Shown here: one piece after another, positions 1 through 64,000 of the stretch | How the letters are laid out: each line of letters begins with the position of its first letter | Numbering within the stretch: position 1 is the stretch's first letter | IMG/VR virus record: IMGVR_UViG_3300031772_000001 | Coordinates: 64,001-128,000 of that record | Origin: a virus | Length of the DNA: 64,000 bases | Strand: one strand, 5' to 3' | Made by a program: the position numbers and the translations under genes | The notes under the pieces: generated by a model | The model's input: the letters and a program-made list of their open reading frames with translations, nothing else | Databases searched by the model: none | What the model was told of the DNA's origin: nothing

Positions 1-531
1 GATTACACGATAAGTCATAAAGTCAGAACTGATTTTCCCGTAGTTGATGTTCGATACCCGAATACGCTGACCAACAAACATGTCCTCCCCAATCGGGTTA
101 ATTTCCATACTCTTTGTTATGATCCTCAAGGAATCATCAACAAGAGGATCACCATAAATAGACCACACATCTTTTTCAAAAGGCTTAATCAAATCATTAT
201 ACCGGAGGTACGGCTCCTGAATAGGCTGAATAAAGATAACCTGATTCGGGGAAGAAGGGTTCTTTCCTATACGGAATTTTGCATAATTCCGTCGAATAAA
301 CTGCTCCTGCAAAAGCTGGTTAAACATCGGAAGCGTAAGTTCCCGCTGCAAACCTTTTGGAATATGTGACCACTTACACACATTCTTAACCGCCCTCTCT
401 GAAAATACCCCAATACCATCAATCGCCAACGCCCCGTCAACTTTTGTAAAAGACTTGTTAGCCAAATCCACTTCCTCAACCGAGTCATCAATCCTCTCCA
501 CAAGATCCACAAACTCTGGAGTACACGCCAT
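1..531 (-). CDS. DUF932-like protein, partial (runs off left edge; not in ORF track)
   Basis: Open frame from ATG at 531 (MACTPEFVDL...) to the edge; ends ...GQRIRVSNINYGKISSDFMTYRVI, resembling the DUF932 segment before the vCxNG motif. Confidence 0.45.
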   Translation of the reverse strand, partial: MACTPEFVDLVERIDDSVEEVDLANKSFTKVDGALAIDGIGVFSERAVKNVCKWSHIPKGLQRELTLPMFNQLLQEQFIRRNYAKFRIGKNPSSPNQVIFIQPIQEPYLRYNDLIKPFEKDVWSIYGDPLVDDSLRIITKSMEINPIGEDMFVGQRIRVSNINYGKISSDFMTYRVI

Positions 532-566
532 ACTACACTCTCCTCACGTTAAGGTTTATCAATCCA

Positions 567-917
567 TCATTCCCAAACCGAAGCCGCGTCAGCAATACCT
601 ACACTATCATCTGACTTTTCTACTTTTTGTGTGTATCTACAAAGGGGGTAAGAGTCACAAGCTAAAAAAATCTCCTTAGTCAACTTATTTTTTCTCCTAA
701 TCAACATCCCCTTACACTTAGGACACGGCCATGTCGTAGTGCCGGGCTTCTCATTCTTACTTGCCATCTCCAACCTATTTTTTATAGCAATATCACGATA
801 TTTTTCATATTTCCCTTGATACACTGCTTTTCGAGCAACAAATATTGATGGGCAACACCCAAGAGCTTTCAACTCTTGTGCTTTCTTCTCGTCCTCATCA
901 TCCATCATATCACCCAT
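567..917 (-). CDS. Topoisomerase-type C4 zinc-ribbon protein
   Basis: CPKCKGMLIRR...FLACDSYPLCRYT matches the zf-C4_Topoisom pattern. Confidence 0.7.
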   Translation of the reverse strand: MGDMMDDEDEKKAQELKALGCCPSIFVARKAVYQGKYEKYRDIAIKNRLEMASKNEKPGTTTWPCPKCKGMLIRRKNKLTKEIFLACDSYPLCRYTQKVEKSDDSVGIADAASVWE

Positions 918-926
918 ACTATCTCC

Positions 927-1358
927 TTACAAAACCTTCGACAAGTAAAACAACACCCTATTCTTATGTTTCAAAAAAGCCCGAAACTCTTCCCGCTGCA
1001 TATCACGGACATTCATTGACTCACGTATAATACCAATTAAATCATCATAATGCTCTGGAGGATTAAGCACCCCCACATCCACCAACTCCCCTATACCGTC
1101 AGAACTATTCAGATAATTAACTATTTTTTCTAAAACCAAAAGACTATCCTTTGACAATACAATTTTCCTGTTCTTACTATCCCTTGATTTTCTCCCTGTT
1201 ATGTACGCCCACTGAGTAAACCCACCCTTACCCTTACAAATCTTCTTGTACAAAGAAGACCGTATTACCGTCCAAAACCTTTCTCTTAGTAAAGAAGCCA
1301 TATCATCAGCCTCTTCTCTGCTTTCATCAAAATACAAGTAAGAATAATCTTCACCCAT
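927..1358 (-). CDS. hypothetical protein
   Basis: 143-aa ORF in tightly packed operon. Confidence 0.6.
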   Translation of the reverse strand: MGEDYSYLYFDESREEADDMASLLRERFWTVIRSSLYKKICKGKGGFTQWAYITGRKSRDSKNRKIVLSKDSLLVLEKIVNYLNSSDGIGELVDVGVLNPPEHYDDLIGIIRESMNVRDMQREEFRAFLKHKNRVLFYLSKVL

Positions 1359-1534
1359 TACTTCTTCTTAGAGAGAATCCCAAACTCAATATCAGACATA
1401 ACCCTAAACGATATATTATGCTGACTTCCACCACTTACCGGAACTATCACCGGATTCTGAGGAAAATGACACTTCTCACACCGACCCTGAGAATTCATCT
1501 TCTCGGATTTACAAATAGGACATATTGAATTCAT
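1358..1534 (-). CDS. small zinc-ribbon protein (58 aa, not in track)
   Basis: MNSICPICKSEKMNSQGRCEKCHF...; fills the gap, TAATG overlap with next gene. Confidence 0.55.
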   Translation of the reverse strand: MNSICPICKSEKMNSQGRCEKCHFPQNPVIVPVSGGSQHNISFRVMSDIEFGILSKKK

Positions 1535-1535
1535 A

Positions 1536-2282
1536 TTACGCCCTTTGATATGACTGAATTTCTTGAACCAACTGGTCTACAACCATACTGTACTTTGGGA
1601 GATAACCATTCACAGCAATACCCTCGATAAGCTCACCAGGGTCTTTATACTCCTGACCCATTCTTGATATATGGCAAGTAACATCATACTTTTGAAAATT
1701 TTTCTTAGTTATTCTCGCACCTTCGTCCCCCGGAATTATCCCCTGACTGTTCGGCTTATCGTTATCCTTAAAATAAACCACCTTATTTGTGAACATCGAA
1801 ATCAATTGGGCCTGATAATCGTTCACATGATTCGTCAAACAAGCATACGAAAACGGCCACGCCATTGACAACGCCTCAGCGTCCAGTACCCCCTCAGAAA
1901 TCACCAGTATCGTTCCGTAAACAAACATCTCCCCCTTCATTGGACTCAACATTGTCCTCAAAGAACTGTAGATTGCTAACGGGGAATATGACAGCAGGAT
2001 GAAATTCTTATCCGCAAGAGAACGAAACGCATACCCAAAAACAACCTGCCCAAACGTCAACGGATACATCACAGACGGTCCAACCGACCTAATAAAATTT
2101 GATATATAGGAAGAATCCTGTCTTACATCATAAGGAGTAATAACTTTCAAGTGGCTCAAGTCAAAGACTTTAGCTACAACTGCCCACTTCGCGGGAGAAT
2201 TGAATTTAGGGAGAGAGGCTAAACTATCATAAACTTCATCAAATTGCTTAACAGTCTCGTAACCGTAACTCATCAATGACAT
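1536..2282 (-). CDS. DNA primase catalytic (TOPRIM) subunit lacking Zn finger
   Basis: ISEGVLDA, FKDND..GDEGA and YKDPGE DnaG-type TOPRIM motifs; GYAFRSL upstream. Confidence 0.75.
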   Translation of the reverse strand: MSLMSYGYETVKQFDEVYDSLASLPKFNSPAKWAVVAKVFDLSHLKVITPYDVRQDSSYISNFIRSVGPSVMYPLTFGQVVFGYAFRSLADKNFILLSYSPLAIYSSLRTMLSPMKGEMFVYGTILVISEGVLDAEALSMAWPFSYACLTNHVNDYQAQLISMFTNKVVYFKDNDKPNSQGIIPGDEGARITKKNFQKYDVTCHISRMGQEYKDPGELIEGIAVNGYLPKYSMVVDQLVQEIQSYQRA

Positions 2283-2530
2283 CCAACGTAAAAAATTCCA
2301 TCATCCACAGTAATAACAACAGGCTGTCTACAACTGTCCATTACATCAAGCCAATAAGGTTTCCAACCTTCAAGATCCTCGCATGTACCAAAGCCAAACT
2401 CTTTAGGGACAAAAACAACCCAATCCTCATCCCCTCCCTGATCTGCTATCTTCTGGATCTCCTCTGGTGCCTTCTCAAAGGACCAGACCGAGATATGGTC
2501 CAACGCTAACTTCACAAGTCCTCCATACAT
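2273..2530 (-). CDS. hypothetical protein
   Basis: 85-aa ORF overlapping neighbours. Confidence 0.55.
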   Translation of the reverse strand: MYGGLVKLALDHISVWSFEKAPEEIQKIADQGGDEDWVVFVPKEFGFGTCEDLEGWKPYWLDVMDSCRQPVVITVDDGIFYVGCH

Positions 2531-2940
2531 GATACGATAAACGGGACAAAATCATCAAGATAATCTTCAAAAGAATCAGTCAATGAAAGATCCTCTAAGT
2601 CCTCTGGCAGCACCCATGCAAACCCCTTCGTCTCAATATTTGGTATCACCTTCATTAACTTCTCACCCGGAGCATACGGAAAAATCTTATTGTCACCAAA
2701 CTCAGCAGGAACCCCAAGGAATAATGGATTCAATGGTATCCCTGTTTCCTCGAAGAACTCTCGCTTAATGCAGTCTACAGTATTCTCATTGCCTGTCCTA
2801 TGACCTCCAAATAATCCCCACGTACCATCAATAGCTCTCTCCTGAATCATTATATGACCATTAAATATTGGAACAACAAAGCATTTCTTGATCTTCTCCA
2901 TTTTTACCTGTCCTTCCTCAACTTTTGACCGTCCGGGCAA
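2512..2940 (-). CDS. NUDIX hydrolase
   Basis: Nudix box GGHRTGNENTVDCIKREFFEETG; true start probably MEKIKK. Confidence 0.85.
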   Translation of the reverse strand: MPGRSKVEEGQVKMEKIKKCFVVPIFNGHIMIQERAIDGTWGLFGGHRTGNENTVDCIKREFFEETGIPLNPLFLGVPAEFGDNKIFPYAPGEKLMKVIPNIETKGFAWVLPEDLEDLSLTDSFEDYLDDFVPFIVSCMEDL

Positions 2941-3125
2941 ACACAGAAATTCTTTCGACCATGTGGCTTATCTGAAGTATCTATGATTCCAGTATCCTCA
3001 CACAAAGTACAGTGACCACCAAATGAATAAAAATCTTCCCAATACCTAACAACAATATATGATGCTCCATTGGGAAACATCTCTCCCCTGCTTGTTTCTC
3101 GCCTTAATTGAGACTCGGATTCCAT
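2904..3125 (-). CDS. small Cys-rich hypothetical protein
   Basis: CTLCEDTG...CVCPDG. Confidence 0.55.
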   Translation of the reverse strand: MESESQLRRETSRGEMFPNGASYIVVRYWEDFYSFGGHCTLCEDTGIIDTSDKPHGRKNFCVCPDGQKLRKDR

Positions 3126-3128
3126 CTG

Positions 3129-3302
3129 TCAAACCTTCTCTGTCAAATCCTCTACCCGTACCCACTTCCTTGCCCCTCCAAACAACTCCACAACGACAAG
3201 AGCACCCTTCTCCTCTAAAGCAACAACCTTCCCAATGTATAGAATACCCATACCACACGTCCACTGAACCATCATACCCGGCTTCACAGCTTCTCTTTTC
3301 AC
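3129..3302 (-). CDS. small SH3/KOW-like protein (57 aa, not in track)
   Basis: GTG start overlapping upstream TGA; MKREAVKPGMMVQW...GKVVALEEKGALVVVELFGGARKWVRVEDL. Confidence 0.5.
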   Translation of the reverse strand: MKREAVKPGMMVQWTCGMGILYIGKVVALEEKGALVVVELFGGARKWVRVEDLTEKV

Positions 3303-3568
3303 AATTCCCCCAAAACCTTTTCAAGATTAACGATAATATCTTCTCGCTGTTCCTTCTCCTTAGAAGTTAGATACCCACGTACTAACACCACAATCTTTGA
3401 ATATATGTTCTCCATTATCTCCAAATCAACCCCTACTATCACGCCCTTATCCTGCAACAACTTTTGAAGATATGAAATTCCTCGAAGATCCTTCGCTTCT
3501 TCAACTGTGATGATGTTCTTTTTTGTGAGCAGGTGTAATAATGCTATATGTGAAATATTGTCTGTCAT
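3299..3568 (-). CDS. hypothetical protein
   Basis: 89-aa ORF with AGGAAAGG upstream. Confidence 0.55.
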   Translation of the reverse strand: MTDNISHIALLHLLTKKNIITVEEAKDLRGISYLQKLLQDKGVIVGVDLEIMENIYSKIVVLVRGYLTSKEKEQREDIIVNLEKVLGEL

Positions 3569-3590
3569 AACCTTTCCTAAAAGTTAAAAT

Positions 3591-3618
3591 AAAAAGAACA
3601 GGTATGTCAACCTGCCTT
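3591..3618 (-). terminator. intrinsic terminator
   Basis: AGGCAGGT-tgacat-ACCTGTT followed by a T-run. Confidence 0.55.
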
Positions 3619-3811
3619 GTTAATCCTTATGTTACTGCAATGGTCTTTCGACGTTCCCCCCTTTGAAAATGGCTCAACTTATTCCAAAAACTCTTCTTCC
3701 ATTTCCGAACACCATTAGAGGACAGGTAAGACTGCTTCGGGTTCTCAGGAACAAGCTCTTCAATATTCTTTGCTACTAGACCACGCATAAACTATCCTTC
3801 CTTTCAAGTTA

Positions 3812-4336
3812 CTACTTAGAGTAAGACTGAACCTCGTCCTTGTACTTATAATATACGTGTATACCGGCAAAAGCAAAAATGTCTTCAGATTCTTTTGCCT
3901 TCTGATAACATCTCTCACAGAAGACATCCGTGATTCCTACAGTAATTATCGCTTCGGCACACTTTCGGCAAGGAGTCATCCGGCAATACAACATAGAGTC
4001 CTGCAAAGAAATCCCGTACTTTGCCGCATGAAGAATTGCATTCATCTCAGCATGAATGGTACGAACACAGTGCTCTGAAAACGTCCTTATATCAAGGTTC
4101 CCTGTCCCTTTTATATAATCTTTAGAACGTAGTTCAAACTCGTGCCCTACCTTGTCACATTCTGGAAATCCCGCTGGAGACCCAACGTACCCACAAGACA
4201 GGATATGGTTATTCTTTACAATAACACAGCCAGACCTACCTCGATCACAGGTAGCTCTCTTGGAGACAGCATCCATTATCCCAAAGAAATAATCGTCCCA
4301 CTTAGGCTTCACATAAATTCCAGTACCATCAGTCAT
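3812..4336 (-). CDS. dCMP deaminase
   Basis: RATCDR, HAEMNA and PCRKC zinc motifs. Confidence 0.92.
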   Translation of the reverse strand: MTDGTGIYVKPKWDDYFFGIMDAVSKRATCDRGRSGCVIVKNNHILSCGYVGSPAGFPECDKVGHEFELRSKDYIKGTGNLDIRTFSEHCVRTIHAEMNAILHAAKYGISLQDSMLYCRMTPCRKCAEAIITVGITDVFCERCYQKAKESEDIFAFAGIHVYYKYKDEVQSYSK

Positions 4337-4358
4337 ACCTCAGTCCATTCTATAACCG

Positions 4359-5546
4359 TTAGTTCTTCTTGACAATAATCACACACTCTTTATTACCAGC
4401 CGTAAATGTCACTTTATCATTGATAAAAGTAACACTAACAATAGTATCTCCCTTAAACACCTTGATAACAGTCAAAAGAGTCTTCAAAGAAACCCCAAAT
4501 ACCGCCTCTGAAGTAACACCATCAACCTTATCTGAAACTGTAAACGTAGATACATCACCTCTACGGGTCTTAAACACACACTTCAATGCTTCTTTTGTAA
4601 AAACCAAATCCACAGTACCAGAAGATTCCGGCAACCCTACCAAGGTATTTATTGCAGATACAAAATACAGAACACTAACAAAATAACTACCTGCACCCTT
4701 AACAAATGCTGCCTTATATTGATTTACAAACTGAGTGGTTGTCTTAGGAAAAACGTAACTAAACTTATCAGAATCTATAAAATACTTATCAGCATAACAA
4801 GAAATAGTCAAGTCAGAACTACCAATCACTGCCAATATTGACTGAATCAAAGAAATGTCACTTCTACGAAACACCACCGGAAAACTGTCTCTCTTTACTC
4901 TACCAACTACAGCACCATTACAAGCATAGATCCCGTCAGGCTCAACAAAGATGTAGTCAAAATCAGAAACATCCACATAGGAAAGTATAGGACTTAACGT
5001 CTGAATCGAAGACAAAAGATCGGGTGACTTGGTAACTCCAGTAGATGTCGGAGAACCACTTACAGTATGACTATTGTAAATATTTGCATCCAAATTGAAC
5101 ATAGGAATGTACAACTCCCCACCAAAGAAGTTGACATACATATTTGGACTACGGTAAATCAGGTACGTCTTCCTTTTGTGACTTCGCACCCCCCTGTAAA
5201 ATGTCTCCACGTCAACCATCTTATGATCGGGGAAATGATTGTTTCTGCAAGAAATAAGACAGGACATCAAAGTGACACCTTCACAAAGTTCAAACTTTAC
5301 TTGAGTATCACTGACAACTGAAATTCTCAAAGAACGAGAAATCACCATCCTTGCAGCAGACTTCCTATTTACAAAAGGAGCAAGGAACTTATGGAGAATA
5401 GAAGAATCAAACTCCAGGTAATCCACGCTATTAGGAAGATCCACAGCAACAACATCAACAGACTGATCCTCTGGTGAAACCACTTCATCATTGGAAATAT
5501 CCCCGACTACCTGACCTTCAAAAACATCACCCATCCTACCCTCCAA
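4359..5546 (-). CDS. putative sliding clamp (DnaN/beta-clamp-like)
   Basis: ~390 aa with three-repeat pattern; GIYACNG resembles the ATDG motif; FGVSLKTLLTVIKVFKGDTIVSVTF resembles the C-terminal beta-clamp motif. Confidence 0.55.
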   Translation of the reverse strand: MEGRMGDVFEGQVVGDISNDEVVSPEDQSVDVVAVDLPNSVDYLEFDSSILHKFLAPFVNRKSAARMVISRSLRISVVSDTQVKFELCEGVTLMSCLISCRNNHFPDHKMVDVETFYRGVRSHKRKTYLIYRSPNMYVNFFGGELYIPMFNLDANIYNSHTVSGSPTSTGVTKSPDLLSSIQTLSPILSYVDVSDFDYIFVEPDGIYACNGAVVGRVKRDSFPVVFRRSDISLIQSILAVIGSSDLTISCYADKYFIDSDKFSYVFPKTTTQFVNQYKAAFVKGAGSYFVSVLYFVSAINTLVGLPESSGTVDLVFTKEALKCVFKTRRGDVSTFTVSDKVDGVTSEAVFGVSLKTLLTVIKVFKGDTIVSVTFINDKVTFTAGNKECVIIVKKN

Positions 5547-5757
5547 TATGTTTTACCATCCCTGTCATAGCAACACCTATCACCACAAGAGAAACACCAG
5601 ACACAAGCATGGTTATTAACGAAATCATCGGAACACCAATCCTTGTATGGCACCTATCACATCGCTCATTACAAATGACAAACCCGCAAACTAAAAACAG
5701 TGCAGACAACAACGCCAAAACCCCAACAATAATAAACAAAATTGGAAGTATGGTCAT
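5536..5757 (-). CDS. small two-TM membrane protein
   Basis: two hydrophobic stretches around CNERCDRC. Confidence 0.55.
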   Translation of the reverse strand: MTILPILFIIVGVLALLSALFLVCGFVICNERCDRCHTRIGVPMISLITMLVSGVSLVVIGVAMTGMVKHIGG

Positions 5758-6761
5758 ACAGAAATCCCGAAATTAGTAAAGTATTGCTTGATAAACTGAA
5801 ACAACGTAAGATCCTTCTCACATAGCTTCATCAGACTACTCCCTATCTCAGAAGAAACATCCTGCTTTGACTTATCCTTCAAAACTGAAATAAACTCTGA
5901 CATCTTCTGTGAGACTGACTCACGCTCAATCCTCGCAAGACTGAATACCTGCTCTGCTGGAGCCACTGGCAAGGTTTCCTGCCTCACATCTACCTTCACC
6001 TGACCATCGACCACCTTCACAGATACCACATCAAAAAACACATCCCTGACGCGGTTCACAGTATGTTTTGTACCGCGTGATAGTGCCCCCGGCCTAACTA
6101 CAATCTTCCCGCCAATGTCTATCACCGGATAAGGCACATGGTCATGCCCCAAGAAAAGACAATTCCATTTAGAATCCTTAATTTCGTCATGTAAAAAAGC
6201 CTCATCCTTTGTAATAACTGTCAAACTATTTACCACAAAGGCATGTCCACAGAACATATTGTAGTCCGCATGGACAGAAGGCTCTGGCAGCTTCGGATTC
6301 AAAAAGTAGTCCTCACCCTGCAAGAGAACTCGTTTACCATCCACGTTAAAAACCAAAGACCCAAGATGTTGTAAACGACCAGATGAAAGTAATACCCCAA
6401 GAGGAGACTTACAAACCGTGTCAGGATTCGCATGGTACACATCATGGTTTCCAAATATGGTATAGACAGGGACTTGAAACTCTGCAAACGTATGAATAAC
6501 TTTCGTCTTGTAAAGATCCGTCTGAGGTTTCTGATGGTAAATATCCCCACCAATCAGCACAAAATCACATGCCATTGCAGCGGAAACTTTTGCCATCTTC
6601 GAGATTTTATTAAGAATAACAGTAGGGTAATCATCTTGTCTTGAGATAGGCCCAACATGGTTTACATGAGGGTCTGAGAAATACAAGAACCGAACTTCCT
6701 TCCGTGACTCAGGAAATTCAGCTACTACCTTGTCCAAAAACCTCAAAGGGAAATCGGTCAT
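5754..6761 (-). CDS. Mre11/SbcD-like metallophosphoesterase nuclease
   Basis: SDPH, GGDIYH, GNHD, GHA and GHDH motifs; next to Rad50 parts. Confidence 0.88.
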   Translation of the reverse strand: MTDFPLRFLDKVVAEFPESRKEVRFLYFSDPHVNHVGPISRQDDYPTVILNKISKMAKVSAAMACDFVLIGGDIYHQKPQTDLYKTKVIHTFAEFQVPVYTIFGNHDVYHANPDTVCKSPLGVLLSSGRLQHLGSLVFNVDGKRVLLQGEDYFLNPKLPEPSVHADYNMFCGHAFVVNSLTVITKDEAFLHDEIKDSKWNCLFLGHDHVPYPVIDIGGKIVVRPGALSRGTKHTVNRVRDVFFDVVSVKVVDGQVKVDVRQETLPVAPAEQVFSLARIERESVSQKMSEFISVLKDKSKQDVSSEIGSSLMKLCEKDLTLFQFIKQYFTNFGISV

Positions 6762-6764
6762 CGC

Positions 6765-6962
6765 TTACCTCTCGTCAAGATTGTCCAACAAATCGTTATC
6801 CTCACCCTCCATCAACTTGTCCTCAATCAACTCTCCATCATCCTCATCAATCTTATCAAGTAAATCTCGATCAACTGGAAACTTCTCACTCTCTACCAAC
6901 TCATTATCCCCGTCTGGAACTTCCTGAAACAACGGATCTTCTGTAAAATCTTTCCTCGACAT
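6765..6962 (-). CDS. small acidic protein
   Basis: 65 aa, D/E-rich, GGAGG RBS. Confidence 0.6.
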   Translation of the reverse strand: MSRKDFTEDPLFQEVPDGDNELVESEKFPVDRDLLDKIDEDDGELIEDKLMEGEDNDLLDNLDER

Positions 6963-6973
6963 TGTTACGCCTC

Positions 6974-7261
6974 CTAATCCATGAATTTTGTTAGGTCCAC
7001 ATCCTGTACTTCAGTCTTAGAAACATTATCAGACCCAACAGGCTTAACAGACTCATCAACCTTAACAGGCGAAACAAGGCCAGACCTTTCTAAGTACCCA
7101 AGAACACCTTTACTTTTCAGGTATTTCCTTACTGCAACATGTGACCCGTCGTGAGTAGACCCCTTTGGTGGAGTAATCTCATCTAAGCCATCCCACAAAT
7201 CAAAAAGAATTTTTTGAGATTCCGAAAGTCTAACACTGTCATCCCTAAAAACCATAGACAT
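6974..7261 (-). CDS. hypothetical protein
   Basis: 95-aa ORF in operon. Confidence 0.55.
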   Translation of the reverse strand: MSMVFRDDSVRLSESQKILFDLWDGLDEITPPKGSTHDGSHVAVRKYLKSKGVLGYLERSGLVSPVKVDESVKPVGSDNVSKTEVQDVDLTKFMD

Positions 7262-7262
7262 A

Positions 7263-7916
7263 CTATCTCTCTTTTTTCAGATTCCCATTAGTCATCCGAT
7301 AAATAGAGTCAGCGTAAGAAATGTATCTTACATCATGGGTTATCCAAAGAATGTTAAACCCCAAATCAGCGTTACACTGCCGAATGAATTTGAAAAGACC
7401 CTCAACATACGCCTCTGAAAGCTGAGACAGGGACTCATCCAGAATCAAGAACCTCCGAAGACCCAACGAAAGCATAAAATAAATTCGGAGTATAAATGAA
7501 ACAACAACTTGAACCCCTCCACCTACACTATCGCGCAACTTGCATTTATGGATATTATTTCCAACACTCTCGACAAGAAAGAACTCAGCAGTCTTTAGAT
7601 CACCCCTATCAGCAATCTCAATCTCTATAGAGTAATTCTTATCATCAAAAATGGTTTGCATTCCGTAAGTCAACAACTCCTGCAACTTACGGATACTCTT
7701 CTCAGACAACTCACCAATCAACAGCTTTGTTACCTCAATTGCTTTCTCCGTATACTCAAGCTGGACAATCTTATCCGCGTGTTGTTTCTTCACATTTCCC
7801 AAGCTAATATCAGTCCCGTTAATAGTCTCACGGGTAGACTGAAGTTTAGCTTGACAAGACACAAACAAATCCTCAAGCTGTGAGGCTTTTGATAAAATCA
7901 ACTCAGCACCCATCAC
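7263..7916 (-). CDS. Rad50/SbcC ABC-ATPase C-terminal half
   Basis: coiled coil, then signature SVGGGV, Walker B LILDESLSQL, H-loop ITHD. Confidence 0.85.
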   Translation of the reverse strand: MMGAELILSKASQLEDLFVSCQAKLQSTRETINGTDISLGNVKKQHADKIVQLEYTEKAIEVTKLLIGELSEKSIRKLQELLTYGMQTIFDDKNYSIEIEIADRGDLKTAEFFLVESVGNNIHKCKLRDSVGGGVQVVVSFILRIYFMLSLGLRRFLILDESLSQLSEAYVEGLFKFIRQCNADLGFNILWITHDVRYISYADSIYRMTNGNLKKER

Positions 7917-8506
7917 ACAGCCCCTTCCTGCTCATCAAGCATCTTGATAGTCTGAATTACACGCCCAAGAACAACCGACAACGAAGCTTCAGCATCCACA
8001 ATAATACCATCACACTCCGTCTGGTAGTAAAGATGTACCCTCTTCAGGTACTTCTCACCACGAGTCTCTATATTGTCAACCCTCTGTATCCTACTCCTTG
8101 CAACATCAAAAGGAAGATCCAAAATAATACACAAATCAGGGTGACAAATATCTGAAGTATCTATCAGTTTATCAATAAATGACTTTTCTATCCCATAAGA
8201 AAACTCTTGATGTGCTTTTGTAGAGTAATACCAACGATCTGCAATAACCAACTTACCCTCAACCAATGCTGGCCTCACCACCTTATTTGAAGCCTCAACC
8301 ATCGAAGCAACAAACAAGAATAATTCTGTCTGCTTTTCAAGTTTTTCCCTTGAGTTAAGAAGAATACTACGCAACTTCCCACCAATATAAGTAGTTCCCG
8401 GCTCCTTTACATGCACAGCATCAGGGAACTCTTTTTTCAGATTCCGTATAACAGTAGTTTTACCCGAACCACTAACACCCTCAATACAAACAAACTTTCC
8501 GTGCAT
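7913..8506 (-). CDS. tmk: thymidylate kinase
   Basis: IEGVSGSGKTT, KEPG, VIADRW, PDLCIILD. Confidence 0.92.
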   Translation of the reverse strand: MHGKFVCIEGVSGSGKTTVIRNLKKEFPDAVHVKEPGTTYIGGKLRSILLNSREKLEKQTELFLFVASMVEASNKVVRPALVEGKLVIADRWYYSTKAHQEFSYGIEKSFIDKLIDTSDICHPDLCIILDLPFDVARSRIQRVDNIETRGEKYLKRVHLYYQTECDGIIVDAEASLSVVLGRVIQTIKMLDEQEGAV

Positions 8507-8649
8507 AGACTACAGTACCTTTCCAAGTTCTTCGGAATCCTTGATGTCCCTCCGTATCTGACTAATATGCCGCTTATCAGCCCACATATTCTTATAAGGT
8601 TTACATAAGGAGCATGACCTCTTCTTCTGCTTAGTTCTTTTTCTCATAG

Positions 8650-8901
8650 CTACACATTCACTTTTGACAATACCTGTTCCATCGTAGAAAGACTCTGGTT
8701 CAAAGAAGAAGTCAGAGTCTCAATCTCTACTTTCAACTGCTCGTAGGTAGTAATCCCGTACTCCTGCTGCAACTTTTGAAGAATTGCGGTCTTCTGCTCA
8801 TTCAACGCAGTCTGACGCGCTTGGAGCTTCTTCAAGTTGTCCTTGACAGCCTCCACCTTTGAACTAAGCAAATTGAACTTCTCAACTAACTGGTTTGCCA
8901 T
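8650..8901 (-). CDS. coiled-coil protein (possible Rad50 middle segment)
   Basis: start re-called at MANQLVEK (GGAAGG RBS); heptad pattern throughout. Confidence 0.6.
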   Translation of the reverse strand: MANQLVEKFNLLSSKVEAVKDNLKKLQARQTALNEQKTAILQKLQQEYGITTYEQLKVEIETLTSSLNQSLSTMEQVLSKVNV

Positions 8902-10159
8902 GTAGACCTTCCTTGTGTGAGTCAAATGACGTTTGGCATAGAGGGCACACCCCCACATCCTTCTTATACGATTCAAGATCGGAAATAGACAACCTCAAAA
9001 CCTTTTCATCTTTCACAACAGAATCACCAACACCCAACAAGGACAGTGTTAAATTACTTAGGTTAATCTCCTCTCCCAACAAAAAGACATACTTCTCAAC
9101 CAATCCCTTATCCGGTACGTTTGCCTTATGTAGAATATCAACACAATTGCCTTGCTCATCAAAACACGCCGCGAGCTGCATATCTGTGTTGTAAAGACCT
9201 ACTGCTATCTCCCGAAGTTTTTCTTCTTTATCAAGACTACTCCTATTTGGAATCTGTATAGAACTAACTATCTTCTCCCTCCCACTCACGGCAACATCAA
9301 CACCACACAACTCAGAATCAATTTTTGAAATTTCGGACTCAACACCAACCAACTTCTGACACTTTGAAACCTGTGATGGTACGTTTGAAAATGCTATCAA
9401 CGGAGTAACTACTTCATTATCCAAAAAAGATATTGACGTTGAAACCTGCTCCAACTGAGGAACAACAACATTATAACTCTGTTGAATCCCCAATAACCTC
9501 TCATAACGAACTTTCCACTTCCGTAAATTTACAAAATCATCTTGAATAGTAGAAATCTGTGCTAACACACCCTCACGCTGCTTCAACTGGATAAGAGAAT
9601 TTTGGTACGCTTGTATCTGACCTTCCAAGGAGACAAGATCAACTCGTATCGCCTTCGAGTCAACCGTCATCTGTTTGAGAACAGGTGTAAGTTTCTTGTC
9701 CTGCATCAACTGAGAAACAAAGTCGAAAATATACGAAGGAGCACGAAACACAAGAAAAGGCTCTTCCATCTGTCTCCAAATGAAAAGCCGTTCTTTATTA
9801 TCACGAATCACTATGTCCTTAATACCCGACTTCTCTAACTCATCCGGCGCGGTCTTGCCTGTCTTCTTGTACTCCACACCATCAATCACATATTCCGACC
9901 CGCCCTTCCTCCCCTTTGTCCATGTAAGATCCAAATCTTTTCTCTCATCATCCGCTGGAAACTGCATAGACACTTCACACTGGTCCATATCATAATTGAT
10001 AAAGTCACTGCCCTGATTAGAACATAAAGCAGACTCCACTGCACGAGTCAGTGCTGACTTACCGTGATTGGTAGAACCAACAATCATGGTAATACCATCC
10101 ACAGCAAGAGCAGCTTCTTTTATGATCTGAAAACCTTTGACACTTATTGCTATCATCAC
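8882..10159 (-). CDS. Rad50/SbcC ABC-ATPase N-terminal half with Zn hook
   Basis: VKGFQ, Walker A GSTNHGKS, Q-loop RQMEEPF, coiled coil, terminal CPLC hook. Confidence 0.85.
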   Translation of the reverse strand: MMIAISVKGFQIIKEAALAVDGITMIVGSTNHGKSALTRAVESALCSNQGSDFINYDMDQCEVSMQFPADDERKDLDLTWTKGRKGGSEYVIDGVEYKKTGKTAPDELEKSGIKDIVIRDNKERLFIWRQMEEPFLVFRAPSYIFDFVSQLMQDKKLTPVLKQMTVDSKAIRVDLVSLEGQIQAYQNSLIQLKQREGVLAQISTIQDDFVNLRKWKVRYERLLGIQQSYNVVVPQLEQVSTSISFLDNEVVTPLIAFSNVPSQVSKCQKLVGVESEISKIDSELCGVDVAVSGREKIVSSIQIPNRSSLDKEEKLREIAVGLYNTDMQLAACFDEQGNCVDILHKANVPDKGLVEKYVFLLGEEINLSNLTLSLLGVGDSVVKDEKVLRLSISDLESYKKDVGVCPLCQTSFDSHKEGLHGKPVS

Positions 10160-10698
10160 TATCTCCTGCTAAAGCTACGATCATCCCGGTGCTCATATCT
10201 ATCATCACGCCGACCATCACGATCATCACGCCGGTCATCCCTATCACCCCACTCACCCCTGCCTAAATCCCTACGAAATTCCCGGTCATCATTCCGAACA
10301 GGATAGTCCCCAAAACTATTCCCCCGCTTATTTACAAAAATAAGATAGGCTTTGCAGATAGCCAAAGTAGGGTCTTTTGATCTCGCCAAATGCTTATAAT
10401 AAATACCCCTCTTCTGGTAATCTTTTGGAAAAATCCGAAGCTCACACCAAAAATCATCATCTTCGTGACTCTTTGACAAACGAAACCAAGAAAAACCAGC
10501 TACTATGTACTCAAAACACAGCCCTATGTTAGACGAAAATGGTCTAGGTTCATCCCCCTCTTTTCTTTCATCAAAAGAATCCTCTATCATCTGGTCCATC
10601 TTCTCACCAGCCTCAAGATCATATATATCTTCACGAGTCAAATAACCCCCTCTAACATCTTCTCTATCATATCCTCGATCAAAAATCTTCTCACTCAT
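10159..10698 (-). CDS. hypothetical protein with RD-rich tail
   Basis: C-terminal DRDDRRDDRDGRRDDR repeats. Confidence 0.65.
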   Translation of the reverse strand: MSEKIFDRGYDREDVRGGYLTREDIYDLEAGEKMDQMIEDSFDERKEGDEPRPFSSNIGLCFEYIVAGFSWFRLSKSHEDDDFWCELRIFPKDYQKRGIYYKHLARSKDPTLAICKAYLIFVNKRGNSFGDYPVRNDDREFRRDLGRGEWGDRDDRRDDRDGRRDDRYEHRDDRSFSRR

Positions 10699-10729
10699 AG
10701 ATGCTGCTCCTTACTATAGTGTTGTAAAC

Positions 10730-11941
10730 TCAAAGTCTTTCTTTTGATTTCAAAAAATCTATCACCGCAATCTCGTTCTTAATAACCCACTCCTCTACCT
10801 GCCTCCGTCCTTGACAAGTCTCTTTCATACCATTCATGTCAATGTAGTAGTATGACTTATTCTGAGTCATCGCCCCCTCCTCCTGAAGAAGGAAGGTAAA
10901 GGCCCGAATATTAGAAATCCCCCTCCCAAAGAAAACTGATATGATTGTCTTCACAAAAGGCATAGTTACTTTGTTCTTTGGACACTCCGCAGTAATATCT
11001 GCTCCTATCTTCCTCTTTACACCACCGGACTCCTCTTCAATCCAACTTGCAAGAGACATATCCACCCGAATATCAGGGTAAAACTCTAAGGCAACACCTC
11101 CCGCTGCCTTAACAACAGAAGGACCAAAGAAGTTTATCTTGGTTCTTTTTTGATTCACAATGACAAGACTCGATCCGGCACGAGCAACAGCATCCTTATA
11201 CTTCATCAAAAATGAACTTGACATCCTTGAATGCCATCCCGGTTCAACCTCTTCAATTTTTAACTCCCCTGAAACAATTTTCTCAGAAAGTAAAGATGTA
11301 ACAGAATCCACCACAATAATATCTGGTATTCTATTACAATTCAAATACGAATCCATGATGTCTTCTGTATGTGCGAACGTACCAACCTTCAAAACAGTGA
11401 ATGACTTCTTATAATAAGGTTCCAACCCCACACCAAAAATCAAACTTTCATTAAGTGCCTTCTCAGCGTCCAAGTACAGAGCAACCCCGCCCATCTGACA
11501 AACCTTCAGACACCAACAAAGGACACAAGTAGTCTTTCCCAGACCTGAATCCGAGTGAAGCTCTATGATCCTACCTCTTGGTATCCCACCACCAAAAATA
11601 TAATTAAACCCAATTGATCCACTATCAATCATCTTGACTTCACTACTAATTGTAAATCTCTCTGCAAAATTCTGGCATAAAGTGTCGTAGTCTTTTGAAG
11701 ATTCCTTTGACGATCCCCTCTTACCAGACTTCCCTTTAATAGTAACAACAGGTGTAGCTGTTTCCATTTGCACCACAGAAGCAGTAGGGGCAGAAACTCC
11801 CGCACTCTCTGTCTGACTCATCAAAGGCTGAGGAGCTTCTGACTTCTCAATTACGGTTTCTGGAGTAATCAAAGGCTTCTCTCTTGGAGGAATACTTGCT
11901 ACAGCAGGAACACCATTCTTCTTTTTATCAAGATCAAGCAT
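10730..11941 (-). CDS. recA: RecA/UvsX recombinase
   Basis: GGGIPRGRIIE, SGLGKTT, DAEKAL, IVVDSV, NQKR, GGVALEFY, KNKV. Confidence 0.93.
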   Translation of the reverse strand: MLDLDKKKNGVPAVASIPPREKPLITPETVIEKSEAPQPLMSQTESAGVSAPTASVVQMETATPVVTIKGKSGKRGSSKESSKDYDTLCQNFAERFTISSEVKMIDSGSIGFNYIFGGGIPRGRIIELHSDSGLGKTTCVLCWCLKVCQMGGVALYLDAEKALNESLIFGVGLEPYYKKSFTVLKVGTFAHTEDIMDSYLNCNRIPDIIVVDSVTSLLSEKIVSGELKIEEVEPGWHSRMSSSFLMKYKDAVARAGSSLVIVNQKRTKINFFGPSVVKAAGGVALEFYPDIRVDMSLASWIEEESGGVKRKIGADITAECPKNKVTMPFVKTIISVFFGRGISNIRAFTFLLQEEGAMTQNKSYYYIDMNGMKETCQGRRQVEEWVIKNEIAVIDFLKSKERL

Positions 11942-11959
11942 CGAAAACTCCTCCTGTTA

Positions 11960-12601
11960 TCAGTTATCAATATACCTAACCATCAACCCGCGCATCTTCA
12001 AAGACTCACTATCCTTTAATACGGAAAACTTGTCCTCCCACTTCACAGAAAGATCCAACGGTATATTCAGCTTACGAACAAAATTATGGAAGGCCCACAA
12101 CACCAACAACAACGCATCCGCACAGTCACTCACAATCTTAATACTTCCATCTTTCGTAAAAGTTGAAAATTTCAACTTGTTCTCTTGTGACAGATAAACG
12201 ACATAATTCTTTATCTCGGTCTTTGTTGACTTCCTACCCATCAACATGTGAATCTTATTTGGATGAGCTAAAAGCAAGTCACAATTTCTAAGACCTTGAA
12301 TGATTATCATATAATCAAGAGCATACAACAATGGAGAACTTAGATTATACGGGACAGGATATTCCGAAACAAACAAAACCTCATGTGTTGAAAGCTGCTT
12401 ACTCTTCAAAAACTCCTCAATTGTCTTAGTCAGTAGGTCATAGATGTCACCCACCCTACCAAGCCATGCGTGAAATCGAAAATCCTTCTCCCCTTCTGAT
12501 TTGAATAGAAAGGTAGTAACTTCCAAAGTATCCACACTTAAAAAGGATAGACCCAACTTTGCGGGAGCCGGGTCTATCCCACACACATAGCGGTACTTCA
12601 C
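11960..12601 (-). CDS. RuvC-like Holliday junction resolvase
   Basis: GIDP, SEYP, KTEIK and DCADAL catalytic pattern. Confidence 0.75.
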   Translation of the reverse strand: MKYRYVCGIDPAPAKLGLSFLSVDTLEVTTFLFKSEGEKDFRFHAWLGRVGDIYDLLTKTIEEFLKSKQLSTHEVLFVSEYPVPYNLSSPLLYALDYMIIIQGLRNCDLLLAHPNKIHMLMGRKSTKTEIKNYVVYLSQENKLKFSTFTKDGSIKIVSDCADALLLVLWAFHNFVRKLNIPLDLSVKWEDKFSVLKDSESLKMRGLMVRYIDN

Positions 12602-12649
12602 AAAATTACCTCGATTTGTTTCAATCCACGTACTTTCTTAAAAGTACGA

Positions 12650-13828
12650 CTACCTCAGAAACGATTTTAGGTTCGTTCCCTGTGAAGGAATAGGCTGAGA
12701 AGCATCCGATTGTCCTGAAATAACTTTCATAAAAGATGCTTCGTTGAGAACACGAGCAATGACCGTAGGAAGCAACGCTCTCAAAGCAGGAATACCAGCT
12801 TGAGGATTGCCGTTCCACTTCTGCATTACCTGTTCTCCCAACTGAGGATACTGTCTCCACGTAGCGGGTCCAACATTCTGCATGTGCAAAGCCTGAAACT
12901 TCTGATCAGAACACGTCACAATGAAGTCCAATTGGTCAATAGGGATATTTGCATCAAGGGACTTCAGTGCCTTATACTCATCATCGGCTACTGACAAATA
13001 CATCACGTCAAACTTCGGTGAAATAATCTGCCCGGTCATGTCAGTATCATAAAGAACGATAGGGACGATATACCGGACAGACGGAATCCCGATCTGCTCA
13101 CAACACTTCCCCTGGAAACAGTAAAAATATCCAAAATCATCTAGCCAGTGAGTACGCACTACCCCGATATTACGATCAATCACAGATAGCCGATAGGTAG
13201 GCCCAACTGATGCCTTGAAACGATTGATTGGGTATCTCTGCACCTCAATTCCAAAACTTCCCCACATAAACCCCGACTGAGGAGGTGCTGAGACATTTGA
13301 CGCTGTAGGGTTTACCATCATCGGGGGCTGAAATTGCTGAGTAGGGTACTGCATCGGCTGAGATGCCTGTGGTGCAAACATCGTCTGCATTGCCTGAGAT
13401 ACCTGTGGTGCCTGCTGTGGAGCTTGCTGAGGCCCAAACATCTGCTGCATCGGTTGAGGTGCCTGCTGTGGTGCAAACATTGGCTGTGGTGCCTGCTGAG
13501 ATGCCTGCTGAGATGCAAAAATAGCAGGGTTGACAGGAGCAACTTGTATAGGTTGCATACCGGGAGTAGGAACTTCTGCTGATGCTGTATTAAGTGCAGT
13601 TGAAACACGTTTTGCTACATCAGGAGCTTCCACTACTGTCTCTGGAGTCAATATCTGTGATTGACTTATAGGGGCAATAGGGGCAGCAATAGGGGCAGCA
13701 ATAGGGGCAGCAACCGGAACAACTTGAGCGACTTGAGTAGGTTGAGCAGCAGGAACCTTACCACCCAAAATATCATCAAGACTCATCGTACCCATCCCCG
13801 GCTTACCATCCGACATAGAAACCTCCAC
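12650..13828 (-). CDS. putative ssDNA-binding protein with long P/Q-rich N-terminus
   Basis: C-terminal domain with HW...YCFQGKCC...RYIVPIV (gp32-like Zn/OB pattern); located upstream of RuvC-RecA. Confidence 0.5.
   Translation of the reverse strand: MEVSMSDGKPGMGTMSLDDILGGKVPAAQPTQVAQVVPVAAPIAAPIAAPIAPISQSQILTPETVVEAPDVAKRVSTALNTASAEVPTPGMQPIQVAPVNPAIFASQQASQQAPQPMFAPQQAPQPMQQMFGPQQAPQQAPQVSQAMQTMFAPQASQPMQYPTQQFQPPMMVNPTASNVSAPPQSGFMWGSFGIEVQRYPINRFKASVGPTYRLSVIDRNIGVVRTHWLDDFGYFYCFQGKCCEQIGIPSVRYIVPIVLYDTDMTGQIISPKFDVMYLSVADDEYKALKSLDANIPIDQLDFIVTCSDQKFQALHMQNVGPATWRQYPQLGEQVMQKWNGNPQAGIPALRALLPTVIARVLNEASFMKVISGQSDASQPIPSQGTNLKSFLR
13330..13712 (-). repeat. coding low-complexity repeats (PQQAPQPM, APIA)
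   Basis: ggggcagcaata-type 12-mers and tgcctgctg units on + strand. Confidence 0.8.
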
Positions 13829-13870
13829 CTTTTAAGATAATATGAATTACATGATCGGCACAGTATATTA

Positions 13871-13890
13871 TACGTTATCAAAGGCAAAAA
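13871..13890 (-). promoter_or_regulatory. candidate phage-specific promoter TTTTT-N11-CGTA(TAAT)
   Basis: one of six intergenic copies; upstream of the SSB-RuvC-RecA operon. Confidence 0.55.
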
Positions 13891-13897
13891 TCATCAG

Positions 13898-13929
13898 AAA
13901 AAAGCCCGTAGGGATCACTACGGGCTTTT
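13898..13929. terminator. bidirectional intrinsic terminator
   Basis: AAAAAA-GCCCGTAG-ggatca-CTACGGGC-TTTT. Confidence 0.85.
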
Positions 13930-13955
13930 ATTGTAAGTGCGAACAGAAGAAAATG

Positions 13956-14555
13956 TTATTCCTCTGAAGGCTTCTGAATCACACCCTCTTCAATGAGCTT
14001 TGCAACATCGACGTTATTGATCTTTTGAATAAGCCACTTAAAATACCGAAATGACGGCTTCCAACGGAAATGCGGAATCTCACCAAGAGCCGCGTATTTG
14101 CTCACAGGCTTTGTGCTGATTCTACGCGGATGCCCCATCTTAATATAGAAACGCCCAATACCTGTCAAGGAAATCCTTCTTTTCTCACATGTAGCCGTGT
14201 GCATCACGATTGTATCAAAGGCTTCAGCAAAAAGATCATACGCCAACCCCTGGGAAAGTGGGGGCTGTCCCTCAGTAATAAGGACTTTCGACAAGTTGAC
14301 CTGAAGAAGTGCCTTAAACTTCTCAATCTCTTTGATATTAAGTACCAAAACCCTCTTTTTACGTCCACGTTTTTTTGGCAGTACAACAGGAGCATCAGCC
14401 GGGGCAACCACCTCTACCGGGGCAACCGGGGCAACCGGGGCAACCACCTCTACCGGGGCAACCGGGGCAACAGGGGCAACCGGGGCAACAGGGGCAACAG
14501 GGGCAACAGGGGCAATAGGGGCAACAACCGCAGCCGCCAAAGTCGAATCACTCAT
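13956..14555 (-). CDS. HU/IHF-like DNA-binding protein with (APV)n N-terminal tail
   Basis: start re-called at MSDSTL (AGGAGG RBS); [13 protein letters not shown]...PHFRWKPS resembles HU motifs. Confidence 0.65.
14400..14527 (-). repeat. 9-bp tandem repeat GGGGCAACM encoding (APV)n
   Basis: about 11 visible units. Confidence 0.9.
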
Positions 14556-14621
14556 CTCAAACCTCCTAAAAAGTGAAGAGAAAACAGATAGGGCTGACCA
14601 TCTTACCAATACTACTAATAC

Positions 14622-14642
14622 TACGCTAAACACACAGAAAAA
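14622..14642 (-). promoter_or_regulatory. candidate phage-specific promoter TTTTT-N12-CGTA(GTAT)
   Basis: motif copy upstream of the HU-like gene. Confidence 0.5.
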
Positions 14643-14660
14643 CAAAAGTAAACTTCTTAC

Positions 14661-14933
14661 CTATCCAACATCCTTTCGCACGTCCCTCCTCTCAACTGCC
14701 TCACTTACTTTAAGCACACGACCACTCAACAACTTCCCATTCATGTCAACTATAGCTTTCTTAACAAGGTCTTCACTTTCCATCTCAACAAAAGCATAAC
14801 CTTTAGATTTTCCTGTTTCTTTGTCCTTTACAATAAAAACCCCAATTACCTTCCCGCTAGTAGAAAAAGCCTCTACCAACTCTTCATCTGTTAGCTTAAA
14901 TGGAATATTACCTACATAAAGTCTCTTAGACAC
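14661..14933 (-). CDS. RRM (RNP-1) RNA-binding protein
   Basis: RNP2 LYVGNI, RNP1 [17 protein letters not shown]. Confidence 0.93.
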
Positions 14934-14946
14934 AGATACTCCTTGG

Positions 14947-15465
14947 CTAATTGTCTATAAACTGAGCAGGTAGACGATCTGACTTGGGAGCGTCATACTT
15001 CAAAGTCTTCAAGGCCCAATGACACTTATCAAGCGTCTCCACCTTACTTCTCAGTATATTCTCTACATCCACTAGCCGAGATATGTAGAAGTTCACATCT
15101 TTTGCAAAACTCTTTACTGAACCTTCCCCACACTCCCGCTCCGTATTATGTAAGAAAACTCGCACTTGTATCTTCTTAGTTGCCAGTTCGTGCATCGCAT
15201 TAGCAACCTTTATCAATGCAGACTCATACTGTGCTACCAACTTAGCAACAAAACTCCAATTAAGAATACCGTTATTCACAATCTCATTTATTGTAGGAAA
15301 ATCATCAACTTTCACACAAGCTATACCAATAGGCCCGTTTTGTGGGTTATCATTCACAAGACCCATAGTGTACTCAGAAATCAACTTCAATAATCTTTCC
15401 TGAGAAGATAAATTGTAAGCTGAATTAGGATTAGTAACTGGAGACGGGGGCTGTGAAATATTCAT
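14947..15465 (-). CDS. hypothetical helical protein
   Basis: 172-aa ORF with RBS. Confidence 0.6.
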   Translation of the reverse strand: MNISQPPSPVTNPNSAYNLSSQERLLKLISEYTMGLVNDNPQNGPIGIACVKVDDFPTINEIVNNGILNWSFVAKLVAQYESALIKVANAMHELATKKIQVRVFLHNTERECGEGSVKSFAKDVNFYISRLVDVENILRSKVETLDKCHWALKTLKYDAPKSDRLPAQFIDN

Positions 15466-15477
15466 ATAAAACCTTTC

Positions 15478-16179
15478 TTAAACAAGCCACTTCAGTCTTC
15501 CTTCTCTGTCTGCCTCTATAATCTCTTTTGCAGCCGTAAGGTAAGCAAACACTCCCCCTGCAAGCTCATTACCTCGCTGTGTAGCTGCTGGATGTGGTAC
15601 AGGGAAGACAAGAAGAGGTTTACCATAAAAACGGGCTTGATACACGTCACCAAATATCCGCATGATGGACATAAACTCGTAACCCATCGTCTGCTTCAAA
15701 GCATCCCCTCCAAGAAGGAAGAGATACTTCATATTTTTCAATCTAAGAAACTCTAAATATCGCCAGACAGAACACCATAGAAGTTCTACATCCGTAGGTG
15801 AACGATCCTTTTCTGTGTGACAAAGCAAGGCATTTGTTAGGTATATTTTTGATCTATCAACACCAAGAGTCTCAAGGTATCTCATAAACCATGCACCAGT
15901 AGTCGAAGACGGATGAAATGGTTTACAGTAAATATCCTCAGTAGATCCTGGATTTCTACCAACAAACACTGTATCTGCTGTAACATCCCCCTCAGACAAC
16001 ACAACATTTTTTGATTCTTTACGTGCATCACAAGACACACAATTTGACATCATAAATCGAAACTTCTGATAATCCATATCTGAAAACCGAGCAATAACAG
16101 ACTTATAATACCCTTGGTACTCCTGTCTCTCATACACCAGTTTATTAGTGTAAGGCTTGATGAAAACGCCGGAAGACAC
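15478..16179 (-). CDS. uracil-DNA glycosylase family 4-like
   Basis: CVSC, VGRNPG..ED...PF, TNALLC, LLGGDA, PHPA. Confidence 0.85.
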   Translation of the reverse strand: MSSGVFIKPYTNKLVYERQEYQGYYKSVIARFSDMDYQKFRFMMSNCVSCDARKESKNVVLSEGDVTADTVFVGRNPGSTEDIYCKPFHPSSTTGAWFMRYLETLGVDRSKIYLTNALLCHTEKDRSPTDVELLWCSVWRYLEFLRLKNMKYLFLLGGDALKQTMGYEFMSIMRIFGDVYQARFYGKPLLVFPVPHPAATQRGNELAGGVFAYLTAAKEIIEADREGRLKWLV

Positions 16180-16196
16180 GCATACTCCTAAGTAAA

Positions 16197-16271
16197 TTGC
16201 GGGAACTGGATTTGAACCAGTGATGCATGGTTATGAGCCATGTGTCTTAGACCGGGCTAGACGACCCCGCA
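16197..16271 (-). tRNA. tRNA-Met(CAU), CCA not encoded
   Basis: acceptor TGCGGGG/TCCCGCA, D-stem GTCT/AGAC, anticodon arm CATGG-CTCATAA-CCATG, T-arm ACTGG-TTCAAAT-CCAGT. Confidence 0.9.
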
Positions 16272-16492
16272 TTATTTTCAAGGTACTTCTTCTTGTACCA
16301 CTCCAACCATTTCTGATATACCTTACCTTTCAAGTCAACATCAATAATCCCATCAAACTTTTCTGGGTCCAATCTAAACTCAAGCTGAAAATGCCTTATG
16401 CAAAAAGTCAAGCACCCTACACGAACCATAAACCTCTCAACATTATCACAACAAACACACTCGTTATTTACAAAAACAACAACCTTAGCCAC
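16247..16492 (-). CDS. hypothetical protein (3' end overlaps the tRNA)
   Basis: 81-aa ORF. Confidence 0.5.
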   Translation of the reverse strand: MAKVVVFVNNECVCCDNVERFMVRVGCLTFCIRHFQLEFRLDPEKFDGIIDVDLKGKVYQKWLEWYKKKYLENNAGSSSPV

Positions 16493-16493
16493 A

Positions 16494-17240
16494 CTACCCC
16501 CTCAACGCCAACAAAAAATAAAGAACCCGACTATCCATCGGCACCTCATTCTTTATACGAATAACCTCACTCAAAACAACAGGAATACTTTCAGGCTTAA
16601 TTACATTCTCTAAAGAAGCCAATAATCGTAGATAATAGTCAGAAAATCTCTTGTCCTTCCTGTTATCCTTAGACTTAAACTTATATAACATTGTCAAGAC
16701 AGAGGAGAATATCTCATTAGCAGACAACCTCTTTCTAAGTAAGAAATATTCTGCTACCAACGCCTCCTTAGATTCTCGCAATGCCTCGAACAACTGGTAC
16801 ATCCGCTCTTGTTTTTCAAAAAGCTCGTGATACCACCTGCCTAAGACTATGGACATCTTGATAAAGAAAAAGAACTCCTGATCCGTGAAAATCTTCTTCT
16901 CTTTCCACTTCTGCTCCTGTCCCTCTTTCACCGGAGGACAAGCATACTTCTCAACAACCTTTGTCAACCGAAGTCTCTTTATCTCAGACACATATTTCGT
17001 AATACTATCTGAATTTTCAAACTTTCGGTCAACAATATGTGAATCATTCTTTGTTACTATCACATAATCAGTAAATCTATGCTGCATCTGCCTGTCAATC
17101 TCAACTATCTTATCCTTCGGCTGAACAAAATAAATAACTTTCCCACTCGCGCCACTCCACTCAACATCAGCTACCGTCTTGTACCCTGGGAACAAGAAGT
17201 ATAAAAGTTGAATAGTATCTTGATTAAAGTAGACCCTCAC
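16494..17240 (-). CDS. hypothetical protein, possibly clamp-loader delta-like
   Basis: helical C-terminus; context next to a loader-like gene. Confidence 0.4.
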   Translation of the reverse strand: MRVYFNQDTIQLLYFLFPGYKTVADVEWSGASGKVIYFVQPKDKIVEIDRQMQHRFTDYVIVTKNDSHIVDRKFENSDSITKYVSEIKRLRLTKVVEKYACPPVKEGQEQKWKEKKIFTDQEFFFFIKMSIVLGRWYHELFEKQERMYQLFEALRESKEALVAEYFLLRKRLSANEIFSSVLTMLYKFKSKDNRKDKRFSDYYLRLLASLENVIKPESIPVVLSEVIRIKNEVPMDSRVLYFLLALRG

Positions 17241-17242
17241 AG

Positions 17243-17410
17243 TTACTCCATCCCTACTTCTTGATCCCCTATGTCCTCATAACAAACATCATCCTCGTAC
17301 TCATCTCCATTACTCTCCTCTTCCTCCTCCAAGTCATAAACAAACGCTTCCTCTTGCCAATAAAACTCCCGAAACTCGTGTGAAGATAGATCAGTAGTTT
17401 GTATTGTCAT
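17243..17410 (-). CDS. very acidic small protein (55 aa, not in track)
   Basis: MTIQTTDLSSHEFREFYWQEEAFVYDLEEEEESNGDEYEDD...; ATGA overlap with upstream stop. Confidence 0.55.
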   Translation of the reverse strand: MTIQTTDLSSHEFREFYWQEEAFVYDLEEEEESNGDEYEDDVCYEDIGDQEVGME

Positions 17411-17886
17411 AAGTATATCTGCCTCATTTTATCTTTTGTTGGTAAATTAGTCCGGTCTATCGCTACATGTAAAGGGTAGTACGAAACTGCTAACCTTACC
17501 CAATCCGAATCTGTAACATTACCCTCCACAAAATCTTCACACACCAATTTGAAATTGTCTGCTTCTCTTTTCAAAATCACTGGTGTCTTCTTAACCGTCT
17601 TAAACCTTGACAGAAAGATAGGTGAGAAGTTATCCTCAGATGCAAGGCATATCAACGGGATCTTTGTTTCCTCTATAAATTTCAACAATTTTGAATAATA
17701 CCTTTGCAAAACTGACAAGTTAGAAAGAGCTACCGGACTGTTCAAAGAAATGCATGAATATTGCCTAATGAAATCAGATAAGTCCTCTTGTCCCGTAACT
17801 ATATTAATGTCAATCCCACAAGCAGCCAAGTTTTCGTGTAGGACCGCAAGATGGGATGATATTACTAGTGCAGGATACTCACTCAC
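17407..17886 (-). CDS. clamp-loader-like (degenerate AAA+) small subunit
   Basis: SKLLKFIEETKIPLICLASEDNFSPIFLSRF resembles NALLKTLEE...TI.SRC. Confidence 0.55.
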   Translation of the reverse strand: MSEYPALVISSHLAVLHENLAACGIDINIVTGQEDLSDFIRQYSCISLNSPVALSNLSVLQRYYSKLLKFIEETKIPLICLASEDNFSPIFLSRFKTVKKTPVILKREADNFKLVCEDFVEGNVTDSDWVRLAVSYYPLHVAIDRTNLPTKDKMRQIYL

Positions 17887-18302
17887 TGTAGTTCCTTACC
17901 GCGACGGTTTTTCAAGGCTATCTGACACAGCAGGTCAGCCCTCTCGTTATAAAATGAACCCGCGTGTCCCTTCTGCCACACCCACACAACCTTTTTATGC
18001 GGAATAACCAGCCTGTCAATTTCTTCCCAAAGATCAATATTTGCCCCTCTATTCCAACCCTCATTCATTGTATTAACAAGGTACTGACTATCGGAAAATA
18101 TCGTCACTACAGCAACACCGCGCTTCAACGCGCTCAATCCCTGAATTGCCGCCATCAACTCCATTCGATTATTTGTCGTGTGTTCTGACACATACCCTGA
18201 AATGTCTTTAGTCTTACCTTTACAAACAAAAACCGCAGCCCAAGACCCTGGCCCCGGATTACCTAGACACGCCCCATCGACGTAAATCTCCACATACTCC
18301 AC
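17883..18302 (-). CDS. rnhA: ribonuclease HI
   Basis: DGACLGNPGPG, TNNRMEL, SDSQY, KGHAG..NERAD. Confidence 0.95.
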   Translation of the reverse strand: MEYVEIYVDGACLGNPGPGSWAAVFVCKGKTKDISGYVSEHTTNNRMELMAAIQGLSALKRGVAVVTIFSDSQYLVNTMNEGWNRGANIDLWEEIDRLVIPHKKVVWVWQKGHAGSFYNERADLLCQIALKNRRGKELQ

Positions 18303-18727
18303 TATGAATTTACTCCAACGTAGGGAAATGTATCAATAACCTCAATATAGTTCTTTTCCATCGAATGTGCCAAAAAAGCCGCAGTAACTTCCTTTTCAGC
18401 CGTACCCTGAATAACTCCGGGGGATACCCTATTGTATGCACAAAGTAAACATCCGTCTGTATCTACTGCCGTGTTACCCCCATGAGCACGTATACCATCA
18501 AATCCCGGAACATTCAGCAACAAAATCATCTGTCTTTGAAATCTATTTGAAAAGTTTACCACCACCTCATACCGTCCAGCCGGTATCGCTGTCTTACCGG
18601 GCACTTTCACAGCACCCTTTGGCCTGACCACATCTTCCAACATGTAACAAAATCTGGCATCGTTTACTACAAAAATCCCCTCTGTCCAAGAAGGATTATA
18701 CAGTTGACGCAAAAGATATGTCTGCAT
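18302..18727 (-). CDS. DUF5675-family (L,D-transpeptidase-like) protein
   Basis: TAIPAGRYEV, VPGFDGIRAHGGNTAVDTDGCLL. Confidence 0.75.
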   Translation of the reverse strand: MQTYLLRQLYNPSWTEGIFVVNDARFCYMLEDVVRPKGAVKVPGKTAIPAGRYEVVVNFSNRFQRQMILLLNVPGFDGIRAHGGNTAVDTDGCLLCAYNRVSPGVIQGTAEKEVTAAFLAHSMEKNYIEVIDTFPYVGVNS

Positions 18728-18738
18728 TTTCTCTCTCC

Positions 18739-19734
18739 TTAATTGTTAATAACTGGTTGCAACTTCATCAATGAAATACCTATCTCAATACGCTCCTCAT
18801 CGGTCAAATCACGCACCGCCCTCCTCTTAATCCTCGTCTTCTGAGACTGAGACAGCTTATCAAGATCAATCATTTTCCCCTTATCCGTCACTGCTACCCA
18901 CTTACTTTTTGGAACACCAACCCACCCCTCAAAATACCCGTCCAAGTCATCAAAACCACCCCTCGGGGCACACAATTTTTTGTCTTTGTCTCTGTTCTTC
19001 ATAGAAACTACATCAAAATACTCCCGCCTACCATCAACCCTATCTATCCCGGAAAGTATGGACCTACAGCCCTGAAGTATCTGGTGTATTCTAGTGATAG
19101 ACACATTAAATAACTCAGCAATTTCTGTATTAGACCAATCCTCCAAGTGAAGGTAATAAATCCAATAATGACAAAACCAAACCGTTACTTTCTCGGGTTG
19201 TCCTTTGATGTTTATATAAACTTCGTGATCCTCGTGAATTTTTCCGTGAAAAAGATGCTTACGCCTGTCCTTGGGAAGAACACTAATTGCTTCCTGTAAA
19301 ATTAACTCACCCAAAACATCAACATTATCATCATCTGGAATAACATCGTAAAGTGACAATTCCTCCCCTTCTTCACACCTGAAGGTATTGCGAGATACCT
19401 TCATCTTACGAGAATCCTCTCTAAGAATATCGACTGCCCTGTTTTTCATTCCCCGAAGAAGATAATAGAACTTTGTACAAATTCTCACTGACGGGTCAGA
19501 CACTACTCCATACTTTTCAAGGAATTTAGATTCCTTAAAATGAATGTAGCAATTAGATATAAACTCGTCAATTTCCATGATGTAACACAAAGACGGGTAT
19601 CTCTTAAAAAGTCCAAAAGCCAACGGGCGAAAGTAATCCAACGCCTCCTTAACCGTAAACGAAGTTACAGTTACCACAGGAGAATTATCGGTTGTAGACA
19701 CAGAATCAAGGACTATGGAAGTAGTGGGCAGCAT
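18739..19734 (-). CDS. phage RNA polymerase sigma-factor-like protein
   Basis: region-2-like MKNRAVDILRE, ELSLYDVIPDD, region-4 HTH WSNTEIAELFNVSITRIHQI. Confidence 0.7.
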   Translation of the reverse strand: MLPTTSIVLDSVSTTDNSPVVTVTSFTVKEALDYFRPLAFGLFKRYPSLCYIMEIDEFISNCYIHFKESKFLEKYGVVSDPSVRICTKFYYLLRGMKNRAVDILREDSRKMKVSRNTFRCEEGEELSLYDVIPDDDNVDVLGELILQEAISVLPKDRRKHLFHGKIHEDHEVYINIKGQPEKVTVWFCHYWIYYLHLEDWSNTEIAELFNVSITRIHQILQGCRSILSGIDRVDGRREYFDVVSMKNRDKDKKLCAPRGGFDDLDGYFEGWVGVPKSKWVAVTDKGKMIDLDKLSQSQKTRIKRRAVRDLTDEERIEIGISLMKLQPVINN

Positions 19735-19759
19735 CCAATCCTCCGATATTCTTTGAGAT

Positions 19760-20158
19760 TTATTCCATTGTTTTCTTTAGGTCATCCTCAGTCACTCCTA
19801 ACCCTACCGCAAGTTTCGATAGAGTCTCTGAATTAACCCCCCGAGTCACACCCCTGATAATTTTTGATATTGCCATCTGAGTTACACCACTTTGAAAAGC
19901 TAAGTCATGCTGAGAGTAACCCAACTTAGCCATCTTCTTCTTGACAAAAGCACCAAGAGAAGATGTAGCTGTAGGCTCAAATATCTTATCAAAAATTATC
20001 TTAGGAACTGACAGGCACACATTATCTTCCCCTACTTTTGCCGCAACCTGCACAGAGTCAGTCTCCTTGCAGTATAGGAGATAGTGCCATTCCTTCACGA
20101 TACAATGAAAGACCTGACTTGACTTGCTGGAATCAACTTTCAATCGCAATCGGCTCAT
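19760..20158 (-). CDS. XRE/Cro HTH transcriptional regulator
   Basis: YSQHDLAFQSGVTQMAISKIIRG...TLSKLAVGLGV. Confidence 0.85.
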   Translation of the reverse strand: MSRLRLKVDSSKSSQVFHCIVKEWHYLLYCKETDSVQVAAKVGEDNVCLSVPKIIFDKIFEPTATSSLGAFVKKKMAKLGYSQHDLAFQSGVTQMAISKIIRGVTRGVNSETLSKLAVGLGVTEDDLKKTME

Positions 20159-20519
20159 ATTCTTTTTCTCGCCTCAATGCCTCAAGGATATAGTGCTTCA
20201 TCACCGACCCATGACAAAACAAACCTCCCGCATCAACACAATCACAAACCAGAGTAACGTCCCCCTTTCGAGCTAATCCTACTAAAATAGAAAATGATGC
20301 TGCGAAATGCTCATCCGCAGACATCATATATGTAAGATACTCTCTGTAGTTAGTAAAGGCAAATCTTATCCTCTTGGTAAACACCCTTCCTACTACTCTA
20401 AAAAACCTAAAAGAAAACCACCGAGGAAACGGCTTGTACTTCTGCTCAAAAACCGACCCATCACCAATAAAAACTGAATTCCGAGAAACCCTTGCATTGC
20501 AGGAAATAACGTAAACCAT
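20133..20519 (-). CDS. DUF4326-like protein
   Basis: VTLVCDC...CHGSVM motif. Confidence 0.55.
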   Translation of the reverse strand: MVYVISCNARVSRNSVFIGDGSVFEQKYKPFPRWFSFRFFRVVGRVFTKRIRFAFTNYREYLTYMMSADEHFAASFSILVGLARKGDVTLVCDCVDAGGLFCHGSVMKHYILEALRREKEYEPIAIES

Positions 20520-20527
20520 AACTCAAA

Positions 20528-21154
20528 CTACTTCCCGCGCCGAAACGTCACCAAACTGCCCTTTACAACTAACCCCTTTACAGTAGGCACAACACGACCA
20601 CTCAAAGAATACTTCACAACACCAGAAGTATGTGTTATATTTCTACATTGTAAAGTATTTCTAACAGTAGCAGATGTTCCCCACTCCCGTACTCTAAAAG
20701 TCTTAGAGATTATGACCGTACCCCTACGAAAATCATAGAACTTAATTGCATATCCAGTATCCGGTAACATATTCACATTTATAGTAAAAACTATCCAAAC
20801 TGTATCTCCCTTGCTAAAATCACTACTCAAATGCATCCTATCCAATTCAGCACCTCCTTTATTGACCCTTATCTGACTTATAGAATCCCCATCATGTAAC
20901 AACACAAATCTCCAATTCACCGATTGACCAACTGAAGGATCTGACTGATAATTCCAATGAGCTTGATGAGTCAAAAAAGCACACCCTCCCGTAGGATACA
21001 TCCTGTTATAACCACACCCAAGACCACAGGTATTTTCAGCCCCACCATACGAAAGAAAAAAGAAATCCCCTTCAAAATCTATCTGACTCTGACCAAAAGA
21101 CAACCCACAAAACAACGCAACAATTCCAAGAACCTTACCAAGAACCTTACACAT
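20528..21154 (-). CDS. secreted beta-rich protein
   Basis: N-terminal signal peptide (...ALFCGLSFG/Q); C-terminal YSLSGRVV. Confidence 0.6.
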   Translation of the reverse strand: MCKVLGKVLGIVALFCGLSFGQSQIDFEGDFFFLSYGGAENTCGLGCGYNRMYPTGGCAFLTHQAHWNYQSDPSVGQSVNWRFVLLHDGDSISQIRVNKGGAELDRMHLSSDFSKGDTVWIVFTINVNMLPDTGYAIKFYDFRRGTVIISKTFRVREWGTSATVRNTLQCRNITHTSGVVKYSLSGRVVPTVKGLVVKGSLVTFRRGK

Positions 21155-21184
21155 AACACACCTCCTGTTTATTAAAAATATTAC

Positions 21185-22498
21185 TTAGAACACCATATCT
21201 TTCAACATAGCCTCATAAACCTCACACTGATCCGAGTTCTTATCATCCCTCCACCGAATCAATCTACAATGACGTATCCTCATAGCCTTTGACGAAATAT
21301 TCTGCCCATCAATTTCTGCAACCTTACCCATAAATACCGGGTCAAGATGAGGAAGACCTTGCTCGTCTACAACTGTTATTGATTTTCGGAAATCCAAAGC
21401 AAGTCCAGAGATATTACCTATCTCATGTTGCACACGCTCACCATTAGGCTTTACAAGCCATACAGAGAACTTCAAAGTTCCCACCAAGCTCTCGTATGCC
21501 TTACCCTTATCCCCCGGCTCCCAACCGCTCACAAAGGCATCCATAGTGTCATTAAGCGCAGTATCCGTCAACGACCCTGAAACAGTACGCTTAATCTTAA
21601 TCCACTTACAGCGAGCACGACTCTCTTGTGCCAAGTACAGAGCTTTAACGTGCTTCGCAATCACTCCCTCACCCTTGGCCGCAATAATCTTTTCGTAAAA
21701 ATCCTTCTTGCCTACCTTATCGTAAACCGTCTCAAGAAACTCTACGTTAAGCCCCGCAGCCTTTTCCACAGTACAAACAATCCTTGTGACTTTCTCTCGC
21801 TCGATCTGTGTAAGCTGCCGGTTTCCACCCTCAATCAACCATGACCCATTAAAATTCATAACGTCAAAAGCAAAAAACTTCAGTGGACAACCTTCGTTTT
21901 TCTGAATTGAGATAGAGTCAGCATCGTTAAGACCAAGCAACGCAGTTACAGCACTCAACTGAGTCTCCGTATCCGAGACACCCCTTGACCTCATAACAGT
22001 GCTGATATTTGGATTCGTACAAACTAACTCTGAGTCTGCCATGTACTCATCAAACTGACAAGACAACTCTTCGAGATTAAGATTCGGTTGATAGATGTTT
22101 TTGTATTCTATCGGCAGATAATCACGAACTGAAATACCTCTTGAATAAAAATAAAGACCTTCCCCACGCACAAACACGCGCAATAAACGAACTCCGTCCA
22201 TCTTCTCCTGAAATCCCCACTCATCAGAGTCCCATATCGCAGCCTGCACATCAGGAGCAGCCGCGTTAAAACGATTAGCCAACATTGGACTTTCCAGCCT
22301 CATTACCATCTGTAAATGCTTTGGAATACGCCCGTCAGGATACCTCAATTTGAGATGATAATTACGAAGTGCTAGAATATAGTCATCCTTTGAGCACTTC
22401 TTTCCACCTGTCTTACTATTCCGTGTAGGCTCAACAAAAAGCCCGTACTGACGGCACTCTCTGTCTAAATCAGCAATTGTTCTTATTCCAATACCCAT
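21185..22498 (-). CDS. ATP-dependent DNA ligase
   Basis: EKMDGVR, DSEL, FAFDV, EGVIAK, WIKIK, RWRDDK. Confidence 0.92.
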   Translation of the reverse strand: MGIGIRTIADLDRECRQYGLFVEPTRNSKTGGKKCSKDDYILALRNYHLKLRYPDGRIPKHLQMVMRLESPMLANRFNAAAPDVQAAIWDSDEWGFQEKMDGVRLLRVFVRGEGLYFYSRGISVRDYLPIEYKNIYQPNLNLEELSCQFDEYMADSELVCTNPNISTVMRSRGVSDTETQLSAVTALLGLNDADSISIQKNEGCPLKFFAFDVMNFNGSWLIEGGNRQLTQIEREKVTRIVCTVEKAAGLNVEFLETVYDKVGKKDFYEKIIAAKGEGVIAKHVKALYLAQESRARCKWIKIKRTVSGSLTDTALNDTMDAFVSGWEPGDKGKAYESLVGTLKFSVWLVKPNGERVQHEIGNISGLALDFRKSITVVDEQGLPHLDPVFMGKVAEIDGQNISSKAMRIRHCRLIRWRDDKNSDQCEVYEAMLKDMVF

Positions 22499-22507
22499 GA
22501 GATCCCC

Positions 22508-22903
22508 TTAGACATCACTAATCTTCGACACCCGCTGACACCAATTCAACGCCCACTGATTCCGAACATCCTCATAACAAGAGTTCCCGGCCCTATCACC
22601 GAGCTTTGCAATAAGTTTTTTCAAAAAGAACACCATCTCATGTTGATTAGACCTATGCTGCTCTACAAAAATCTCTGCTACTGCCTCTGAATCCAGCCCC
22701 TCAAAATCAAAAGGGGTCTTACTGACCAATGCAGCAAAACCCTCTATAACCTTCCGGTAACGCTCCACTTTTCTCCTCAGAGCCTCACGATTCGCACAAC
22801 CCACACAGACAGACTCCCCGTGTGTGAGCGGCCCTACGGTGTCCAGATACAACCGCGTACCATCTTGTACAATACTCTTATGGCAGATGAAACAAGACGG
22901 CAT
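22508..22903 (-). CDS. hypothetical protein, N-terminal Zn finger
   Basis: CFIC...CVGC. Confidence 0.55.
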   Translation of the reverse strand: MPSCFICHKSIVQDGTRLYLDTVGPLTHGESVCVGCANREALRRKVERYRKVIEGFAALVSKTPFDFEGLDSEAVAEIFVEQHRSNQHEMVFFLKKLIAKLGDRAGNSCYEDVRNQWALNWCQRVSKISDV

Positions 22904-22908
22904 ATCAA

Positions 22909-23220
22909 TCAGCCCTTCACAATATCTTCCCGAACAACAGTCACACCATGCTTTTCAAGGTACTTAATCACCGTGTTGTGCAAAATCAAATCGTCTACCA
23001 ACTTGCGCTTAACCCTGAGCTTCTTAACCTCTCCCTTTTCGACCTGAGATAAAACCTCAAGCAGATCGAACCTGCCCCGAATAGCAAGCTCAATCCATAA
23101 TCTCTGCTCAACATCCTTGCTAAACCCGTTCAATATACTCACTTGTGACTCCTCCCTCTTGAATATAATCTTTGAAAACTGTAAAGTCAAGAAGTTTTTG
23201 AAAAAAGATTGAGTAACCAA
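22909..23220 (-). CDS. hypothetical protein
   Basis: 103-aa ORF. Confidence 0.5.
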   Translation of the reverse strand: MVTQSFFKNFLTLQFSKIIFKREESQVSILNGFSKDVEQRLWIELAIRGRFDLLEVLSQVEKGEVKKLRVKRKLVDDLILHNTVIKYLEKHGVTVVREDIVKG

Positions 23221-23240
23221 GCCAAGAACCGGGCTAACAA

Positions 23241-23435
23241 CTATCTTTGTAAAACTACCTTACGGCCATCTACCAACGTATGAATAATAGCAACATCATC
23301 CACGGTATACCGATATGAAGGATGAAACTTAGAAGCCTCCACAAGAACAGTCAACGCTTCTCGTGTAATGGACACAAAAGGCTTGTCCAACTCCAGAGAA
23401 ATCTTAGCAAGCTCTACGGCTTTCTTGACATCCAT
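23241..23435 (-). CDS. hypothetical protein
   Basis: 64-aa ORF. Confidence 0.5.
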   Translation of the reverse strand: MDVKKAVELAKISLELDKPFVSITREALTVLVEASKFHPSYRYTVDDVAIIHTLVDGRKVVLQR

Positions 23436-23440
23436 AACAA

Positions 23441-23668
23441 CTACTCCTGTTTTTTCTCAACAAGATTCTCAATTGGCTTCCCGCACTTCTGGCAAACACC
23501 AGCAACTTCCGCGCAACCACGACACGCAACCGACACTTGAGGATAAAAATCATACTCCCCATGAAGACGGCATACCTGCTTTCCCTGGTAGACAAACAGG
23601 GAAGGACACGGGGAATACATCTCCAAACACCTTGCGCAAAGCTGAAAAACTCGTTCTGGGTTATTCAT
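23441..23668 (-). CDS. Cys-rich small protein
   Basis: multiple CxxC motifs, GAGGAG RBS. Confidence 0.55.
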   Translation of the reverse strand: MNNPERVFQLCARCLEMYSPCPSLFVYQGKQVCRLHGEYDFYPQVSVACRGCAEVAGVCQKCGKPIENLVEKKQE

Positions 23669-23677
23669 AAAAGCTCC

Positions 23678-23980
23678 TCACGAATCATCCACACTTAGCA
23701 TAGCCTCATTGTGCCGAAGCCGCATATTAACATCATGCAAGGACATCCCCAAATCCTCCTCTTCGAGGATCTGCTCTTGATCCTGCTCATTTCTCAAAAA
23801 ATCCTGCACACCCTGCACCTGATCCGAATTCCAAATAGGGCAAACCCGAAAGTTACATTTGTCATAACCCTTCTTACACGTCACGAAGAACTTCCCCGAC
23901 ACTCCCATATACGAAAAATGCCGGTCATCACAATGGTTCTGAAAAACGTGAAAGGGAACTACCTTTTCTGAAACACTCAT
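23678..23980 (-). CDS. hypothetical protein (start re-called at MSVSEKV)
   Basis: track extension would cross a terminator and the DUF932 gene. Confidence 0.55.
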   Translation of the reverse strand: MSVSEKVVPFHVFQNHCDDRHFSYMGVSGKFFVTCKKGYDKCNFRVCPIWNSDQVQGVQDFLRNEQDQEQILEEEDLGMSLHDVNMRLRHNEAMLSVDDS

Positions 23981-24065
23981 GGTATATCTGCTACTTTCTA
24001 TGTGAGCACAAGTGAGGGGTTTACAACCCCGCGTCACACACACACAAATCAAAGAACAAAACTTG

Positions 24066-24097
24066 AAAAGAAGGAGGAGGCTTTTCAGCCCCCTCCC
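24066..24097 (-). terminator. intrinsic terminator after DUF932 gene
   Basis: GGAGGGGGC-TGAAAA-GCCTCCTCC then TTCTTTT. Confidence 0.7.
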
Positions 24098-24104
24098 CAC
24101 CAAC

Positions 24105-25079
24105 CTACGGAATCTGCACGGTATCAAGCTGGACCGCCAGCCCAAAAGCCTTCTCCTTGATCGCCGCACCCGAACCGAACCAGATATTCTCCAGCCGGGC
24201 CGAACCCTTGATACTCCGGTAGTAATCCACGTACTCAACTACCGAGTTGTAAAGACCCCACGCAGTTCCCTTAAATTCAGGAAGATCGGCACCCTTTGCC
24301 TTACCCTCAAAAAGTTCCTTGATCGTATCTCGAACATTGATCGACCGAGTTGAATTCCCACCCACACCCATTGAAGGGATCACGTACTCAAGAAAGTAGG
24401 CCAACATCCCGGTATCAACCTGAATCCGCGCCATCTTCGAGAAAGCATCTTCGGCCTGAGCACTCTGCTGCTTGGCAAGTCCCAACACCCGAAGCCCTTC
24501 CTGCAACCCGGCATCCATCGACTTCGTGTGACGAACCTTTATGATCCGCGAAGCACGACCCAACGCCATTGACAGAGTGTTCTGACACACAACCCGAACC
24601 GAAGTCAAAGCGGCAGTGATGGAAGAAGTACCATCGTGCGAGTTTGACAGAAGAAGATACTGGTCAATAATGTCGTTTGCGCCAACCTTAATCTGATCCG
24701 GCAGTTTCGCCAGCACCCAAATCCGCTCACCGCGACCAAGAGCACCTGCCGTATCATAAGCAGCCGCCCCTTTGTCAATCACGGTATCGAAGAACTTGAA
24801 AGCCTCACGGTTTTGCAGTGGGAGGTACTGTTTGCCTACCGCACCAATCACCCCCGGCAACCCGTCTACATCTGACCGCTTGACGAAGAAATTTTCCTGA
24901 GACTCCGCAAAAGAACCATCGGGAGTTTTCAGGAAACACGGCATCTTAACGGCATCCCAATTCAGCCCCGCCGCGACGATTGCTTCCGAAGCGGTCAGAA
25001 GCCCTTGCACGATTGTCCCTTCCTTGTGCCACGGCACAATTCCCTGGCCCGAAAACATTGAGTTCACATTCGCTGACAT
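24105..25079 (-). CDS. DUF932 (TIGR03299-type phage/plasmid) protein
   Basis: PWHKEG, AGLNW, LQNREAF, TAGAL..G..IW, NSHDG, RVVCQNTL, GTAWGLYNSVVEY; GGAGG RBS. Confidence 0.88.
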   Translation of the reverse strand: MSANVNSMFSGQGIVPWHKEGTIVQGLLTASEAIVAAGLNWDAVKMPCFLKTPDGSFAESQENFFVKRSDVDGLPGVIGAVGKQYLPLQNREAFKFFDTVIDKGAAAYDTAGALGRGERIWVLAKLPDQIKVGANDIIDQYLLLSNSHDGTSSITAALTSVRVVCQNTLSMALGRASRIIKVRHTKSMDAGLQEGLRVLGLAKQQSAQAEDAFSKMARIQVDTGMLAYFLEYVIPSMGVGGNSTRSINVRDTIKELFEGKAKGADLPEFKGTAWGLYNSVVEYVDYYRSIKGSARLENIWFGSGAAIKEKAFGLAVQLDTVQIP

Positions 25080-25174
25080 AACCGTCCTCCTCTTAGATGA
25101 TTGTTTATTTGCCCTTACATCCCACATCTTTCTCTTCTTCTCTCTTCCCTCACTCTCATCTTCCCTACACTCTT

Positions 25175-25203
25175 AATATAACACAAGTCGAAACAAAAGT
25201 CAA
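25175..25203 (-). promoter_or_regulatory. sigma70-type early promoter TTGACT-N17-TATATT
   Basis: exact 17-bp spacer; upstream flank shared with copies at 27.6 and 34.5 kb. Confidence 0.8.
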
Positions 25204-25272
25204 TAGAAATCTTCAAAAACTTTTAAGGTCTGTAACCCATTGAAAAATAACAAGTTACATCAGGTAGCTTTT

Positions 25273-25605
25273 TCAAAAATCCGTCTTCACCCAACACAGC
25301 TTCTTTGGGGGCCACTGCTTCGGCAGTATCTCGGTGTCTGCCCAATCATAGACCCGACTGAAAATTTCATCAAAAATATCAACGTCATCCTTATCCTCTG
25401 ACCCGGCAAGATCGCGCAAATCAAAAACAATATCATCAAGCTCAGAAAGTATACCTGAATCCTCTTTGAACTTGATAGCCAACGATGGGCGAAGAGCTTC
25501 CATCTTATCAGCAATCTCATTTGACAAGACAGACAACGCAACTTCCTCGTTCTTAGACTTCTTCCAAGTCTTCTCAATGTCAAGAGTATACTGCCAGTTC
25601 GCCAT
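25273..25605 (-). CDS. hypothetical protein
   Basis: GGAGG RBS; 110 aa. Confidence 0.65.
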   Translation of the reverse strand: MANWQYTLDIEKTWKKSKNEEVALSVLSNEIADKMEALRPSLAIKFKEDSGILSELDDIVFDLRDLAGSEDKDDVDIFDEIFSRVYDWADTEILPKQWPPKKLCWVKTDF

Positions 25606-25615
25606 AAAACCTCCC

Positions 25616-26029
25616 TTATATCATCCGATTGTACCCACAAACCTTGATGCCATTCTTCCTATCCTCCCACACAGTCTCAAACCCCGCCTGAGAGTATGGA
25701 CCGTCAGGATAAACAAAAGTTGAAATAAAAGATATGTCTATCTTCTCAGGAAGGTACTTTTGGTATGCCTCCATCGTATCAATCAGAGACAACACAGCAC
25801 GACCGGGATTACCTTGTGCAAAAAGCTCTAAAGCAAGTAGCGCAGATTTTTCAAACAAAGGTAGCTGAAAAGCCTCAATACGCTTCTCCAGCACACTAAG
25901 GATGAAAGAGTTTTCTCTCATCTCAGGATAAACCAAAGCAAATGCCTGTGGATCTTTCTTATTGATCAGCAAAATAGCAAGAAAAGTTTGCGCCTCATCA
26001 TCGGTCATTGGTCTATGTGCAAAGCTCAT
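25616..26029 (-). CDS. hypothetical protein
   Basis: GGAGG RBS; 137 aa. Confidence 0.65.
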   Translation of the reverse strand: MSFAHRPMTDDEAQTFLAILLINKKDPQAFALVYPEMRENSFILSVLEKRIEAFQLPLFEKSALLALELFAQGNPGRAVLSLIDTMEAYQKYLPEKIDISFISTFVYPDGPYSQAGFETVWEDRKNGIKVCGYNRMI

Positions 26030-26261
26030 AGACTACCTCCACAAGAACAACACCGGATTTTTTCTTTTTCCACTGAAGTAAACCCGACAGGGATTTAGGG
26101 ACACGACAAGAGCACTTTGGCCGAAGAACAATCACCGTATCAGGATCGTAAATGTTAAGCCCAATCATCCCAAGAGCAGGCTCAACAACACCACGATCCG
26201 GCCATACCAAAAGATCACCCTCTTGCACATGACCCTTCAAAATATGCTCATACCTCTTCAT
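26013..26261 (-). CDS. hypothetical protein
   Basis: 82-aa ORF in operon. Confidence 0.5.
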   Translation of the reverse strand: MKRYEHILKGHVQEGDLLVWPDRGVVEPALGMIGLNIYDPDTVIVLRPKCSCRVPKSLSGLLQWKKKKSGVVLVEVVYELCT

Positions 26262-26273
26262 AAATCGCTTCCC

Positions 26274-26540
26274 CTATCCATAAATATACTCTATTGCAGA
26301 ATGTACCATGTAAACACAAGGCACGCCATCGTAAAAACTCTTGTGATAAGATACATGATAGTCATTCTTCAAAACAAGCCACTCCCGGCCATACCCAAAC
26401 TTCCGGTTAATCTCCCCGGTATCTACATACTTCCGAAAAGTTTCGTAGGTAATAGACCGTGCCCGATCCACCATCCTGTGAATCTTCTCAGCAGTTGAAT
26501 CAACACAGCAGATAATGTAGTGGTATTGTTTCATGCCCAC
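26274..26540 (-). CDS. hypothetical protein
   Basis: 88-aa ORF in operon. Confidence 0.6.
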   Translation of the reverse strand: MGMKQYHYIICCVDSTAEKIHRMVDRARSITYETFRKYVDTGEINRKFGYGREWLVLKNDYHVSYHKSFYDGVPCVYMVHSAIEYIYG

Positions 26541-27001
26541 TCAGACCACACCCCATCCTTGATCACCCCGCGAGGGTAATCTTTTGGGTCAAGGCTAAGG
26601 TGGGTTTTTATGGAGTCCAGAAGAACCTCATAGTTATTCTCAATCCGTGAACCAAACCGACGAACCCACTCACCCAACTCTCCCCCAACAAACTCCTCAG
26701 AAAAAACCTCCAGACAGACTCGCAAAAATTCCTCAGCAGGAACCTCAACCCTTCCCGAACTCCGAACAATAACACCATTGAAAAGGGCAACCCCGTCTTC
26801 CTCTTCCAAATCTAAAAACATGGAAGACCTACGGGATCGAACCTCATGCACTGCCTCATCATTAGAAAGAATAAACCGCTCCTTCCCAACAATCAAAGCC
26901 CGCATATCAGGAGTTTTAGGGCGAGGAGTAACGTGATCCCCACCAGCATTCAGCAACTCCCGAATCACAGCAGACACATCAATGATCTTGACGAGACTCA
27001 T
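26531..27001 (-). CDS. hypothetical protein
   Basis: GGAGG RBS; 156 aa. Confidence 0.6.
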   Translation of the reverse strand: MSLVKIIDVSAVIRELLNAGGDHVTPRPKTPDMRALIVGKERFILSNDEAVHEVRSRRSSMFLDLEEEDGVALFNGVIVRSSGRVEVPAEEFLRVCLEVFSEEFVGGELGEWVRRFGSRIENNYEVLLDSIKTHLSLDPKDYPRGVIKDGVWSEWA

Positions 27002-27011
27002 TATCTACCTC

Positions 27012-27239
27012 CTATAAAGAAACATCCTGCCCTATTACGGGAAAATGCGTTTCAAGAACGCCGGGACGTGAAGAATCTATCCCACCTGACTGTTGCCCGT
27101 GACTCCCCTTATATGCGGCGCGTTTTTCGCAACAATTACTGGCAATGTCCTTAAAAAAATGAGGGCATACTTCACCAGACAAACAACACATTTCGCTGTC
27201 ACTCTCGTTAGTAAAAACATGTTCACAATATTTGTTCAT
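27012..27239 (-). CDS. Cys-rich hypothetical protein
   Basis: AGGAG RBS; 75 aa. Confidence 0.5.
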   Translation of the reverse strand: MNKYCEHVFTNESDSEMCCLSGEVCPHFFKDIASNCCEKRAAYKGSHGQQSGGIDSSRPGVLETHFPVIGQDVSL

Positions 27240-27282
27240 TCACAACTCCTTAATAAATGGTGAGCATTTCTTACAACCACAC

Positions 27283-27555
27283 TTAAAGAGAATAAGCACG
27301 AGAAACACCACCACCAGAAACCAACCGATTGACAACATCTTTGTAACCTTGCCCACCATCCCGAAGAACTTGTTTGAACTTTTTAGGATAGTAGAATCCG
27401 TTACCACCAGACTGAAACGCCAGATTCTCAACTGGCACCTTACCATCCTTCCAACAAGATTCTGGGAGTATATACCCAAGCCCAACACCACCCAACTCAC
27501 ATACCGTTGTCACCTTTTCACCAATCGCCTGTACTGTACTTGCTCTGAGATTCAT
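27283..27555 (-). CDS. hypothetical early protein
   Basis: first gene after promoter cassette, GGGAGG RBS. Confidence 0.6.
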   Translation of the reverse strand: MNLRASTVQAIGEKVTTVCELGGVGLGYILPESCWKDGKVPVENLAFQSGGNGFYYPKKFKQVLRDGGQGYKDVVNRLVSGGGVSRAYSL

Positions 27556-27559
27556 TCTC

Positions 27560-27679
27560 TACCTCCCTTATTTTTTCTTCTCTTTCCCGTCTCTCCCCTG
27601 TCTCTCCCCTGTCTCTCTTACACCTTTAATATACACCTTATTTGGATGATTGTCAATAGAAATCTTCAAAAACTTTTGA
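27560..27679 (-). repeat. 120-bp promoter/UTR/RBS cassette, copy 1 (TTGACA-N17-TATATT at 27656-27628)
   Basis: about 4 mismatches to 34456-34575. Confidence 0.92.
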
Positions 27680-27775
27680 CCTCTGTAAGTGATTGAAAAT
27701 AAACGACATAAAAAAGGCCAGAGTAATCCAACTCCAGCCAACTTTCAAATCACCTTGTTTTCAACTTGACATTTT

Positions 27776-28603
27776 TCAGCACTTGGAGAATGAGCACCGC
27801 CTACAGATCACACACCCCTCCTCATGCCCCAACGCAGCCCGACACTCAGGGCATAACCCCCGCTGTATCCAGTAATCCTCACCCTTGCCCTCATCACCAA
27901 CGTAGGGCACACCAGCCGTAAAAAACTTTGCTCTCTCCTTCGCCTGACTCAACCGAATAGGTTCCAACAAAGGAGATCCTACAGAAATGTCACTTATTTC
28001 AAAACTTTTCACTCCAGCAACATTGTCTTTGACCACACTCATGTCCGCTGGAAGATCCACCAGAAGATCCTCTGGCAACACATCAAACGGTTCTGATTTC
28101 TCAAAAATCTCAGACAATCTTGATTTTTCGATCCTATCCTTCGCAAGTTCTACGGTCTTACCTCGCAAATCATCTACGGATGAAAAAATCGCCCTCAACT
28201 CATCTTGATGATCCTCAAAAAACTTTTGCGCTTGTAAAGTCTTTCGTATCGCAGATGCAAGTGCCTTACTACAAGAACTATTTCCAGTTTTCTTAAACCC
28301 CTCATCACGCCCTGCACGATACCGAGCCGTAGGACATATCTCAGACTCAAGCTGATCCAAAATCTCCTCAATAGGGACATTGTTTTGTAAAGCGAGAGAG
28401 ACAAGCCGCCCCGTCATTTTTGTATTTGAAGAACACCCGCCCTTAGAAGATGACCCACAAAACACTTCGACCAGCTTCACCTTATCATGCCAATTAAACT
28501 TGATAGAGAAAAAAGATGACCCACAACCTGTCTGCTCCTTGAAAGTCAACCCGATAGTAGGATTATCCCTATGGACTCTTGCGTCTGTAAGACCGTCACC
28601 CAT
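27776..28603 (-). CDS. stand-alone TSCPD domain protein (class II RNR C-terminal/NrdJb-like)
   Basis: TGCG, EVF, GRLVSLALQ..VP.EEILDQLE.., SC.KAL, terminal CPEC...EEGCVICRRCSFSKC. Confidence 0.82.
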   Translation of the reverse strand: MGDGLTDARVHRDNPTIGLTFKEQTGCGSSFFSIKFNWHDKVKLVEVFCGSSSKGGCSSNTKMTGRLVSLALQNNVPIEEILDQLESEICPTARYRAGRDEGFKKTGNSSCSKALASAIRKTLQAQKFFEDHQDELRAIFSSVDDLRGKTVELAKDRIEKSRLSEIFEKSEPFDVLPEDLLVDLPADMSVVKDNVAGVKSFEISDISVGSPLLEPIRLSQAKERAKFFTAGVPYVGDEGKGEDYWIQRGLCPECRAALGHEEGCVICRRCSFSKC

Positions 28604-28784
28604 CTACCCTCCCTTTAAGTTCTCTATACACGACCAAAAGACTCACCATTGACATCTTATATAGATTATCCATGAGAAGTCTCACAATGTCAATAGCAAT
28701 TTCCCGTCTCTTGTCTAATGCCTTTGAAGAAAGGTCAAGAGAAGTCTCAGAGTTTTCAACAACAAAATCAGGGGAGTCGTTCAT
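28596..28784 (-). CDS. hypothetical protein
   Basis: 62-aa ORF. Confidence 0.5.
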   Translation of the reverse strand: MNDSPDFVVENSETSLDLSSKALDKRREIAIDIVRLLMDNLYKMSMVSLLVVYRELKGRVDG

Positions 28785-28817
28785 TGGTAAAGTCTATCAC
28801 ACCTACACAACAAAAAT

Positions 28818-28993
28818 CGGGAAGACGGCAAGTTGGGAAATCCTAAGTACAACAACTAACAACAACCAATGAAGGTTTGTGTATGTAAGGTCAGCAACAA
28901 CAAGATAAATATAGCCCTACATTGCCACAACCATGACGTAAAGGAAATTCCCCGGCAACAAAGCAAGCCCTGTCACCCTTGCCGTCTATCCCG
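28818..28993 (-). ncRNA. candidate structured RNA with UUG-repeat loops
   Basis: 15-bp closing stem CGGGA(U)AGACGGCAAG/CUUGCCGUCUUCCCG, two nested stems, 3' U-tract. Confidence 0.7.
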
Positions 28994-29010
28994 CATTATC
29001 CCACGTACAC

Positions 29011-29292
29011 CTACTCAATCGGCTTCATCAGAGAGGCACAATCCACATCAACATCAACCATCGTCTTTGCATTGGACTCTTTGATTGCATTCTCAATCGT
29101 AAAGAGAGCGTTCTGAAGATCCGTTGTCAGCCTGTCTACCTTCTTAACATCATAGGTAGGCTCAATAATTTTCTTGTCATCCCCGTAATAAGATGTACGG
29201 GAAGTCAAAGAACCCTTCATGTTGACCAACTCAGACAACCGGCCACGAAGCTGCTTCTCCCGCACAAGCCACGAATTAACAGACGCTACCAT
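29011..29292 (-). CDS. DIP1984-like coiled-coil protein
   Basis: helical hairpin ...LRGRLSEL...YDVKKVD...IENAIKESNAKTMV. Confidence 0.6.
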   Translation of the reverse strand: MVASVNSWLVREKQLRGRLSELVNMKGSLTSRTSYYGDDKKIIEPTYDVKKVDRLTTDLQNALFTIENAIKESNAKTMVDVDVDCASLMKPIE

Positions 29293-29325
29293 AGCCCCTC
29301 CTCAGTGTAGGTGATAATCCTTGTA

Positions 29326-29853
29326 TTAGAACTGGTCAAGATCAAACCGCTCAAAAGACTTCATCCCCTTGATCTTCTTAACAAGAGCAATACTGACCTT
29401 ATTATACCAATCAATATCCTTCTGCCTTTTGGCAAAAAGTTTTCTCCTCTTATCATAATACAACCTCTTCCTCTGCATTGCATCCACATCAAGGGCATCA
29501 ATCACTTTCCTACCAGAAATAAGTCTCTCCCGTACAGCTTGCCGCCACTTAATCAGATCATCAGAAGAGTTTTCCTCTACAGCCTTCTGCTTTTTCAAAA
29601 ACTCCGTTGCTTCCTGAATATCTGACAAACACCCAAAAGAGACGTACTTGTACCTTTTCAGAAAATCCTTGGTCTGCTCTGGTGTCTCCAACCCAAGACG
29701 TTTCCCCTGAGCAAACAACTCACAAAAAACAACTGCCTTATCCTTCTTTGTAGCAACAAAATCATCAGCTATACGCTTTGCACTGTTGTCAATCTTCTTA
29801 TCCAGGATCTTATCTGGAATATTAACCAACTTCTTCATACAAAACCCTTTCAA
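29326..29853 (-). CDS. hypothetical basic protein
   Basis: 175-aa ORF. Confidence 0.6.
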   Translation of the reverse strand: MKGFCMKKLVNIPDKILDKKIDNSAKRIADDFVATKKDKAVVFCELFAQGKRLGLETPEQTKDFLKRYKYVSFGCLSDIQEATEFLKKQKAVEENSSDDLIKWRQAVRERLISGRKVIDALDVDAMQRKRLYYDKRRKLFAKRQKDIDWYNKVSIALVKKIKGMKSFERFDLDQF

Positions 29854-29854
29854 G

Positions 29855-29886
29855 AAAATAGAAGGTGTTACTTGAATAACACCCTC
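29855..29886 (-). terminator. intrinsic terminator after SPFH gene
   Basis: GAGGGTGTTA-ttcaag-TAACACCTTC-TATTTT. Confidence 0.65.
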
Positions 29887-29905
29887 ATGTTATCTGTTAA
29901 TCACA

Positions 29906-31123
29906 CTACTTCTTACCGGGAACACTCAAATCCAAAGACAGATCACGCGCCGCCTTCGCAGTCATAATCTCCATGAAGTTCGTAGCACCATTTCCACCAC
30001 CAACCGACCCACCCATCACCGTAGTCGGAACAATCTGACCTGAATATTTTGAAAAAGCCTCTGACCACATCTGCTGAACAGCCTTGTATGCTTCGAGCTT
30101 CTTCTCCAAAGCACCATCCGCTGACATAATCAACTTACGCTTTTCAGCTTCACCCTCTCCCTCCAAAATGAGCTTCTTCTTTGTAAACTCCGCTGCATCC
30201 CGCATCAAAGAAGCAACAGCCTTTTCCTTCTCAGCATCAGTTACCGCTGCTTGTTTCTCCTGCTCCTTCTGATACTTCACCTTCATCACAGCAGCAAGAC
30301 CTTCAGCTTCCGCAGTCAACTTATCCTGATTCGCACGGATAGCGTTCTGCTTCGCTACCTCCGTCTGCAATGTCTGATCCCTCTGCTTCTTAATCATATC
30401 ATCCACTGCATTATCAAACTTCGGTACGTCAATCTGACACTGCGTTACTCGACACCCCAACTGCTCCAAAACTGTAGGATTTCTTAGTGGTTTATTCGTA
30501 CTGTCAAGCACAATCTCAGTCATTCGTACACGCTCGGAATCACCTACAGCCCTATGAATCCACTTATCAACAGAACGTGTCTGATAAGTACCATACATCA
30601 ACTGATCCTCAATCTCACTCTGCAAAACAGCAAGAGTAGTATAAGCCTCTCGTGCTGAATGAAGATTCGCTGAAAGTTTAATTGCATTCGCACCTACAGG
30701 CACAATGCCGTTACTCACAAGATGCTCAAACCCTCCGGCAAACTGACTTTTAATTGCCTTCATCTGTTCAGAATTTGACGGAAGAGAAACACGAAGTTGA
30801 GCACGGATCAAAGCACGAGTACCATCATTGAAAATAACAGGAACTTCATCAGCCTCAAAACTCTTGTGTCCCGGTGCCTGTCCAAAAACTACTGTCACTA
30901 CCTGACGGTACACATCCACATGACCAAGAAATTTCCCATACGGCCCTGCCGTTGTCTTTACATGAAGCGCACCACCAAGATCCTGCACAATCACAAACTC
31001 ACCGGCCTTATTGAACCCCACAATGTTAAGAGCAACAACCAAAGCAATCAACAAAGCACCACCAAGACCAATAAGAGACAAAATGGACTTGAGAGGCACA
31101 ACAGACGGATCATTCTTTGGCAT
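29906..31123 (-). CDS. SPFH/Band-7 membrane protein
   Basis: N-terminal TM, SPFH core, AE-rich coiled coil (AEAEG, EGEGEAE), ARDLSLDL end. Confidence 0.85.
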   Translation of the reverse strand: MPKNDPSVVPLKSILSLIGLGGALLIALVVALNIVGFNKAGEFVIVQDLGGALHVKTTAGPYGKFLGHVDVYRQVVTVVFGQAPGHKSFEADEVPVIFNDGTRALIRAQLRVSLPSNSEQMKAIKSQFAGGFEHLVSNGIVPVGANAIKLSANLHSAREAYTTLAVLQSEIEDQLMYGTYQTRSVDKWIHRAVGDSERVRMTEIVLDSTNKPLRNPTVLEQLGCRVTQCQIDVPKFDNAVDDMIKKQRDQTLQTEVAKQNAIRANQDKLTAEAEGLAAVMKVKYQKEQEKQAAVTDAEKEKAVASLMRDAAEFTKKKLILEGEGEAEKRKLIMSADGALEKKLEAYKAVQQMWSEAFSKYSGQIVPTTVMGGSVGGGNGATNFMEIMTAKAARDLSLDLSVPGKK

Positions 31124-31154
31124 ACCAGAATCTCCTTAAAAAAATTGTGAAATA

Positions 31155-31373
31155 TCACTGTCTCAGAAAAGAATCAACCTTCTTAGAAGCCTTGTCTGCT
31201 TTCTTCATATCGACCTTAGAAACCGTATCTGCCAAAGAAACATCCTCCTCTATTGCAGCTTTCTTAAAAAGAACTGCAATAAAAGGAACCCTTGACAAAA
31301 CCAACTTCCAAGACACAAAAAGAAAAGCAACCAAAATCAAAACAACAAGAAGAAACTCCATCAACATACGCAT
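31155..31373 (-). CDS. small membrane protein
   Basis: single TM, upstream of SPFH gene. Confidence 0.6.
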   Translation of the reverse strand: MRMLMEFLLVVLILVAFLFVSWKLVLSRVPFIAVLFKKAAIEEDVSLADTVSKVDMKKADKASKKVDSFLRQ

Positions 31374-31412
31374 ACAGTCCTCCTATTTTGGATAATTCAT
31401 ACATCCTCCTTA

Positions 31413-31640
31413 TCAAACATCAACATCCTTGAGAACAGCAGATACCAGCTTCCTAATACCATCTGATTTGTTATGATACACCTGCCCCCGCTTTATCTTA
31501 GACTTTACTTTCTTTTCTAAAGAAGGTTGATAATACTCATAATCATAAACACCTTCACCTTCCTCAGTTGCCCAACCCGTATTCTGTCCGGTAGCACATG
31601 CCACAAGACTACCATTAACACGAATCTCAACTGTAAACAT
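31413..31640 (-). CDS. hypothetical protein
   Basis: 75-aa ORF. Confidence 0.6.
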   Translation of the reverse strand: MFTVEIRVNGSLVACATGQNTGWATEEGEGVYDYEYYQPSLEKKVKSKIKRGQVYHNKSDGIRKLVSAVLKDVDV

Positions 31641-31652
31641 CAGACCGTTCCT

Positions 31653-32042
31653 TCATACGCCTTCTGGTTTTTTACACACTACCCTATCCCGAAAGAAAGG
31701 CTCATCACAATCCTCAAGACGAGCAAGGTTTGGTACTTCAATTTTGAACTTCTTACACATAGGAATACGGATATTTTCATACTGATCACTAACCACAAGA
31801 TCAAGAAACTCACACCCCCGGCACGTCCCATCCTCTACCTTGAAAAAAGAAAACTTCCGAGCCACATTCTTAGCGAAGTACGAACCCACGGAAGGAGCAC
31901 CCAGACACTCGATAAACACGTTCTCCGGCACGTCATGGTACTCGTACAAAGAACCATTCGTAAACGCGGCATGGAGTACCTGCTTACTTGCAATGTATCC
32001 CAAAGAACTAACATTAGAAGATTTAACTGGAATCAACTTCAT
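31653..32042 (-). CDS. KTSC domain protein with Cys-rich tail
   Basis: PVKSSNVSSLGY...F.NGSLYEYHDVP...APSVGSYF. Confidence 0.88.
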   Translation of the reverse strand: MKLIPVKSSNVSSLGYIASKQVLHAAFTNGSLYEYHDVPENVFIECLGAPSVGSYFAKNVARKFSFFKVEDGTCRGCEFLDLVVSDQYENIRIPMCKKFKIEVPNLARLEDCDEPFFRDRVVCKKPEGV

Positions 32043-32065
32043 AATCCTACCTCCCTATAAAACAA

Positions 32066-32085
32066 TACGAATATTTCACAAAAAA
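32066..32085 (-). promoter_or_regulatory. candidate phage-specific promoter TTTTT-N11-CGTA(TTGT)
   Basis: motif copy upstream of the KTSC-SPFH operon. Confidence 0.5.
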
Positions 32086-32091
32086 GAAAAG

Positions 32092-32130
32092 AAAAAGTGA
32101 GGGGCAGAGGGTCATTCCCTCCACCCCTTT
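32092..32130 (-). terminator. intrinsic terminator
   Basis: AGGGGTGGAGGG-aatga-CCCTCTGCCCCT then T-rich run. Confidence 0.8.
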
Positions 32131-32131
32131 C

Positions 32132-32326
32132 TCAGCTACCCGACGATAGACTCCATGCACGGTATCCTCGGAAAAGAGAACAGTCTACCATAATCTGCCG
32201 TTACACAGGGGCTTTTTTAGGTACAGAGCATAACGCTCCCTGTACTTTGTTAGCCCGAAGCCGTCCAAAGATGTAAAGCTCCTACGTGAACGATCTCAAT
32301 ATTCAATGAAGTAGCATAAATCCTCC
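32132..32326 (-). ncRNA. candidate structured RNA beginning with RBS + 4-codon ORF
   Basis: GGAGGA-TTT-ATG CTA CTT CAT TGA; internal hairpins with G-U pairs. Confidence 0.5.
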
Positions 32327-32337
32327 AAAATCAAAAA

Positions 32338-32500
32338 AGAAACAAGATAACAGGGTTCTGCACGTTTACTCCCTACATTATCGGAAGCTGGTTTGCACTT
32401 TGCAGACAAGAAAGGGTTCCCTCAAAAAGTGCTGAAAGTCATCCCGAAAGATGGCAGTCAACAATGTTCCCACCTTTGCCACACCCTATTACTTGTTTCT
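32338..32500 (-). ncRNA. candidate small RNA with ~18-bp closing stem
   Basis: AGAAACAAG-UAAUAGGGU / ACCCUGUUAUCUUGUUUCU + U-tract; internal UUCG hairpin. Confidence 0.6.
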
Positions 32501-32504
32501 CTTG

Positions 32505-33026
32505 TTATACGATTTCAACGTACTCACTCATCAGGTTTATTGCCTCGTGATACCCGTCACATCTTGGCAACCTCTCGTAAAACTCGTCTGCCCTATCACC
32601 AAGACCAGCCCGATTGAGAGTCTTACCCACCTTCCCGGCAAGAACAAACACATTACCATCACCCTCAAGCAGCTTACACTCAGGCTTCAAAACCTCTACC
32701 TTCGGAGACTCCTCAGTCACTTGTTTTTGAAAATACTGAAGAGACTCGGAAGGTATCAACTCCCGATTATTCCGAAAATAATCATCATCCCAAGAAAAAC
32801 CACCCTGAAGATGCATTGGATGTATGGCGAGCTTCGGAATATCCTTGTCATCAAACTCAACAAGAACATCACTTCGTCCACCTTCACCACCCTTTCCGGG
32901 CATAGTATTAAACTGGTGAATGATCTTCGGAGAAGTAAAACCCAACTCAACAAAACCGCCGTAAAGCCCCTTCTTGTCCTCATCCGACTCAACAAGCAGA
33001 CCAATCATCACCGCTCTCGTTGACAT
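32505..33026 (-). CDS. hypothetical protein
   Basis: 173 aa; C-terminal DGNVFVLAGKV...L..AGL...YVEI module. Confidence 0.65.
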   Translation of the reverse strand: MSTRAVMIGLLVESDEDKKGLYGGFVELGFTSPKIIHQFNTMPGKGGEGGRSDVLVEFDDKDIPKLAIHPMHLQGGFSWDDDYFRNNRELIPSESLQYFQKQVTEESPKVEVLKPECKLLEGDGNVFVLAGKVGKTLNRAGLGDRADEFYERLPRCDGYHEAINLMSEYVEIV

Positions 33027-33054
33027 ACAACATCCTTTTCTTAAAAGTTAAAAA

Positions 33055-33215
33055 GAAAGGTTGACAACACCGCCGAGCGAAGCGAAGCCCTTGCAGGGGC
33101 CAAGGATTTATCAGTTGGAAATCTGCAACTTTCCCACTGTTTTAGCCTTGTGAAAAATTTGCTCATCACCCACATGCCATTTACGGTCAGAGGATCTGTA
33201 AGCTGTCAACCTCTC
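33055..33215 (-). ncRNA. candidate small RNA, 12-bp closing stem
   Basis: GAGAGGUUGACA/UGUCAACCUUUC + UUUU. Confidence 0.6.
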
Positions 33216-33226
33216 AAAGAACAAAA

Positions 33227-33348
33227 TGGCAGTAGACGTTAGCCTGATCGTCAACAAAAGACTTATGCTTCAGTTACATTGCTGTAACCAAGCCCTGTAC
33301 TCCACAACCATCCTTCTCAAATCAAGCCTTTGCCGTTGTCTACTGCCA
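33227..33348 (-). ncRNA. candidate small RNA, 11-bp closing stem
   Basis: UGGCAGUAGAC/GUCUACUGCCA + UUUU; GCAA tetraloop hairpin. Confidence 0.62.
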
Positions 33349-33361
33349 AAAACTTCTGTAA

Positions 33362-33452
33362 AATGGTGTGGAAGGCAACCTGCCCGATACGGTTGTTGTC
33401 TAAGAACCGCCGTCGCTTGATCGCATCCCTTAGACGGAATTTCCACACCATT
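33362..33452 (-). ncRNA. candidate small RNA, three-way junction
   Basis: AAUGGUGUGGAA/UUCCACACCAUU, GUCUAAG/CUUAGAC, CAACC/GGUUG. Confidence 0.62.
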
Positions 33453-33477
33453 CTATAAAAGTCTTCAACAAAAATCT

Positions 33478-33669
33478 TCAACAATTCACAGAATTAGGAT
33501 GGGAGTCGTAATCTTCGTAATCCTCCTCTACCTTCTCCGTTAATACCAACGGTGATGGACGTTCACACTGTATATACGAAACTGGCACGCAACCATCACA
33601 GTTTAATGGGTCGCGTTTGTATTGATCACAAATCACAAGTACCTCCCACTTCGTCACTCCCTTAGTCAA
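33478..33669 (-). CDS. hypothetical protein
   Basis: 63-aa ORF. Confidence 0.45.
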   Translation of the reverse strand: MTKGVTKWEVLVICDQYKRDPLNCDGCVPVSYIQCERPSPLVLTEKVEEDYEDYDSHPNSVNC

Positions 33670-34156
33670 CAGAACCCTCGTTCAGGTAATACTCTATCTG
33701 TATAGCAGCTTCTTGGTTCCGTGCATGTATTGTTATGTCTGCGTAAGCGTTCCTCACATTATACGCTTTTGACCCGTCAGACAGTAACTCTTCCTGCACC
33801 GCCCACGAAGGATTCTTCACAGTCACAAACAACCTCACTTCCGATTGCTGGAATTGACTGCGTGATTGATAGCCGATTGCTTGTCTAAATAAGTGGCAAT
33901 TAACCGATCATCCGTAGCACCACGAACCACGTACCGCCCCACCTCATAGGTCACTCTTCGAGTACCACACAAGAAAGGACGAAAGTAACTGACAGGATCA
34001 AAGGTGTTCTTCATTTGGACCCCTCATGGTATCCGGCTTTGAAGTCACGGACAGCCCCGCGAACCAAAGAGACAACCACAAAAACCATTAAGACCAAAAC
34101 AAGAAAAACACCCACACCAAACCTCCAATTTTTCTTCTTTCCCCTCTTACATCTCT

Positions 34157-34185
34157 AATATACCACAAACCAGAAGCAATGTCAA
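34157..34185 (-). promoter_or_regulatory. sigma70-type early promoter TTGACA-N17-TATATT
   Basis: 17-bp spacer, TG extension, purine-rich UTR. Confidence 0.8.
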
Positions 34186-34191
34186 GTAGAA

Positions 34192-34452
34192 TCACGAAAA
34201 ATCTTTGACCAACTCCATAATGTCTCTGAGCCTTACCATCTTCCACGGCTCAGGAACATCCCACCCCTCCGGCACTGGATCTAAGCACTGGTGCGGCTGA
34301 CCTTTCTCAAACGGTCGCTTCCATCCACACTCACCACAACGCGGGTAAATCTCTCCATAGTGATTAGTCTGGTGCGAACTCACCGCCCCACACTTGAGGC
34401 ACCTGTACGACTTGTAACTCATCTTCCCCGTAACTCTCTTCGCTTCTGACAT
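34192..34452 (-). CDS. Zn-ribbon early protein
   Basis: CLKCG...TNHYGEIYPRCGECG. Confidence 0.65.
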   Translation of the reverse strand: MSEAKRVTGKMSYKSYRCLKCGAVSSHQTNHYGEIYPRCGECGWKRPFEKGQPHQCLDPVPEGWDVPEPWKMVRLRDIMELVKDFS

Positions 34453-34455
34453 CTT

Positions 34456-34575
34456 TACCTCCCTTATTTTTTCTTCTCTTTCCCGTCTCTTTCCCGTCTC
34501 TCCCCTGTCTCTCTTACACCTTTAATATACACCTTATTTGGATGCTTGTCAATAGAAATCTTCAAAAACTTTTGA
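34456..34575 (-). repeat. 120-bp promoter/UTR/RBS cassette, copy 2 (TTGACA-N17-TATATT at 34552-34524)
   Basis: near-identical to 27560-27679. Confidence 0.92.
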
Positions 34576-34593
34576 GGGTTGTAAGTGATTGAT

Positions 34594-35109
34594 TTACATA
34601 GGCATTAGATCATCCATAGAGTCCATCTTCAACTCCACATCATCGTAATGAATCAAAAAATATTCATTGCACCCGGCATTGATCGAACGCACCGCCAAGT
34701 CCTGGAACATCACTATATCCCCCACAACCACGTTAGGACAGTGGTACATTCGTCCCTTTGGCACCTCCACTACCTGCTGACCAAACGAGTTTCTTTTACC
34801 CCCACCTTGCGACCAGTACACAGACGGACCCCCAAGCCGGACCACCCTACCAATTCTCCACACACGCCAACACGTAGAGGGGATAATCAACCCTACCTTT
34901 GTTTTAACTTCTTTTTGAATAGGCTCAATCATTATATATGGGCCAATAATCTTAATCATGTCCGCTACAACCAAACTCCGGCCACATCCCAGACACTTCC
35001 GGGCTGCTCTCGCCTCGGCGTTAATTTTTTCAAAATTATCGTCTTCAATCTTGAACTCCTTCGTACCAAGGCAATACCTACAAGCATAAACATCTTCCTT
35101 CGTAACCAT
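34594..35109 (-). CDS. GroES-like co-chaperonin with N-terminal Zn finger
   Basis: IIGPYIMIEP...KTKVGLIIP...GRVVRLG...VVGDIVMF...YFLIHYDDV. Confidence 0.75.
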   Translation of the reverse strand: MVTKEDVYACRYCLGTKEFKIEDDNFEKINAEARAARKCLGCGRSLVVADMIKIIGPYIMIEPIQKEVKTKVGLIIPSTCWRVWRIGRVVRLGGPSVYWSQGGGKRNSFGQQVVEVPKGRMYHCPNVVVGDIVMFQDLAVRSINAGCNEYFLIHYDDVELKMDSMDDLMPM

Positions 35110-35321
35110 CAGACACTCTCCTTCATATCATTGACAATAGGAGAAGACTCACATACCACAAACTGATTTGATTGACCAGCCATAACCTCTCTCTGAAACA
35201 CACCACCGTACACCGACTCCTGATCCTGAAACTCCATCACAAAAGTAGGCCGAGTTATCGAAGCCACACACTTCACAGGGCGACCGTCTAACACATAATT
35301 TTTTCCAATAAGCAAGGTCAT
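35109..35321 (-). CDS. hypothetical protein
   Basis: 70 aa, stop/start overlaps on both sides. Confidence 0.55.
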   Translation of the reverse strand: MTLLIGKNYVLDGRPVKCVASITRPTFVMEFQDQESVYGGVFQREVMAGQSNQFVVCESSPIVNDMKESV

Positions 35322-35764
35322 ACAGGCAACTCTCCTTCTGGAATCTCATCAGAGTTGAGATATGGGTTATTTACAAAATTCAAAGCAACATCTACAATCA
35401 ACATCTTCAGGATAGTACAATCATCACATATTGCAGTAAGGACATCTGCAAGCTCAGAACTCTTCGTAGTACAAACTATATTCACAATCCAATCAGCATC
35501 GTCAGCTTCTTCCTTCACCTCTTGCTCAGAGACATCTATCCCGATGTCCCCAAAACCCTGCACCGCATCAAAAAACAATCCACCATCACGTATTCCCTTA
35601 TCCACGATGTAAGCTGTGATCCCACGACCTATACAAGTAGCAACTGCCATTTCCAAATAATTGATAGCAGATGGGTATATCTTCCCAGAACTGCCCTCGA
35701 AGATAGTATTCTCCCACATTATCTCAACACTCGCACACGACAGAATATTTAGTCCTACTGCCAT
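35318..35764 (-). CDS. acidic hypothetical protein
   Basis: 148-aa ORF. Confidence 0.6.
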   Translation of the reverse strand: MAVGLNILSCASVEIMWENTIFEGSSGKIYPSAINYLEMAVATCIGRGITAYIVDKGIRDGGLFFDAVQGFGDIGIDVSEQEVKEEADDADWIVNIVCTTKSSELADVLTAICDDCTILKMLIVDVALNFVNNPYLNSDEIPEGELPV

Positions 35765-36075
35765 CAGACACCCCTTGTTTCTGGTTCAATTCCAAACACA
35801 GTCCTTACATACTCAACACCATAATCCTTTGTAGTCTCAAACTGCATAATAAGACCACCCTTTTCCCGTATACCACCAAAGTAAACCTTCGGGTTTGAAT
35901 AATTTGTCAAAAACTGGACAACATCAGTATCAAACCCTTCCCTGCTGTAAACAATAATCCTATCCACATTCACAGGAAAACTCATCTGACCACCTCTAAT
36001 CTTTGAAGACCTGCCCGAATACCCTGAGTTGTAAAGAAGCCATGCACATAACAAGCATCGGGTATCATATAGCAC
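35764..36075 (-). CDS. hypothetical protein (true start likely MSFPVNV)
   Basis: GAGGTGG before internal ATG. Confidence 0.5.
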   Translation of the reverse strand: MLYDTRCLLCAWLLYNSGYSGRSSKIRGGQMSFPVNVDRIIVYSREGFDTDVVQFLTNYSNPKVYFGGIREKGGLIMQFETTKDYGVEYVRTVFGIEPETRGV

Positions 36076-36569
36076 TCATTAAAATAATCTATAGCATGAA
36101 AAAACCAAGTAGCACTTCCCATAAACTTCTTTCTTCTCCTATCAAGCCACTCAGAAAACATGTTACAACAGTTGTTTACATAGAAGATAAAAATATCCCC
36201 AAACACAAAATACGGTTTGTCCTTCTTATCAAATACCGGGATAGACCTCAAATAACAATCAGTATCAAGATATAAAAGGTCCGGTATCTCACAAGCCATT
36301 TTGAATCGTACTATATCAGATAATTCTGATACACTACACAAAGGACTTCTTAGGTCGTGCGGTTTTATGTACCTGTCTCTTTCTACGTCTGTCACAATCG
36401 AGTAGGTATGACCATTCTGATTCGCAAGCTCAATAGCCCGGCTTACACAAACATCCCTGTGCTCACGATACGTCTCATTACCCAACCTAATCAAGACAAA
36501 ATGCATCAATCTTCCCCTAAAAATTTCAGGATTCTCTTGTGTCTCTTCTTCTTCGCACACATCCGACAA
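35982..36569 (-). CDS. GT32/DXD-type glycosyltransferase-like protein
   Basis: SDIVRF...LLYLDTDCY. Confidence 0.6.
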   Translation of the reverse strand: MSDVCEEEETQENPEIFRGRLMHFVLIRLGNETYREHRDVCVSRAIELANQNGHTYSIVTDVERDRYIKPHDLRSPLCSVSELSDIVRFKMACEIPDLLYLDTDCYLRSIPVFDKKDKPYFVFGDIFIFYVNNCCNMFSEWLDRRRKKFMGSATWFFHAIDYFNECYMIPDACYVHGFFTTQGIRAGLQRLEVVR

Positions 36570-36706
36570 AATAGATCATCCTTTATCTTACACTCTATGC
36601 ACGGGTCTTTAGCAGCACGATCAATAGCCTCATCTTCGGCCTTTTCTTCATCAGAAAGAGCATTATGAACACTCTCACCTTTTTTAACAACACCCACATC
36701 CCTCAT
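36506..36706 (-). CDS. small CxxC protein
   Basis: CIEC...CRMC. Confidence 0.5.
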   Translation of the reverse strand: MRDVGVVKKGESVHNALSDEEKAEDEAIDRAAKDPCIECKIKDDLFCRMCAKKKRHKRILKFLGED

Positions 36707-36707
36707 A

Positions 36708-37085
36708 TCACACCACCCTATACATCAACTTAGAAGAAAAAATCTTCGATCTCGAAAGATCACAATACGAAAACCTTACCCACCCATACTGACAATTTTT
36801 ATCTTCTTCCTCCATAGTAACAACTACAGAACTACCATCAACCAAGACGCCCCTCTCCACAAGTACAAAATCACCATGCATCTCTTTAGAAACATGAATA
36901 CTTACATACTTCTTGTAGATAGAAGTAAAAGGGGTCTTAAACGTCAAAATAAACGGTTGACCCTTTTTCAACACCAGCATAATCACCCTTTCTTCGGAAC
37001 CCACATTCCGTTTGTATAAGTAAATGGAAACATCGTCCCCCATGACCTTCCAATAGAAATCTCCGCAAGCATAGGCACCTTCCAC
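36708..37085 (-). CDS. hypothetical protein (true start likely MLVLKKG)
   Basis: downstream of polymerase; track start overlaps it. Confidence 0.45.
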   Translation of the reverse strand: MEGAYACGDFYWKVMGDDVSIYLYKRNVGSEERVIMLVLKKGQPFILTFKTPFTSIYKKYVSIHVSKEMHGDFVLVERGVLVDGSSVVVTMEEEDKNCQYGWVRFSYCDLSRSKIFSSKLMYRVV

Positions 37086-39166
37086 TCCGGTATCTTAATC
37101 TGCATAATGTCTTGTAGAGTCAACACCATCTCCGTAAACCTGACAGGATCTCTTGCGTCAATAGAGAAGTTTATCTCATCATGTATTGACGATTTCAGAA
37201 AAATCCCGTCTTCTTTTCCAATCCACTTCCTACAAGAGTTATATATTTTTATTAAAGCTATTCTCATCATATCTGCTGCTGTTCCTTGAACAGAGTGATT
37301 CACAGCAGTTCTATCTGCATATCCTTCCAACCTACGGTTTCCAGAACTGTACCAATACCTCACCCTTCTCTTACGCCCAAAATATGTTGAAACTTCACCG
37401 TACTGTCTCCCATAAGCCTTCACACCATTACTCCAACTACGGATTCCTAAAAGATTACCCCACCAATTGTCAAGTAATACCTGTGCCTCATTCTCAGGTA
37501 TACCAAGCTGCCTTGAAAATGACTTGGCTGACCCACCATATAAGCTCCCAAAATTTAACACCTTCGCTGTCTTCCTTACCTCTCTGTTATACAACGACTC
37601 ATCACCATGACATATACAAGTCATAGCCGTTGACACATGAACATCCTTACCTGTAGTAAATGCATCAATCCATACTGGTTCATTTGCTAAATTAGCGGGA
37701 ATCCTGAGTTCTTGTGAGGAATAATCTATTGAAACAAGTAGATGGTAAGGATAATTAGGCATATAAGCAGCACGAACATTCTCCTCAAGGGAACATCCTT
37801 CCACCCCCTCCTTACCATCTACCTTCTCAAAATGATACCCAAGAAATGAAAACAAATCCGGGGAGTCTACTGGTGTATTCACTACCACTGCATTATAATA
37901 CTGTGAGTGCGGCTTAGGAATAGCTTGCCCATTTATTTTACAATAATACTTGTTCTTTGCATCAGAACCAGAGGCAAACCTACCAGAGGGTGTTGCATTG
38001 TACTTATAAGCAAATCTTACTGCCCCTCCTAAATCCTCTCTCCACTCATTCAAAAACGGCTTACAATATGTTGTCTCAAACTTTTTCAATTTTTTATACT
38101 TCATTAACAAAGGTATAACAGGATGCTCGTCTTGTATCTCCTCTAACGCCTCTTCATCTGTTGATACGCTCTTACCTGATTTCGTCCTCTTGGATGGTGT
38201 GATTCCAATAGTTGCCAAAGCCTGTAAGACCTGCTTCGGGGAACCTAACCCAAAGTTATACCCAAACTGAGTAAAGATTTCCGCAGATAAATTTGCGAGT
38301 GTGTTAGTAACATCTGCATCTAACTTCAAAATCATGTCTTTGTTAATCTTAAAAGGGTCATCTTCCATTACCATTAACGGAACAAGAACCTGATTGTCTA
38401 TGTCGTTTACAAACTTACATTCATTGTAGATGTTGTACATCACATAAATCAAGTTGTATGGAGCAAGAACATCATCACACGCATACTCAAAGCACTCGTT
38501 CGGATCATTGTAAGCGAAGTTGGTAGCTGCTTCTGTTTTCTTCCCAAAGTCTTCCCCGGCCTCTGGGATCTCTTCTGTCGGCACGTCCCCACCACCAGCA
38601 TCTCCAACGTCAGCCTCAGTCTGCATGACCTCCTCGAAGGTCCGCATCTTCCACCCAAGGAAATGTAGTGCAGCCCACTTCAGGCTTGGCATTGCTATAT
38701 TTGTGTCAGCATTGTAAACAACAACTGACATATCGAAGTATGGCAACTTTTCAAGATCGTAAAACTTACCCAACCCCGCCTTCTTTAAGAAACGGTAGTC
38801 AAACCTGTAATTGTAAAACAATACCCTCTTTGCATGACTACAGAAAGCCGCCACAACCTGCAAAGCCAAGTCCATTGAAACATTCTGACCGTTGAAATGA
38901 CCCACTGGCATATAGAACGCCTGAGTCCTGCTTATCGCCATTGAAATACCAACAATATTTTCCTTTTCTATATTCAACCCTGTTGTTTCTGTATCAATCG
39001 CTATCATCTCAGGCTGAAAGGCATGTGCAGCCGCAACCAATGCCCGTAACTGGTCATCAGTAGTTATCAATCTCCTCTCCTGACCGGAAGGATAGTTCGG
39101 GTCTGGCTTTGCAGGTGCAAACCAGTGGACATATCCCTTTTGTCTTACATCTTTACCTACAGCCAT
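36983..39166 (-). CDS. polA: DNA polymerase family A with 3'-5' exonuclease
   Basis: ExoI DTETTG, ExoII YNYRFD, ExoIII YACDD; motif A DYSSQELR, motif B RKTAKVLNFGSLYG, motif C IHDE. Confidence 0.95.
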   Translation of the reverse strand: MAVGKDVRQKGYVHWFAPAKPDPNYPSGQERRLITTDDQLRALVAAAHAFQPEMIAIDTETTGLNIEKENIVGISMAISRTQAFYMPVGHFNGQNVSMDLALQVVAAFCSHAKRVLFYNYRFDYRFLKKAGLGKFYDLEKLPYFDMSVVVYNADTNIAMPSLKWAALHFLGWKMRTFEEVMQTEADVGDAGGGDVPTEEIPEAGEDFGKKTEAATNFAYNDPNECFEYACDDVLAPYNLIYVMYNIYNECKFVNDIDNQVLVPLMVMEDDPFKINKDMILKLDADVTNTLANLSAEIFTQFGYNFGLGSPKQVLQALATIGITPSKRTKSGKSVSTDEEALEEIQDEHPVIPLLMKYKKLKKFETTYCKPFLNEWREDLGGAVRFAYKYNATPSGRFASGSDAKNKYYCKINGQAIPKPHSQYYNAVVVNTPVDSPDLFSFLGYHFEKVDGKEGVEGCSLEENVRAAYMPNYPYHLLVSIDYSSQELRIPANLANEPVWIDAFTTGKDVHVSTAMTCICHGDESLYNREVRKTAKVLNFGSLYGGSAKSFSRQLGIPENEAQVLLDNWWGNLLGIRSWSNGVKAYGRQYGEVSTYFGRKRRVRYWYSSGNRRLEGYADRTAVNHSVQGTAADMMRIALIKIYNSCRKWIGKEDGIFLKSSIHDEINFSIDARDPVRFTEMVLTLQDIMQIKIPEWKVPMLAEISIGRSWGTMFPFTYTNGMWVPKKG

Positions 39167-39169
39167 AAA

Positions 39170-39613
39170 TCAAATCTTCCTGTTATTCAGTGTTCTTACA
39201 AAAGAAGTACAAACCATGTTAGAGTAATCAAGAAATTTCAACTTACCAGCCATAAACTTAGACCGCTCAAAAAGCAAGTCCCCACGTAAATCTATACGTT
39301 CAAAATTGGTAAATCCTAAAGCTATCTCTTCCGGCACATCCCCCCGTGATCTTAGTGTTCTCTCTATTTCAACATCGGAATATCCAAGAAATACCAAGAT
39401 GTCATAAGGACGATACTGTTTTGCCTCTGAAAAACAATGAAAACACTCTTTGAAAATCTTTCCAGAACGCTTTCCACCAGCCTCGTCATCGTGAAAAGGA
39501 CAAAAACAGTTCTGCCCTACCCACGGCTCCTGTAACCCCACAAACTCAAGCAACGGCAGGAGCTTAAAATCATGGTTTGCCCACCGTATCAATATTCCTT
39601 TTGGTAAACTCAT
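39170..39613 (-). CDS. primase CHC2 zinc-finger subunit
   Basis: CFCPFHDD...FHCFSE. Confidence 0.7.
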   Translation of the reverse strand: MSLPKGILIRWANHDFKLLPLLEFVGLQEPWVGQNCFCPFHDDEAGGKRSGKIFKECFHCFSEAKQYRPYDILVFLGYSDVEIERTLRSRGDVPEEIALGFTNFERIDLRGDLLFERSKFMAGKLKFLDYSNMVCTSFVRTLNNRKI

Positions 39614-39643
39614 CCCTGCACCCCATAACCAATAATCCGGTAA

Positions 39644-39820
39644 TCAAAGATGCTTCAAAGCAGGAATCACTTCTTGATGAATCTTCTTCCCAAATAACTG
39701 ATGTGCCGCAGAAAATACAACCTCTACAGTCACAAGAGCTACACACATCAAAAGTATCATCGTCAAAACCATCATAACCCCAGAAATTCCTGTCTTATTA
39801 CGAAAAGAAAATACTGGCAT
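39644..39820 (-). CDS. small single-TM protein (58 aa, not in track)
   Basis: AGGAGG RBS; MPVFSFRNKTGISGVMMVLTMILLMCVALV... Confidence 0.5.
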   Translation of the reverse strand: MPVFSFRNKTGISGVMMVLTMILLMCVALVTVEVVFSAAHQLFGKKIHQEVIPALKHL

Positions 39821-39829
39821 ACCCCCTCC

Positions 39830-41215
39830 TTACGTCATAAAGTTTGGAAGAGTGTTTGTCAATAACAACTGCGAATAATCAATCGAACCTGCATCACCCA
39901 CACCCTGACGTTCATCACCAACAACACAAAACTCAGGGTCAAATGGTATGGTCACTGGCTTATCAAATGAGTTTACATAACGGTTCTTCGGAAGATTAAC
40001 CATCATTTCTTTTCTCTGCTTCAATGAATCATTTAGATAAACAAACGAGACATACGTTGAATCCCTCTCTAATGAATTTATCTCTGCCAACGCTGTAAGC
40101 GGATACAACCCCTCCGTTCCCCCACGTCCCGGCTGTCTCGCCAACTCATACCATGTCCTGTTTGTCTGTGAAAGCATCATCAACGAGAATGATCTTCCGT
40201 TGAAGTCCATACACATATTATTGAAAAATGAAACATACCTGTTTGCTGGTTCATCCATACCCGGAGGTGCAATGAACTTAAACTTCTGAGCATAGTCTAT
40301 AACCATGTAATGTATAGGAAAATTCACCCTCATCAACCGTGACATAATACCTGAAAAAGACGTGTTTGAGAAATCAGATATATCAAGAAACTCTATCTTG
40401 CCATACTCAGAATTATTAAACAAATCCTCATGTACAGGACCAAGGATATGCTTCTCTTCGTCTGCGTTCATGTTTGCAAAGATCAACTTCTCCTTCGGGA
40501 CAGGTCTGAACAATTTCTGAAATTTTTCATGCTTTGAGTGCCTTGACAAGTAGTAAGATATGAGCAACGCTTTCGGCATCTCAAATGAAAGAAACACTCC
40601 ATTTAACCCACACTTAGTAGAATTACCATAAGATGATGAAATTGCAAAAGATGTCTTCCCTTGTCCTGCAAAACCCCCAACCGTGTACATGGTTCCAAAA
40701 GCTACACCACGCATCTCATCATCAAGATTTTTCACAAATGTCAACATCCCGGCAGGCTCATCTTTACGCTTCAGATAAGCCTCAGCATAGTCAAACTTCT
40801 TTTGCTCGTTTACGGTACTTACTGACTCCAAGACCTTTGAGAGTCTGGTAAGAATGTCCTCTCTTGATAGGTTCTGTATGTCTTTGGAAATCTCCCCTAA
40901 CTTCCGTGATAACTCACCTTTCTTTACGCTCTCTTGATGACCCTCTACTTGGTCAAGAAATTCCGCTAAGTTAATCCCATCTTTTAACTGAGGCACAGAC
41001 CCCACGTACCCCAAACTCCCAACCATATAGTCCAGGGAAGGTACTGTGCCTGCCTTCACAACAAGAGTGGAGATTTTCTTTAGGACAGGATCATCTACAG
41101 TAGGAAGTATTGCCTGTATCAAGGCACACTTGTTAGCAAATACCTCACTGCCCAACAAGTAGGCAATGACGTAATCCGTAGCTGTATAGCTGACGTAACT
41201 ACTTTGTTCTGGCAT
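39830..41215 (-). CDS. DnaB-like replicative helicase
   Basis: GGFAGQGKT, SFEMP, IDYAQ, LSQTNR, LERDS, KNR. Confidence 0.9.
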   Translation of the reverse strand: MPEQSSYVSYTATDYVIAYLLGSEVFANKCALIQAILPTVDDPVLKKISTLVVKAGTVPSLDYMVGSLGYVGSVPQLKDGINLAEFLDQVEGHQESVKKGELSRKLGEISKDIQNLSREDILTRLSKVLESVSTVNEQKKFDYAEAYLKRKDEPAGMLTFVKNLDDEMRGVAFGTMYTVGGFAGQGKTSFAISSSYGNSTKCGLNGVFLSFEMPKALLISYYLSRHSKHEKFQKLFRPVPKEKLIFANMNADEEKHILGPVHEDLFNNSEYGKIEFLDISDFSNTSFSGIMSRLMRVNFPIHYMVIDYAQKFKFIAPPGMDEPANRYVSFFNNMCMDFNGRSFSLMMLSQTNRTWYELARQPGRGGTEGLYPLTALAEINSLERDSTYVSFVYLNDSLKQRKEMMVNLPKNRYVNSFDKPVTIPFDPEFCVVGDERQGVGDAGSIDYSQLLLTNTLPNFMT

Positions 41216-41555
41216 CTTTTTTCTTGTTCTTGTAGGAAGAAATAATCATCGCCCTGATGCACTTGTCAATTTCCGTTGACTTTGTTGGGTATGCTATTTC
41301 CCCTACAGCATGAAGATAAAACCATCTTGATAATCTGGACACCACAGACGGGGAATCCTTCACGACTATGTAGGTAATTCCACTCCACCTAATAAACCAA
41401 TACCTAAGAAAAGACAACTTATTATTTGAGATAAGCAGGTACTTCGTGGTCATATCTTTAAGGCTTTTCACAGCCTCATACTCGTGACCACCCTGACCAA
41501 GAACTATACTCAGGATGTCAAGCGATTCCTTGTCAAGCATAACTGAGATTTTCAT
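41199..41555 (-). CDS. hypothetical protein (degenerate receiver-like)
   Basis: 118 aa, alternating beta/alpha pattern. Confidence 0.5.
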   Translation of the reverse strand: MKISVMLDKESLDILSIVLGQGGHEYEAVKSLKDMTTKYLLISNNKLSFLRYWFIRWSGITYIVVKDSPSVVSRLSRWFYLHAVGEIAYPTKSTEIDKCIRAMIISSYKNKKKDARTK

Positions 41556-42403
41556 AATTTACGGCTCGGTCCTTTCCTTGGAGGCATTGGACTTCTTGAC
41601 GGGTCTGACGCTGTGTAGGTTAATTTTATGTCTGCGGAACTCTTTGCCTTTCTCTTCTCAACCGGCTTATCTACAACCGGCCTACTCACCAAAACCGTAT
41701 CTAACTTTTGCTCTACAAGAGGTGCCTCTTGTTTCTGTGTCTTACACGGGTCACTACCAGCCACACCACCCCACGACTTCGGTACATCACACCCGTATGT
41801 TAGTAAACCAAACTTCGCTTTTTTGAAAAACTCAGACAGAACTACATCCCCAACAACATCCCCTAAAACCCTCTGGCCTACCTTCGTGTAGTAATACTTG
41901 CTATACAGCGGGAACTCTCTCCCCTTTACAAAAACCCATGTGTGCCTGTCCTGCATCTGCCTACGTTCAACCAGATTCGCAATAAGAGTCGGCATAAGAT
42001 TGTTTGTAGGGTCATGGAATCCCACAAACAAGGCAAGATGTTTATACCCCGCTAAATCAGACAGGCTCTTGCAAGGCTCCACCTCTGGATTCGACTGCAT
42101 GAAAATCTTAATAACATCTTCTGTCTCTATCTTCCTGAAAGAGCCTGAAAACCCTGTCTTTGTCCAAAAATAAGCTGCTGCCCAATTGATAATACGAACA
42201 TCATCTACGTTTACAAAGAATACTATATCCCGGTCAAGATTCTCGTTCTTCAGTTTATCCACTATTCCCAAATCCCCAATAACATCACCTATTGACATCT
42301 GAATCATCTTCTGCATCGAAGTGTACCTGTAACACTCACAGGCAACCCATAGGTCATCCTTCTTATAGTAATTCTCACCCTTACATAGAGGACAATCAGA
42401 CAT
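41552..42403 (-). CDS. DnaC/helicase-loader-like protein (degenerate ATPase)
   Basis: CPLCKG...VACEC N-terminus; LVERRQMQDRHTWV; near DnaB. Confidence 0.5.
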   Translation of the reverse strand: MSDCPLCKGENYYKKDDLWVACECYRYTSMQKMIQMSIGDVIGDLGIVDKLKNENLDRDIVFFVNVDDVRIINWAAAYFWTKTGFSGSFRKIETEDVIKIFMQSNPEVEPCKSLSDLAGYKHLALFVGFHDPTNNLMPTLIANLVERRQMQDRHTWVFVKGREFPLYSKYYYTKVGQRVLGDVVGDVVLSEFFKKAKFGLLTYGCDVPKSWGGVAGSDPCKTQKQEAPLVEQKLDTVLVSRPVVDKPVEKRKAKSSADIKLTYTASDPSRSPMPPRKGPSRKL

Positions 42404-43877
42404 ACACTTTCCCTTTTGCTAACCCTCGTAACTCTTTCTTCTTCCACAACAAATCCTTACGCATCTTGATTATATAATCTTTAGTTGGTTCTGAATCAAT
42501 CTCAGGTAGGTTAGGGTTTTGAGAAATAACCTTCTTAATCTTGTCTGCATTATGCTCTAACATCAACCTCTTGTAGGTATCTATCGTGTCTTTAGCCTCA
42601 ATTATGAATATCTCCATGAAGTTGTGCTCGGTGTTCACTCGCACGACTCGGCCTACCACCTGCACAAACTCCCCTATTGAAAACGTCAGGTTGAAGAATA
42701 TCACCGTATTCGACACCTGAAGATTCAAACTCTCACCACCTGCACCTGTCATAACAATAATTGATTTTTTCTTAAAACTTTCAACAACATCTTCCCTCTT
42801 CTCCAAAGACGTTGCCCCTGTAATCACATATATATCTACGTCAGGGAACTCCTTCTTAAACAGCTTCTTCAGCCTATCCACAGGCTCCTTCAGGGATGAA
42901 TACACGATCACTGCCTTGTCCTCGGCCAACTTCTTAGCAACAAGCTCTACACATCGTCGCTCTTTTGATGAAACTTTAGATAAATCTTCTCCGTCTCCCC
43001 CGGTGTCTGCCGCACGCTGTAAGTCAGGAAGTCTTGCCGCAAAATCCTTGTAAGTACCACCAAGAATACCCATTGCCGCACGAAGGTATAGGGTATTCTC
43101 TTCAGGTGTCAACTCTACAACCTCACTAATGAATCTTACATCATACTCTCTGAATCTCACCAACACATACGGCTTGATTATCTCGTGCAGGATATTAAGG
43201 TTCCTGTATCCCACAACCTCAAAGAATGTAATCAACCCCATCTTCCGCATCTTCTGAATTGTAAACTGCCTCATGTACGATGTCTTTGTTCCCAATACCT
43301 TCGGAAATAGGAAATCTACTAACACGAACAGGTCTTCTATGTGGTTTAACAGGGGAGTTGCGGTTAGTCCCCACGTTACTAAACTATGCTGCCTCAAAAC
43401 CTTACACAGACCATACCAAGTCATGCCCTTGTTCTTATCATTATCCCTGTAAAACTTTCTATTCTTAATCTTGTGCATTTCATCAAGAACTAAGATAACC
43501 TTATTTGTCAAGAACAACTTCTCAAGGTAGAATCTTGCTTCTTCCAACTGATGATACGTTACAATCGTTATATCCTCATCCCCAGGAAACAAAGGGCCAT
43601 ACTCCTGTAATGTCCACTCAGAACGACACAAGAAGTATTTGTAATTAGTCTTACTCTCAATCTCTTTACGCCATGTCACTGTTGCTGATTTTGTACAAAC
43701 TACAAGAAGATGAAACTTACCAGCAGGATTCTTTCTCCTCACAGCCTCGTAAGCCGCTAACGCAGCATACGTCTTACCCAAGCCTGTTCCAAAAGCTAGT
43801 AAATGATCAACAGGCTGAGACAGTATCTTTACCGCCTCAGCCTGTTCTTCCAGCAACAATGTCTCGAAATGGGGCAT
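42396..43877 (-). CDS. SNF2-family helicase
   Basis: GTGLGKT, LDEMHKIKN, LTATPLLNH, GGESLNLQ, QVVGRVVR. Confidence 0.9.
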   Translation of the reverse strand: MPHFETLLLEEQAEAVKILSQPVDHLLAFGTGLGKTYAALAAYEAVRRKNPAGKFHLLVVCTKSATVTWRKEIESKTNYKYFLCRSEWTLQEYGPLFPGDEDITIVTYHQLEEARFYLEKLFLTNKVILVLDEMHKIKNRKFYRDNDKNKGMTWYGLCKVLRQHSLVTWGLTATPLLNHIEDLFVLVDFLFPKVLGTKTSYMRQFTIQKMRKMGLITFFEVVGYRNLNILHEIIKPYVLVRFREYDVRFISEVVELTPEENTLYLRAAMGILGGTYKDFAARLPDLQRAADTGGDGEDLSKVSSKERRCVELVAKKLAEDKAVIVYSSLKEPVDRLKKLFKKEFPDVDIYVITGATSLEKREDVVESFKKKSIIVMTGAGGESLNLQVSNTVIFFNLTFSIGEFVQVVGRVVRVNTEHNFMEIFIIEAKDTIDTYKRLMLEHNADKIKKVISQNPNLPEIDSEPTKDYIIKMRKDLLWKKKELRGLAKGKVYV

Positions 43878-44056
43878 TACTCCCTCGGAGGGTCTAACTC
43901 AAAAATCTCATCACAATACTTACATTTGTACTGGCCGGGAACACCAGTAGGATAAGCTACACTATGCGTACAAATCTTCTGATCTCTCTTATCAAATATC
44001 CTTCCCCAATCTTCATCACTGATTTTATTACTTGTAGGTCTTGAAACAATTGACAT
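43877..44056 (-). CDS. small Zn-finger protein (59 aa, not in track)
   Basis: MSIVSRPT...DWERIFDK...CTH...CKYC. Confidence 0.55.
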   Translation of the reverse strand: MSIVSRPTSNKISDEDWGRIFDKRDQKICTHSVAYPTGVPGQYKCKYCDEIFELDPPRE

Positions 44057-44104
44057 TGACTATGACCTTTCCTAATATATTCAACTAACCCCTAATAATC
44101 ATTC

Positions 44105-44143
44105 AAATAAGAGAAGAAATTTTATTCTCTTCTCTTATTTTTT
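44105..44143. terminator. 13-bp perfect inverted repeat, probable terminator
   Basis: AAATAAGAGAAGA-N10-TCTTCTCTTATTT(TTT). Confidence 0.6.
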
Positions 44144-44280
44144 AGAGAAACAGAACATTATATGTATGAGTGTTAGCCTTCTCCACTATGGTATTATCCA
44201 TAAAGGATTGAGCCAATTGACTCCGAAGAAAAGAAGAAGGTAGGAGCATCACCAAACACTCCAATAAACAAAGAAACAAG

Positions 44281-44693
44281 TGGAGGTGGGGGGAATTGAA
44301 CCCCCGTCCAGAAAATACTCAATATTGACATCTACGTGTGTAGTCTCAGTTAAGTGTCATGATAAGTATACTGAGGCCAAAATACTTACCACCAAGTTTC
44401 AGGTATTTTTCGGTGCTTTATGTCATGAAACCACCCACTTGCACCTAACCCTACTTTCGCCCACACACTCGGATACTTGTGTGGGCTAGTCACCTTTAGT
44501 TAGGCGACGCTGACAACTGGCATCGCCAGATCACACATCGCCGCGAAGCGAAGCGCAAAAGCAACACCAGCGTTGACCGTCGATTTCTCGGCAGCTAACA
44601 TCTCCCCCGGACGATTTATGAGGCCAACCGGGAGAACCCTCCTCAACACGCAGTCAATACTTTATACATTCTGTCGAAAACCAGATCACCCCC
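44281..44693 (-). ncRNA. ssrA: tmRNA
   Basis: 5' GGGGGTGATCTGGTTTTCGAC; 3' GACGGGGGTTCAATTCCCCCCACCTCCA; G3-U70 pair; tag frame 44592-44500 after UAGCU. Confidence 0.93.
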
Positions 44694-44707
44694 CCTAAAA
44701 TGAAAAA

Positions 44708-44794
44708 TGCTGGCAGGCTGGCATCTCAGTGGTTGCAACTACCAAGCACAAAATAGCCCGGCACTGAGACTTTTTCAGCCCACACCCTCCGGCA
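44708..44794 (-). ncRNA. candidate rod-like small RNA
   Basis: nested stems GGCUG/CAGCC and UCUCAGUG/CACUGAGA; U-tract after; strand assigned from context. Confidence 0.5.
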
Positions 44795-44811
44795 ACAATA
44801 CCCCACAATCA

Positions 44812-44894
44812 AAGATACCGAGCCGAGAGCGTGGTCAGGTTGTACACCCTGATAATAGATTGATCAATTCCACACGCCCCGGACACGATACCCT
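44812..44894 (-). ncRNA. candidate small RNA
   Basis: AGGGUAUCG/CGGUAUCUU, CCGGGGCGUG/CACGCUCUCGG, UCAGG/CCUGA; G-U pairs favour minus strand. Confidence 0.55.
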
Positions 44895-44903
44895 ACAACA
44901 TTA

Positions 44904-44923
44904 TACGCTTCTGCGACCAAAAA
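44904..44923 (-). promoter_or_regulatory. candidate phage-specific promoter TTTTT-N11-CGTA(TAAT)
   Basis: directly upstream of the RNA block ending in tmRNA. Confidence 0.6.
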
Positions 44924-44935
44924 CGTAAACCCAAG

Positions 44936-45331
44936 TCAGTTTCGCTTACGACCCTCCCACGAGACAAAACCTTTCACGTCCTGATATGCCTTCTCCCAAT
45001 CACCTGTAAAAGTAACCCCTCTATCGTCTAAATATATGTCAGAAACGCACTTACGGCTGTTGGTTATCTGATCTGGGTTATCATTTATATGATCAAAAGG
45101 GATGTCATTCGACTCAAGATACTGCCTAACCTGCCCTAGCTCATCCCTCGCCGTCCAAATAATGATCTTCCAGCCATCGTCTCTCAATTTTTTCAAAAAC
45201 TTACTTGCACCCTCAATAGGCATCCCAAATCTGCCTCTGCCTTTGAAGCCCTCAGAGTAGTCCGCAATCACACCGTCAAAATCAACGGCTATTGTCTTTC
45301 TTGTATCACCATTCTGCACAGGCAGGCCCAT
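44936..45331 (-). CDS. HAD-superfamily phosphatase
   Basis: AVDFDGVI, IWTAR, K...DIYLDDR. Confidence 0.85.
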   Translation of the reverse strand: MGLPVQNGDTRKTIAVDFDGVIADYSEGFKGRGRFGMPIEGASKFLKKLRDDGWKIIIWTARDELGQVRQYLESNDIPFDHINDNPDQITNSRKCVSDIYLDDRGVTFTGDWEKAYQDVKGFVSWEGRKRN

Positions 45332-45341
45332 GATCTTCTCC

Positions 45342-45536
45342 CTATATATGTTTCACCAAAGAAGAACCATTCTTCATGTCTACAAATTCAGCATCAACCT
45401 CACCTTGGCGATTAACAACCTGAAAGGATCTCACCTCGTTTTGAACTATAGAAAAATGTACGCCCTTATATCGTTGAGTCTTACGATACTCCCTTCGTAT
45501 CTCCGCGTCGTTCACTGTATAAGTCTGCATCATCAT
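45342..45536 (-). CDS. hypothetical protein
   Basis: 64-aa ORF. Confidence 0.45.
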   Translation of the reverse strand: MMMQTYTVNDAEIRREYRKTQRYKGVHFSIVQNEVRSFQVVNRQGEVDAEFVDMKNGSSLVKHI

Positions 45537-45984
45537 TACTATCCAAAGATATGTCGTAGTAAGAACAAACAGATTTGATTATCTCGTCATCCCTCTTGAG
45601 AACCTTCTCTGCAATCAGAAGTAAAAGAACCTCTTTAATAACATACACAGAACTACTTGTTAGTTCTGGTGAGTATGAAACACAGTCAGGTGAAGTTACG
45701 TGAGGACACTTATATACATTGACACACAACCTACATCTGCTAATTACAAACCGCTCGTGAAAAGCCTTACCATCCTCACCTACCCACCTTTCAACAAACT
45801 CCTCACCCGGATCTTTCTTTATCTTCTCTCCCTCTACCCACTTATCAAGCTCCAACTTGTGAATCTCAGCAACCTGTTTCTTATGAAACGCCCCATACTC
45901 TATTGCTTTCCGAATGTTATCTTTTATCTCTCTACTATCATAATATCCAAATAATTTCAAGAGTTTTCGTAATAAAGAAAGCAT
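45481..45984 (-). CDS. hypothetical protein
   Basis: AGGAGG RBS; CRLC...C...C. Confidence 0.6.
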   Translation of the reverse strand: MLSLLRKLLKLFGYYDSREIKDNIRKAIEYGAFHKKQVAEIHKLELDKWVEGEKIKKDPGEEFVERWVGEDGKAFHERFVISRCRLCVNVYKCPHVTSPDCVSYSPELTSSSVYVIKEVLLLLIAEKVLKRDDEIIKSVCSYYDISLDSNDDADLYSERRGDTKGVS

Positions 45985-45998
45985 ATTTCAGCCTCCTA

Positions 45999-46952
45999 TT
46001 AAAGTCGTAACGAAACATACCCCCCACTTGAGAATAAAAGAAACTTCTCAAAATCACCCTGCACTACCTTTAGTCTATAACGGGTAATATACTCCCAAGA
46101 AGAATTACATCTATAGACAGGAAGATTCTCAATAAATCGAGACTTCATAATATTGTACACAGACATCATAGGGTCAGGGTTATCTCGTAGCATCTCAATC
46201 CACTTCTTGTCACACTTCTTCTCCCCATAGTAGTCAGATTTCAAAAAATTCTCTGGACATCCAAACAGGTTTGCCACTTGCACACCAAGCCTGTGCGGGA
46301 AACGAGGATACGCCGCCTTCATTGAGTCACTACTATCCCCTCCGCACAACGACCGAAAGAATGATGTATTTTGAGGCTCACAACCCTCGAAGATTTCCTT
46401 GACTTCGGCCACACCCCTCTTCAAGAACTTCTGCCCTTCACATTTATTCCATAAGAAACATCTATCAGAAACAGACTGCATAAGATCTTTATCGTACCCA
46501 TAAATCAAAACTTCTGGTACAACACCAGAAAACCTCTTTGCCAGTGTATACACTACATCATCACCCTCAAAACCATCAGAGGCAGACAAGTATACATGAG
46601 GAAACAAAGAAGCAGACTGAATTATCTCAAACAACTTAGACCATATCTCAGGTCTAAACTCTCGGTCAGCCTTATACTCGGAATTTTCTTCTTTTCTGGT
46701 GTTATTTCTTGAGTCAAGACACAAAATAATAGATGCATCTGGACTTCTTCGTATTATCATCAACAAACCATAAAGAAACCCATGAATATCTCCGGTAGAT
46801 GTTACTATCCCCGTCCGCTCATCCAACATACTGAAATCAGGATACCCAAAAAAAGACTTATGAAGTAGCCATGAAGCGTCCACAAGAAATACCTTATTGA
46901 TATTTCCGTACAGAGGACGCAGTTCTGTCTGAGGTTCAACGTGTGTTTCCAT
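45999..46952 (-). CDS. 5'-3' exonuclease (FEN / PolI N-terminal type)
   Basis: LVDAS, RKE...YKADR, FEGDDV, DKDLMQ, GDSSD. Confidence 0.92.
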   Translation of the reverse strand: METHVEPQTELRPLYGNINKVFLVDASWLLHKSFFGYPDFSMLDERTGIVTSTGDIHGFLYGLLMIIRRSPDASIILCLDSRNNTRKEENSEYKADREFRPEIWSKLFEIIQSASLFPHVYLSASDGFEGDDVVYTLAKRFSGVVPEVLIYGYDKDLMQSVSDRCFLWNKCEGQKFLKRGVAEVKEIFEGCEPQNTSFFRSLCGGDSSDSMKAAYPRFPHRLGVQVANLFGCPENFLKSDYYGEKKCDKKWIEMLRDNPDPMMSVYNIMKSRFIENLPVYRCNSSWEYITRYRLKVVQGDFEKFLLFSSGGYVSLRL

Positions 46953-47044
46953 ACCTACCTATACGAAATATGCCAGAAATCCTAAAGAAAAACCCCACGA
47001 GACACAATCCCGTAGGGTCAATATACAACAAATACACATTAAAA

Positions 47045-47506
47045 TCAAGAAATTGAAGCAACAACTTCGGAAACTGGAACAGGCACAGACTCAGGCTTGC
47101 CTGCGCCATTATTCCTTGCCTCTATCAGCTTCTCCATGATACTCTTTACTCTTTCAGGGATCTCTGGTACGTCTATGTCCCCGCTCAAAATCGTATCCCC
47201 AACCTCACCAACAATCAAAGAACACTTCTGGGATTTCAGACAATCACACAGCAGCTTAAACTCTATACTAAACTCTTCCTTCTCAGGATTATCTGTGGGA
47301 GAATCATTTTTGAAAAGATGCTGCCTAAGAAACGTCTTCACAGCCTGTCCAACCGCACATGTAAACCTCATCTCCCCAATCATTTTTACATCAGGAAGGA
47401 TAGGTGCCTCTTGAGGACTCGGCTGAAAGAACCGTAGCCTATAAAACACGGTATGCTTAGTTACATCTGTAACAAACTCGGAAAACTTCACATACGAATG
47501 AATCAC
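47045..47506 (-). CDS. hypothetical protein
   Basis: GGAGG RBS; 153 aa. Confidence 0.6.
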   Translation of the reverse strand: MIHSYVKFSEFVTDVTKHTVFYRLRFFQPSPQEAPILPDVKMIGEMRFTCAVGQAVKTFLRQHLFKNDSPTDNPEKEEFSIEFKLLCDCLKSQKCSLIVGEVGDTILSGDIDVPEIPERVKSIMEKLIEARNNGAGKPESVPVPVSEVVASIS

Positions 47507-47553
47507 TGAAACCTCCTATGAATGTGATTAAACAAAGACAACACTACTAATAA

Positions 47554-47572
47554 TACGAAAGAACATAAAAAA
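47554..47572 (-). promoter_or_regulatory. candidate phage-specific promoter T-tract...CGTA(TTAT)
   Basis: motif copy at the structural/non-structural boundary. Confidence 0.5.
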
Positions 47573-47576
47573 TACC

Positions 47577-48749
47577 TTAAATAATAGGATACTCAACACA
47601 CAAAGGGGAAATGTTTATTCCATCTACTCCTGTACCGGTAGGCCAACCTGAAAAAGACAATACCCCTGCCTTCAACACTGCAAATCCTAAATTTCCCGAT
47701 GAATCAATTTCCATACTTGCTGGTAAATTAGCTCCCGGAATACCACCACCAACCTCCCCCACTATAGAAAATCGGGCACGATTACTTGCAAGTGGTCTAA
47801 ACCCTACTGGTATAATAGCAGAAGGTAAAGATAATGTTCCCGATCCATCAACACTTCCAACTATGTTAGAAATTTCTAACCTAACTACTGTATTTGGATT
47901 TATACCCGGATAAAATATCTTCTTTCCATTAACAGAGCAAGTAACAGAATAGAGAAGTCCTGTAACAAGAACAGAAGCATTATAAAACTCACCTATTGTA
48001 CTTGGACACACATTCAAAGCATCCTTAACAGTCCTCCCCACAACAGTAGAATCATTCATCACCTCATCGGAGTGCTTATCCCGACTTTCAATATATGGAA
48101 GAACATCATACCCACCAACAACAAAGCTACAATTTCCAGCTTCAAAAAGTGTAAGTAATCCACCAGTTAGTTTATATGGTGTAAATCCTCCACAAGAAAT
48201 ATAAATTACCAACTCTCCAAAATTAACATCATTAGGTAAAAGTGAGGCAGTTACCCACAATCTATGTGATCTACCATCACCGATATGATTGTAGCTGCCC
48301 CTTACATCTGTAAACTCCGTCAAAACCCCACCAGAAATCTTCCTCTTGAATATTCCTATCTTAACATTAGGTAGACTTGTAAGAACATCACATGAAAAAG
48401 TAACCACTTGACCAACACAAAGATCCTTTGGAATTTTCTGCCATACAGAATGACTTTTAACAGCAAAAGAAGGATCTAAAATATTCCCAATAACTGCCTT
48501 AATACCCCCATAAAAAGAAGAAGTATCTACAGTAAATACCTCAGCAGAAGATATTGGTAATCCAGCACCGGGATTTACTAAATATGAAAAATTTGAGTCA
48601 ACATGCCATTTATCTGCAAATTCATCCCCACTATTAATAATAACTCTAGGTAACGTAGAAGATACAGACAAAAACTGTGGGTTAAAACAATGATTAATAC
48701 AATTCTTCAACAAAAGAGAAAACCCCTTAACACTTCCACCAGTATTCAT
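47577..48749 (-). CDS. tail fibre/receptor-binding protein
   Basis: beta-rich; C-terminal IPVGFRP motif typical of fibre tips; context. Confidence 0.6.
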   Translation of the reverse strand: MNTGGSVKGFSLLLKNCINHCFNPQFLSVSSTLPRVIINSGDEFADKWHVDSNFSYLVNPGAGLPISSAEVFTVDTSSFYGGIKAVIGNILDPSFAVKSHSVWQKIPKDLCVGQVVTFSCDVLTSLPNVKIGIFKRKISGGVLTEFTDVRGSYNHIGDGRSHRLWVTASLLPNDVNFGELVIYISCGGFTPYKLTGGLLTLFEAGNCSFVVGGYDVLPYIESRDKHSDEVMNDSTVVGRTVKDALNVCPSTIGEFYNASVLVTGLLYSVTCSVNGKKIFYPGINPNTVVRLEISNIVGSVDGSGTLSLPSAIIPVGFRPLASNRARFSIVGEVGGGIPGANLPASMEIDSSGNLGFAVLKAGVLSFSGWPTGTGVDGINISPLCVEYPII

Positions 48750-48781
48750 AAAATTTCACTCCCGGTTTATTGTCAAACAAA

Positions 48782-51700
48782 CTATCTTGACTTCAAAAGA
48801 TGTCGGCCACAAGGAACCATCATTGATGCAAATGCATCCGAAGAAAAAGAACTGTTTGCAGGATTCTCTGACCCGAATGAGAACGAAATAGCTAAACACC
48901 CTGACGAAGTTCTTGCCACAGAAAACACAGACACAAATACCTTATCACCAAAATTAATAGGAAAGAAAGTATCAAAATCTACTGCCTCAGAACGAATATA
49001 GTCACTAACAGCATGAATATTTGCATAAACATCAGAAACATCTTTAATCTTTACAATAAACTCAGGGTAAATGGCAAGGTTTGTACATAACCCTTTAATA
49101 AAATTCCCTGAATAGAAAAATTGCTGTAAAGCATCTCTAACTTTGTAAGAACTACATGATATAGCTCGGACAAACTGAAATGCACTTCCCAAAGAATACT
49201 GATTCACAATGTCATTACTCACAGAAAAAGCCCGACCATCAAAAGGTACAACTGCACGAGCCATAAAAGAATGCATCAAATAATCAACAAGTCCCCCTAC
49301 AAGACCTCCTACACCATTAAGCTGATCAAGAACATTCACTGCCCCTCGTGCGGGAATTACCTGCATATTCTTATACCCAGATCCAAAAGTTGAAACCAGC
49401 ACAGGACTCTCAGGAACATGGACAACCTTATAATCCTCTTCTGTACTTGATGACCCACCAGCAAATAATATACGTCCTGCGTGAACCCTTGGAGCATACT
49501 CAGCAAACAAAATGAAAGAATCATCTGGCAAACTTCCAATAGAATCATCATACCTTATAGCATGATCCATCGCACCACGTCCAGAATATGTCCCATTTTG
49601 TGAAGTTCCTACTCCACTTCGATCAATCATACCAAGAACAACCTTTGAAAAAGTAATATTTCTTGCAGGATTACTAGAGAGAATCTTAAACGACTTTGCC
49701 GCAAAAGTCCTGTAAACTTTACTATCCTTAAAGACATTAAAAAATGTCAAAGTCTCAGGGTATACTGCATCTTGGTATGTTAAATAATTATTCTCTGCCT
49801 TCCAACGGGGAACAGAAGATATAGTCCAATACTTCCCATTATTAGAAACACCATAAAAAATCTTCTTATATCTTATAGTATTTGCAGGAACTAAATCAGA
49901 AAAACCATCTCTCATAACATCAGGAGCATCAGTAGCCTGCAACCATATCTTATACAAACTAACCCCACCCTTTGTTTCCTTAATAACACAAACATCGTCA
50001 ATATAGTCAGGATTAATTGGGGCCGATGAATTACTTAACTGTGTATTTATTGGAGAATCCCATGTTATTCCATCTGACGACTCTGAATACCACAAAGAGT
50101 TATAAGTAATGTCCACATACCATATCTTAAACTTAGAAACAGTTGTATCATAAATAACACTAACCCTTGAAGGATAGTAAAGATTACAAGGACTAGGACT
50201 TGTCCAAACAACACCATCCGTAGAAGAATATCGAACTAAAGTAATAGTAGACCTGTCCACAACAAAAGCCTTATAAGAAGAAGGAGAGTCTTTTACAATT
50301 GAAATGCTTACAACACTTACCCCATTTGCTATTCCACTACAAACAACAGGTGAAACAGAAAAATTATTAATGTCAGTAGACTTATAAAGATAAAAACTAC
50401 CAACTATACTAACCCAAAACTTGTAATAATCATCAGAATCCTTCATACAACAACCAAAAGGAATACTTTGGGAGTTAATATGAAGAAAGTCTATCCCATT
50501 ATAAATCTTATCTGATATAAACGCAAAAGTATTCACTTTGCGTATCTGCTCATCAAATCCAAGAGGCTCATAAATATTATACCCAAATGGCTCCATCAAT
50601 GGAGTACCATCTGAGGTCAAATAAATGTTCTTTGCGCCCTTCCATACAGGAGTCCTATCAAGAAAAGAAGATCCACGAGAAAACTTGATAAAAGCCTCTC
50701 CGGTCATTGCGTCAGTTGTGTGTCCATCATTCCAACCCTGACTTGCATAACCACCACCAAATTGTTGAATAGTTCCAGTAAGAACATTACCAACTAACTG
50801 ATCCCAAGAAATAGCTACAGGAGCACCGTTATTTGCCCATGTAAACATAGGAGTCTGACCTGTAAACTGTACCCTATTAATATCTCCACTAACCCATGCT
50901 GCCAAATTTCTTACATCAATCTCAATAATATGTGAGGTAGAAGTATACTTAAAAAACCCGTAAGGGAAAATATCATCATTACTTCCATTAGGAATATAAC
51001 AAACACACGACTGAATTTCTTCAGCATCCGACCAGACCATTCTCATACCATCTGGAGATGCAGAAATTCCATTATTTGTATTTATTTTCCTACGAATTTG
51101 ATTCGTACCGGAAAAAGAAGCAGCCCTTATTCCCAAACCTTCAACCTGTTTATTTCCATAAATATCTAATTGTGTAGAAGAAGATCCTGTTGGATTTACA
51201 TACTGTTCATGCCAATAAGTTCCAAGAGAACCAGACATTAATTTATACATTGTTCTCTCATAAACTTCACCCAAATCAAAATTACCAAGAGTAACTGTGT
51301 GCCGCATATCCATAACATCACGATCAACAATACCACTCGCAGTAAGTAAATCCGGCCTCCCTGACCCACCATTAATATTATCCAAACTAAACGCACCAGA
51401 ATTTCTACGTTGTACTAAGCAAATAGGAACACACCAAGCTAACCCACCAACTCCTAAATTAGCATCACCGGAAGCTGTAAACAAACCATAATCTCCAAAA
51501 GTTGATAAAAAGTGACTTGTGGAATTTGAACCTTTTTGCCCAAACGCCCAAAGACCAGAACTCGTAAGAACATTATGAGCAGACAAAGGATTAACAGAAG
51601 TTACTACAAAATCAAGACTGAAAACTCTTATCCTATATCGAATCTGAATAAGATGTCCTGTTGTTTTATCAAGATAAACAGTACCAACTACAGAAGGATG

Positions 51701-52477
51701 TGTTGAATCATAAGTTCCATTCACTGTACCTATCACATAAGGATAATCAGATGCAGCAATTAAAGTAGGAGAAGAATCATCAGATAACACACCCCCGCCA
51801 TACTGAGTATTCCCATAGTAGAAAAACTTCGGAACAACCAAGTCAATTCGCTCTCTCCAAACTTCAAGAAATACCATATCCTGCCTAGTAGTCGTTGGAA
51901 GATTAGGAGGTGTTGGTAAAGACACGCCAATTCTATATGCAGAATCTTGAGTTTGTGATAGAACAAGCTGATAACCATTTACAAGAGCAACAATATCTGT
52001 ACCATTACTGTCAGTTTGAATAAATACCTTATTTGTCTCTGAAGAAACACACATCAAATCACCAACAACCACATTAACATCAGAAATTAACGAAGCATTC
52101 TTAACATCACCAGTATTACCAGAAAGAAACCCAGACGCGGCAAGGCTTCTTCGGTAAAAAGCCTCACGCTCCACAGAAGACAAAGCACCTGAGCTAAAGT
52201 CAACCCCGCTCAAATAATCAATAACATCATCAACTTTCTTAGCGATCAAAGAATCTCTTCCACCAAGACTCTGAAATACCGGCTTCTCAGCAGGAGCATA
52301 CACCGGCGTAGATGTATCCCAATAATTGATATTGTAAGGATCACCGGAAGCATAATTCTGTGAACTTCCCCAATTGAGATAAGAATTAGGATCAGGAGCA
52401 GGATTGAGATTAGACCACGGGTTAAGTGAAGCAGGCCCATGTCCTAAGTCATTTTTGATCGTTGTTGGAAGAGACAT
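48782..52477 (-). CDS. large tail fibre/baseplate protein with beta-propeller domain
   Basis: RQDMVFLEVW, QIRYRIR, VQRRNSGAF...GRPDL; repeated YKxW and SxDGxxW blades. Confidence 0.7.
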   Translation of the reverse strand: MSLPTTIKNDLGHGPASLNPWSNLNPAPDPNSYLNWGSSQNYASGDPYNINYWDTSTPVYAPAEKPVFQSLGGRDSLIAKKVDDVIDYLSGVDFSSGALSSVEREAFYRRSLAASGFLSGNTGDVKNASLISDVNVVVGDLMCVSSETNKVFIQTDSNGTDIVALVNGYQLVLSQTQDSAYRIGVSLPTPPNLPTTTRQDMVFLEVWRERIDLVVPKFFYYGNTQYGGGVLSDDSSPTLIAASDYPYVIGTVNGTYDSTHPSVVGTVYLDKTTGHLIQIRYRIRVFSLDFVVTSVNPLSAHNVLTSSGLWAFGQKGSNSTSHFLSTFGDYGLFTASGDANLGVGGLAWCVPICLVQRRNSGAFSLDNINGGSGRPDLLTASGIVDRDVMDMRHTVTLGNFDLGEVYERTMYKLMSGSLGTYWHEQYVNPTGSSSTQLDIYGNKQVEGLGIRAASFSGTNQIRRKINTNNGISASPDGMRMVWSDAEEIQSCVCYIPNGSNDDIFPYGFFKYTSTSHIIEIDVRNLAAWVSGDINRVQFTGQTPMFTWANNGAPVAISWDQLVGNVLTGTIQQFGGGYASQGWNDGHTTDAMTGEAFIKFSRGSSFLDRTPVWKGAKNIYLTSDGTPLMEPFGYNIYEPLGFDEQIRKVNTFAFISDKIYNGIDFLHINSQSIPFGCCMKDSDDYYKFWVSIVGSFYLYKSTDINNFSVSPVVCSGIANGVSVVSISIVKDSPSSYKAFVVDRSTITLVRYSSTDGVVWTSPSPCNLYYPSRVSVIYDTTVSKFKIWYVDITYNSLWYSESSDGITWDSPINTQLSNSSAPINPDYIDDVCVIKETKGGVSLYKIWLQATDAPDVMRDGFSDLVPANTIRYKKIFYGVSNNGKYWTISSVPRWKAENNYLTYQDAVYPETLTFFNVFKDSKVYRTFAAKSFKILSSNPARNITFSKVVLGMIDRSGVGTSQNGTYSGRGAMDHAIRYDDSIGSLPDDSFILFAEYAPRVHAGRILFAGGSSSTEEDYKVVHVPESPVLVSTFGSGYKNMQVIPARGAVNVLDQLNGVGGLVGGLVDYLMHSFMARAVVPFDGRAFSVSNDIVNQYSLGSAFQFVRAISCSSYKVRDALQQFFYSGNFIKGLCTNLAIYPEFIVKIKDVSDVYANIHAVSDYIRSEAVDFDTFFPINFGDKVFVSVFSVARTSSGCLAISFSFGSENPANSSFSSDAFASMMVPCGRHLLKSR

Positions 52478-52491
52478 TTTTCAAAACCCCT

Positions 52492-53097
52492 TTAGATAGT
52501 AGAACCAAATCGAATCTGATGCCAAATATCAAGTTTCATACCTGGAGAAATAGGAATAGGAGTAGATAGTTGCTTATATGCAATTATCCTATTTTCTTCA
52601 TTTTCATAAAAAGAACTTGCCCAAGGAACAACAGGGAAAAGACCTTCTTCATAAATAGTATGGGAACTAATAGGTTCCCAACCATTAACTTCATAAGTAA
52701 TAAAAGAATCAGGAGAGGATGGAATTACAACAGTTGAAAAAGAAAGATAAACCCCCTCTGCTGTCTCATCAGGAATAGGAACAGATAAAGGAGACAAATC
52801 AGATACAAGACGAGTCCTTGTAAGATCCATAGGATTACCTAAAGGATCAGAAAATGGAGAATGAAATCCCAACCCCATATTACTTATTTGTCGTGAAGCA
52901 TAGGTGATAGGATCAGTTGCCATCAAAGCAACATGCCGCCTACCACAATACGGGATCACATTCTTATCATGGTAGAGTAACGATGGAGTACCACGGAAAT
53001 CTCTTCTTTCCCACTGATAAATCCAAAGCTGACCCTCTATCATGTCAAAAGTATCAATATCCATTAAGAACTCCCTGCAAAAAGTACCATGAATCAA
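52492..53097 (-). CDS. baseplate/tail-fibre attachment protein
   Basis: KNVIP..GR, ISNMGLG, IYEEGLF, LDIWHQIRF pattern. Confidence 0.55.
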   Translation of the reverse strand: MIHGTFCREFLMDIDTFDMIEGQLWIYQWERRDFRGTPSLLYHDKNVIPYCGRRHVALMATDPITYASRQISNMGLGFHSPFSDPLGNPMDLTRTRLVSDLSPLSVPIPDETAEGVYLSFSTVVIPSSPDSFITYEVNGWEPISSHTIYEEGLFPVVPWASSFYENEENRIIAYKQLSTPIPISPGMKLDIWHQIRFGSTI

Positions 53098-55085
53098 TAT
53101 GGGTATCCCGTACTCTCATAAATTGGAACAGAGTGGTCATTGTGGTCATATATCCAAAGTTTATCGTTCTGGCAATCATTGTTATGAAGAACACTGTCAC
53201 CAGCAATGTTAGGTAATCCATAAGACGATTGAAATTCAAACTTACTAAAAGAGTAGTAGTTCTGACCGAACGGAAAGTACCCATTTGAGTCTATGTTAAG
53301 CTGACCAGCAATACCATAAGAATCAGGAAATGAAAACCACCCGACACCAACATTATAATATCCAGTAACTAACCCACTAACTCTCTTTAATCGCAACTGA
53401 ATCTCTTGATAAGGGGTCCAATGAAACGAAAATGTCAAAATATTGGAAGGTGTTATCCAGTAAATCCATTGATTAAGTACAGGTGCCCCAAAAACACCAA
53501 GCATAACACCACCAAAAGGATCACCTAAAAAACTTATCAATCTCAACAACAAATTCTGAGTTGTAGAATTATGCACTCCTGACATCTTTATACTAAAATC
53601 AACCTGCGTATCCCCATCTATATTTGAAAAAACTCTCCACCAAACCCCATGATCTACCGGATTAACTAACGTAGCACAATAATCTCCACTTAGGGGAGGA
53701 CGAATATCTAAAGCATACTTACCCGTAAATTCAGAGTCCCAACCGGGATCAATTATTCCACTACTAAAATCATCCCCCTTGTAAGTATCTAAGTAAACCC
53801 AAGATGGAGTTGACAAGGGATTATCGTGAAATTCACACCACCCACGATAAGGATAGCTGCTATCATACTTATGAGAAAATGGAGCATCTTCTATGTCATC
53901 CCACAAAGCACCAAAAGCATTCCCATGTGAAGCAATAGCAATCCCGTCATGCCTTGGAGGAGGAAAACACGTACTTCCATGCGTTAAACAATTTGCAGGG
54001 TTCCAATTAAACTTATCTAAAAACTTACTTGGATTTATACCATTAAGATCAGCCCAATAATGTAAGTACGGAAAAATATCGTCAGATATTGGAAGAACAT
54101 CACCACAAATAGAAGTATCTTGAGGACACTCACCAGTAAACGAAATAGCCATCACAAACTCATAAAGCAGGTGGGCAGGAATTACCTCGTCTATCCTTTT
54201 CAAAATATCATTAAAAGCCTTTGGTACTAACCCAATAAAATAGGAAAGTTCTGGTACTATTCGTATTATTGAATCTGGGTAATAAACCCACTGGTCAACT
54301 GGCTTATCTTCCCAATGACCGGGACTACTTTCATATTTATTCTCAGAAGGAACATCCCCATAATGCATAACTCGTGTATCAAGTCTGTTATTCCTGTTTG
54401 ACCACACATAGAAAATATTTACAGTCTTACCAATAGCCTCAAAAAGAACCTCATACCCGCGAGGTACGCCTTTTAACTTATACCATTGAGTTGCCCACTT
54501 AACTTCATTTCTTCTTGTCTTTTCAGAGGAAAGAGCATTGTATGAAGACCAATACATAGGACTAACATCAGGAATCTTCCCAACATTACTAGTCTCGTTT
54601 ATGCTTATATATGTATCACCACCATAAGTAACTACATCATTAACAGAATAAGAATTACTGACAGACCAGGGGGTTCCTACAGCACTTGAAGGAGTAAGTA
54701 TTAAATCTTGAAAAATAAACTCATACCCGATATTCCTTGCCAAATAGGTAAGCAACGATATTGGAACATCATCAGGATCAACCAAGGTAGCCAGCTTCTT
54801 AATCTCGTCTCGAAGACTCTGCATTGCGTCTATGGTATTCCCGTGTACATCAACAAACGAAGACGCACCCTCCAAGAAAACCTTCTGCACTAAGTAAAGC
54901 ACATACCGAAGTATCCCACGCCCGTTTGGATCTTCGGTAGGTAACTGTGCAGAAGCATACGACGGCTCTGAAGGAAGAATAGCCCTATTCTCCACATCCC
55001 CGTCTACATGCTTATCAGTAGAATCAGGAGGATCTGCCCAATCCCCCTGACCCTGCCTCCAGAAATTTCGTCGCGTCCAATCCAT
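53094..55085 (-). CDS. baseplate wedge (P2 gpI-like) protein with CBM-like insert
   Basis: DPDDVP...LTYLARNIG, WYKLKG, VIPAH. Confidence 0.75.
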   Translation of the reverse strand: MDWTRRNFWRQGQGDWADPPDSTDKHVDGDVENRAILPSEPSYASAQLPTEDPNGRGILRYVLYLVQKVFLEGASSFVDVHGNTIDAMQSLRDEIKKLATLVDPDDVPISLLTYLARNIGYEFIFQDLILTPSSAVGTPWSVSNSYSVNDVVTYGGDTYISINETSNVGKIPDVSPMYWSSYNALSSEKTRRNEVKWATQWYKLKGVPRGYEVLFEAIGKTVNIFYVWSNRNNRLDTRVMHYGDVPSENKYESSPGHWEDKPVDQWVYYPDSIIRIVPELSYFIGLVPKAFNDILKRIDEVIPAHLLYEFVMAISFTGECPQDTSICGDVLPISDDIFPYLHYWADLNGINPSKFLDKFNWNPANCLTHGSTCFPPPRHDGIAIASHGNAFGALWDDIEDAPFSHKYDSSYPYRGWCEFHDNPLSTPSWVYLDTYKGDDFSSGIIDPGWDSEFTGKYALDIRPPLSGDYCATLVNPVDHGVWWRVFSNIDGDTQVDFSIKMSGVHNSTTQNLLLRLISFLGDPFGGVMLGVFGAPVLNQWIYWITPSNILTFSFHWTPYQEIQLRLKRVSGLVTGYYNVGVGWFSFPDSYGIAGQLNIDSNGYFPFGQNYYSFSKFEFQSSYGLPNIAGDSVLHNNDCQNDKLWIYDHNDHSVPIYESTGYPY

Positions 55086-55094
55086 TAAACTGCC

Positions 55095-57113
55095 TTATGG
55101 TGACGATGGAACATACAACGTAATATACACGTCATTAAGAGTAAATAAATAATTTACTCCGTAAATATCCTTCGTATCATCAATAATCTCATTCCCCCAT
55201 GTTACACTATATAATTTTAAATTAAAAGAAATAACTCCGGGTGTGTTTCCTATTACAGTATATAGTAAGTATTTCTTTAATGAATCCCCCGGAACAAAAG
55301 TTGAAAACAAATCATACAATGCTTTCTTAATAGAATTAGTTACTTCAACCTTATCATACTTTTCATCTATTATCAAACTATCAATAACAACATTAACAGT
55401 ATCAGAAAAACCCTCCAACACCTTAGTTTGAACAACTGTCATCCCAACATCACCTTGACGAGAACCATTATCATAATTACCCTTATTAAGATAATCTTCC
55501 AATTCTAGTACAATAGCATTTTTACTTGGAGACATACTTGACGGTGGAAGATATTTTGTAGAAACAACGTCACTTCCAGAAGCAGCGTTACCGTTCACAT
55601 CTATGTAAACAGGACACCAAATATAAACCAACATCACATTACACATATAAGACGGGTAATACACATTAACAGTTAAATCCGGGGCAACTATGTCAACAAC
55701 AAATATTCCGGGGGATGTCTCCTTTACCGGAACTTGTAAAGCAGTAGACGAGTCGTTCTGAGGTCTTACTATAGCAGCTTTCCCTACAGCACCATAAGTA
55801 GGAGAAACATACTTCAGAGCCAACACAAGAAAATCATTCTTTGTAATAGCCCTCTCAGTTGTCTTAAACCATCCGGGGGCAAGATACCTGATATGGTCCA
55901 AACTCTCACGATCAACCCCTCCAAACCCTCCAGATGTACTCTTGTTATCTACTGTGAACTGATTATCAATAAGGTCAATAAACCCTGAAACATTCGCTGA
56001 TATAGCTCCCTTAATAACAGAATTACCAATCACACCACCACCTACACGATAGAACAAAACAACATCCAAACCAGCCGGAGGCAATGCCCCATGAGTAACA
56101 CCATCACCAAAGATGATTTTGATGTTCCCTTGGTCTGTAAACTGTACTGTGTAAACCTGCTCAGTTGGTGATGCCAAGACAAGAGTATTTTTTGACTTTT
56201 GTTCCCACCGTGTTCCATTGACAAAAACTACCCACGAATCCTCTATGACATTTCCAGTAGAAGAAACAAAAGAAGGAAACAACACTCCCGGCTGAGGAAT
56301 AAACACATCAGCCTTCGATGTCCCCTCAAGTAAAGCTAACCCATAAACACTCTCACCGGGAACAACAACCCACCAACCCGGATCAAGTGCATCCCCCGGA
56401 ATATGCCCAACATTTCCATCTTGCTGACTTGCATAAGTCAAATCATTATAGACACATTTCTTACCAGAATCAAAAGAATAAGCAACACCCCAAAACAAAG
56501 GATATTCCCCAACAAAAACAGTGTTTGGAAATTGAGAATCTTCATCTATCTTGTAAGAACTACCATCATACCTAACAGTAACCTTCTTGTAATCAGATAA
56601 ACCAACAGAAGGGAAATCAAGAAGGTTCTCGCCCCCGTCATTCTTAAAGTAAGCCAACTCAAAATTCAAATTATCTACGGAGATACTTGATGGAGGAACA
56701 AGAGACTTCGTAGATGTATCAAAGTATGCCCCACGAAGTATCAAAGTTTTTGGAACTGGAAGTGTAGGAATAGTCGGAGCACCACGAACAGGAACCCTTG
56801 CGGCAACAGGAGCAGTTGGAGTATACCCAAGAAGGTTAGTTATATGAAGCATCCCACGGTATCTCTCAACAGTATCAATAAAGCTATTATTAGCAACTTT
56901 ATCCATGTTGAAAGACATAACATCTGACAGGTAGCTTATCAAGTCTATAAAAGCAACACCAATATTAGACTCAAATAAGTCATTCCAATACGGTGAGTCA
57001 TGCGCCTGCACCCAAGCACTCAATGACTCCTTCATCAAAGCAAAATCTCGTGAAGAGTATCTTACTTCTGGTAACGGCTGAAATGTCTTTTGAACTAACG
57101 AAGAAATAGCCAT
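55095..57113 (-). CDS. baseplate wedge J / T4 gp6-like
   Basis: YSSRDF, IDLISY..D, FGDG..G, YRVGGG..GN, GGVDRES, RAIT..D. Confidence 0.85.
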   Translation of the reverse strand: MAISSLVQKTFQPLPEVRYSSRDFALMKESLSAWVQAHDSPYWNDLFESNIGVAFIDLISYLSDVMSFNMDKVANNSFIDTVERYRGMLHITNLLGYTPTAPVAARVPVRGAPTIPTLPVPKTLILRGAYFDTSTKSLVPPSSISVDNLNFELAYFKNDGGENLLDFPSVGLSDYKKVTVRYDGSSYKIDEDSQFPNTVFVGEYPLFWGVAYSFDSGKKCVYNDLTYASQQDGNVGHIPGDALDPGWWVVVPGESVYGLALLEGTSKADVFIPQPGVLFPSFVSSTGNVIEDSWVVFVNGTRWEQKSKNTLVLASPTEQVYTVQFTDQGNIKIIFGDGVTHGALPPAGLDVVLFYRVGGGVIGNSVIKGAISANVSGFIDLIDNQFTVDNKSTSGGFGGVDRESLDHIRYLAPGWFKTTERAITKNDFLVLALKYVSPTYGAVGKAAIVRPQNDSSTALQVPVKETSPGIFVVDIVAPDLTVNVYYPSYMCNVMLVYIWCPVYIDVNGNAASGSDVVSTKYLPPSSMSPSKNAIVLELEDYLNKGNYDNGSRQGDVGMTVVQTKVLEGFSDTVNVVIDSLIIDEKYDKVEVTNSIKKALYDLFSTFVPGDSLKKYLLYTVIGNTPGVISFNLKLYSVTWGNEIIDDTKDIYGVNYLFTLNDVYITLYVPSSP

Positions 57114-57116
57114 AGT

Positions 57117-57653
57117 TTATCCTACATTGTCAACTATTCGTAAAGAACCCAACACACCTTTTTGTGCCTGCAAATACATATCAACTGCCTGACCTGACTC
57201 TCGTATCTGATAGTTATGATGGATCAGGATATTTGCTTCGTTAGAGTAAACACTGATTCCCAGAAGGTTAATTCGAGGCTCCCACTGATTGATTGCATTT
57301 GTCATATACACCACAACTTCGGCTCTCAATACCGAGTCATTCGGCTCGAACAAAACATCCAAAAAATGAGAACCAAACAACGGATTCATCAGACGAGAAC
57401 CAACCCTCGTCGTATAGATCATCAAAATAGAAGCCTTAACAAGGTCATTAGTGTACTTAACCCCAAAACGCCCATCTTTTCTTTTTGAAAGAGGGACCGC
57501 TGCTCCACGCCACTTAGAACCATAAGCAGTCAGGTTAGTCGGTGGGAGGGCGTACCCTGTAATAGTCGGAGAAATAGCAGGAGTAGCTTGCCAAACTTGC
57601 GGGTCTACAAGCTGACTCTGATACAACTCTGATTGAAAAGGTACGTTTGCCAT
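57117..57653 (-). CDS. baseplate gp25/W-like protein
   Basis: TRVGSRLMNPLFGS..LFEP...WEPRI. Confidence 0.88.
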   Translation of the reverse strand: MANVPFQSELYQSQLVDPQVWQATPAISPTITGYALPPTNLTAYGSKWRGAAVPLSKRKDGRFGVKYTNDLVKASILMIYTTRVGSRLMNPLFGSHFLDVLFEPNDSVLRAEVVVYMTNAINQWEPRINLLGISVYSNEANILIHHNYQIRESGQAVDMYLQAQKGVLGSLRIVDNVG

Positions 57654-57668
57654 ACAACTAAGTTTATC

Positions 57669-58112
57669 TTACGCCATAAACGGATCTTCCCTTGCACCCT
57701 CTTGCTTTTTAACAGAAGTCAACATAGGAGGAGGTTTGTCATACACCCACGTCCACCCATAAATATCTGTTGCAGGAAGTGGAGGAGTCAGAGCACCACT
57801 ACCACCTGCAAGATGCTTATGCGCGTTAAATTCCATCAACAAGTTCTGGTATATTTTCACTTTTGGATCTTGAGCACCAGCATCTACCTGTCTCTTGTCA
57901 TCCTCTGACTGTCCAGTACGACCGTGCATGAAGAATTTTGAGAAGTCTGAATCCACATTCACATCCGGCGCGGCGTACACATCATGCTTCATCATTGCTG
58001 CTACAGTATCCATCTTAGCTTGAATATCAATCGAAATAGTAACAATAGCACTTGTTACTGCTAAAGACATCGCATCAATAGCGTTCACTACATCATCAAG
58101 AGTTGCTGGCAT
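57669..58112 (-). CDS. hypothetical structural protein
   Basis: in baseplate operon; FNAHKH motif. Confidence 0.55.
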   Translation of the reverse strand: MPATLDDVVNAIDAMSLAVTSAIVTISIDIQAKMDTVAAMMKHDVYAAPDVNVDSDFSKFFMHGRTGQSEDDKRQVDAGAQDPKVKIYQNLLMEFNAHKHLAGGSGALTPPLPATDIYGWTWVYDKPPPMLTSVKKQEGAREDPFMA

Positions 58113-58118
58113 AATCCC

Positions 58119-58436
58119 TCACCCTGAGAATGTTATCATAGAACCCTGTGTAATAACACCAGAACCACCAGAACCAACAACAGAATCCATCACTCTTGCA
58201 AAACCCGAACCGTTATCACCCTTAGTTATCACTGACCCACCCACAACATGACCAGTACCACAGATATTACAATTCAATTGAACCTGATCCCCCTGACGAA
58301 CAACATAATTTCCATCCAGTTTCTTAGTCTTATCTCCTGAAATCAACTGACCACCCGGAGGTTGAAAATACGGGTATGCATTGTGACTGCAATTGTATTG
58401 CACAAGATCATTATTTCGTGCCGCTGCTTGACCCAT
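58119..58436 (-). CDS. PAAR-domain spike tip protein
   Basis: AAARNND..C.H, VVRQGD, FARVMD, ITQGS. Confidence 0.75.
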   Translation of the reverse strand: MGQAAARNNDLVQYNCSHNAYPYFQPPGGQLISGDKTKKLDGNYVVRQGDQVQLNCNICGTGHVVGGSVITKGDNGSGFARVMDSVVGSGGSGVITQGSMITFSG

Positions 58437-58439
58437 TAC

Positions 58440-59156
58440 TCACCTATTCGACAAAGAAGACAAATTCTTTCGCATATCCGTACAACTATTCATCGTTGCC
58501 TGTTGAGAACTGGTCATTACTTGTACGTTTCCAGCAGGATCAAAATTCAGTAAACTTTTCAAAGAATTGTACAGAACTACATTCGGGTCACTCTGTCCGT
58601 CAGGATACTTACCTAACAAACATGACAAAGAATCATCCGTAGCTTTTATCAAAACTTGCACTCCAGACACACGAATAATCGCGTCAAACGCCTCCTTCAT
58701 CCTCGCTATAGACCCCAACGGTGACTTCGCCAGAGCCACAGAAACCATCTGAGAAGCCAATGCCTGTGCGTCCTTGGCCTTCGAGTTGGCAAGGTTCACA
58801 TAAGACGTTACCTGTGCTAAAACCGCTGCTGGAGGATTATATGGATCAAACGGACCATTGTTAAGAACATACGTCTGAACCCAATCAATAATAGCCTGAG
58901 CACTCGGCAAAAGACAGACTGCTATTGGACAATTCAAAATCAAATCAAGGTACTCTGTCGGAGTTAGCAGATGTACCGGAGGAATTGCAAAGTTACTAAG
59001 CAACGCATCCAAATCATACCCCGAAGAGAGCTTTGCCAATTTAGCTGTGATCTTGTTCATTTTATCTACAACAACCTGAAGTTTCTTGTTTACATTTGCT
59101 AAATTAGCAATACCATTATCAAACAAATCTTGACAAGTCGAAGTAGGTAATGCCAT
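58440..59156 (-). CDS. hypothetical helical protein
   Basis: 238 aa in baseplate operon. Confidence 0.6.
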   Translation of the reverse strand: MALPTSTCQDLFDNGIANLANVNKKLQVVVDKMNKITAKLAKLSSGYDLDALLSNFAIPPVHLLTPTEYLDLILNCPIAVCLLPSAQAIIDWVQTYVLNNGPFDPYNPPAAVLAQVTSYVNLANSKAKDAQALASQMVSVALAKSPLGSIARMKEAFDAIIRVSGVQVLIKATDDSLSCLLGKYPDGQSDPNVVLYNSLKSLLNFDPAGNVQVMTSSQQATMNSCTDMRKNLSSLSNR

Positions 59157-59166
59157 AGCTTACTGC

Positions 59167-59820
59167 TCAGTACATGTCGTTAGTAATCTGCATTGCCTTA
59201 TGCGCCAATGTACCGGGAGTCTCTTCTGTCATACCACCATCTGCCTTCAATTTCCAGTTACCACCAACACTAAAAGTACAGTCACCAGAAACATCAATAG
59301 TAAGATCACCTTTTACCTTAATATCCATGTCATCTTTCGTTGAGTCAATAAGAATAGAATTCCCGTTTTTGTCAGAAATTTCTACTGACTCTTTCCCACT
59401 CTTATCTACAAACTTGAGATAATGACCGCCCCTTGTTTTCAACATTCGAGTTTCAGGGTATCCATCCTGAGCTTCTTTTGGAATTTCCGTCTGACCATTC
59501 GGAGCACCAAACCACGTACCCACCCAAACAGGGTACATATAATCACCATTTATGAACGTAACCCAAACAGTATCTCCAACATTCGGAATAAAAACAAACC
59601 CGTAGTTATTTCCCCCACCATCCAATGCCATATACTCAGCCCACGGCAATTTGTCCTTGTCATCCTCATACTCAGAATCGTGAATAAAGGGGATATAGAC
59701 CTTGAGCTTACCTACTTTATCAGGGTCATTATTGTCCTTGCACCACGCACGATAAATACCACCCAGACGCTCCTGTGGGGTCATCCCGTCCTTTATCATC
59801 TGTGCAGCAGTAATACCCAT
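59167..59820 (-). CDS. baseplate spike (gp5/gpV/VgrG OB-fold)
   Basis: DPDKVGKLKV..P, PWA, FIPNVGDTVWVTF.NGD..YPVWVG. Confidence 0.9.
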   Translation of the reverse strand: MGITAAQMIKDGMTPQERLGGIYRAWCKDNNDPDKVGKLKVYIPFIHDSEYEDDKDKLPWAEYMALDGGGNNYGFVFIPNVGDTVWVTFINGDYMYPVWVGTWFGAPNGQTEIPKEAQDGYPETRMLKTRGGHYLKFVDKSGKESVEISDKNGNSILIDSTKDDMDIKVKGDLTIDVSGDCTFSVGGNWKLKADGGMTEETPGTLAHKAMQITNDMY

Positions 59821-61076
59821 TATTTCTCCGCAGTCTTAGTAACCAAATTTGATTCTCTAACCTCTCTTAGAATATTTCCAATCTTATTCTTTGTCTCTTT
59901 GTCATATTGTGAAGCTGATTTTGGAGTATTCATAGTGCTTCTTGATAACTCCAAACTGGATGTGAAGTTTCCCCCATCAATACTATCAGTAATACCAGTT
60001 ATCCAATATATCCCTGACAAAGGATGTATTCTATCTTGAGAAGTAATCACAATAAATTCAACATACCCCATAATCGGCAAGTGTGAATCACCCAAAAGCT
60101 CTGCTGTAGCTGTATAATTATTTAGATTATACACAGCAAATCTTGACTTTGCCTGATCATCTATATGCTCTTGTTTTGGATGTGCTGACTTAATTACCCT
60201 TGATGGAGAATTACCTTTTGCAGTCGGAGCATTTGATAGTTTTCCAGAAATAATCTGTATAGATGAATTTGAACTATCCACAATACTCTTGATTATTTTC
60301 TTTGTCTTTGGATCAACACTTTCTACATACACACTATGCGCCCCAAGAAACGCTTGCATATATGCTTCATCATTAGGAGCAAAAGAAATCACCTCACCAT
60401 TCATACCCCGATACACAATATAAGTCTTATAGACACTAATATCATTACTATTCTTTGAATTATATAGAGGAGTGTGAAAATGAAGTGCTCCTTTTTCATC
60501 GTAGAAAAAGGTATAACCACTCAAACCTTTAAGATTTACCGCTCTTGGTACAAGTTCATTCTGAATAAAATACACATCATTACAATTTCTCTTAACAATA
60601 GGACTATCAAACCCACCTCTTGTTTTTTCAATCATAGTCTCTTTTATGTTGTTATCATCTGCATACTGTTGAACAATATCAGAAATCCGAGTCCCTGCCT
60701 TATATGACAAGTTATTTCTGTTGTATGTAGAAACAACACTCTCATCATAGAAATCCAGTTTTAGTGTAACACCGTCAGAAGAAAACTCCGGTGTATACGC
60801 TGTAATCTTCCCCTTTCTCTTAGGAGAGGGAGCATCCGACCACCCATAAACAAACTCAACATCAGCCAATGTCTGATTCTTCAAAAGAACAAAAGACTCT
60901 AAATAAGTCCAATTTGGATCAAACAAGGTAATTGATCCAGTGTTCCCTTTACCATTAATCTTTCTATCGTAAGTAAAGCTCTGAAAATAGTTGTAAACAG
61001 GGATAGACGTTCCGTTAATTGATAACTCAAAATACGTCTGCCTTAATGTACCTGAAGGAAGATATGTCTCTACCAT
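59820..61076 (-). CDS. baseplate hub (gp27/gpD-like)
   Basis: position upstream of spike; LLGD..L, SGIYWITGITDSI..G.FTSSLEL. Confidence 0.75.
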   Translation of the reverse strand: MVETYLPSGTLRQTYFELSINGTSIPVYNYFQSFTYDRKINGKGNTGSITLFDPNWTYLESFVLLKNQTLADVEFVYGWSDAPSPKRKGKITAYTPEFSSDGVTLKLDFYDESVVSTYNRNNLSYKAGTRISDIVQQYADDNNIKETMIEKTRGGFDSPIVKRNCNDVYFIQNELVPRAVNLKGLSGYTFFYDEKGALHFHTPLYNSKNSNDISVYKTYIVYRGMNGEVISFAPNDEAYMQAFLGAHSVYVESVDPKTKKIIKSIVDSSNSSIQIISGKLSNAPTAKGNSPSRVIKSAHPKQEHIDDQAKSRFAVYNLNNYTATAELLGDSHLPIMGYVEFIVITSQDRIHPLSGIYWITGITDSIDGGNFTSSLELSRSTMNTPKSASQYDKETKNKIGNILREVRESNLVTKTAEK

Positions 61077-61078
61077 AT

Positions 61079-61396
61079 CTAACTCACAAGACTATTAAGA
61101 ACAAGTTTGACACTATCAAAAGCTGGAATCCTTATTCGCATACCGGGAATAAGTTCTTCAAAAATATCCTCAACCTTATTTGCATGAGCAATAACCCACC
61201 ACAAATTAGGGTCATTATAATACATAACAGCAATCAAATCCAATCTTCCTATTTGAGTTTCAATAACAGTATGAATAATATCGTTATCAGACTCAGGAAA
61301 CACTATAGGTTCCCAAATGTCAAAATACTCCGTACCATTTCGATTGATTAACGGGGTGTTCAACATCCGAGAAGTTGGCTTTAGGTCTATGGACAT
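61079..61396 (-). CDS. LysM/gpX-like baseplate protein
   Basis: RLDLIAVMYYNDPNLWWVIAHAN...PGMRIRIP. Confidence 0.85.
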   Translation of the reverse strand: MSIDLKPTSRMLNTPLINRNGTEYFDIWEPIVFPESDNDIIHTVIETQIGRLDLIAVMYYNDPNLWWVIAHANKVEDIFEELIPGMRIRIPAFDSVKLVLNSLVS

Positions 61397-62070
61397 CAGA
61401 ATCCCTGCCTTACTTCAGTTCTCCAAGTATCCTGTAACACGGCAGAATTAGCAATATTAGTATACTGTCCATCCTTACGAAGAAGATTGTCTGCACCAAA
61501 AGAAACATCATACCCAGATATAGGAATATCACTAACAACACCAAGAGTCAAACTACATTCGGCAGACATAGGTAACAAAGGGTAGTTAGCTCTCCCCGGA
61601 ACATCTGCAAGCTCGTTTACTTCCCAAGGTGCCCTATAAACAGGAGTAGCCTCTTTTACAATGCACATCTTTGCAATCAACTCTCCAAAAACAAAAAGAA
61701 CTTTTGGAGGCCTGTATGATATTCCACCATAATTAACAGGGTATTTCAGGGATCTTAGAAAGTTTACCTTGGCTATCACATCTTGAAACACATTTGTATA
61801 TGAAAAGAACTGAAGTGTGAAAGAAAACTCCTCGGCAGAAGTATTCTGGTATACCTGATACGGTGCCCAACGTCCAACAATCTCTATGTCATTATAGGTT
61901 GGTTCTGCCCCAGAATGGTTTATCTCCTCTGGTAAGTAGGTAAATCCAAGCCGAGTAAAGGCAAACAAGTCCCTCAACTTCTGAGGATAGTCTCTATCAA
62001 TCAGAAGATACGCCTTGTTCTCGTGGTCAGCGTAAGAATAATTACTACCACCTGTCACAGCACTTGACAT
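61396..62070 (-). CDS. tail tube initiator-like protein
   Basis: YLPEEI, IVGRWAP..Y, LRSLKYP...RPP.V..FG. Confidence 0.7.
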   Translation of the reverse strand: MSSAVTGGSNYSYADHENKAYLLIDRDYPQKLRDLFAFTRLGFTYLPEEINHSGAEPTYNDIEIVGRWAPYQVYQNTSAEEFSFTLQFFSYTNVFQDVIAKVNFLRSLKYPVNYGGISYRPPKVLFVFGELIAKMCIVKEATPVYRAPWEVNELADVPGRANYPLLPMSAECSLTLGVVSDIPISGYDVSFGADNLLRKDGQYTNIANSAVLQDTWRTEVRQGF

Positions 62071-62079
62071 ATCAAACTC

Positions 62080-63996
62080 CTACCAAATAGCCACACCCAA
62101 ATCAGACAAAGGAATACCACCAACTGAAGTAGCTCCGCCTTTTCTTGTTTTCTTTTGCTCCTCAAGCTGTTTCTTTTGTAAGGCTCTCGCAGCATCCATA
62201 CGTTTTTCCATACCAGACATATCAACATTTACAATTACATCCTTTCCATTATCTCCTCGTATAACAGCACCCATTCCCATATCAGCACGAACAGCTTGAA
62301 CATCTGCTTCTTTTTTACCAAAAAGCTGCTTAGTCCATAACTCTCCAATACCTTTCGCTTCATCCCCTATATTTCCAAAAAACTGCTTCCAAGAAATCTC
62401 ACCCTGAGCAAGAGAAACCAATGAACCTATAACAGACGCAAGTGCTCCAAATGCCTTTAAGACAGTCAAAATAGCTCCTACAATACCCTTAACTACATTA
62501 AGAACCCACTCTAAAACTTGAACTAATCCAGTAGATACTAAACTAGCAAGCCACGTCAACCCATCACCAAGCATCTTAAAAGCATCACCAGTTCCTTTTG
62601 ACCCAAAAGACTGTGATATAAAAGAAGTTATTGTATCAATTAACTGCATAAAGTCAAGACGTAGCTGTTCTAAGGCTATTCTAAAAGGAAGAGACTTCTT
62701 ATAGGCAGTATATAAAGAAGTAGCCAAAGTTATCACTAATCCTACAAGTCCACCAAGTTTCAAACCTCCAAGAAGTTTAGGAAATATCTTTACCAATCCA
62801 GACAAGAATTTTCCTATAAACGGAACTTTTGTTCCCAATCCAGTAAATAAACCCTCAACTGCTTTACTGGATTTAGCGAAAGACTTAACAAAAGCCATTT
62901 CTGACCTTTTCCCCGCCAAAGAAAAAGCATTAGGATCAATATATTTCTCTGCTAACTTCAAAGCAGACTTCTTTTCAATTGGCTTACTCATCCCCTTAAT
63001 AATATTCCCCATAACCCCCTTCATACCTTTTCCACCGGACTTACCAAAAAGAAATTTAGGAATCAACCCTAATTTCTCTCCCTTTTCTAAATCTTTTGCT
63101 CCTCCCAAAAACCCCTTAAAGAACTTACCCATACCGGACATCTTCATCAATCCAGTAAAGAAAAACAAAGACTCAAGCATGGGTAAAAGACCCTCAAGTG
63201 TACTTACAAGATTATTAAACAAAGGGAAAGTCTTTGTAAAATTCGTGGCTGCAATGTTAATCTGCTGCCATAATGTCTTAGATTCACGATTATCCTTGTT
63301 TATCTGTTCATATACACCATGAGCATCACTTAGATGATCTGACATTTGCGCAGTAACCTGTACAGCCTTATCTCCTCTTGCAGCAAGATCAATCAAAGCC
63401 TCTCCTTGAATACCAAAAACCTGAGAAAATGTATCCCTCAATTTAGAAGCTGCATAACTTGATCCTCGTGTTTGTGCAGCTAAATCAACTAACTGTTTCA
63501 TAATCGTTTCAGGATGTCCTTCTGTCAAAGCTGACTTAACAGATTCAGCAGAAAGACCTAACTTACTTAAATTTTGAATAGCTTCAGGAGATCCTAAAAT
63601 AGCTTCCTTTATTACATCATTCAAAACATCAGCGTCAACGCCAGCATTATACATACCAGCACCTAAAGAAGCCATAGACTTCACTGCTTTCTTTGTCTGC
63701 TCAGGCGACCATATTCCTGTCATATCCTTAGCAATATTAGCAGCTTTTTCAAGATACTCAGTTATATTACTAAGACCTATAGTAATTCCAGTAGTCTTTT
63801 CCATACTCTTAAATCCCTGAGACATATCAAGGACTAACTGGTTTACATCATCCGCAGATAACTGAGTATAAAACGACAAATCTTTAGCAAACTTAGAAAG
63901 ATTTTCCCCTTGAAAATCCTCAACAAGACCCAAAGATTTAGATAGCTTAATTGCGTCCTGCTCAGACAATTCTGATTCTTTTCTTAAATCAAACAT
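62080..63996 (-). CDS. tape measure protein (5' end likely outside window)
   Basis: long helical protein with hydrophobic Gly/Leu segments upstream of baseplate genes. Confidence 0.75.
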   Translation of the reverse strand: MFDLRKESELSEQDAIKLSKSLGLVEDFQGENLSKFAKDLSFYTQLSADDVNQLVLDMSQGFKSMEKTTGITIGLSNITEYLEKAANIAKDMTGIWSPEQTKKAVKSMASLGAGMYNAGVDADVLNDVIKEAILGSPEAIQNLSKLGLSAESVKSALTEGHPETIMKQLVDLAAQTRGSSYAASKLRDTFSQVFGIQGEALIDLAARGDKAVQVTAQMSDHLSDAHGVYEQINKDNRESKTLWQQINIAATNFTKTFPLFNNLVSTLEGLLPMLESLFFFTGLMKMSGMGKFFKGFLGGAKDLEKGEKLGLIPKFLFGKSGGKGMKGVMGNIIKGMSKPIEKKSALKLAEKYIDPNAFSLAGKRSEMAFVKSFAKSSKAVEGLFTGLGTKVPFIGKFLSGLVKIFPKLLGGLKLGGLVGLVITLATSLYTAYKKSLPFRIALEQLRLDFMQLIDTITSFISQSFGSKGTGDAFKMLGDGLTWLASLVSTGLVQVLEWVLNVVKGIVGAILTVLKAFGALASVIGSLVSLAQGEISWKQFFGNIGDEAKGIGELWTKQLFGKKEADVQAVRADMGMGAVIRGDNGKDVIVNVDMSGMEKRMDAARALQKKQLEEQKKTRKGGATSVGGIPLSDLGVAIW

Positions 63997-64000
63997 ACTC

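What the first reader, a model, noticed from the sequence alone, without database searches (positions are those of the whole stretch)
28818..29292. DIP1984-like coiled-coil gene followed by a 176-nt RNA with UUG-repeat loops: candidate RNP module
Seen: 17 nt after the stop codon, a 15-bp stem with one bulge (28993-28978 / 28832-28818) encloses two nested helices, GGGAAUUUCCU/AGGAUUUCCC and GGUU-GUG..AUGUAGGG/CCUUACAU..CACAAACC, and is followed by AUUUUU. The unpaired segments are rich in UUG triplets: UUGCUUUGUUG, UUGUUGUUG, UUGGUUGUUGUUAGUUGUUG. The upstream 93-aa protein is a helical hairpin ending AIKESNAKT, which I recognise as DIP1984-like (function unknown). Knowledge: triplet repeats in single-stranded RNA are how ring proteins such as TRAP bind one repeat per subunit. 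Inference: the protein oligomerises on the adjacent RNA, forming a toxin/antitoxin-like, sponge or scaffold RNP.
Basis: partly seen in the sequence, partly recalled or inferred. Interest (0 to 1): 0.85.

Follow-up and report, generated by a model that had tools for sequence, protein, structure and literature searches.

The report
Phage protein gene with partner RNA
Right after a small helical-protein gene, this large phage encodes a folded RNA of about 180 bases with three exposed UUGUUGU sites; the same uncatalogued gene-plus-RNA pair recurs in dozens of unrelated environmental phages, so it is probably an undescribed protein-RNA module whose job is unknown.

Summary
The stem, nested helices, U-run and UUG richness sit at the stated coordinates. 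This is the densest TTGTTG cluster in the 167-kb phage genome.

The 93-aa protein belongs to a family of more than 200 phage proteins of about 95 aa. In 36 of 49 distinct relatives' loci, the 250 nt after the gene are also TTGTTG-rich.

A covariance model built from nine other phages, without the window, finds the window's element at 44 bits (E about 1e-5). It is the only hit in the whole genome. The best score in 757 kb of UUG-rich control DNA is 21 bits.

- **Covariation:** 88% of cells pair, against 58% when shuffled and 40-48% when slid.
- **Strand:** G-U pairs outnumber A-C sixfold, so this is an RNA on the gene's strand.
- **Catalogues:** no Rfam family matches.
- **Context:** no other neighbouring gene is conserved. 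A related phage that lacks the gene lacks the RNA too.
- **Protein:** only remotely DUF6847/DIP1984-like, below Pfam's cut-off. It is modelled as a homodimer.

Binding to the RNA is inferred, not shown. This scan found sister gene-plus-RNA modules (T5.085 type) on other DNA; I could not show that this one is related to them.

The parts
29011..29292 (-). 93-aa helical-hairpin protein gene. It belongs to a phage family of about 95 aa that is remotely DUF6847-like.
   Evidence: ORF. Family of 206 representatives at E <= 0.001, aligned as A3. AF2 model: helix 5-28, beta-hairpin 32-44, helix 49-76, pLDDT 79. Homodimer model 0.50 against controls 0.00.
28812..28993 (-). The whole structured RNA element, comprising closing stem P1, internal domains and the AUUUUU run.
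   Evidence: Fold. Covariance model R1, built without the window, matches 28824-28986 at 44.2 bits, E 1.7e-5, over the full model. It is the only hit in the 167-kb genome.
28978..28993 (-). P1 5' strand (CGGGA-U-AGACGGCAAG), which holds the family's GAUAG-like junction motif.
   Evidence: The nine modelled P1 pairs all show double changes and 95.6% of cells pair.
28818..28832 (-). P1 3' strand (CUUGCCGUCUUCCCG).
28812..28817 (-). AUUUUU run after P1, so P1 plus this run looks like an intrinsic terminator.
   Evidence: A run of at least four U follows P1 in 12 of 23 family members.
28954..28977 (-). P2 hairpin (GGUGACAGGG, loop CUUG, CUUUGUUGCC), rich in G-U pairs.
   Evidence: MFE fold. Aligned to the family's P2 by R1. 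P2 pairs covary (helices 2-3).
28942..28952 (-). P1b 5' strand (GGGAAUUUCCU), which continues the closing stem beyond the three-way junction.
   Evidence: A stem in the same position but of variable length was seen by eye in relatives. It is not part of the model.
28835..28844 (-). P1b 3' strand (AGGAUUUCCC).
28874..28932 (-). P4 long hairpin: 7 + 8 bp with an internal loop and a 24-nt apical loop.
   Evidence: Aligned to the family's P4a/P4b. 15 of its 16 modelled pairs show double changes (helices 4-5).
28895..28904 (-). UUGUUGU site 1 (CUUGUUGUUG) in the P4 apical loop.
   Evidence: The best-conserved stretch of the family, consensus yUUGUUgU.
28847..28869 (-). UUGUUGU sites 2 and 3: the single-stranded 3' tract UUGGUUGUUGUUAGUUGUUGUAC.
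   Evidence: Unpaired apart from four weak pairs to nearby bases in the MFE fold. Family consensus U..Uu.UUr.UUGUUgu.a. In three relatives the two tracts are separated by an inserted hairpin.

Best explanation
This is a self-contained, two-part accessory module of large environmental phages.

The first part is a protein of about 95 aa. It is a helical hairpin with a beta-hairpin tip, and it probably forms a symmetric dimer. The second part is a dedicated structured RNA of about 180-220 nt that starts 10-25 nt after the stop codon and belongs to no catalogued family.

The RNA is most likely made as the 3' extension of the gene's own transcript. In this phage its 3' end would be set by the closing stem plus U-run. 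In some other phages it would be set by an abutting tRNA gene.

The fold is a three-way junction (P1, P2, P1b) that holds a long hairpin. It displays three copies of an almost invariant UUGUUGU motif as single strands: one in the apical loop and two in the 3' tract.

My working mechanism is that copies of the protein dock on these three sites, giving a ribonucleoprotein particle that acts on the host or on competing elements.

- **Shown:** the RNA family, its structure, its strand, and its linkage to the gene.
- **Inferred:** co-transcription, protein-RNA binding, and any downstream function.
For: - **Linkage.** 59 fetched loci carry the family gene. Of 49 distinct downstream regions, 36 have at least two TTGTTG within 250 nt, against about 0.1-0.3 per 250 nt elsewhere in most of the same loci. 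The motifs peak 100-200 nt after the stop codon.
- **Objective membership.** Model R1 was built from nine other phages. It finds 14 further independent members, all on the gene's strand, just downstream of the gene. The window scores 44.2 bits.
- **Specificity.** The best score in 757 kb of viral DNA chosen to contain the UUG pattern is 21.2 bits. There is a single hit in the whole genome. A related 157-kb phage that lacks the gene has no hit.
- **Structure.** 88.4% of cells pair, against 57.5% when shuffled (0 of 500 shuffles reach it) and 40-48% when partners are slid. 31 of 32 pairs show double changes.
- **Alignment-free check.** The cognate 3' region ranks in the top 3 of 48 for 19 of the 5' regions, where about 3 would be expected.
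- **RNA on the gene's strand.** There are 93 G-U cells against 15 A-C cells. The sense strand folds better than the antisense in 23 of 23 members.
- **Not a composition effect.** The UUG tracts persist in a relative whose downstream region is G+C-rich (L138).
- **Only the pair is conserved.** No neighbouring gene family is shared beyond 3-4 closely related loci.
- **Variable slot.** The module sits between genes that are conserved in a related phage, which carries other genes there.
- **Protein self-association.** The homodimer score is 0.50 against a best control of 0.00, a mark reached by 20 of 30 proteins solved as pairs and 1 of 23 solved as single chains. The three runs agree on the contacts and pLDDT is 78. 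My own alignment was used, so those counts hold only roughly.
- **Processing hint.** The RNA abuts a tRNA gene in two loci, L160 and L145.
Against: - No experiment or model here tests protein-RNA contact.
- The protein has as many acidic as basic residues (read) and has no known RNA-binding fold. Only generic helical-hairpin matches were found.
- About one locus in ten has the gene directly followed by another ORF and no UUG element. One such phage is a complete 194-kb genome with no credible R1 hit anywhere. The protein can therefore exist without a recognisable RNA.
- Three binding sites do not fit neatly with a two-fold dimer.
- The covariation counts come from alignments fitted to the model, which lean towards the modelled structure.
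Confidence: 0.45

Rival explanations
1. The RNA is a trans-acting regulatory RNA. Its G/U-rich single strands would act as seeds that pair with C/A-rich stretches in host or phage mRNAs, in the manner of the GcvB R1 region (own knowledge). The protein would then be a separate product of the same operon, or a helper.
For: - The G/U-rich tracts are conserved and single-stranded.
- In the window and in 12 of 23 members the RNA ends in a stem plus U-run.
- The sequence of the tracts is conserved, not only their structure.
Against: - In this phage's own genome, only 2 of 37 CAACAA sites on the coding strand lie near a start codon, where about 4-5 would be expected. The best duplex partners of the 3' tract lie inside genes.
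- Rfam's GcvB and every other family fail to match.
- This reading does not explain the tight, exclusive linkage to one protein family across unrelated phages.
- Host targets could not be tested because the host is unknown.
Confidence: 0.2
2. The RNA is a decoy or sponge for a host single-strand RNA-binding factor or defence sensor that recognises U/G-rich heptamers. Cold-shock-domain proteins are one example (own knowledge). The phage protein would help to load or protect it.
For: - There are three near-identical exposed sites on a stable scaffold.
- The module behaves as an accessory element, present or absent between related phages.
- The motif is conserved across phages of very different base composition.
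Against: - No host factor is identified and the host is unknown.
- This reading does not by itself explain why a specific small protein always accompanies the RNA.
Confidence: 0.13
3. The element is purely cis-acting. It would be an elaborate 3' untranslated region and terminator that stabilises the upstream gene's mRNA or controls its expression, possibly through autoregulation, or that insulates it from downstream genes.
For: - It starts 17 nt after the stop codon and ends in a stem plus U-run.
- A related phage has a large hairpin plus U-run at the equivalent place after a different small gene.
Against: - Half of the members lack a U-run.
- Terminators do not need about 180 nt, a three-way junction and three invariant sequence motifs.
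- The promoter/terminator scan did not call it.
Confidence: 0.1
4. The module is linked to tRNA biology. The RNA would be a tRNA-processing by-product, a mimic, or a partner of phage tRNA clusters.
For: - tRNA genes lie on the same strand within the fetched flanks in 10 of 59 loci.
- The RNA directly abuts a tRNA in L160 and L145.
- One family gene sits inside an array of 11 tRNAs.
Against: - Most loci have no tRNA nearby, including the window, where the nearest tRNA is 12 kb away.
- ARAGORN and Rfam see no tRNA-like fold in the element.
- The gene inside the tRNA array lacks the UUG RNA.
Confidence: 0.07
5. The element works at the DNA level. The TTGTTG tracts would be iterons, an origin or a protein-binding site, and the inverted repeats would be incidental.
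For: TTGTTG tracts are clustered in a 226-bp intergenic region.
Against: - The helices keep pairing through compensatory changes while their sequences differ.
- G-U pairs outnumber A-C pairs 93 to 15, and the sense strand always folds better. Double-stranded DNA would not select for either.
Confidence: 0.02

Closest known systems
DUF6847 / DIP1984 family (Pfam PF20935; structure 3KDQ, which I take to be DIP1984 from memory)
   Same: Both are helical hairpins. 37 of 70 relatives hit PF20935. ESM Atlas neighbours include clusters that carry DUF6847.
   Different: - Every examined hit is below the curated cut-off of 27 bits.
- In the six members examined the matches cover only profile positions 65-141 of 141.
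- The window's own protein has no hit at E <= 1.
- The match to 3KDQ has E = 5.
- That family's function is itself unknown, and I know of no RNA partner described for it.
T5.085 / PHROG_1491 gene plus heptad-repeat RNA
   Same: The layout is the same: a small helical phage protein gene directly followed by a stem-closed, uncatalogued RNA with short repeated units, sometimes beside tRNA genes. 10 of 70 relatives hit phrog_1491, and in the two examined the match covers positions 5-90 of 211.
   Different: - That protein is twice as long, about 210 aa.
- hhalign of the family against T5.085 gives a probability of only 7%.
- phrog_1491 finds nothing in this genome at E <= 1.
- The T5 RNA is about 360 nt and A-rich, with no UUGUUG. 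R1 does not detect it.
VIPR systems (Vipr protein plus vrRNA; bioRxiv 10.64898/2026.04.26.720920 and 10.64898/2026.04.26.720927)
   Same: Both are phage-encoded minimal loci in which a protein gene is flanked by a repeat-bearing non-coding RNA. In VIPR the protein oligomerises along that RNA.
   Different: - Vipr is a RAMP, with an RRM core, a G-loop and a thumb. Here the fold is helix, beta-hairpin, helix.
- vrRNAs carry 9-16 YNNGG pentamers with hypervariable NN positions. Here there are three nearly invariant UUGUUGU sites and no variable code.
TRAP with the trp leader, and HutP with the hut leader (own knowledge)
   Same: Both involve several short single-stranded triplet-type motifs that could each bind one subunit of a multimer.
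   Different: Those proteins are ring-forming proteins that read 6-11 regularly spaced (G/U)AG or UAG triplets in a 5' leader to control termination. Here there is a helical-hairpin dimer model and three sites on a 3' element with a large scaffold.
GcvB-type small RNAs with G/U-rich seeds (own knowledge)
   Same: Both have a single-stranded G/U-rich region, and in this phage a terminator-like 3' end.
   Different: There is no Rfam match and no C/A-rich targets at start codons in the phage. The element is tied to a protein gene and is much more structured.
Type III toxin-antitoxin systems such as ToxIN (own knowledge)
   Same: Both are a protein plus an adjacent non-coding RNA with repeats on a mobile element.
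   Different: In those systems the RNA precedes the toxin gene and consists of long tandem repeats processed by an endoribonuclease toxin. Here the order is reversed, there is no tandem array, and the fold is not a nuclease fold.

Membership tests
UUGUUGU RNA family defined here (model R1) | Full-length match to a covariance model built without the window, scoring above the noise level of control DNA. | tested here: met
   44.2 bits, E 1.7e-5, model positions 1-195. Controls reach at most 21.2 bits.
UUGUUGU RNA family defined here (model R1) | Position directly downstream of a family protein gene, on the same strand. | tested here: met
   The element starts 17 nt after the stop codon. The same arrangement holds for every R1 hit of 28 bits or more.
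DUF6847 / DIP1984 (PF20935) | Score at or above Pfam's gathering cut-off of 27 bits. | tested here: not met
   The window's protein has no hit at E <= 1. Six relatives score 13-22 bits.
DUF6847 / DIP1984 (PF20935) | Coverage of the whole 141-position domain. | tested here: not met
   In the six relatives examined, only positions 65-141 are matched. The protein has 93 aa.
DIP1984 family (NCBIfam) | Match to the NCBIfam model. | tested here: not met
   No NCBIfam family at E <= 1.
T5.085 / PHROG_1491 module | Protein homology to phrog_1491 or to T5.085. | tested here: inconclusive
   10 of 70 relatives hit phrog_1491 weakly. The window's genome has no match at E <= 1. hhalign against T5.085 gives a probability of 7%.
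T5.085 / PHROG_1491 module | Homologous downstream RNA. | tested here: not met
   The T5 spacer is A-rich and lacks UUGUUG. R1 finds no hit in the T5 region.
VIPR | A RAMP-fold Vipr protein with RRM core, G-loop and thumb. | tested here: not met
   The AF2 model is helix, beta-hairpin, helix. Fold searches return helical hairpins only.
VIPR | A vrRNA with 9-16 YNNGG pentamers and hypervariable NN positions. | tested here: not met
   No tandem array is called. The tracts are nearly invariant UUGUUGU.
Type III toxin-antitoxin | A tandem-repeat RNA upstream of an endoribonuclease toxin gene. | tested here: not met
   The RNA lies downstream of the gene. TRF finds no array. Only helical-hairpin folds matched.
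Any Rfam 15 family (including GcvB, skipping-rope, RAGATH-27, pRNA, 6S, Y RNA-like) | Match to a covariance model. | tested here: not met
   No hit at E <= 10 on the element. No hit on the element at E <= 1 in 20 loci of relatives.
Intrinsic terminator | A G+C-rich stem directly followed by a U-run. | tested here: inconclusive
   A 15-bp stem plus AUUUUU is present, but the stem encloses 145 nt and the scan did not call it. A U-run follows P1 in 12 of 23 members.
GcvB-like trans-acting small RNA | C/A-rich targets at translation start regions. | tested here: inconclusive
   No enrichment was found in the phage's own genome. Host targets could not be tested.

The most novel reading that the evidence does not exclude
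A new class of phage ribonucleoprotein. A dimeric helical-hairpin protein would read invariant UUGUUGU sites displayed on a dedicated scaffold RNA. This would be a compact sister of the larger T5.085-type gene-plus-repeat-RNA modules, used in conflict with the host or with rival mobile elements.
Probability: 0.25. Interest if true: 0.85.

Novelty: categorically new. Interest (0 to 1): 0.78.

Why it matters
Phage-encoded protein-RNA pairs have repeatedly turned out to be new biology or new tools. Examples are CRISPR-like systems, retrons, type III toxin-antitoxin systems and, in 2026, VIPR.

Here a small protein of unknown function and a well-folded RNA, found in no catalogue, travel together through dozens of unrelated large phages. 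Nothing else in their neighbourhoods is conserved, which is the signature of a two-part machine.

The module is only about 500 bp, so it can be synthesised and tested in a laboratory strain. The three invariant UUGUUGU sites give an obvious mutational handle.

It also gives the first functional lead for the DUF6847/DIP1984-like helical-hairpin proteins. It may tie in with the longer T5-type modules seen elsewhere in this scan, and those sit in a model phage.

Tried and rejected
- **Rfam:** nothing on the element at the gathering threshold over the window, at E <= 10 on the element, or at E <= 1 on 20 loci of relatives.
- **tRNA/tmRNA scan:** nothing in the element.
- **GenBank phages:** blastn of the 4-kb neighbourhood found no match. 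tblastn with two family members found no match. No cultured phage carrying the module was found.
- **Close strains (L002-L007):** the RNA is 100% identical, so these are uninformative.
- **Exact-pattern scan of viral contigs** for GTTGTTGT..TTGTTGTA: 117 stretches matched, none with the family gene. This was a dead end for discovery, but 80 of these loci served later as a specificity control.
- **RNAalifold on a raw MAFFT alignment** of 15 full-length RNAs predicted no pairs, because the helices were misaligned.
- **Second-generation model:** Divergent variants that are visibly stem-closed and UUG-rich therefore remain outside the model (for example L010, L133, L138, L139, L182, L184).
- **Sequencing runs:** no RNA holder was listed, so no read mapping was done.
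- **Fold searches** (Foldseek on PDB, VIA-align wide): only generic helical-hairpin matches such as prefoldin beta, the seryl-tRNA synthetase arm, UvsY and ribosomal L29-like chains, none standing out.
- **PDB sequence searches:** nothing significant.
- **Literature:** searches for DIP1984, DUF6847 and septicolysin, and for UUGUUGU strings, found nothing relevant. A 2026 preprint that lists 20,149 RNA clusters with candidate protein partners does not name this pair in its text.
- **Rejected readings:** a small peptide encoded by the UUG tracts (there is helix covariation, and no minus-strand ORF of 40 aa or more lies in the spacer); a retron (no reverse transcriptase nearby); and a skipping-rope tRNA mimic (no Rfam hit; paper outline).

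Full report
**Setting.** The window is bases 64001-128000 of a 167,660-bp IMG/VR phage genome with direct terminal repeats. Nearly all genes lie on the minus strand. That strand is G- and T-rich and C-poor: T 31%, G 26.5%, C 15%. The window also holds a tmRNA gene and a tRNA-Met gene. No GenBank phage resembles the neighbourhood.

**The observation.** On the minus strand the 93-aa ORF (29292-29011) ends in TAG. Seventeen nt later a 15-bp stem with one bulged U begins, 28993-28978 pairing with 28832-28818. AUUUUU follows it.

RNAfold reproduces this stem and the inner helix GGGAA..UCCU/AGGA.UUCCC. The second nested helix is visible by reading the sequence. The MFE is -66.4 kcal/mol, z = -3.97, with 0 of 200 shuffles folding as well.

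The element holds 13 TTG against a genome mean of 5.6 per 176 nt, and 5 TTGTTG where 0.24 are expected. It is the densest TTGTTG cluster in the genome.

Two caveats apply. Thermodynamic stability alone does not single the element out genome-wide.

**The protein family.** The protein itself matches no Pfam, NCBIfam or PHROG family convincingly. A word-based search found one relative at 59% identity. An exhaustive profile search of 1.84 billion representatives found 206 proteins at E <= 0.001, nearly all 90-100 aa.

Their alignment (A3) shows four invariant residues, R18, D53, K71 and N74, and a consensus EPxYDVKxVD...NALFxIDxAIKxSNAxT.

37 of 70 members hit PF20935 (DUF6847) weakly. In the six members examined the match covers only profile positions 65-141 of 141, at 13-22 bits against a cut-off of 27. 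Ten members hit phrog_1491, and in the two examined the match covers its first 90 positions. ESM Atlas neighbours are viral clusters, some carrying DUF6847.

The AF2 model (pLDDT 79) is helix 5-28, beta-hairpin 32-44, helix 49-76. Fold searches give only generic helical hairpins.

A two-copy model passes its controls. The score is 0.50 against a best control of 0.00, a mark reached by 20 of 30 proteins solved as pairs and 1 of 23 solved as single chains. The three runs agree on contacts and pLDDT is 78. My own alignment was used, so those counts hold only roughly. The modelled interface includes the invariant R18, K71 and N74.

'DIP1984-like' is therefore a remote resemblance to half of that domain, not membership.

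**The RNA is conserved with the gene.**
- Contigs holding relatives showed 185-240-nt gene-free gaps after the gene. Each gap had its own long closing stem and UUGUUG tracts.
- Degenerate-peptide scans then fetched 10 viral loci, 45 metagenomic loci and 1 MAG locus.
- Of 49 distinct downstream regions of at least 200 nt, 36 have two or more TTGTTG in the first 250 nt. Most of the same loci have about 0.1-0.3 per 250 nt elsewhere. The motifs peak 100-200 nt after the stop codon.
- The tracts persist in a relative whose downstream region is G+C-rich (L138), so they are not a by-product of this phage's base composition.

Reading the sequences gives a common plan:
1. An outer stem, P1.
2. An invariant UAG(G) at a three-way junction.
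3. A hairpin, P2.
4. GAAAAG leading into a variable continuation stem, P1b.
5. UGGCUG opening a long hairpin, P4, whose loop holds yUUGUUgU.
6. CAAAGCC closing P4.
7. Two single-stranded UUGUUGU tracts, the second ending UUGUUGUAAC. In three relatives an inserted hairpin separates them.
8. The 3' strands of P1b and P1, often followed by a U-run.

**Formal test.**
- I built covariance model R1 (195 positions, 32 pairs) from nine relatives, leaving the window out.
- Over the window plus 61 loci it returned 36 hits at E <= 1. All are on the gene's strand, downstream of the gene.
- The window's element (28824-28986) scored 44.2 bits, E 1.7e-5, over the full model.
- Fourteen independent non-seed members score 28 bits or more.
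- In 757 kb of viral DNA chosen because it contains the UUG pattern, plus the T5 region and the related phage's locus, the best score was 21.2 bits.
- In the whole 167-kb genome the element is the only hit. A related 157-kb phage that lacks the gene has none.

**Covariation.** On the 23 confident members, 88.4% of cells form standard pairs. The shuffled figure is 57.5% (0 of 500 shuffles reach the observed value), and sliding the partners gives 40-48%. 31 of 32 pairs show changes on both sides, with 218 such cells against 67 when shuffled (similar on 36 hits).

These alignments are fitted to the model, which favours the structure. As an alignment-free check I compared the duplex energy between the first 45 nt and nt 140-260 of each downstream region with every other region's 3' part. 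The cognate partner ranks in the top 3 of 48 for 19 sequences, where about 3 would be expected.

G-U cells outnumber A-C cells 93 to 15, and the sense strand folds better than the antisense in 23 of 23 members. The structure therefore belongs to an RNA made from the gene's strand, not to DNA.

**Context.**
- No neighbouring gene family is shared beyond 3-4 closely related loci. The pair is the unit.
- In the related phage L009 the flanking genes are conserved: a 194-aa homologue of the upstream 175-aa gene, and the TSCPD gene at 55% identity. The slot between them holds other genes. The module therefore behaves as an accessory insertion.
- tRNA genes lie on the same strand within the flanks in 10 of 59 loci. 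The RNA directly abuts a tRNA in L160 and L145.
- A U-run follows P1 in 12 of 23 members. I infer that the RNA is co-transcribed with the gene and ends either by termination or by processing.
- About one locus in ten has the gene but no UUG element. One of these is a complete 194-kb phage with no credible R1 hit anywhere.
- Among 185,579 species genomes, only one MAG contig carries the gene, and the RNA is there too.

**Mechanism.** The best-supported reading is a dedicated protein-RNA pair in which the protein, likely a dimer, docks on the three exposed UUGUUGU sites. What is shown is the linkage and the RNA. Binding is inference.

- **Trans-acting G/U-rich seed RNA:** finds no C/A-rich targets at start codons in the phage itself, and it leaves the protein linkage unexplained.
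- **Decoy for a host factor, purely cis-acting 3' element, or tRNA-related role:** all remain possible.
- **DNA-level role:** disfavoured by the strand-specific wobble pairs.

**Comparison with what is known.**
- No Rfam family matches.
- VIPR systems pair a RAMP-fold protein with pentamer-repeat guide RNAs. Both defining features fail here.
- Type III toxin-antitoxin systems and TRAP/HutP-type systems differ in gene order, repeat anatomy and fold (own knowledge).
- Earlier notes of this scan describe a larger module on other genomes, a roughly 210-aa T5.085/PHROG_1491-type gene plus an RNA of 290-360 nt with 7-base units. I tested the link: hhalign against T5.085 gives a probability of 7%, the T5 spacer is A-rich without UUGUUG, and R1 does not see it.
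- The two modules share a layout and perhaps a distant protein ancestor through phrog_1491 and DUF6847, but they are not demonstrably the same family. One of those earlier notes carries a later check saying that part of it fell, which argues for caution about bold functional readings.

**Verdict.** Its function and the protein-RNA contact are untested.

Noticed in passing
window 44278-44693 (-) and 16197-16271 (-): The phage encodes a full-length tmRNA (128.6 bits; ARAGORN reads an unusual 30-residue tag) and a tRNA-Met.
   Followed up: no
whole window and genome: There is extreme strand asymmetry. Almost every long ORF lies on the minus strand, and that strand has G 26.5% against C 15% (GC skew about -0.3 on the plus strand throughout).
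   Followed up: partly
window 27776-28603 (-): A 275-aa protein has a TSCPD domain and resembles only the C-terminal end of B12-dependent ribonucleotide reductase (NF006417 positions 598-758). It ends in a Cys-rich tail, so it is a stand-alone fragment-like gene.
   Followed up: no
window 31171-31360 (-) and 32132-33452: The window 31171-31360 was the second most stable 190-nt fold in the genome after GC correction. A 27-nt imperfect inverted repeat lies at 31096-31122 / 31230-31256. An earlier first-reader note (e1-5653295) lists five more stem-closed candidate RNAs at 32132-33452. R1 and Rfam see nothing there.
   Followed up: no
L009:1557-1640 (+): In the related phage that lacks the module, a different 63-aa ORF is followed by an 11-bp stem enclosing about 50 nt and then UUUUUU. 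It is a smaller stem-closed element in the same genomic slot.
   Followed up: no
L012:410-520, also L143, L152, L013: In one clade the P2 loop and the 5' strand of P4 carry the same 8-9-nt direct repeat, (G/U)UACGCGGA. Either copy could pair with the 3' strand of P4. This is a possible alternative-pairing switch, seen by eye only.
   Followed up: no
L175 (Ga0334722_10000083, 135,852 bp): A family gene sits inside an array of 11 same-strand tRNA genes, but no UUG-rich RNA lies downstream of it.
   Followed up: no
L188 (phage T5, AY543070) 849-1567 and 3143-3505: The T5 record annotates a 719-nt 'RNAX, stable RNA with unknown functions' next to tRNA-Arg. It leaves a gene-free gap of about 360 nt after T5.085. 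Earlier notes of this scan call that gap a knotted repeat RNA.
   Followed up: partly
L189 (JAIWAJ010000023.1): The only hit among 185,579 species genomes is an 11.9-kb contig binned into a Methanosarcinales MAG. It carries both the gene and the RNA (42 bits) and may be a phage contig binned by mistake.
   Followed up: partly

Follow-up and report, generated by a model that had tools for sequence, protein, structure and literature searches.

The locus described here lies in the complete genome of an uncultivated phage (167,660 bp, ~168 kb), of which a window of 64,000 nucleotides was analysed; coordinates refer to this window unless the genome is named, and all features mapped in this paragraph are on the minus strand, which is the sense strand of the RNA elements. 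In the direction of transcription, a strong early promoter (34157-34185; TTGACA-N17-TATATT with TG, 11 of 12 consensus matches) is followed by three small genes, the non-coding elements R1 (33362-33452), R2 (33227-33348), and R3 (33055-33215), a 173-aa orphan gene (32505-33026), and the elements R4 (32338-32500) and R5 (32132-32326). An intrinsic terminator (32100-32128; 12-bp stem, 5-nt loop, and T-run) ends this upstream early unit after R5, and beyond it are a KTSC-domain gene (31653-32042), an SPFH-like gene (29906-31123), and R6 (28818-28993). The promoter at 34185 probably drives a unit that would extend from the three small genes through R1-R3 and the 173-aa gene to R4 and R5. The island is part of a stretch with a gene content wholly unlike that of the closest related phage, G001 (PolA 73% identical), and the flanks are conserved between both genomes.

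A sequence-only reading of the window had proposed six non-coding elements, and all six stretches are indeed non-coding. The gaps that hold them (33477-33027, 32504-32043, and 29010-28785) contain mixed TAA, TAG, and TGA stops in every sense frame, and the small ORFs within these gaps, on both strands, match no Pfam or PHROG family. The description of the remaining genome as wall-to-wall coding was overstated, because ~8% of it lacks a sense ORF of at least 60 aa and similar elements occur outside the window (genome 36862-36975, 47552-47650, and 48229-48489). The sequences of R1-R6 are unique and non-repeated, and the lack of similarity among them was correctly noticed, save for a few 8-10-mers common to R2 and R6. 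A search of the island with ARAGORN gives no tRNA-like gene, and no T-arm motif was seen when the island sequence was read by eye.

Five of the elements, R1-R4 and R6, are closed by a helix of 11-18 bp, nearly all Watson-Crick, and have a 3′ U-tract, as had been recognized from the sequence. R1 (91 nt) is a three-way junction with a 12-bp closing stem and then UUUUA, the stem being alternatively 15 bp with one G-U over 33359-33455. R2 (122 nt) is rod-like, with helices P1-P5; UUUUGUUCUUU comes after P1, which has 11 bp. The 14-bp closing stem of R3 (161 nt) contains two G-U pairs and leads into UUUUUAAC, 29 nt beyond which lies the start codon of the 173-aa gene. R4 (163 nt) and R6 (176 nt) have closing stems of 18 and 15 bp, each with one bulge, that precede UUUUUUGAUUUUGG and AUUUUUGUUG, respectively. 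The stem bases of R1 and R4 are A/U-rich. The arm-arm duplex energies are −17.6 (R1), −20.6 (R3), −22.4 (R4), and −25.3 kcal/mol (R6), with R2 within that range, and the closure probabilities are 0.94-0.99 (R1 0.94, R3 0.99, and R4 0.97), except that the outermost 9 bp of R6 close with 0.53.

Against dinucleotide shuffles, the whole elements fold with z-scores of −4.71 (R1), −4.1 to −4.3 (R2), −3.29 (R3), −3.65 (R4), and −4.5 (R6), and the plus strand of these five gives a weaker value in every case. R5 has only a weak 7-bp closure and shows no significant structure (z −0.74), so a structured RNA is not supported there. When the closing arms are removed, the interiors score −1.78 (R1), −2.31 (R2), −0.39 (R3), +0.31 (R4), and −1.57 (R6), and the mean for neighbouring coding windows is −0.34; in R1, R3, R4, and R6, the closing helix supplies most of the folding signal. 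Six structured RNA candidates had been claimed, and the shuffled controls favour this for R1-R4 and R6 as whole elements (z −3.3 to −4.7), but neither for R5 nor for the interiors of R1, R3, R4, and R6 (+0.3 to −1.8).

At least five T in the eight bases past the stem are found in four of the five closed elements (R2, R3, R4, and R6), compared to 8.5% of the long-range sense-strand helices genome-wide, which is a significant association. A scan of the 167,660-bp genome for strict long-range helices (at most one G-U, score at least 26) gave 32, four of which fall within the 1.14 kb of the island against ~0.2 expected, an enrichment of about 20-fold; the count rises to five when R3, with its two G-U pairs, is included.

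Such inverted repeats could also be features of the DNA without RNA function, left as scars of recombination or cassette shuffling. Near-pure Watson-Crick arms on a G/U-rich strand, where G-U pairs are cheap, would equally fit this origin, and this counts against RNA modules; the elements are further located in variable cargo, and an attC-like cassette array is present in another part of this genome (40.7-43.0 kb; boxes CCCAACA ... ACGTTGGG). However, the stems of R1-R6 have no common box and lack the CAAC ... GTTG boxes of that array, no target-site duplications are found, and the elements are not repeated. U-tracts flank the elements on one side only, in the sense strand, and compensatory change in R2 is unexpected for a passive scar, which makes a purely DNA-level origin quite improbable.

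The compensatory change comes from a comparison with G001. A covariance model of R2 matches G001:86541-86673(−) at full length, with 39.9 bits and an E-value of ~1e-7, as the sole non-self match in 327 kb of both genomes, and it has no match in 1.19 Mb of other phage loci. Sequence-only nhmmer with R2 returns the same place as its sole non-self match, with an E-value of 0.064. In the alignment, which is fitted to the model and comprises the two family members, compensatory changes with both sides altered occur in 14 of 40 pairs, and 94.7% of the cells are paired vs 36-47% in slid controls. Independent minimum-energy folds of the two RNAs show a common rod architecture; the core sequence, an internal-loop core, is conserved, while the outer helices are fully changed with compensation. 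The G001 copy is intercistronic, finishes with CCCCUCCCC plus CUUUUUCC, and keeps the ending of stem plus U-tract, and it lies at a different, non-syntenic variable locus, where the downstream gene is unrelated to that of R2. R2 matches no family in Rfam. Because a covarying relative exists in the related phage, R2 is probably a real new small RNA; as judged from the alignment, it is a member of a conserved family of two and more than a terminator, its interior being apparently under selection. Measured by covarying homologues, as for structured non-coding RNAs, R2 has a single one, with the 14 compensatory pairs, where very few relatives are reachable. The earlier view of the elements as RNA-level features of the sense strand is reasonable, and for R2 it has this comparative support.

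For the other elements, a single-sequence covariance model of R1 found no homologue in the window or G001, blastn and nhmmer found none for R3 and R4, and none was detectable for R5 and R6 in the sequences searched, so that selection at the RNA level lacks homologue support and is not shown for R1 and R3-R6. Synteny in related phages had been proposed as a check by the sequence-only reading; a homologue exists for R2 only, and there at a non-syntenic place. In the Rfam comparison, also proposed, R1, like R2, matched no family, and no element matched a riboswitch or leader, nor a Y RNA or YrlA at the gathering threshold or at E-values up to 10.

It could be argued that the elements are plain terminators or insulators with unusually large loops, the interiors of which would be neutral filler from the rapid turnover of a hyperplastic region. 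Like intrinsic terminators, R1-R4 and R6 show a stable helix and then a U-tract on the transcribed strand, at gene ends, and R1, R3, R4, and R6 show no significant structure inside the closing stem. At comparable junctions of G001 there are small canonical terminators or a stem-closed element of shorter length; at a place analogous to R6, G001 carries a 72-nt element (98286-98357) that is unrelated but likewise stem-closed and with a U-tract. Moreover, the element at genome 36862-36975 has the same stem sequence as a small canonical terminator at window 13829-13955, which suggests that a terminator hairpin can acquire a large loop or shed one, and PeSL-type terminator/promoter cassettes mark such regions in T4-type phages (PMC2839356, PMC4122927). 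On the other hand, the loops of about 67-145 nt are far beyond the 3-8 nt of usual terminator geometry, three elements stand in tandem directly before the promoterless-looking 173-aa gene, and the R2 core was kept through complete, compensated change of the outer helices. Plain termination is thus an unlikely account of the whole set.

Canonical terminators found by the consensus scan are only those at 32128-32100 and 29886-29861, and the former is conserved by position and sequence in G001, just before KTSC. A putative KTSC promoter, which would belong to a second promoter class, is the −10-like box CGTATTGT (32062-32069) with TTTTTTG before it; the motif recurs at intergenic window positions 47557, 44907, and 13874, its G001 equivalent at the same place is CGTATTAT, and a homologous terminator-promoter module is found upstream of KTSC in L082. 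Early promoters of the type at 34185 number seven in the genome and four in G001, and those at window positions 34552, 34185, 27656, 25203, and 23190 bracket the region. In the gaps 33477-33027 and 32504-32043, the consensus scan gives no promoter-like site on the sense strand, and the sequence upstream of R6 contains no convincing one on reading. Before R1 there is a weak TTTTTG-N13-TAGAAT, from which the start would fall inside the 5′ arm of R1, and the 173-aa gene has no visible promoter and no space for one upstream.

This layout also bears on the idea of riboswitch-like attenuators, in which a protein or ligand on the interior would stabilise or block closure of the outer helix and thereby set downstream read-through. 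A gene that starts 15-30 nt past a closing helix and its adjoining U-tract, as for R3 and the G001 copy of R2, is compatible with such control, as are the conserved internal-loop core of the R2 family and a tandem layout like that of tandem attenuators. However, a full terminator and not a gene comes after R4 and R5, the two R2-family copies precede unrelated genes, no alternative anti-terminator pairing is evident, and Rfam offers no riboswitch or leader. Attenuators of this kind consequently have little likelihood.

The reading that we prefer, with a probability of about 0.5, is that the island is a set of accessory RNA modules, located between cistrons of a hyperplastic early region, and that their closing helix also serves as a leaky intrinsic terminator. 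R1-R4 and R6 would each be transcribed on the sense strand within the early transcript, and the emerging 3′ arm would pair with the 5′ arm to form the 11-18 bp helix; because this helix sits directly on the U-tract, it could act also as an intrinsic-terminator hairpin. Large loops are expected to give poor terminators, and termination is probably partial because of loops of about 67-145 nt. Each module would attenuate the transcription that starts at the strong early promoter (34185), partition it, and set a 3′ end on a stable, stem-closed RNA of 90-180 nt, which may persist as a 3′-UTR-derived small RNA. We infer termination and read-through as well as release as discrete RNAs, and the same applies to any function in trans. 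The interiors of R1, R3, R4, and R6, not clearly above shuffles, count against the modules, as do the 5′ arms, which do not stay unpaired in folding calculations on partial transcripts, the A/U-rich stem bases of R1 and R4, the lack of homologues for R1 and R3-R6 in the sequences searched, and the size of the R2 family, with its two members. A more far-reaching and doubtful proposal is that the island encodes five or more phage small RNAs, undescribed and unrelated to one another, each a new family, which would be made from the early transcript with the closing helix as terminator, would move as cargo between hyperplastic regions as R2 may have done, and would serve in trans as decoys or sponges on host or defence factors.

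The sequence-only reading had instead proposed that a small-RNA arsenal has the KTSC, SPFH, and DIP1984-like proteins as its cognate partners, or takes part in RtcB/Ro-type RNA repair. Among these partner proteins, only KTSC is directly confirmed (PF13619, E 8.2e-17). The SPFH assignment comes from homologues, which carry PF01145 or are named HflC, and not from the protein itself, which matches PHROG 11908 and has an E-value of only 2.2 against Band_7, and the 93-aa protein taken as DIP1984-like matches neither DIP1984 nor any other family in Pfam or NCBIfam. The 173-aa protein found only itself in searches, apart from a PHROG 1933 match to its C-terminal part; its sole relative, 54% identical, is on L081, where genes directly flank it with no non-coding gaps. 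Likewise, the KTSC ortholog of G001 has the same terminator-promoter module upstream and no adjacent RNA elements, the SPFH-like gene and the two small genes upstream of it are absent from G001, which has the R2 homologue, and at 80 other viral loci with SPFH homologues, neither a common synteny nor an RNA homologue is seen. TROVE/Ro (PF05731) and RtcB (PF01139), for which control genomes matched (10 genomes for RtcB), have no match in the complete genome, and reverse transcriptase and RNase III have none either; Rnl1 likewise gave no match, but the control for this search matched nowhere, which makes it uninformative. A stem-closed, U-tailed layout is reminiscent of Y RNAs; nevertheless, no link of the elements to neighbouring proteins or RNA repair was found, and the lack of co-occurrence largely refutes the arsenal, which is very improbable.

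Besides intrinsic terminators, the accessory modules can be compared to three known types of RNA element. In Y RNA/YrlA, a partner of Ro (Rsr) and RtcB, a long stem with a U-rich tail after it likewise joins the 5′ and 3′ ends, whereas the island elements have no tRNA-like module and no Rfam match and are in a genome with neither a Ro nor an RtcB gene. The small stable RNAs rnaC and rnaD of T4, whose function is unassigned, are tandem structured non-coding RNAs of a large virulent phage, as are those of the island, and rnaC is strongly structured (z −4.6). However, they are in a tRNA cluster, rnaC has a T arm like that of a tRNA, and both lack a final stem with a U-tract, whereas R1-R6 contain no T-arm motif and are far from the tRNA genes of the phage. 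In T4-type phages, PeSL is a short repeated composite motif that combines an early promoter with a small stem-loop (PMC2839356, PMC4122927), unlike R1-R6, which are unique, 90-176 nt long, and without an adjoining promoter. The resemblance to PeSL-containing hyperplastic regions (PMC2839356, PMC4122927) is in the setting, since the island lies in a variable early region whose borders carry stem-loops and repeated strong promoters of the sigma-70 type, and in which close relatives differ in gene content.

The virus record is a complete genome of 167,660 bp with direct terminal repeats and with nearly all of its genes on the minus strand; this strand has a strong excess of G over C. The tRNA-Met and tmRNA genes are located in the window and two tRNA-Leu genes elsewhere in the genome. 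Six non-coding elements, R1 to R6, are found on the minus strand in three gaps. The first gap (33477-33027) holds R1 (33362-33452), R2 (33227-33348), and R3 (33055-33215), the second (32504-32043) holds R4 (32338-32500), R5 (32132-32326), and a canonical terminator (32128-32100), and the third (29010-28785) holds R6 (28818-28993). All three gaps show mixed stop codons in every sense frame, and their short ORFs on both strands match no Pfam or PHROG family; recoded or hidden genes were rejected on this basis. The sequence-only reading had placed the six elements, as structured RNA candidates, in an otherwise wall-to-wall coding genome. Their non-coding nature holds for all six, but the picture of the genome does not; further stem-closed elements with U-tracts occupy other intergenic gaps on the minus strand (genome 36862-36975, 47552-47650, and 48229-48489).

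Folding was compared with that of shuffled sequences, and the proposed structure is upheld for five elements on the sense strand, with z-scores of -4.7 (R1), -4.1 (R2), -3.3 (R3), -3.65 (R4), and -4.5 (R6), the sense strand outscoring the opposite strand in every case; R5, with a z-score of -0.74, drops out as a structured candidate. The same five are closed by a helix of 11-18 bp, the length originally claimed, with at most two G-U pairs each, duplex energies of -17.6 to -25.3 kcal/mol, and closure probabilities of 0.94-0.99, except for the outer pairs of R6 (0.53). As to the 3′ U-tract ascribed to all five, four have at least five T within the 8 bases after the stem, compared to 8.5% of all long-range helices on the same strand. 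Under strict criteria, only 32 such helices occur genome-wide, and four of them (five with R3) fall within these 1.14 kb, where about 0.2 would be expected. In partial transcripts, the 5′ arms are not kept unpaired, and a kinetic design with free 5′ arms was therefore rejected.

Without their closing arms, the interiors score weakly (R1 -1.8, R2 -2.3, R3 -0.4, R4 +0.3, and R6 -1.6; the baseline for coding sequence is -0.34), and the folding signal of most elements thus resides in the closing helix. This is what would be seen if the elements were purely terminators with large loops whose interiors are filler, a reading that we consider unlikely given the R2 interior described below. The elements do combine a helix with a U-tract, as intrinsic terminators do, but their loops are too large for that class. 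In addition, the element at genome 36862-36975 has the stem AGCCCGTAG/CTACGGGCT and T-run of the small canonical terminator in window gap 13829-13955; the common stem suggests that large loops can be gained or lost by terminator hairpins. An exact 15-mer, AAGCGACGGCGGTTC, occurs both in R1 (33404-33422) and in the stem-closed element that spans genome 48229-48489 (at 48366-48380), and an overlapping 15-mer of R1, GATCAAGCGACGGCG, is also present in a coding region (genome 137114-137128); the two matches are unlikely to have arisen by chance.

A covariance model built from R2 alone detects a full-length match on the sense strand of G001, the closest related phage (IMGVR_UViG_3300036774_000066), at 86541-86673 with 39.9 bits and an E-value of about 1e-7, and nothing further in either genome or in other phage loci totalling 1.19 Mb. 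The sequence-only search by nhmmer reaches the same place with an E-value of 0.064, and MAFFT aligns the same core, which comprises CGGC, GAUGnUnGUGGAGUnCAnG, and UGAAGCnnnAGUCUnUUGUUGA and is also given as GUGGAGUnCAnG and UGAAGCnnnAGUCUnUUGUUGA. Between the two copies, both outer helices are almost wholly changed, with compensation. Both sides are changed in 14 of the 40 pairs, and 94.7% of cells are paired, compared to 36-47% with slid partners; these counts come from two sequences only in an alignment fitted to the model, so that the case is good but thin. Moreover, independent minimum-energy folds of the two copies arrive at one five-helix rod architecture. The G001 copy is intercistronic, ends with CCCCUCCCC followed by CUUUUUCC, and lies among unrelated neighbour genes, in a block specific to G001 that falls between the orthologs of DUF932 and the ligase, and it is therefore non-syntenic with R2.

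R2 and its homologue can be regarded, from their sequences and predicted folds, as a small new RNA family that belongs to the known general kind of phage structured RNAs of unknown function. The comparison shows at least one interior that itself appears to be under selection, something that a terminator alone would not require. The layout is also unusual in that the predicted terminator hairpin is the closing helix of a ~125-nt rod. A two-sequence model of the family finds no more copies in the phage under study, in G001, or in any fetched locus, and it rejects R4 and R6 as members despite 10-mers in common with R2. A motif scan of IMG/VR returned G001 only, plus nine loci rejected by the model, and 17 matches in prokaryote genomes are close to the estimated chance expectation; among the candidates, a Kurthia match (20 bits, with many non-canonical pairs) was judged to be chance, and neither scan yielded a further credible member.

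The DNA-level relatives consisted of G001, the 2.3-kb contig described below, and 80 viral SPFH loci; contigs with SPFH (71%), PolA (65%), or identical proteins were left out. G001 was reached through PolA (73% identical), and its 156.6-kb record, 93% complete, was read in whole. Synteny of the two phages runs from the SNF2 helicase through PolA to the Cpn10-like gene and resumes at the KTSC, 175-aa, and TSCPD genes, and gene content between the Cpn10-like gene and KTSC is wholly different. G001 lacks the SPFH block, so that KTSC adjoins the 175-aa gene, and it contains no SPFH gene, 173-aa gene, tRNA gene, or tmRNA gene. The 173-aa gene (32505..33026), which lies between two RNA clusters, is an orphan with one relative (54% identity) on a 2.3-kb contig, where genes directly adjoin it on both sides, and the SPFH homologues (at most 45% identity) show neither common synteny nor RNA homologues. 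These observations speak against the KTSC and SPFH proteins as cognate partners of the RNAs. The R2 family appears to move among variable regions without being tied to a protein gene.

Searches of the gaps by blastn, nhmmer, and tblastx against the SPFH loci, the 2.3-kb contig, G001, and the genome itself found no homologues or pseudogene remnants except for R2. R1, R3, R4, R5, and R6 have no G001 counterpart by blastn and nhmmer, nor does R1 by its covariance model, which found no homologue, and no non-coding RNA other than that of the R2 family was found in common. At the place equivalent to R6, G001 has an element of 72 nt, unrelated to R6, that is closed by a stem and has a U-tract. DNA-level scars, as an account of the gaps, seem improbable. 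MITE or transposon ends were dismissed, as neither repeats nor target duplications are present, and attC-like sites were dismissed because the boxes are missing. The apparent 436-nt gap at 23669-24104 contains an unannotated conserved ORF, in which genome 87714-87980 (window 23714-23980) matches a 123-aa G001 protein with 54% identity, and its only non-coding part is the terminator directly after the DUF932 gene. The 'intergenic' stretch at 35773-35957 is conserved, with 69.5% nucleotide identity to G001, and probably represents either a small gene that was missed or a conserved element.

No known family accounts for the elements. Rfam gives nothing for the island or the G001 copy of R2 at the gathering threshold or up to an E-value of 10, ARAGORN finds no tRNA-like gene within the island, and GenBank phages provide no DNA or protein match. 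Among the neighbouring proteins, the KTSC domain is confirmed, the SPFH assignment is supported via homologues only, and the 93-aa protein described as DIP1984-like matches neither DIP1984 nor any other family. The sequence-only reading had envisaged a ribonucleoprotein and RNA-repair arsenal, which now looks very improbable, since TROVE/Ro, RtcB, reverse transcriptase, and RNase III are all absent from the complete genome; an Rnl1 search also gave no match, but its control failed, which makes this result uninformative. The present findings have no bearing on RNA repair. A retron is excluded by the lack of reverse transcriptase, and no phage RNase III partner was found. The elements resemble Y RNAs in outline only, the defining partners being absent from the genome, and they are unlike T4 rnaC and rnaD, tRNA-cluster RNAs of which rnaC has a tRNA-like T arm, so that this likeness was rejected on architecture.

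We favour, with a probability of about 0.5, the combined reading that the sense-strand RNA modules are cargo of a variable early region, with the closing helix as a leaky terminator and the R2 interior under selection. No promoter-like site is listed between the elements, and 29 nt separate the R3 U-tract from the start of the 173-aa gene; the simplest view is therefore that the elements are parts of the early transcript driven by the 34185 promoter. Within this transcript, the closing helix on its U-tract would serve as the hairpin of a terminator, made leaky by the large loop, so that downstream genes could still be reached, and termination would leave behind stable stem-closed 3′ tails. Attenuators responsive to a factor are a doubtful alternative to such leaky terminators. 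Large virulent phages encode small RNAs, few of them with comparative support and, to our knowledge, almost none with a known role; R2 and its partner offer a concrete, testable new family. Should the other four elements be of the same kind, phage hyperplastic regions, the variable early regions, would hold a reserve of RNA cargo in addition to small protein genes; should they prove to be large-loop terminators alone, they would still be relevant to the partitioning of early transcription in this phage group.

In both phages the variable region is bracketed by copies of an early promoter, TTGACW-N17-TATATT, upstream of which stands a conserved box, and a module of a terminator and a CGTATTGT/CGTATTAT promoter is kept before KTSC in both. 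Hyperplastic regions with cassettes of the PeSL type, the promoter-terminator cassettes of T4-type phages, have the same architecture (PMC2839356, PMC4122927); the elements lie in a PeSL-like landscape, yet are not PeSLs. The early promoters, recognized by sequence form at 34552, 34185, 27656, 25203, and 23190 on the minus strand and in four copies in G001, look like PeSL-type repeated promoters, and those at 34552, 27656, and 25203 have in common a conserved upstream block of ~45 nt (ATCAATnACTTACA ... AAAAGTTTTTGAAGATTTCTA). A second promoter-like class, TTTTTG-N10-12-CGTATWRT, is intergenic on the minus strand at 47557, 44907, 32069, and 13874, with one copy 5′ of tmRNA and one 5′ of KTSC, and its spacing recalls the T4 middle promoters with their box near -30. 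Outside the window, at genome 33677-33788, a 17-bp sequence upstream of tRNA-Leu(CAA) is complementary to the D and anticodon region of this tRNA and could sequester it in the precursor. The 62-aa ORF after R6 (28596-28784) has neither a Shine-Dalgarno sequence nor a homologue and contains a promoter-like TTGACA-N17-GATAAT at 28693-28665, a possible promoter of the TSCPD gene, so that the non-coding stretch may reach as far as ~28604.

Follow-up and report, generated by a model that had tools for sequence, protein, structure and literature searches.

The window analysed here, 64 kb of DNA, comprises bases 64001-128000 of a 167,660-bp IMG/VR virus record whose ends are direct terminal repeats, and nearly all genes of this source phage lie on the minus strand. 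Its major capsid protein is of the Gp23 family (PF07068), which marks the phage as a distant, uncultivated T4-type virus; it also encodes a family A DNA polymerase, a DnaB-type helicase, a SNF2 helicase, a flap nuclease and an ATP-dependent ligase. Within a segment flanked by a KTSC-domain gene and a GroES-like gene, a gene-free stretch of about 400 bases (33055-33455) folds on the minus strand into three separate stem-closed domains, here called units A, B and C. Along that strand, a promoter-like site is followed by three small ORFs, units A, B and C, a 173-aa ORF, two non-coding elements and a terminator (Table 1).

Table 1 Features of the locus, with other RNA genes of the window and the related element of the sister phage (G001)
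Feature	Coordinates	Strand	Description
GroES-like gene	34594-35109		Flank of the array segment
Sigma-70-type promoter-like site	34157-34185	-	TTGACA, 17-nt spacer, TG-TATATT; 11/12 hexamer matches
59-aa ORF	33835-34014	-	Small overlapping ORF upstream of unit A
58-aa ORF	33662-33838	-	Small overlapping ORF upstream of unit A
63-aa ORF	33478-33669	-	Small overlapping ORF upstream of unit A
Unit A helix, 5' arm	33441-33465	-	From inverted-repeat search
Unit A	33359-33455	-	Three-way junction: 15-bp inner closing stem and two hairpins
Unit A helix, 3' arm	33349-33373	-	Ends one base before the unit B closing stem
Unit B	33227-33348	-	11-bp closing stem (33338-33348 with 33227-33237), second 9-bp helix, conserved core
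Unit B conserved core	33246-33318	-	Common to the sister phage; nhmmer and pair comparison
Unit C	33055-33215	-	14-bp closing stem (33202-33215 with 33055-33068), multi-branched interior
173-aa ORF	32505-33026	-	Directly downstream of unit C; strong coding score
Two non-coding elements	32132-32500	-	After the 173-aa ORF, same transcription unit
Canonical intrinsic terminator	32100-32128	-	12-bp stem, 5-nt loop, U run
KTSC-domain gene	31653-32042		Flank of the array segment
tRNA-Met	16197-16271		ARAGORN/Rfam
tmRNA	44278-44693		ARAGORN/Rfam
B' (G001)	86542-86649	coding	Between a 75-aa ORF and a 215-aa ORF

The promoter-like site is likely the start of a transcription unit, and the terminator likely its end. 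Scanning of the minus strand detected no further sigma-70-like site from 34185-34157 down to the terminator at 32128-32100, and no canonical terminator over the same interval; sigma-70 promoters belonging to unit B or C themselves were considered and did not appear in the scan. Nor does any canonical intrinsic terminator, defined as a compact G+C-rich hairpin with a 3-8 nt loop and a direct U run, lie within 33040-33470. A lone promoter upstream and a lone terminator downstream make co-transcription of the units with the upstream small ORFs plausible. A first reading of the DNA from its letters alone (the sequence-only reading) had named this early promoter as the probable source of the array; the site is near-consensus and the only one found upstream, and transcription of the units from it may plausibly follow. 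None of the three small ORFs matched a family in PHROG or Pfam. The C-terminal part of the 173-aa ORF matches phrog_1933. As a separate observation, nhmmer gave no relative in the sister phage for either of the two non-coding elements beyond this ORF.

The folding of the array is strong and strand-specific. For the minus strand of 33040-33470, the minimum free energy (MFE) is -151.4 kcal/mol (z -5.07), and 0 of 100 shuffled sequences folded as well; for the plus strand the value is -118.8 (z -3.78). The minus-strand fold is thus favoured by 32 kcal/mol, and it contains 21 G-U pairs versus 9 in the plus-strand fold, which makes the structure specific to the minus-strand RNA; the sequence-only reading had taken G-U pairs and a GCAA tetraloop to favour that strand. 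Each unit also folds on its own, as had been proposed, with z values of -5.02 (A), -4.35 (B) and -3.26 (C). For comparison, the mean z is -0.19 (sd 1.11) for 160 stretches of 120 nt drawn at random from this strand of the genome; 2.5% of them reach z -3.3, and 0 of 160 reach z -4.3. Three such folded units side by side are well beyond chance. The unit sizes of 91, 122 and 161 nt and the spacers of 13 and 11 nt are as originally given (the span folded for unit A is about 97 nt), and a U-rich run does follow every closing stem.

The array shows no sign of coding. A codon-usage score trained on the long ORFs of the source phage shows a flat or negative course over 33060-33465 in each of the three frames; it is clearly positive over the 173-aa ORF and mostly weakly positive over the small upstream ORFs. 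The idea of hidden small ORFs in the array was rejected for want of a coding signal. Known RNA families were likewise not recovered: ARAGORN found no tRNA in 33040-33470, and no Rfam 15 family reached its gathering threshold over the array, the tRNA-Met and tmRNA genes being the only ones that pass in the window and the sole finds of either program there. With the cmscan limit relaxed to E 10 over 32900-33700, the best sub-threshold Rfam match had an E value of 1.4, and no tRNA was among the matches.

Unit A, folded alone, has an MFE of -40.3 and a centroid of the same shape, in agreement with the three-way junction described earlier for the 91-nt unit. Its closing stem is the inner part of a far longer helix, in which 24 of 25 positions are paired on the minus strand (21 Watson-Crick and 3 G-U pairs, with 1 mismatch); on the plus strand the same arms have 3 mismatches. 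This helix is the longest inverted repeat of the window and absorbs the 13-nt 'spacer' between A and B. It provides the near-uninterrupted double-stranded RNA of about two turns (>=20 bp) that defines an RNase III substrate, and on the predicted fold it is a plausible RNase III site. The closing stems of units B (11 Watson-Crick pairs) and C (14 pairs, including 2 G-U) fall short of that length. Closing stems of 11-12 bp had been attributed to all three units; this figure holds for B, at 11 bp, but underestimates A (15 bp, in a helix of 25 positions) and C (14 bp). A tandem direct repeat, UGUUGAAGAYUUUU x2 (33457-33484, minus strand), spans the stop codon of the 63-aa ORF (33480-33478). Its second copy forms the outer 5' arm of the long helix, and its UUGUUG recurs in the conserved single-stranded tail of unit B.

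Unit C (folded as 33050-33217) has an MFE of -57.7. On its 3' side lie a U-rich run and then the ribosome-binding site of the 173-aa ORF, whose start codon is about 25 nt from the end of the unit. Unit B (folded as 33225-33350) has an MFE of -43.9. In its core, three helices are stacked on one another and separated by internal loops that are conserved (GG opposite GAA), and the 3' side carries an unpaired UUGUUGA. An AAGGCUU/AAGUCUU pairing had been suggested within this unit; it does not occur in the MFE structure, and comparison with the sister phage favours GAAGGAU/GUCUUUU instead.

A search of 5.8 billion proteins identified a sole close relative of the source phage, the JGI phage IMGVR_UViG_3300036774_000066 (G001, the 'sister phage'), the whole record of which was read for comparison. 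The DNA polymerases of the two are 73% identical and the capsid proteins 94%; the next relatives stand at 65%, and then at 40% or less. No other close relative emerged from IMG/VR when the 173-aa ORF and the DNA polymerase were used as queries, and no cultured or deposited phage matched the locus by blastn. The 94% identity of the Gp23-family capsid protein (gene at record positions 149622-151055, outside the window) compares with 40-80% for most other proteins, suggesting that the capsid is under exceptionally strong constraint or that its gene was exchanged recently. Non-coding gap sequence amounts to 7.8 kb in the source phage versus 3.9 kb in G001, about twice as much.

Gene order around the locus is kept in G001. 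The segment from the KTSC-domain gene to the GroES-like gene, however, holds unrelated genes there; the RNA array is absent, as is a homologue of the 173-aa ORF anywhere in the sister phage. The content of window positions 32042-34594 and of G001 99507-102725 differs completely. Judged from these two genomes, the KTSC-GroES segment is a hot spot of gene and RNA turnover. Three unrelated, independently folding, non-coding modules lie in this fast-changing early region.

One of the three units has a counterpart elsewhere in the sister phage. With unit B as query, nhmmer returned one match in G001 (86551-86644, coding strand, E 0.006-0.013), here called B'; the reverse search of the source genome with B' returned unit B only (E 0.022), so that the two are reciprocal best matches. 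The gap that contains B' is one of just 13 non-coding gaps in G001 and lies within a 3.8-kb block specific to that phage. B and B' share 79% identity over their inner cores. Both sequences retain every one of the 13 core pairs (26/26 cells), with 2 double (compensatory) and 2 single compatible changes, and pairing falls to 35-58% when the core partners are slid by 1-3 columns. The core pairing is that of unit B's own MFE structure; enforcing it in B' costs 2.7 kcal/mol. In the covariation comparison, 137 of 500 shuffles do as well, a measure that cannot reach significance with just two sequences. Compensatory changes in relatives had been named earlier as a check on these structures: they are present at two pairs of unit B in this single relative, and units A and C are without relatives.

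The outer parts of B and B' tell a different story from the cores. The closing stem of B' is GGGAGGGG/CCCCUCCC, followed by five U, and it has no sequence similarity to that of unit B; in both elements a terminal stem precedes a U run. Together with the kept core pairs, this pattern is suggestive of a real conserved RNA domain held in an interchangeable clamp stem. The conserved internal loops inside variable stems further suggest that unit B binds a protein, and the survival of the core in two phages, at different loci and with a replaced stem, suggests that the RNA behaves as a portable module.

B' had no match in Rfam. Two readings of its surroundings were tried and set aside: a link through the neighbouring proteins of B and B', which was dropped as those proteins are not homologous; and B' as a stand-alone promoter-to-terminator gene, which was dropped because the TTGACA/TATACT pair ahead of B' has a spacer of 15 nt and is absent from the promoter scan list. 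Directly after B' lies a UCCUC...GAGGA hairpin (G001 86516-86541). The 215-aa ORF that follows has no Pfam match and resembles a methyltransferase only by eye.

The search for further members was extended with covariance models for A (R1), the B core (R2) and C (R3), which were run on both genomes and on 12 further Gp23-related IMG/VR records. Nothing beyond B/B' was found; neither R1 nor R3 had a relative in the sister phage or in the 12 records. Searching IMG/VR for the B core by pattern brought up G001 alone, plus chance matches in coding DNA. From metagenomes, a scan with the core's 5' half yielded conserved coding motifs, with no family member among the at least 118 loci listed, and a scan of GTDB genomes with the 3' half gave 17 chance matches, all at 22 bits or less. 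As far as these searches reach, the B family appears to have two members, and units A and C appear to be orphans so far.

Based on these findings, we lean tentatively towards reading the array as a set of accessory RNA modules that would be made early in a polycistronic transcript, then be cut out, and act in trans. First, transcription from the promoter at 34185-34157 would cover the units as well as the small ORFs upstream of them. Endonucleases of the host would subsequently release the units from the mRNA and from one another: RNase III may cut the 25-position helix that closes unit A, and RNase E-type cuts or partial (leaky) termination may occur at the A/U-rich tracts after each closing stem. 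This would leave stable small RNAs, about 90-160 nt long, shut and protected by their terminal stems and acting in trans, with a protein recognising unit B through its conserved loops. The folds, their strand, the lack of a coding signal and of a catalogued family, and the core of unit B kept at another locus of the sister phage are observed; co-transcription, processing, stability and a trans-acting role are inferred.

Since the array is embedded among the ORFs of an mRNA operon, we rate a role in cis almost as highly as one as free small RNAs; taken by itself, we consider it possible though unlikely. The units would then be intercistronic elements of the early mRNA, namely processing or stability determinants or leaky stem-plus-U attenuators, and would have no function as free RNA; they would uncouple the 173-aa ORF from the small ORFs before it and determine its expression level. 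Several features of the layout fit such a role: B and B' both lie between a small and a mid-sized ORF, every closing stem leads into a U-rich run, unit C stops just ahead of the ribosome-binding site of the 173-aa ORF, about 25 nt before its start, and the hairpin after B' could mask the ribosome-binding site of the next gene, the 215-aa ORF. However, three large multi-branched domains far exceed what processing or termination needs, and the same operon already has a compact canonical terminator elsewhere. The genes downstream of B and B' are unrelated. Moreover, the inner loops of B are conserved and its outer stem is not, which speaks for a structure that is recognised and not for a simple cleavage hairpin.

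The trans-acting reading can be carried further in two ways. Improbable as it is on present evidence, the units might be mobile 'RNA-only accessory genes' that pass from one phage genome into the early operons of another and act as decoys against host defence or RNA-degrading enzymes, with a replaceable terminal stem clamping a core that binds a protein; if this were true, B and B' would be the first two members of such a family. The other is a counter-defence role, which narrows the trans-acting reading to a more novel form and to which we give little credence: the RNAs would be early host-takeover decoys, gained and lost like accessory genes, that sequester or misdirect a host nuclease, a defence sensor or an RNA chaperone. 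The position in an early operon would suit such decoys, as would the conserved internal loops, which suggest a protein-binding site. B lies in the KTSC-GroES block specific to the source phage and B' in the 3.8-kb block specific to G001, so the same RNA core occurs at different loci. Against a decoy role, the units have no similarity to any known decoy RNA, and known family members number two only.

Two further alternatives are barely credible. Degenerate or unusual tRNA-like genes, whether the remnant of a tRNA operon or mimics processed by RNase P or RNase Z, would account for the layout with short spacers, which the sequence-only reading had likened to a tRNA operon, and for the CCA triplets that it had noted near the 3' ends of two units; T4 offers a parallel, since rnaD and rnaC directly follow tRNA-Arg there, with spacers of 1 and 6 nt. 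The layout stands, but nothing else about the array is tRNA-like: ARAGORN, and Rfam at E up to 10, find no tRNA (RF00005) in it, and cloverleaf, T-loop and anticodon arm are lacking (the last two absences as first reported), whereas T4 rnaC has a canonical T-loop. The CCA triplets do occur in A and B, but they are base-paired within the closing stems and leave no free 3' tail, and the genome has real tRNA and tmRNA genes elsewhere.

Elements acting at the DNA level, such as integron-type recombination hairpins, miniature inverted-repeat transposons or a replication origin, are just as hard to credit: inverted repeats do bound each unit, in a variable region of a genome that has a hairpin-bounded cassette array elsewhere, but the G-U pairs make the fold strand-specific, no unit has a second copy in the source genome and neither A nor C has one in G001, no core motif was seen in common with the cassette-region repeats, there is no AT-rich or iteron pattern and GC skew is unchanged, the searches run came upon no insertion or recombination junction with these terminal repeats in other genomes, and the B family conserves its interior and not its terminal repeats, the opposite of a transposon.

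Many small RNAs of large phages are unexplained, and T4 rnaC and rnaD are still without known function decades after their discovery. To this inventory the locus adds three uncatalogued folds packed in one early operon. Should the modules turn out to be processed and stable and to bind proteins, they would form an RNA equivalent of the small accessory proteins with which phages take over hosts. For the present, with so tiny a family, the value of the locus is that of a well-defined candidate.

Known systems resemble the array in part. RNase III excises stem-closed units from polycistronic precursors, as in 16S/23S rRNA precursors, 23S intervening sequences and T7 early mRNA. Unit A is similarly enclosed by a near-perfect helix of 25 positions formed from its own flanks, but its cargo is a 60-nt two-hairpin junction, and the stems of B and C, at 11-14 bp, are short. 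Neither the source phage nor G001 encodes an RNase III. A search for RegB found no gene and, having no positive control, shows little.

Among the small RNAs processed from mRNAs of prophage or phage operons is DicF, an antisense RNA that is short, has known targets and is released from the dicB operon mRNA by host RNases. The units share with it the position of a small RNA embedded between the ORFs of an mRNA operon, and we propose release for them too; they are larger and multi-branched, and no target complementarity was found for them in the phage genome. Antisense targets there were sought and rejected, the longest match being 13 nt, with nothing beyond chance. Y RNAs of the YrlA type, partners of Ro60/Rsr, also form arrays of different RNAs closed by long stems of their 5' and 3' ends, whereas the units lack a tRNA-like domain, a common handle motif and an Rfam match. 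No TROVE (Ro60) gene is present in the source phage or G001, nor did either match RVT_1, the reverse transcriptase that a retron msr-msd RNA would have next to it; control genomes matched in both searches. In the customary genomic sense, the units are neither Y RNAs nor retron RNAs.

The closest likeness is to T4 rnaC (species 1, 139 nt) and rnaD (species 2, 119 nt). T4 species 1 RNA is reportedly cut by RNase III in vitro. As here, a phage with a Gp23-type capsid carries different small structured RNAs of about 120-160 nt, head to tail within a longer transcript and in tandem with short spacers (1 and 6 nt in T4; 13 and 11 nt here). In contrast, the T4 pair adjoins tRNA genes, while units A-C lie between protein genes, far from the phage tRNA; and the T4 RNAs are late, while units A-C stand behind an early-type promoter. 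The function of rnaC and rnaD is still unknown, and they are classed as late (PMC9697503). Homology was considered and rejected: blastn gave no match, and model R2 scored at most 4.7 bits within rnaC/rnaD, its best score anywhere in the T4 region being 11.9 bits. T4 rnaC carries GGUUCGAAUCC, and no such sequence occurs in units A-C. In our folding of the T4 RNAs, rnaC reached z -4.6, with a canonical T-arm CCGGGUUCGAAUCCCGG, and rnaD folded no better than shuffled sequence (z -0.8). The array is a set of three uncatalogued folds that resembles T4 rnaC/rnaD in layout and logic, not in membership; by analogy, it would belong with an already known kind, the small stable phage RNAs embedded in longer transcripts.
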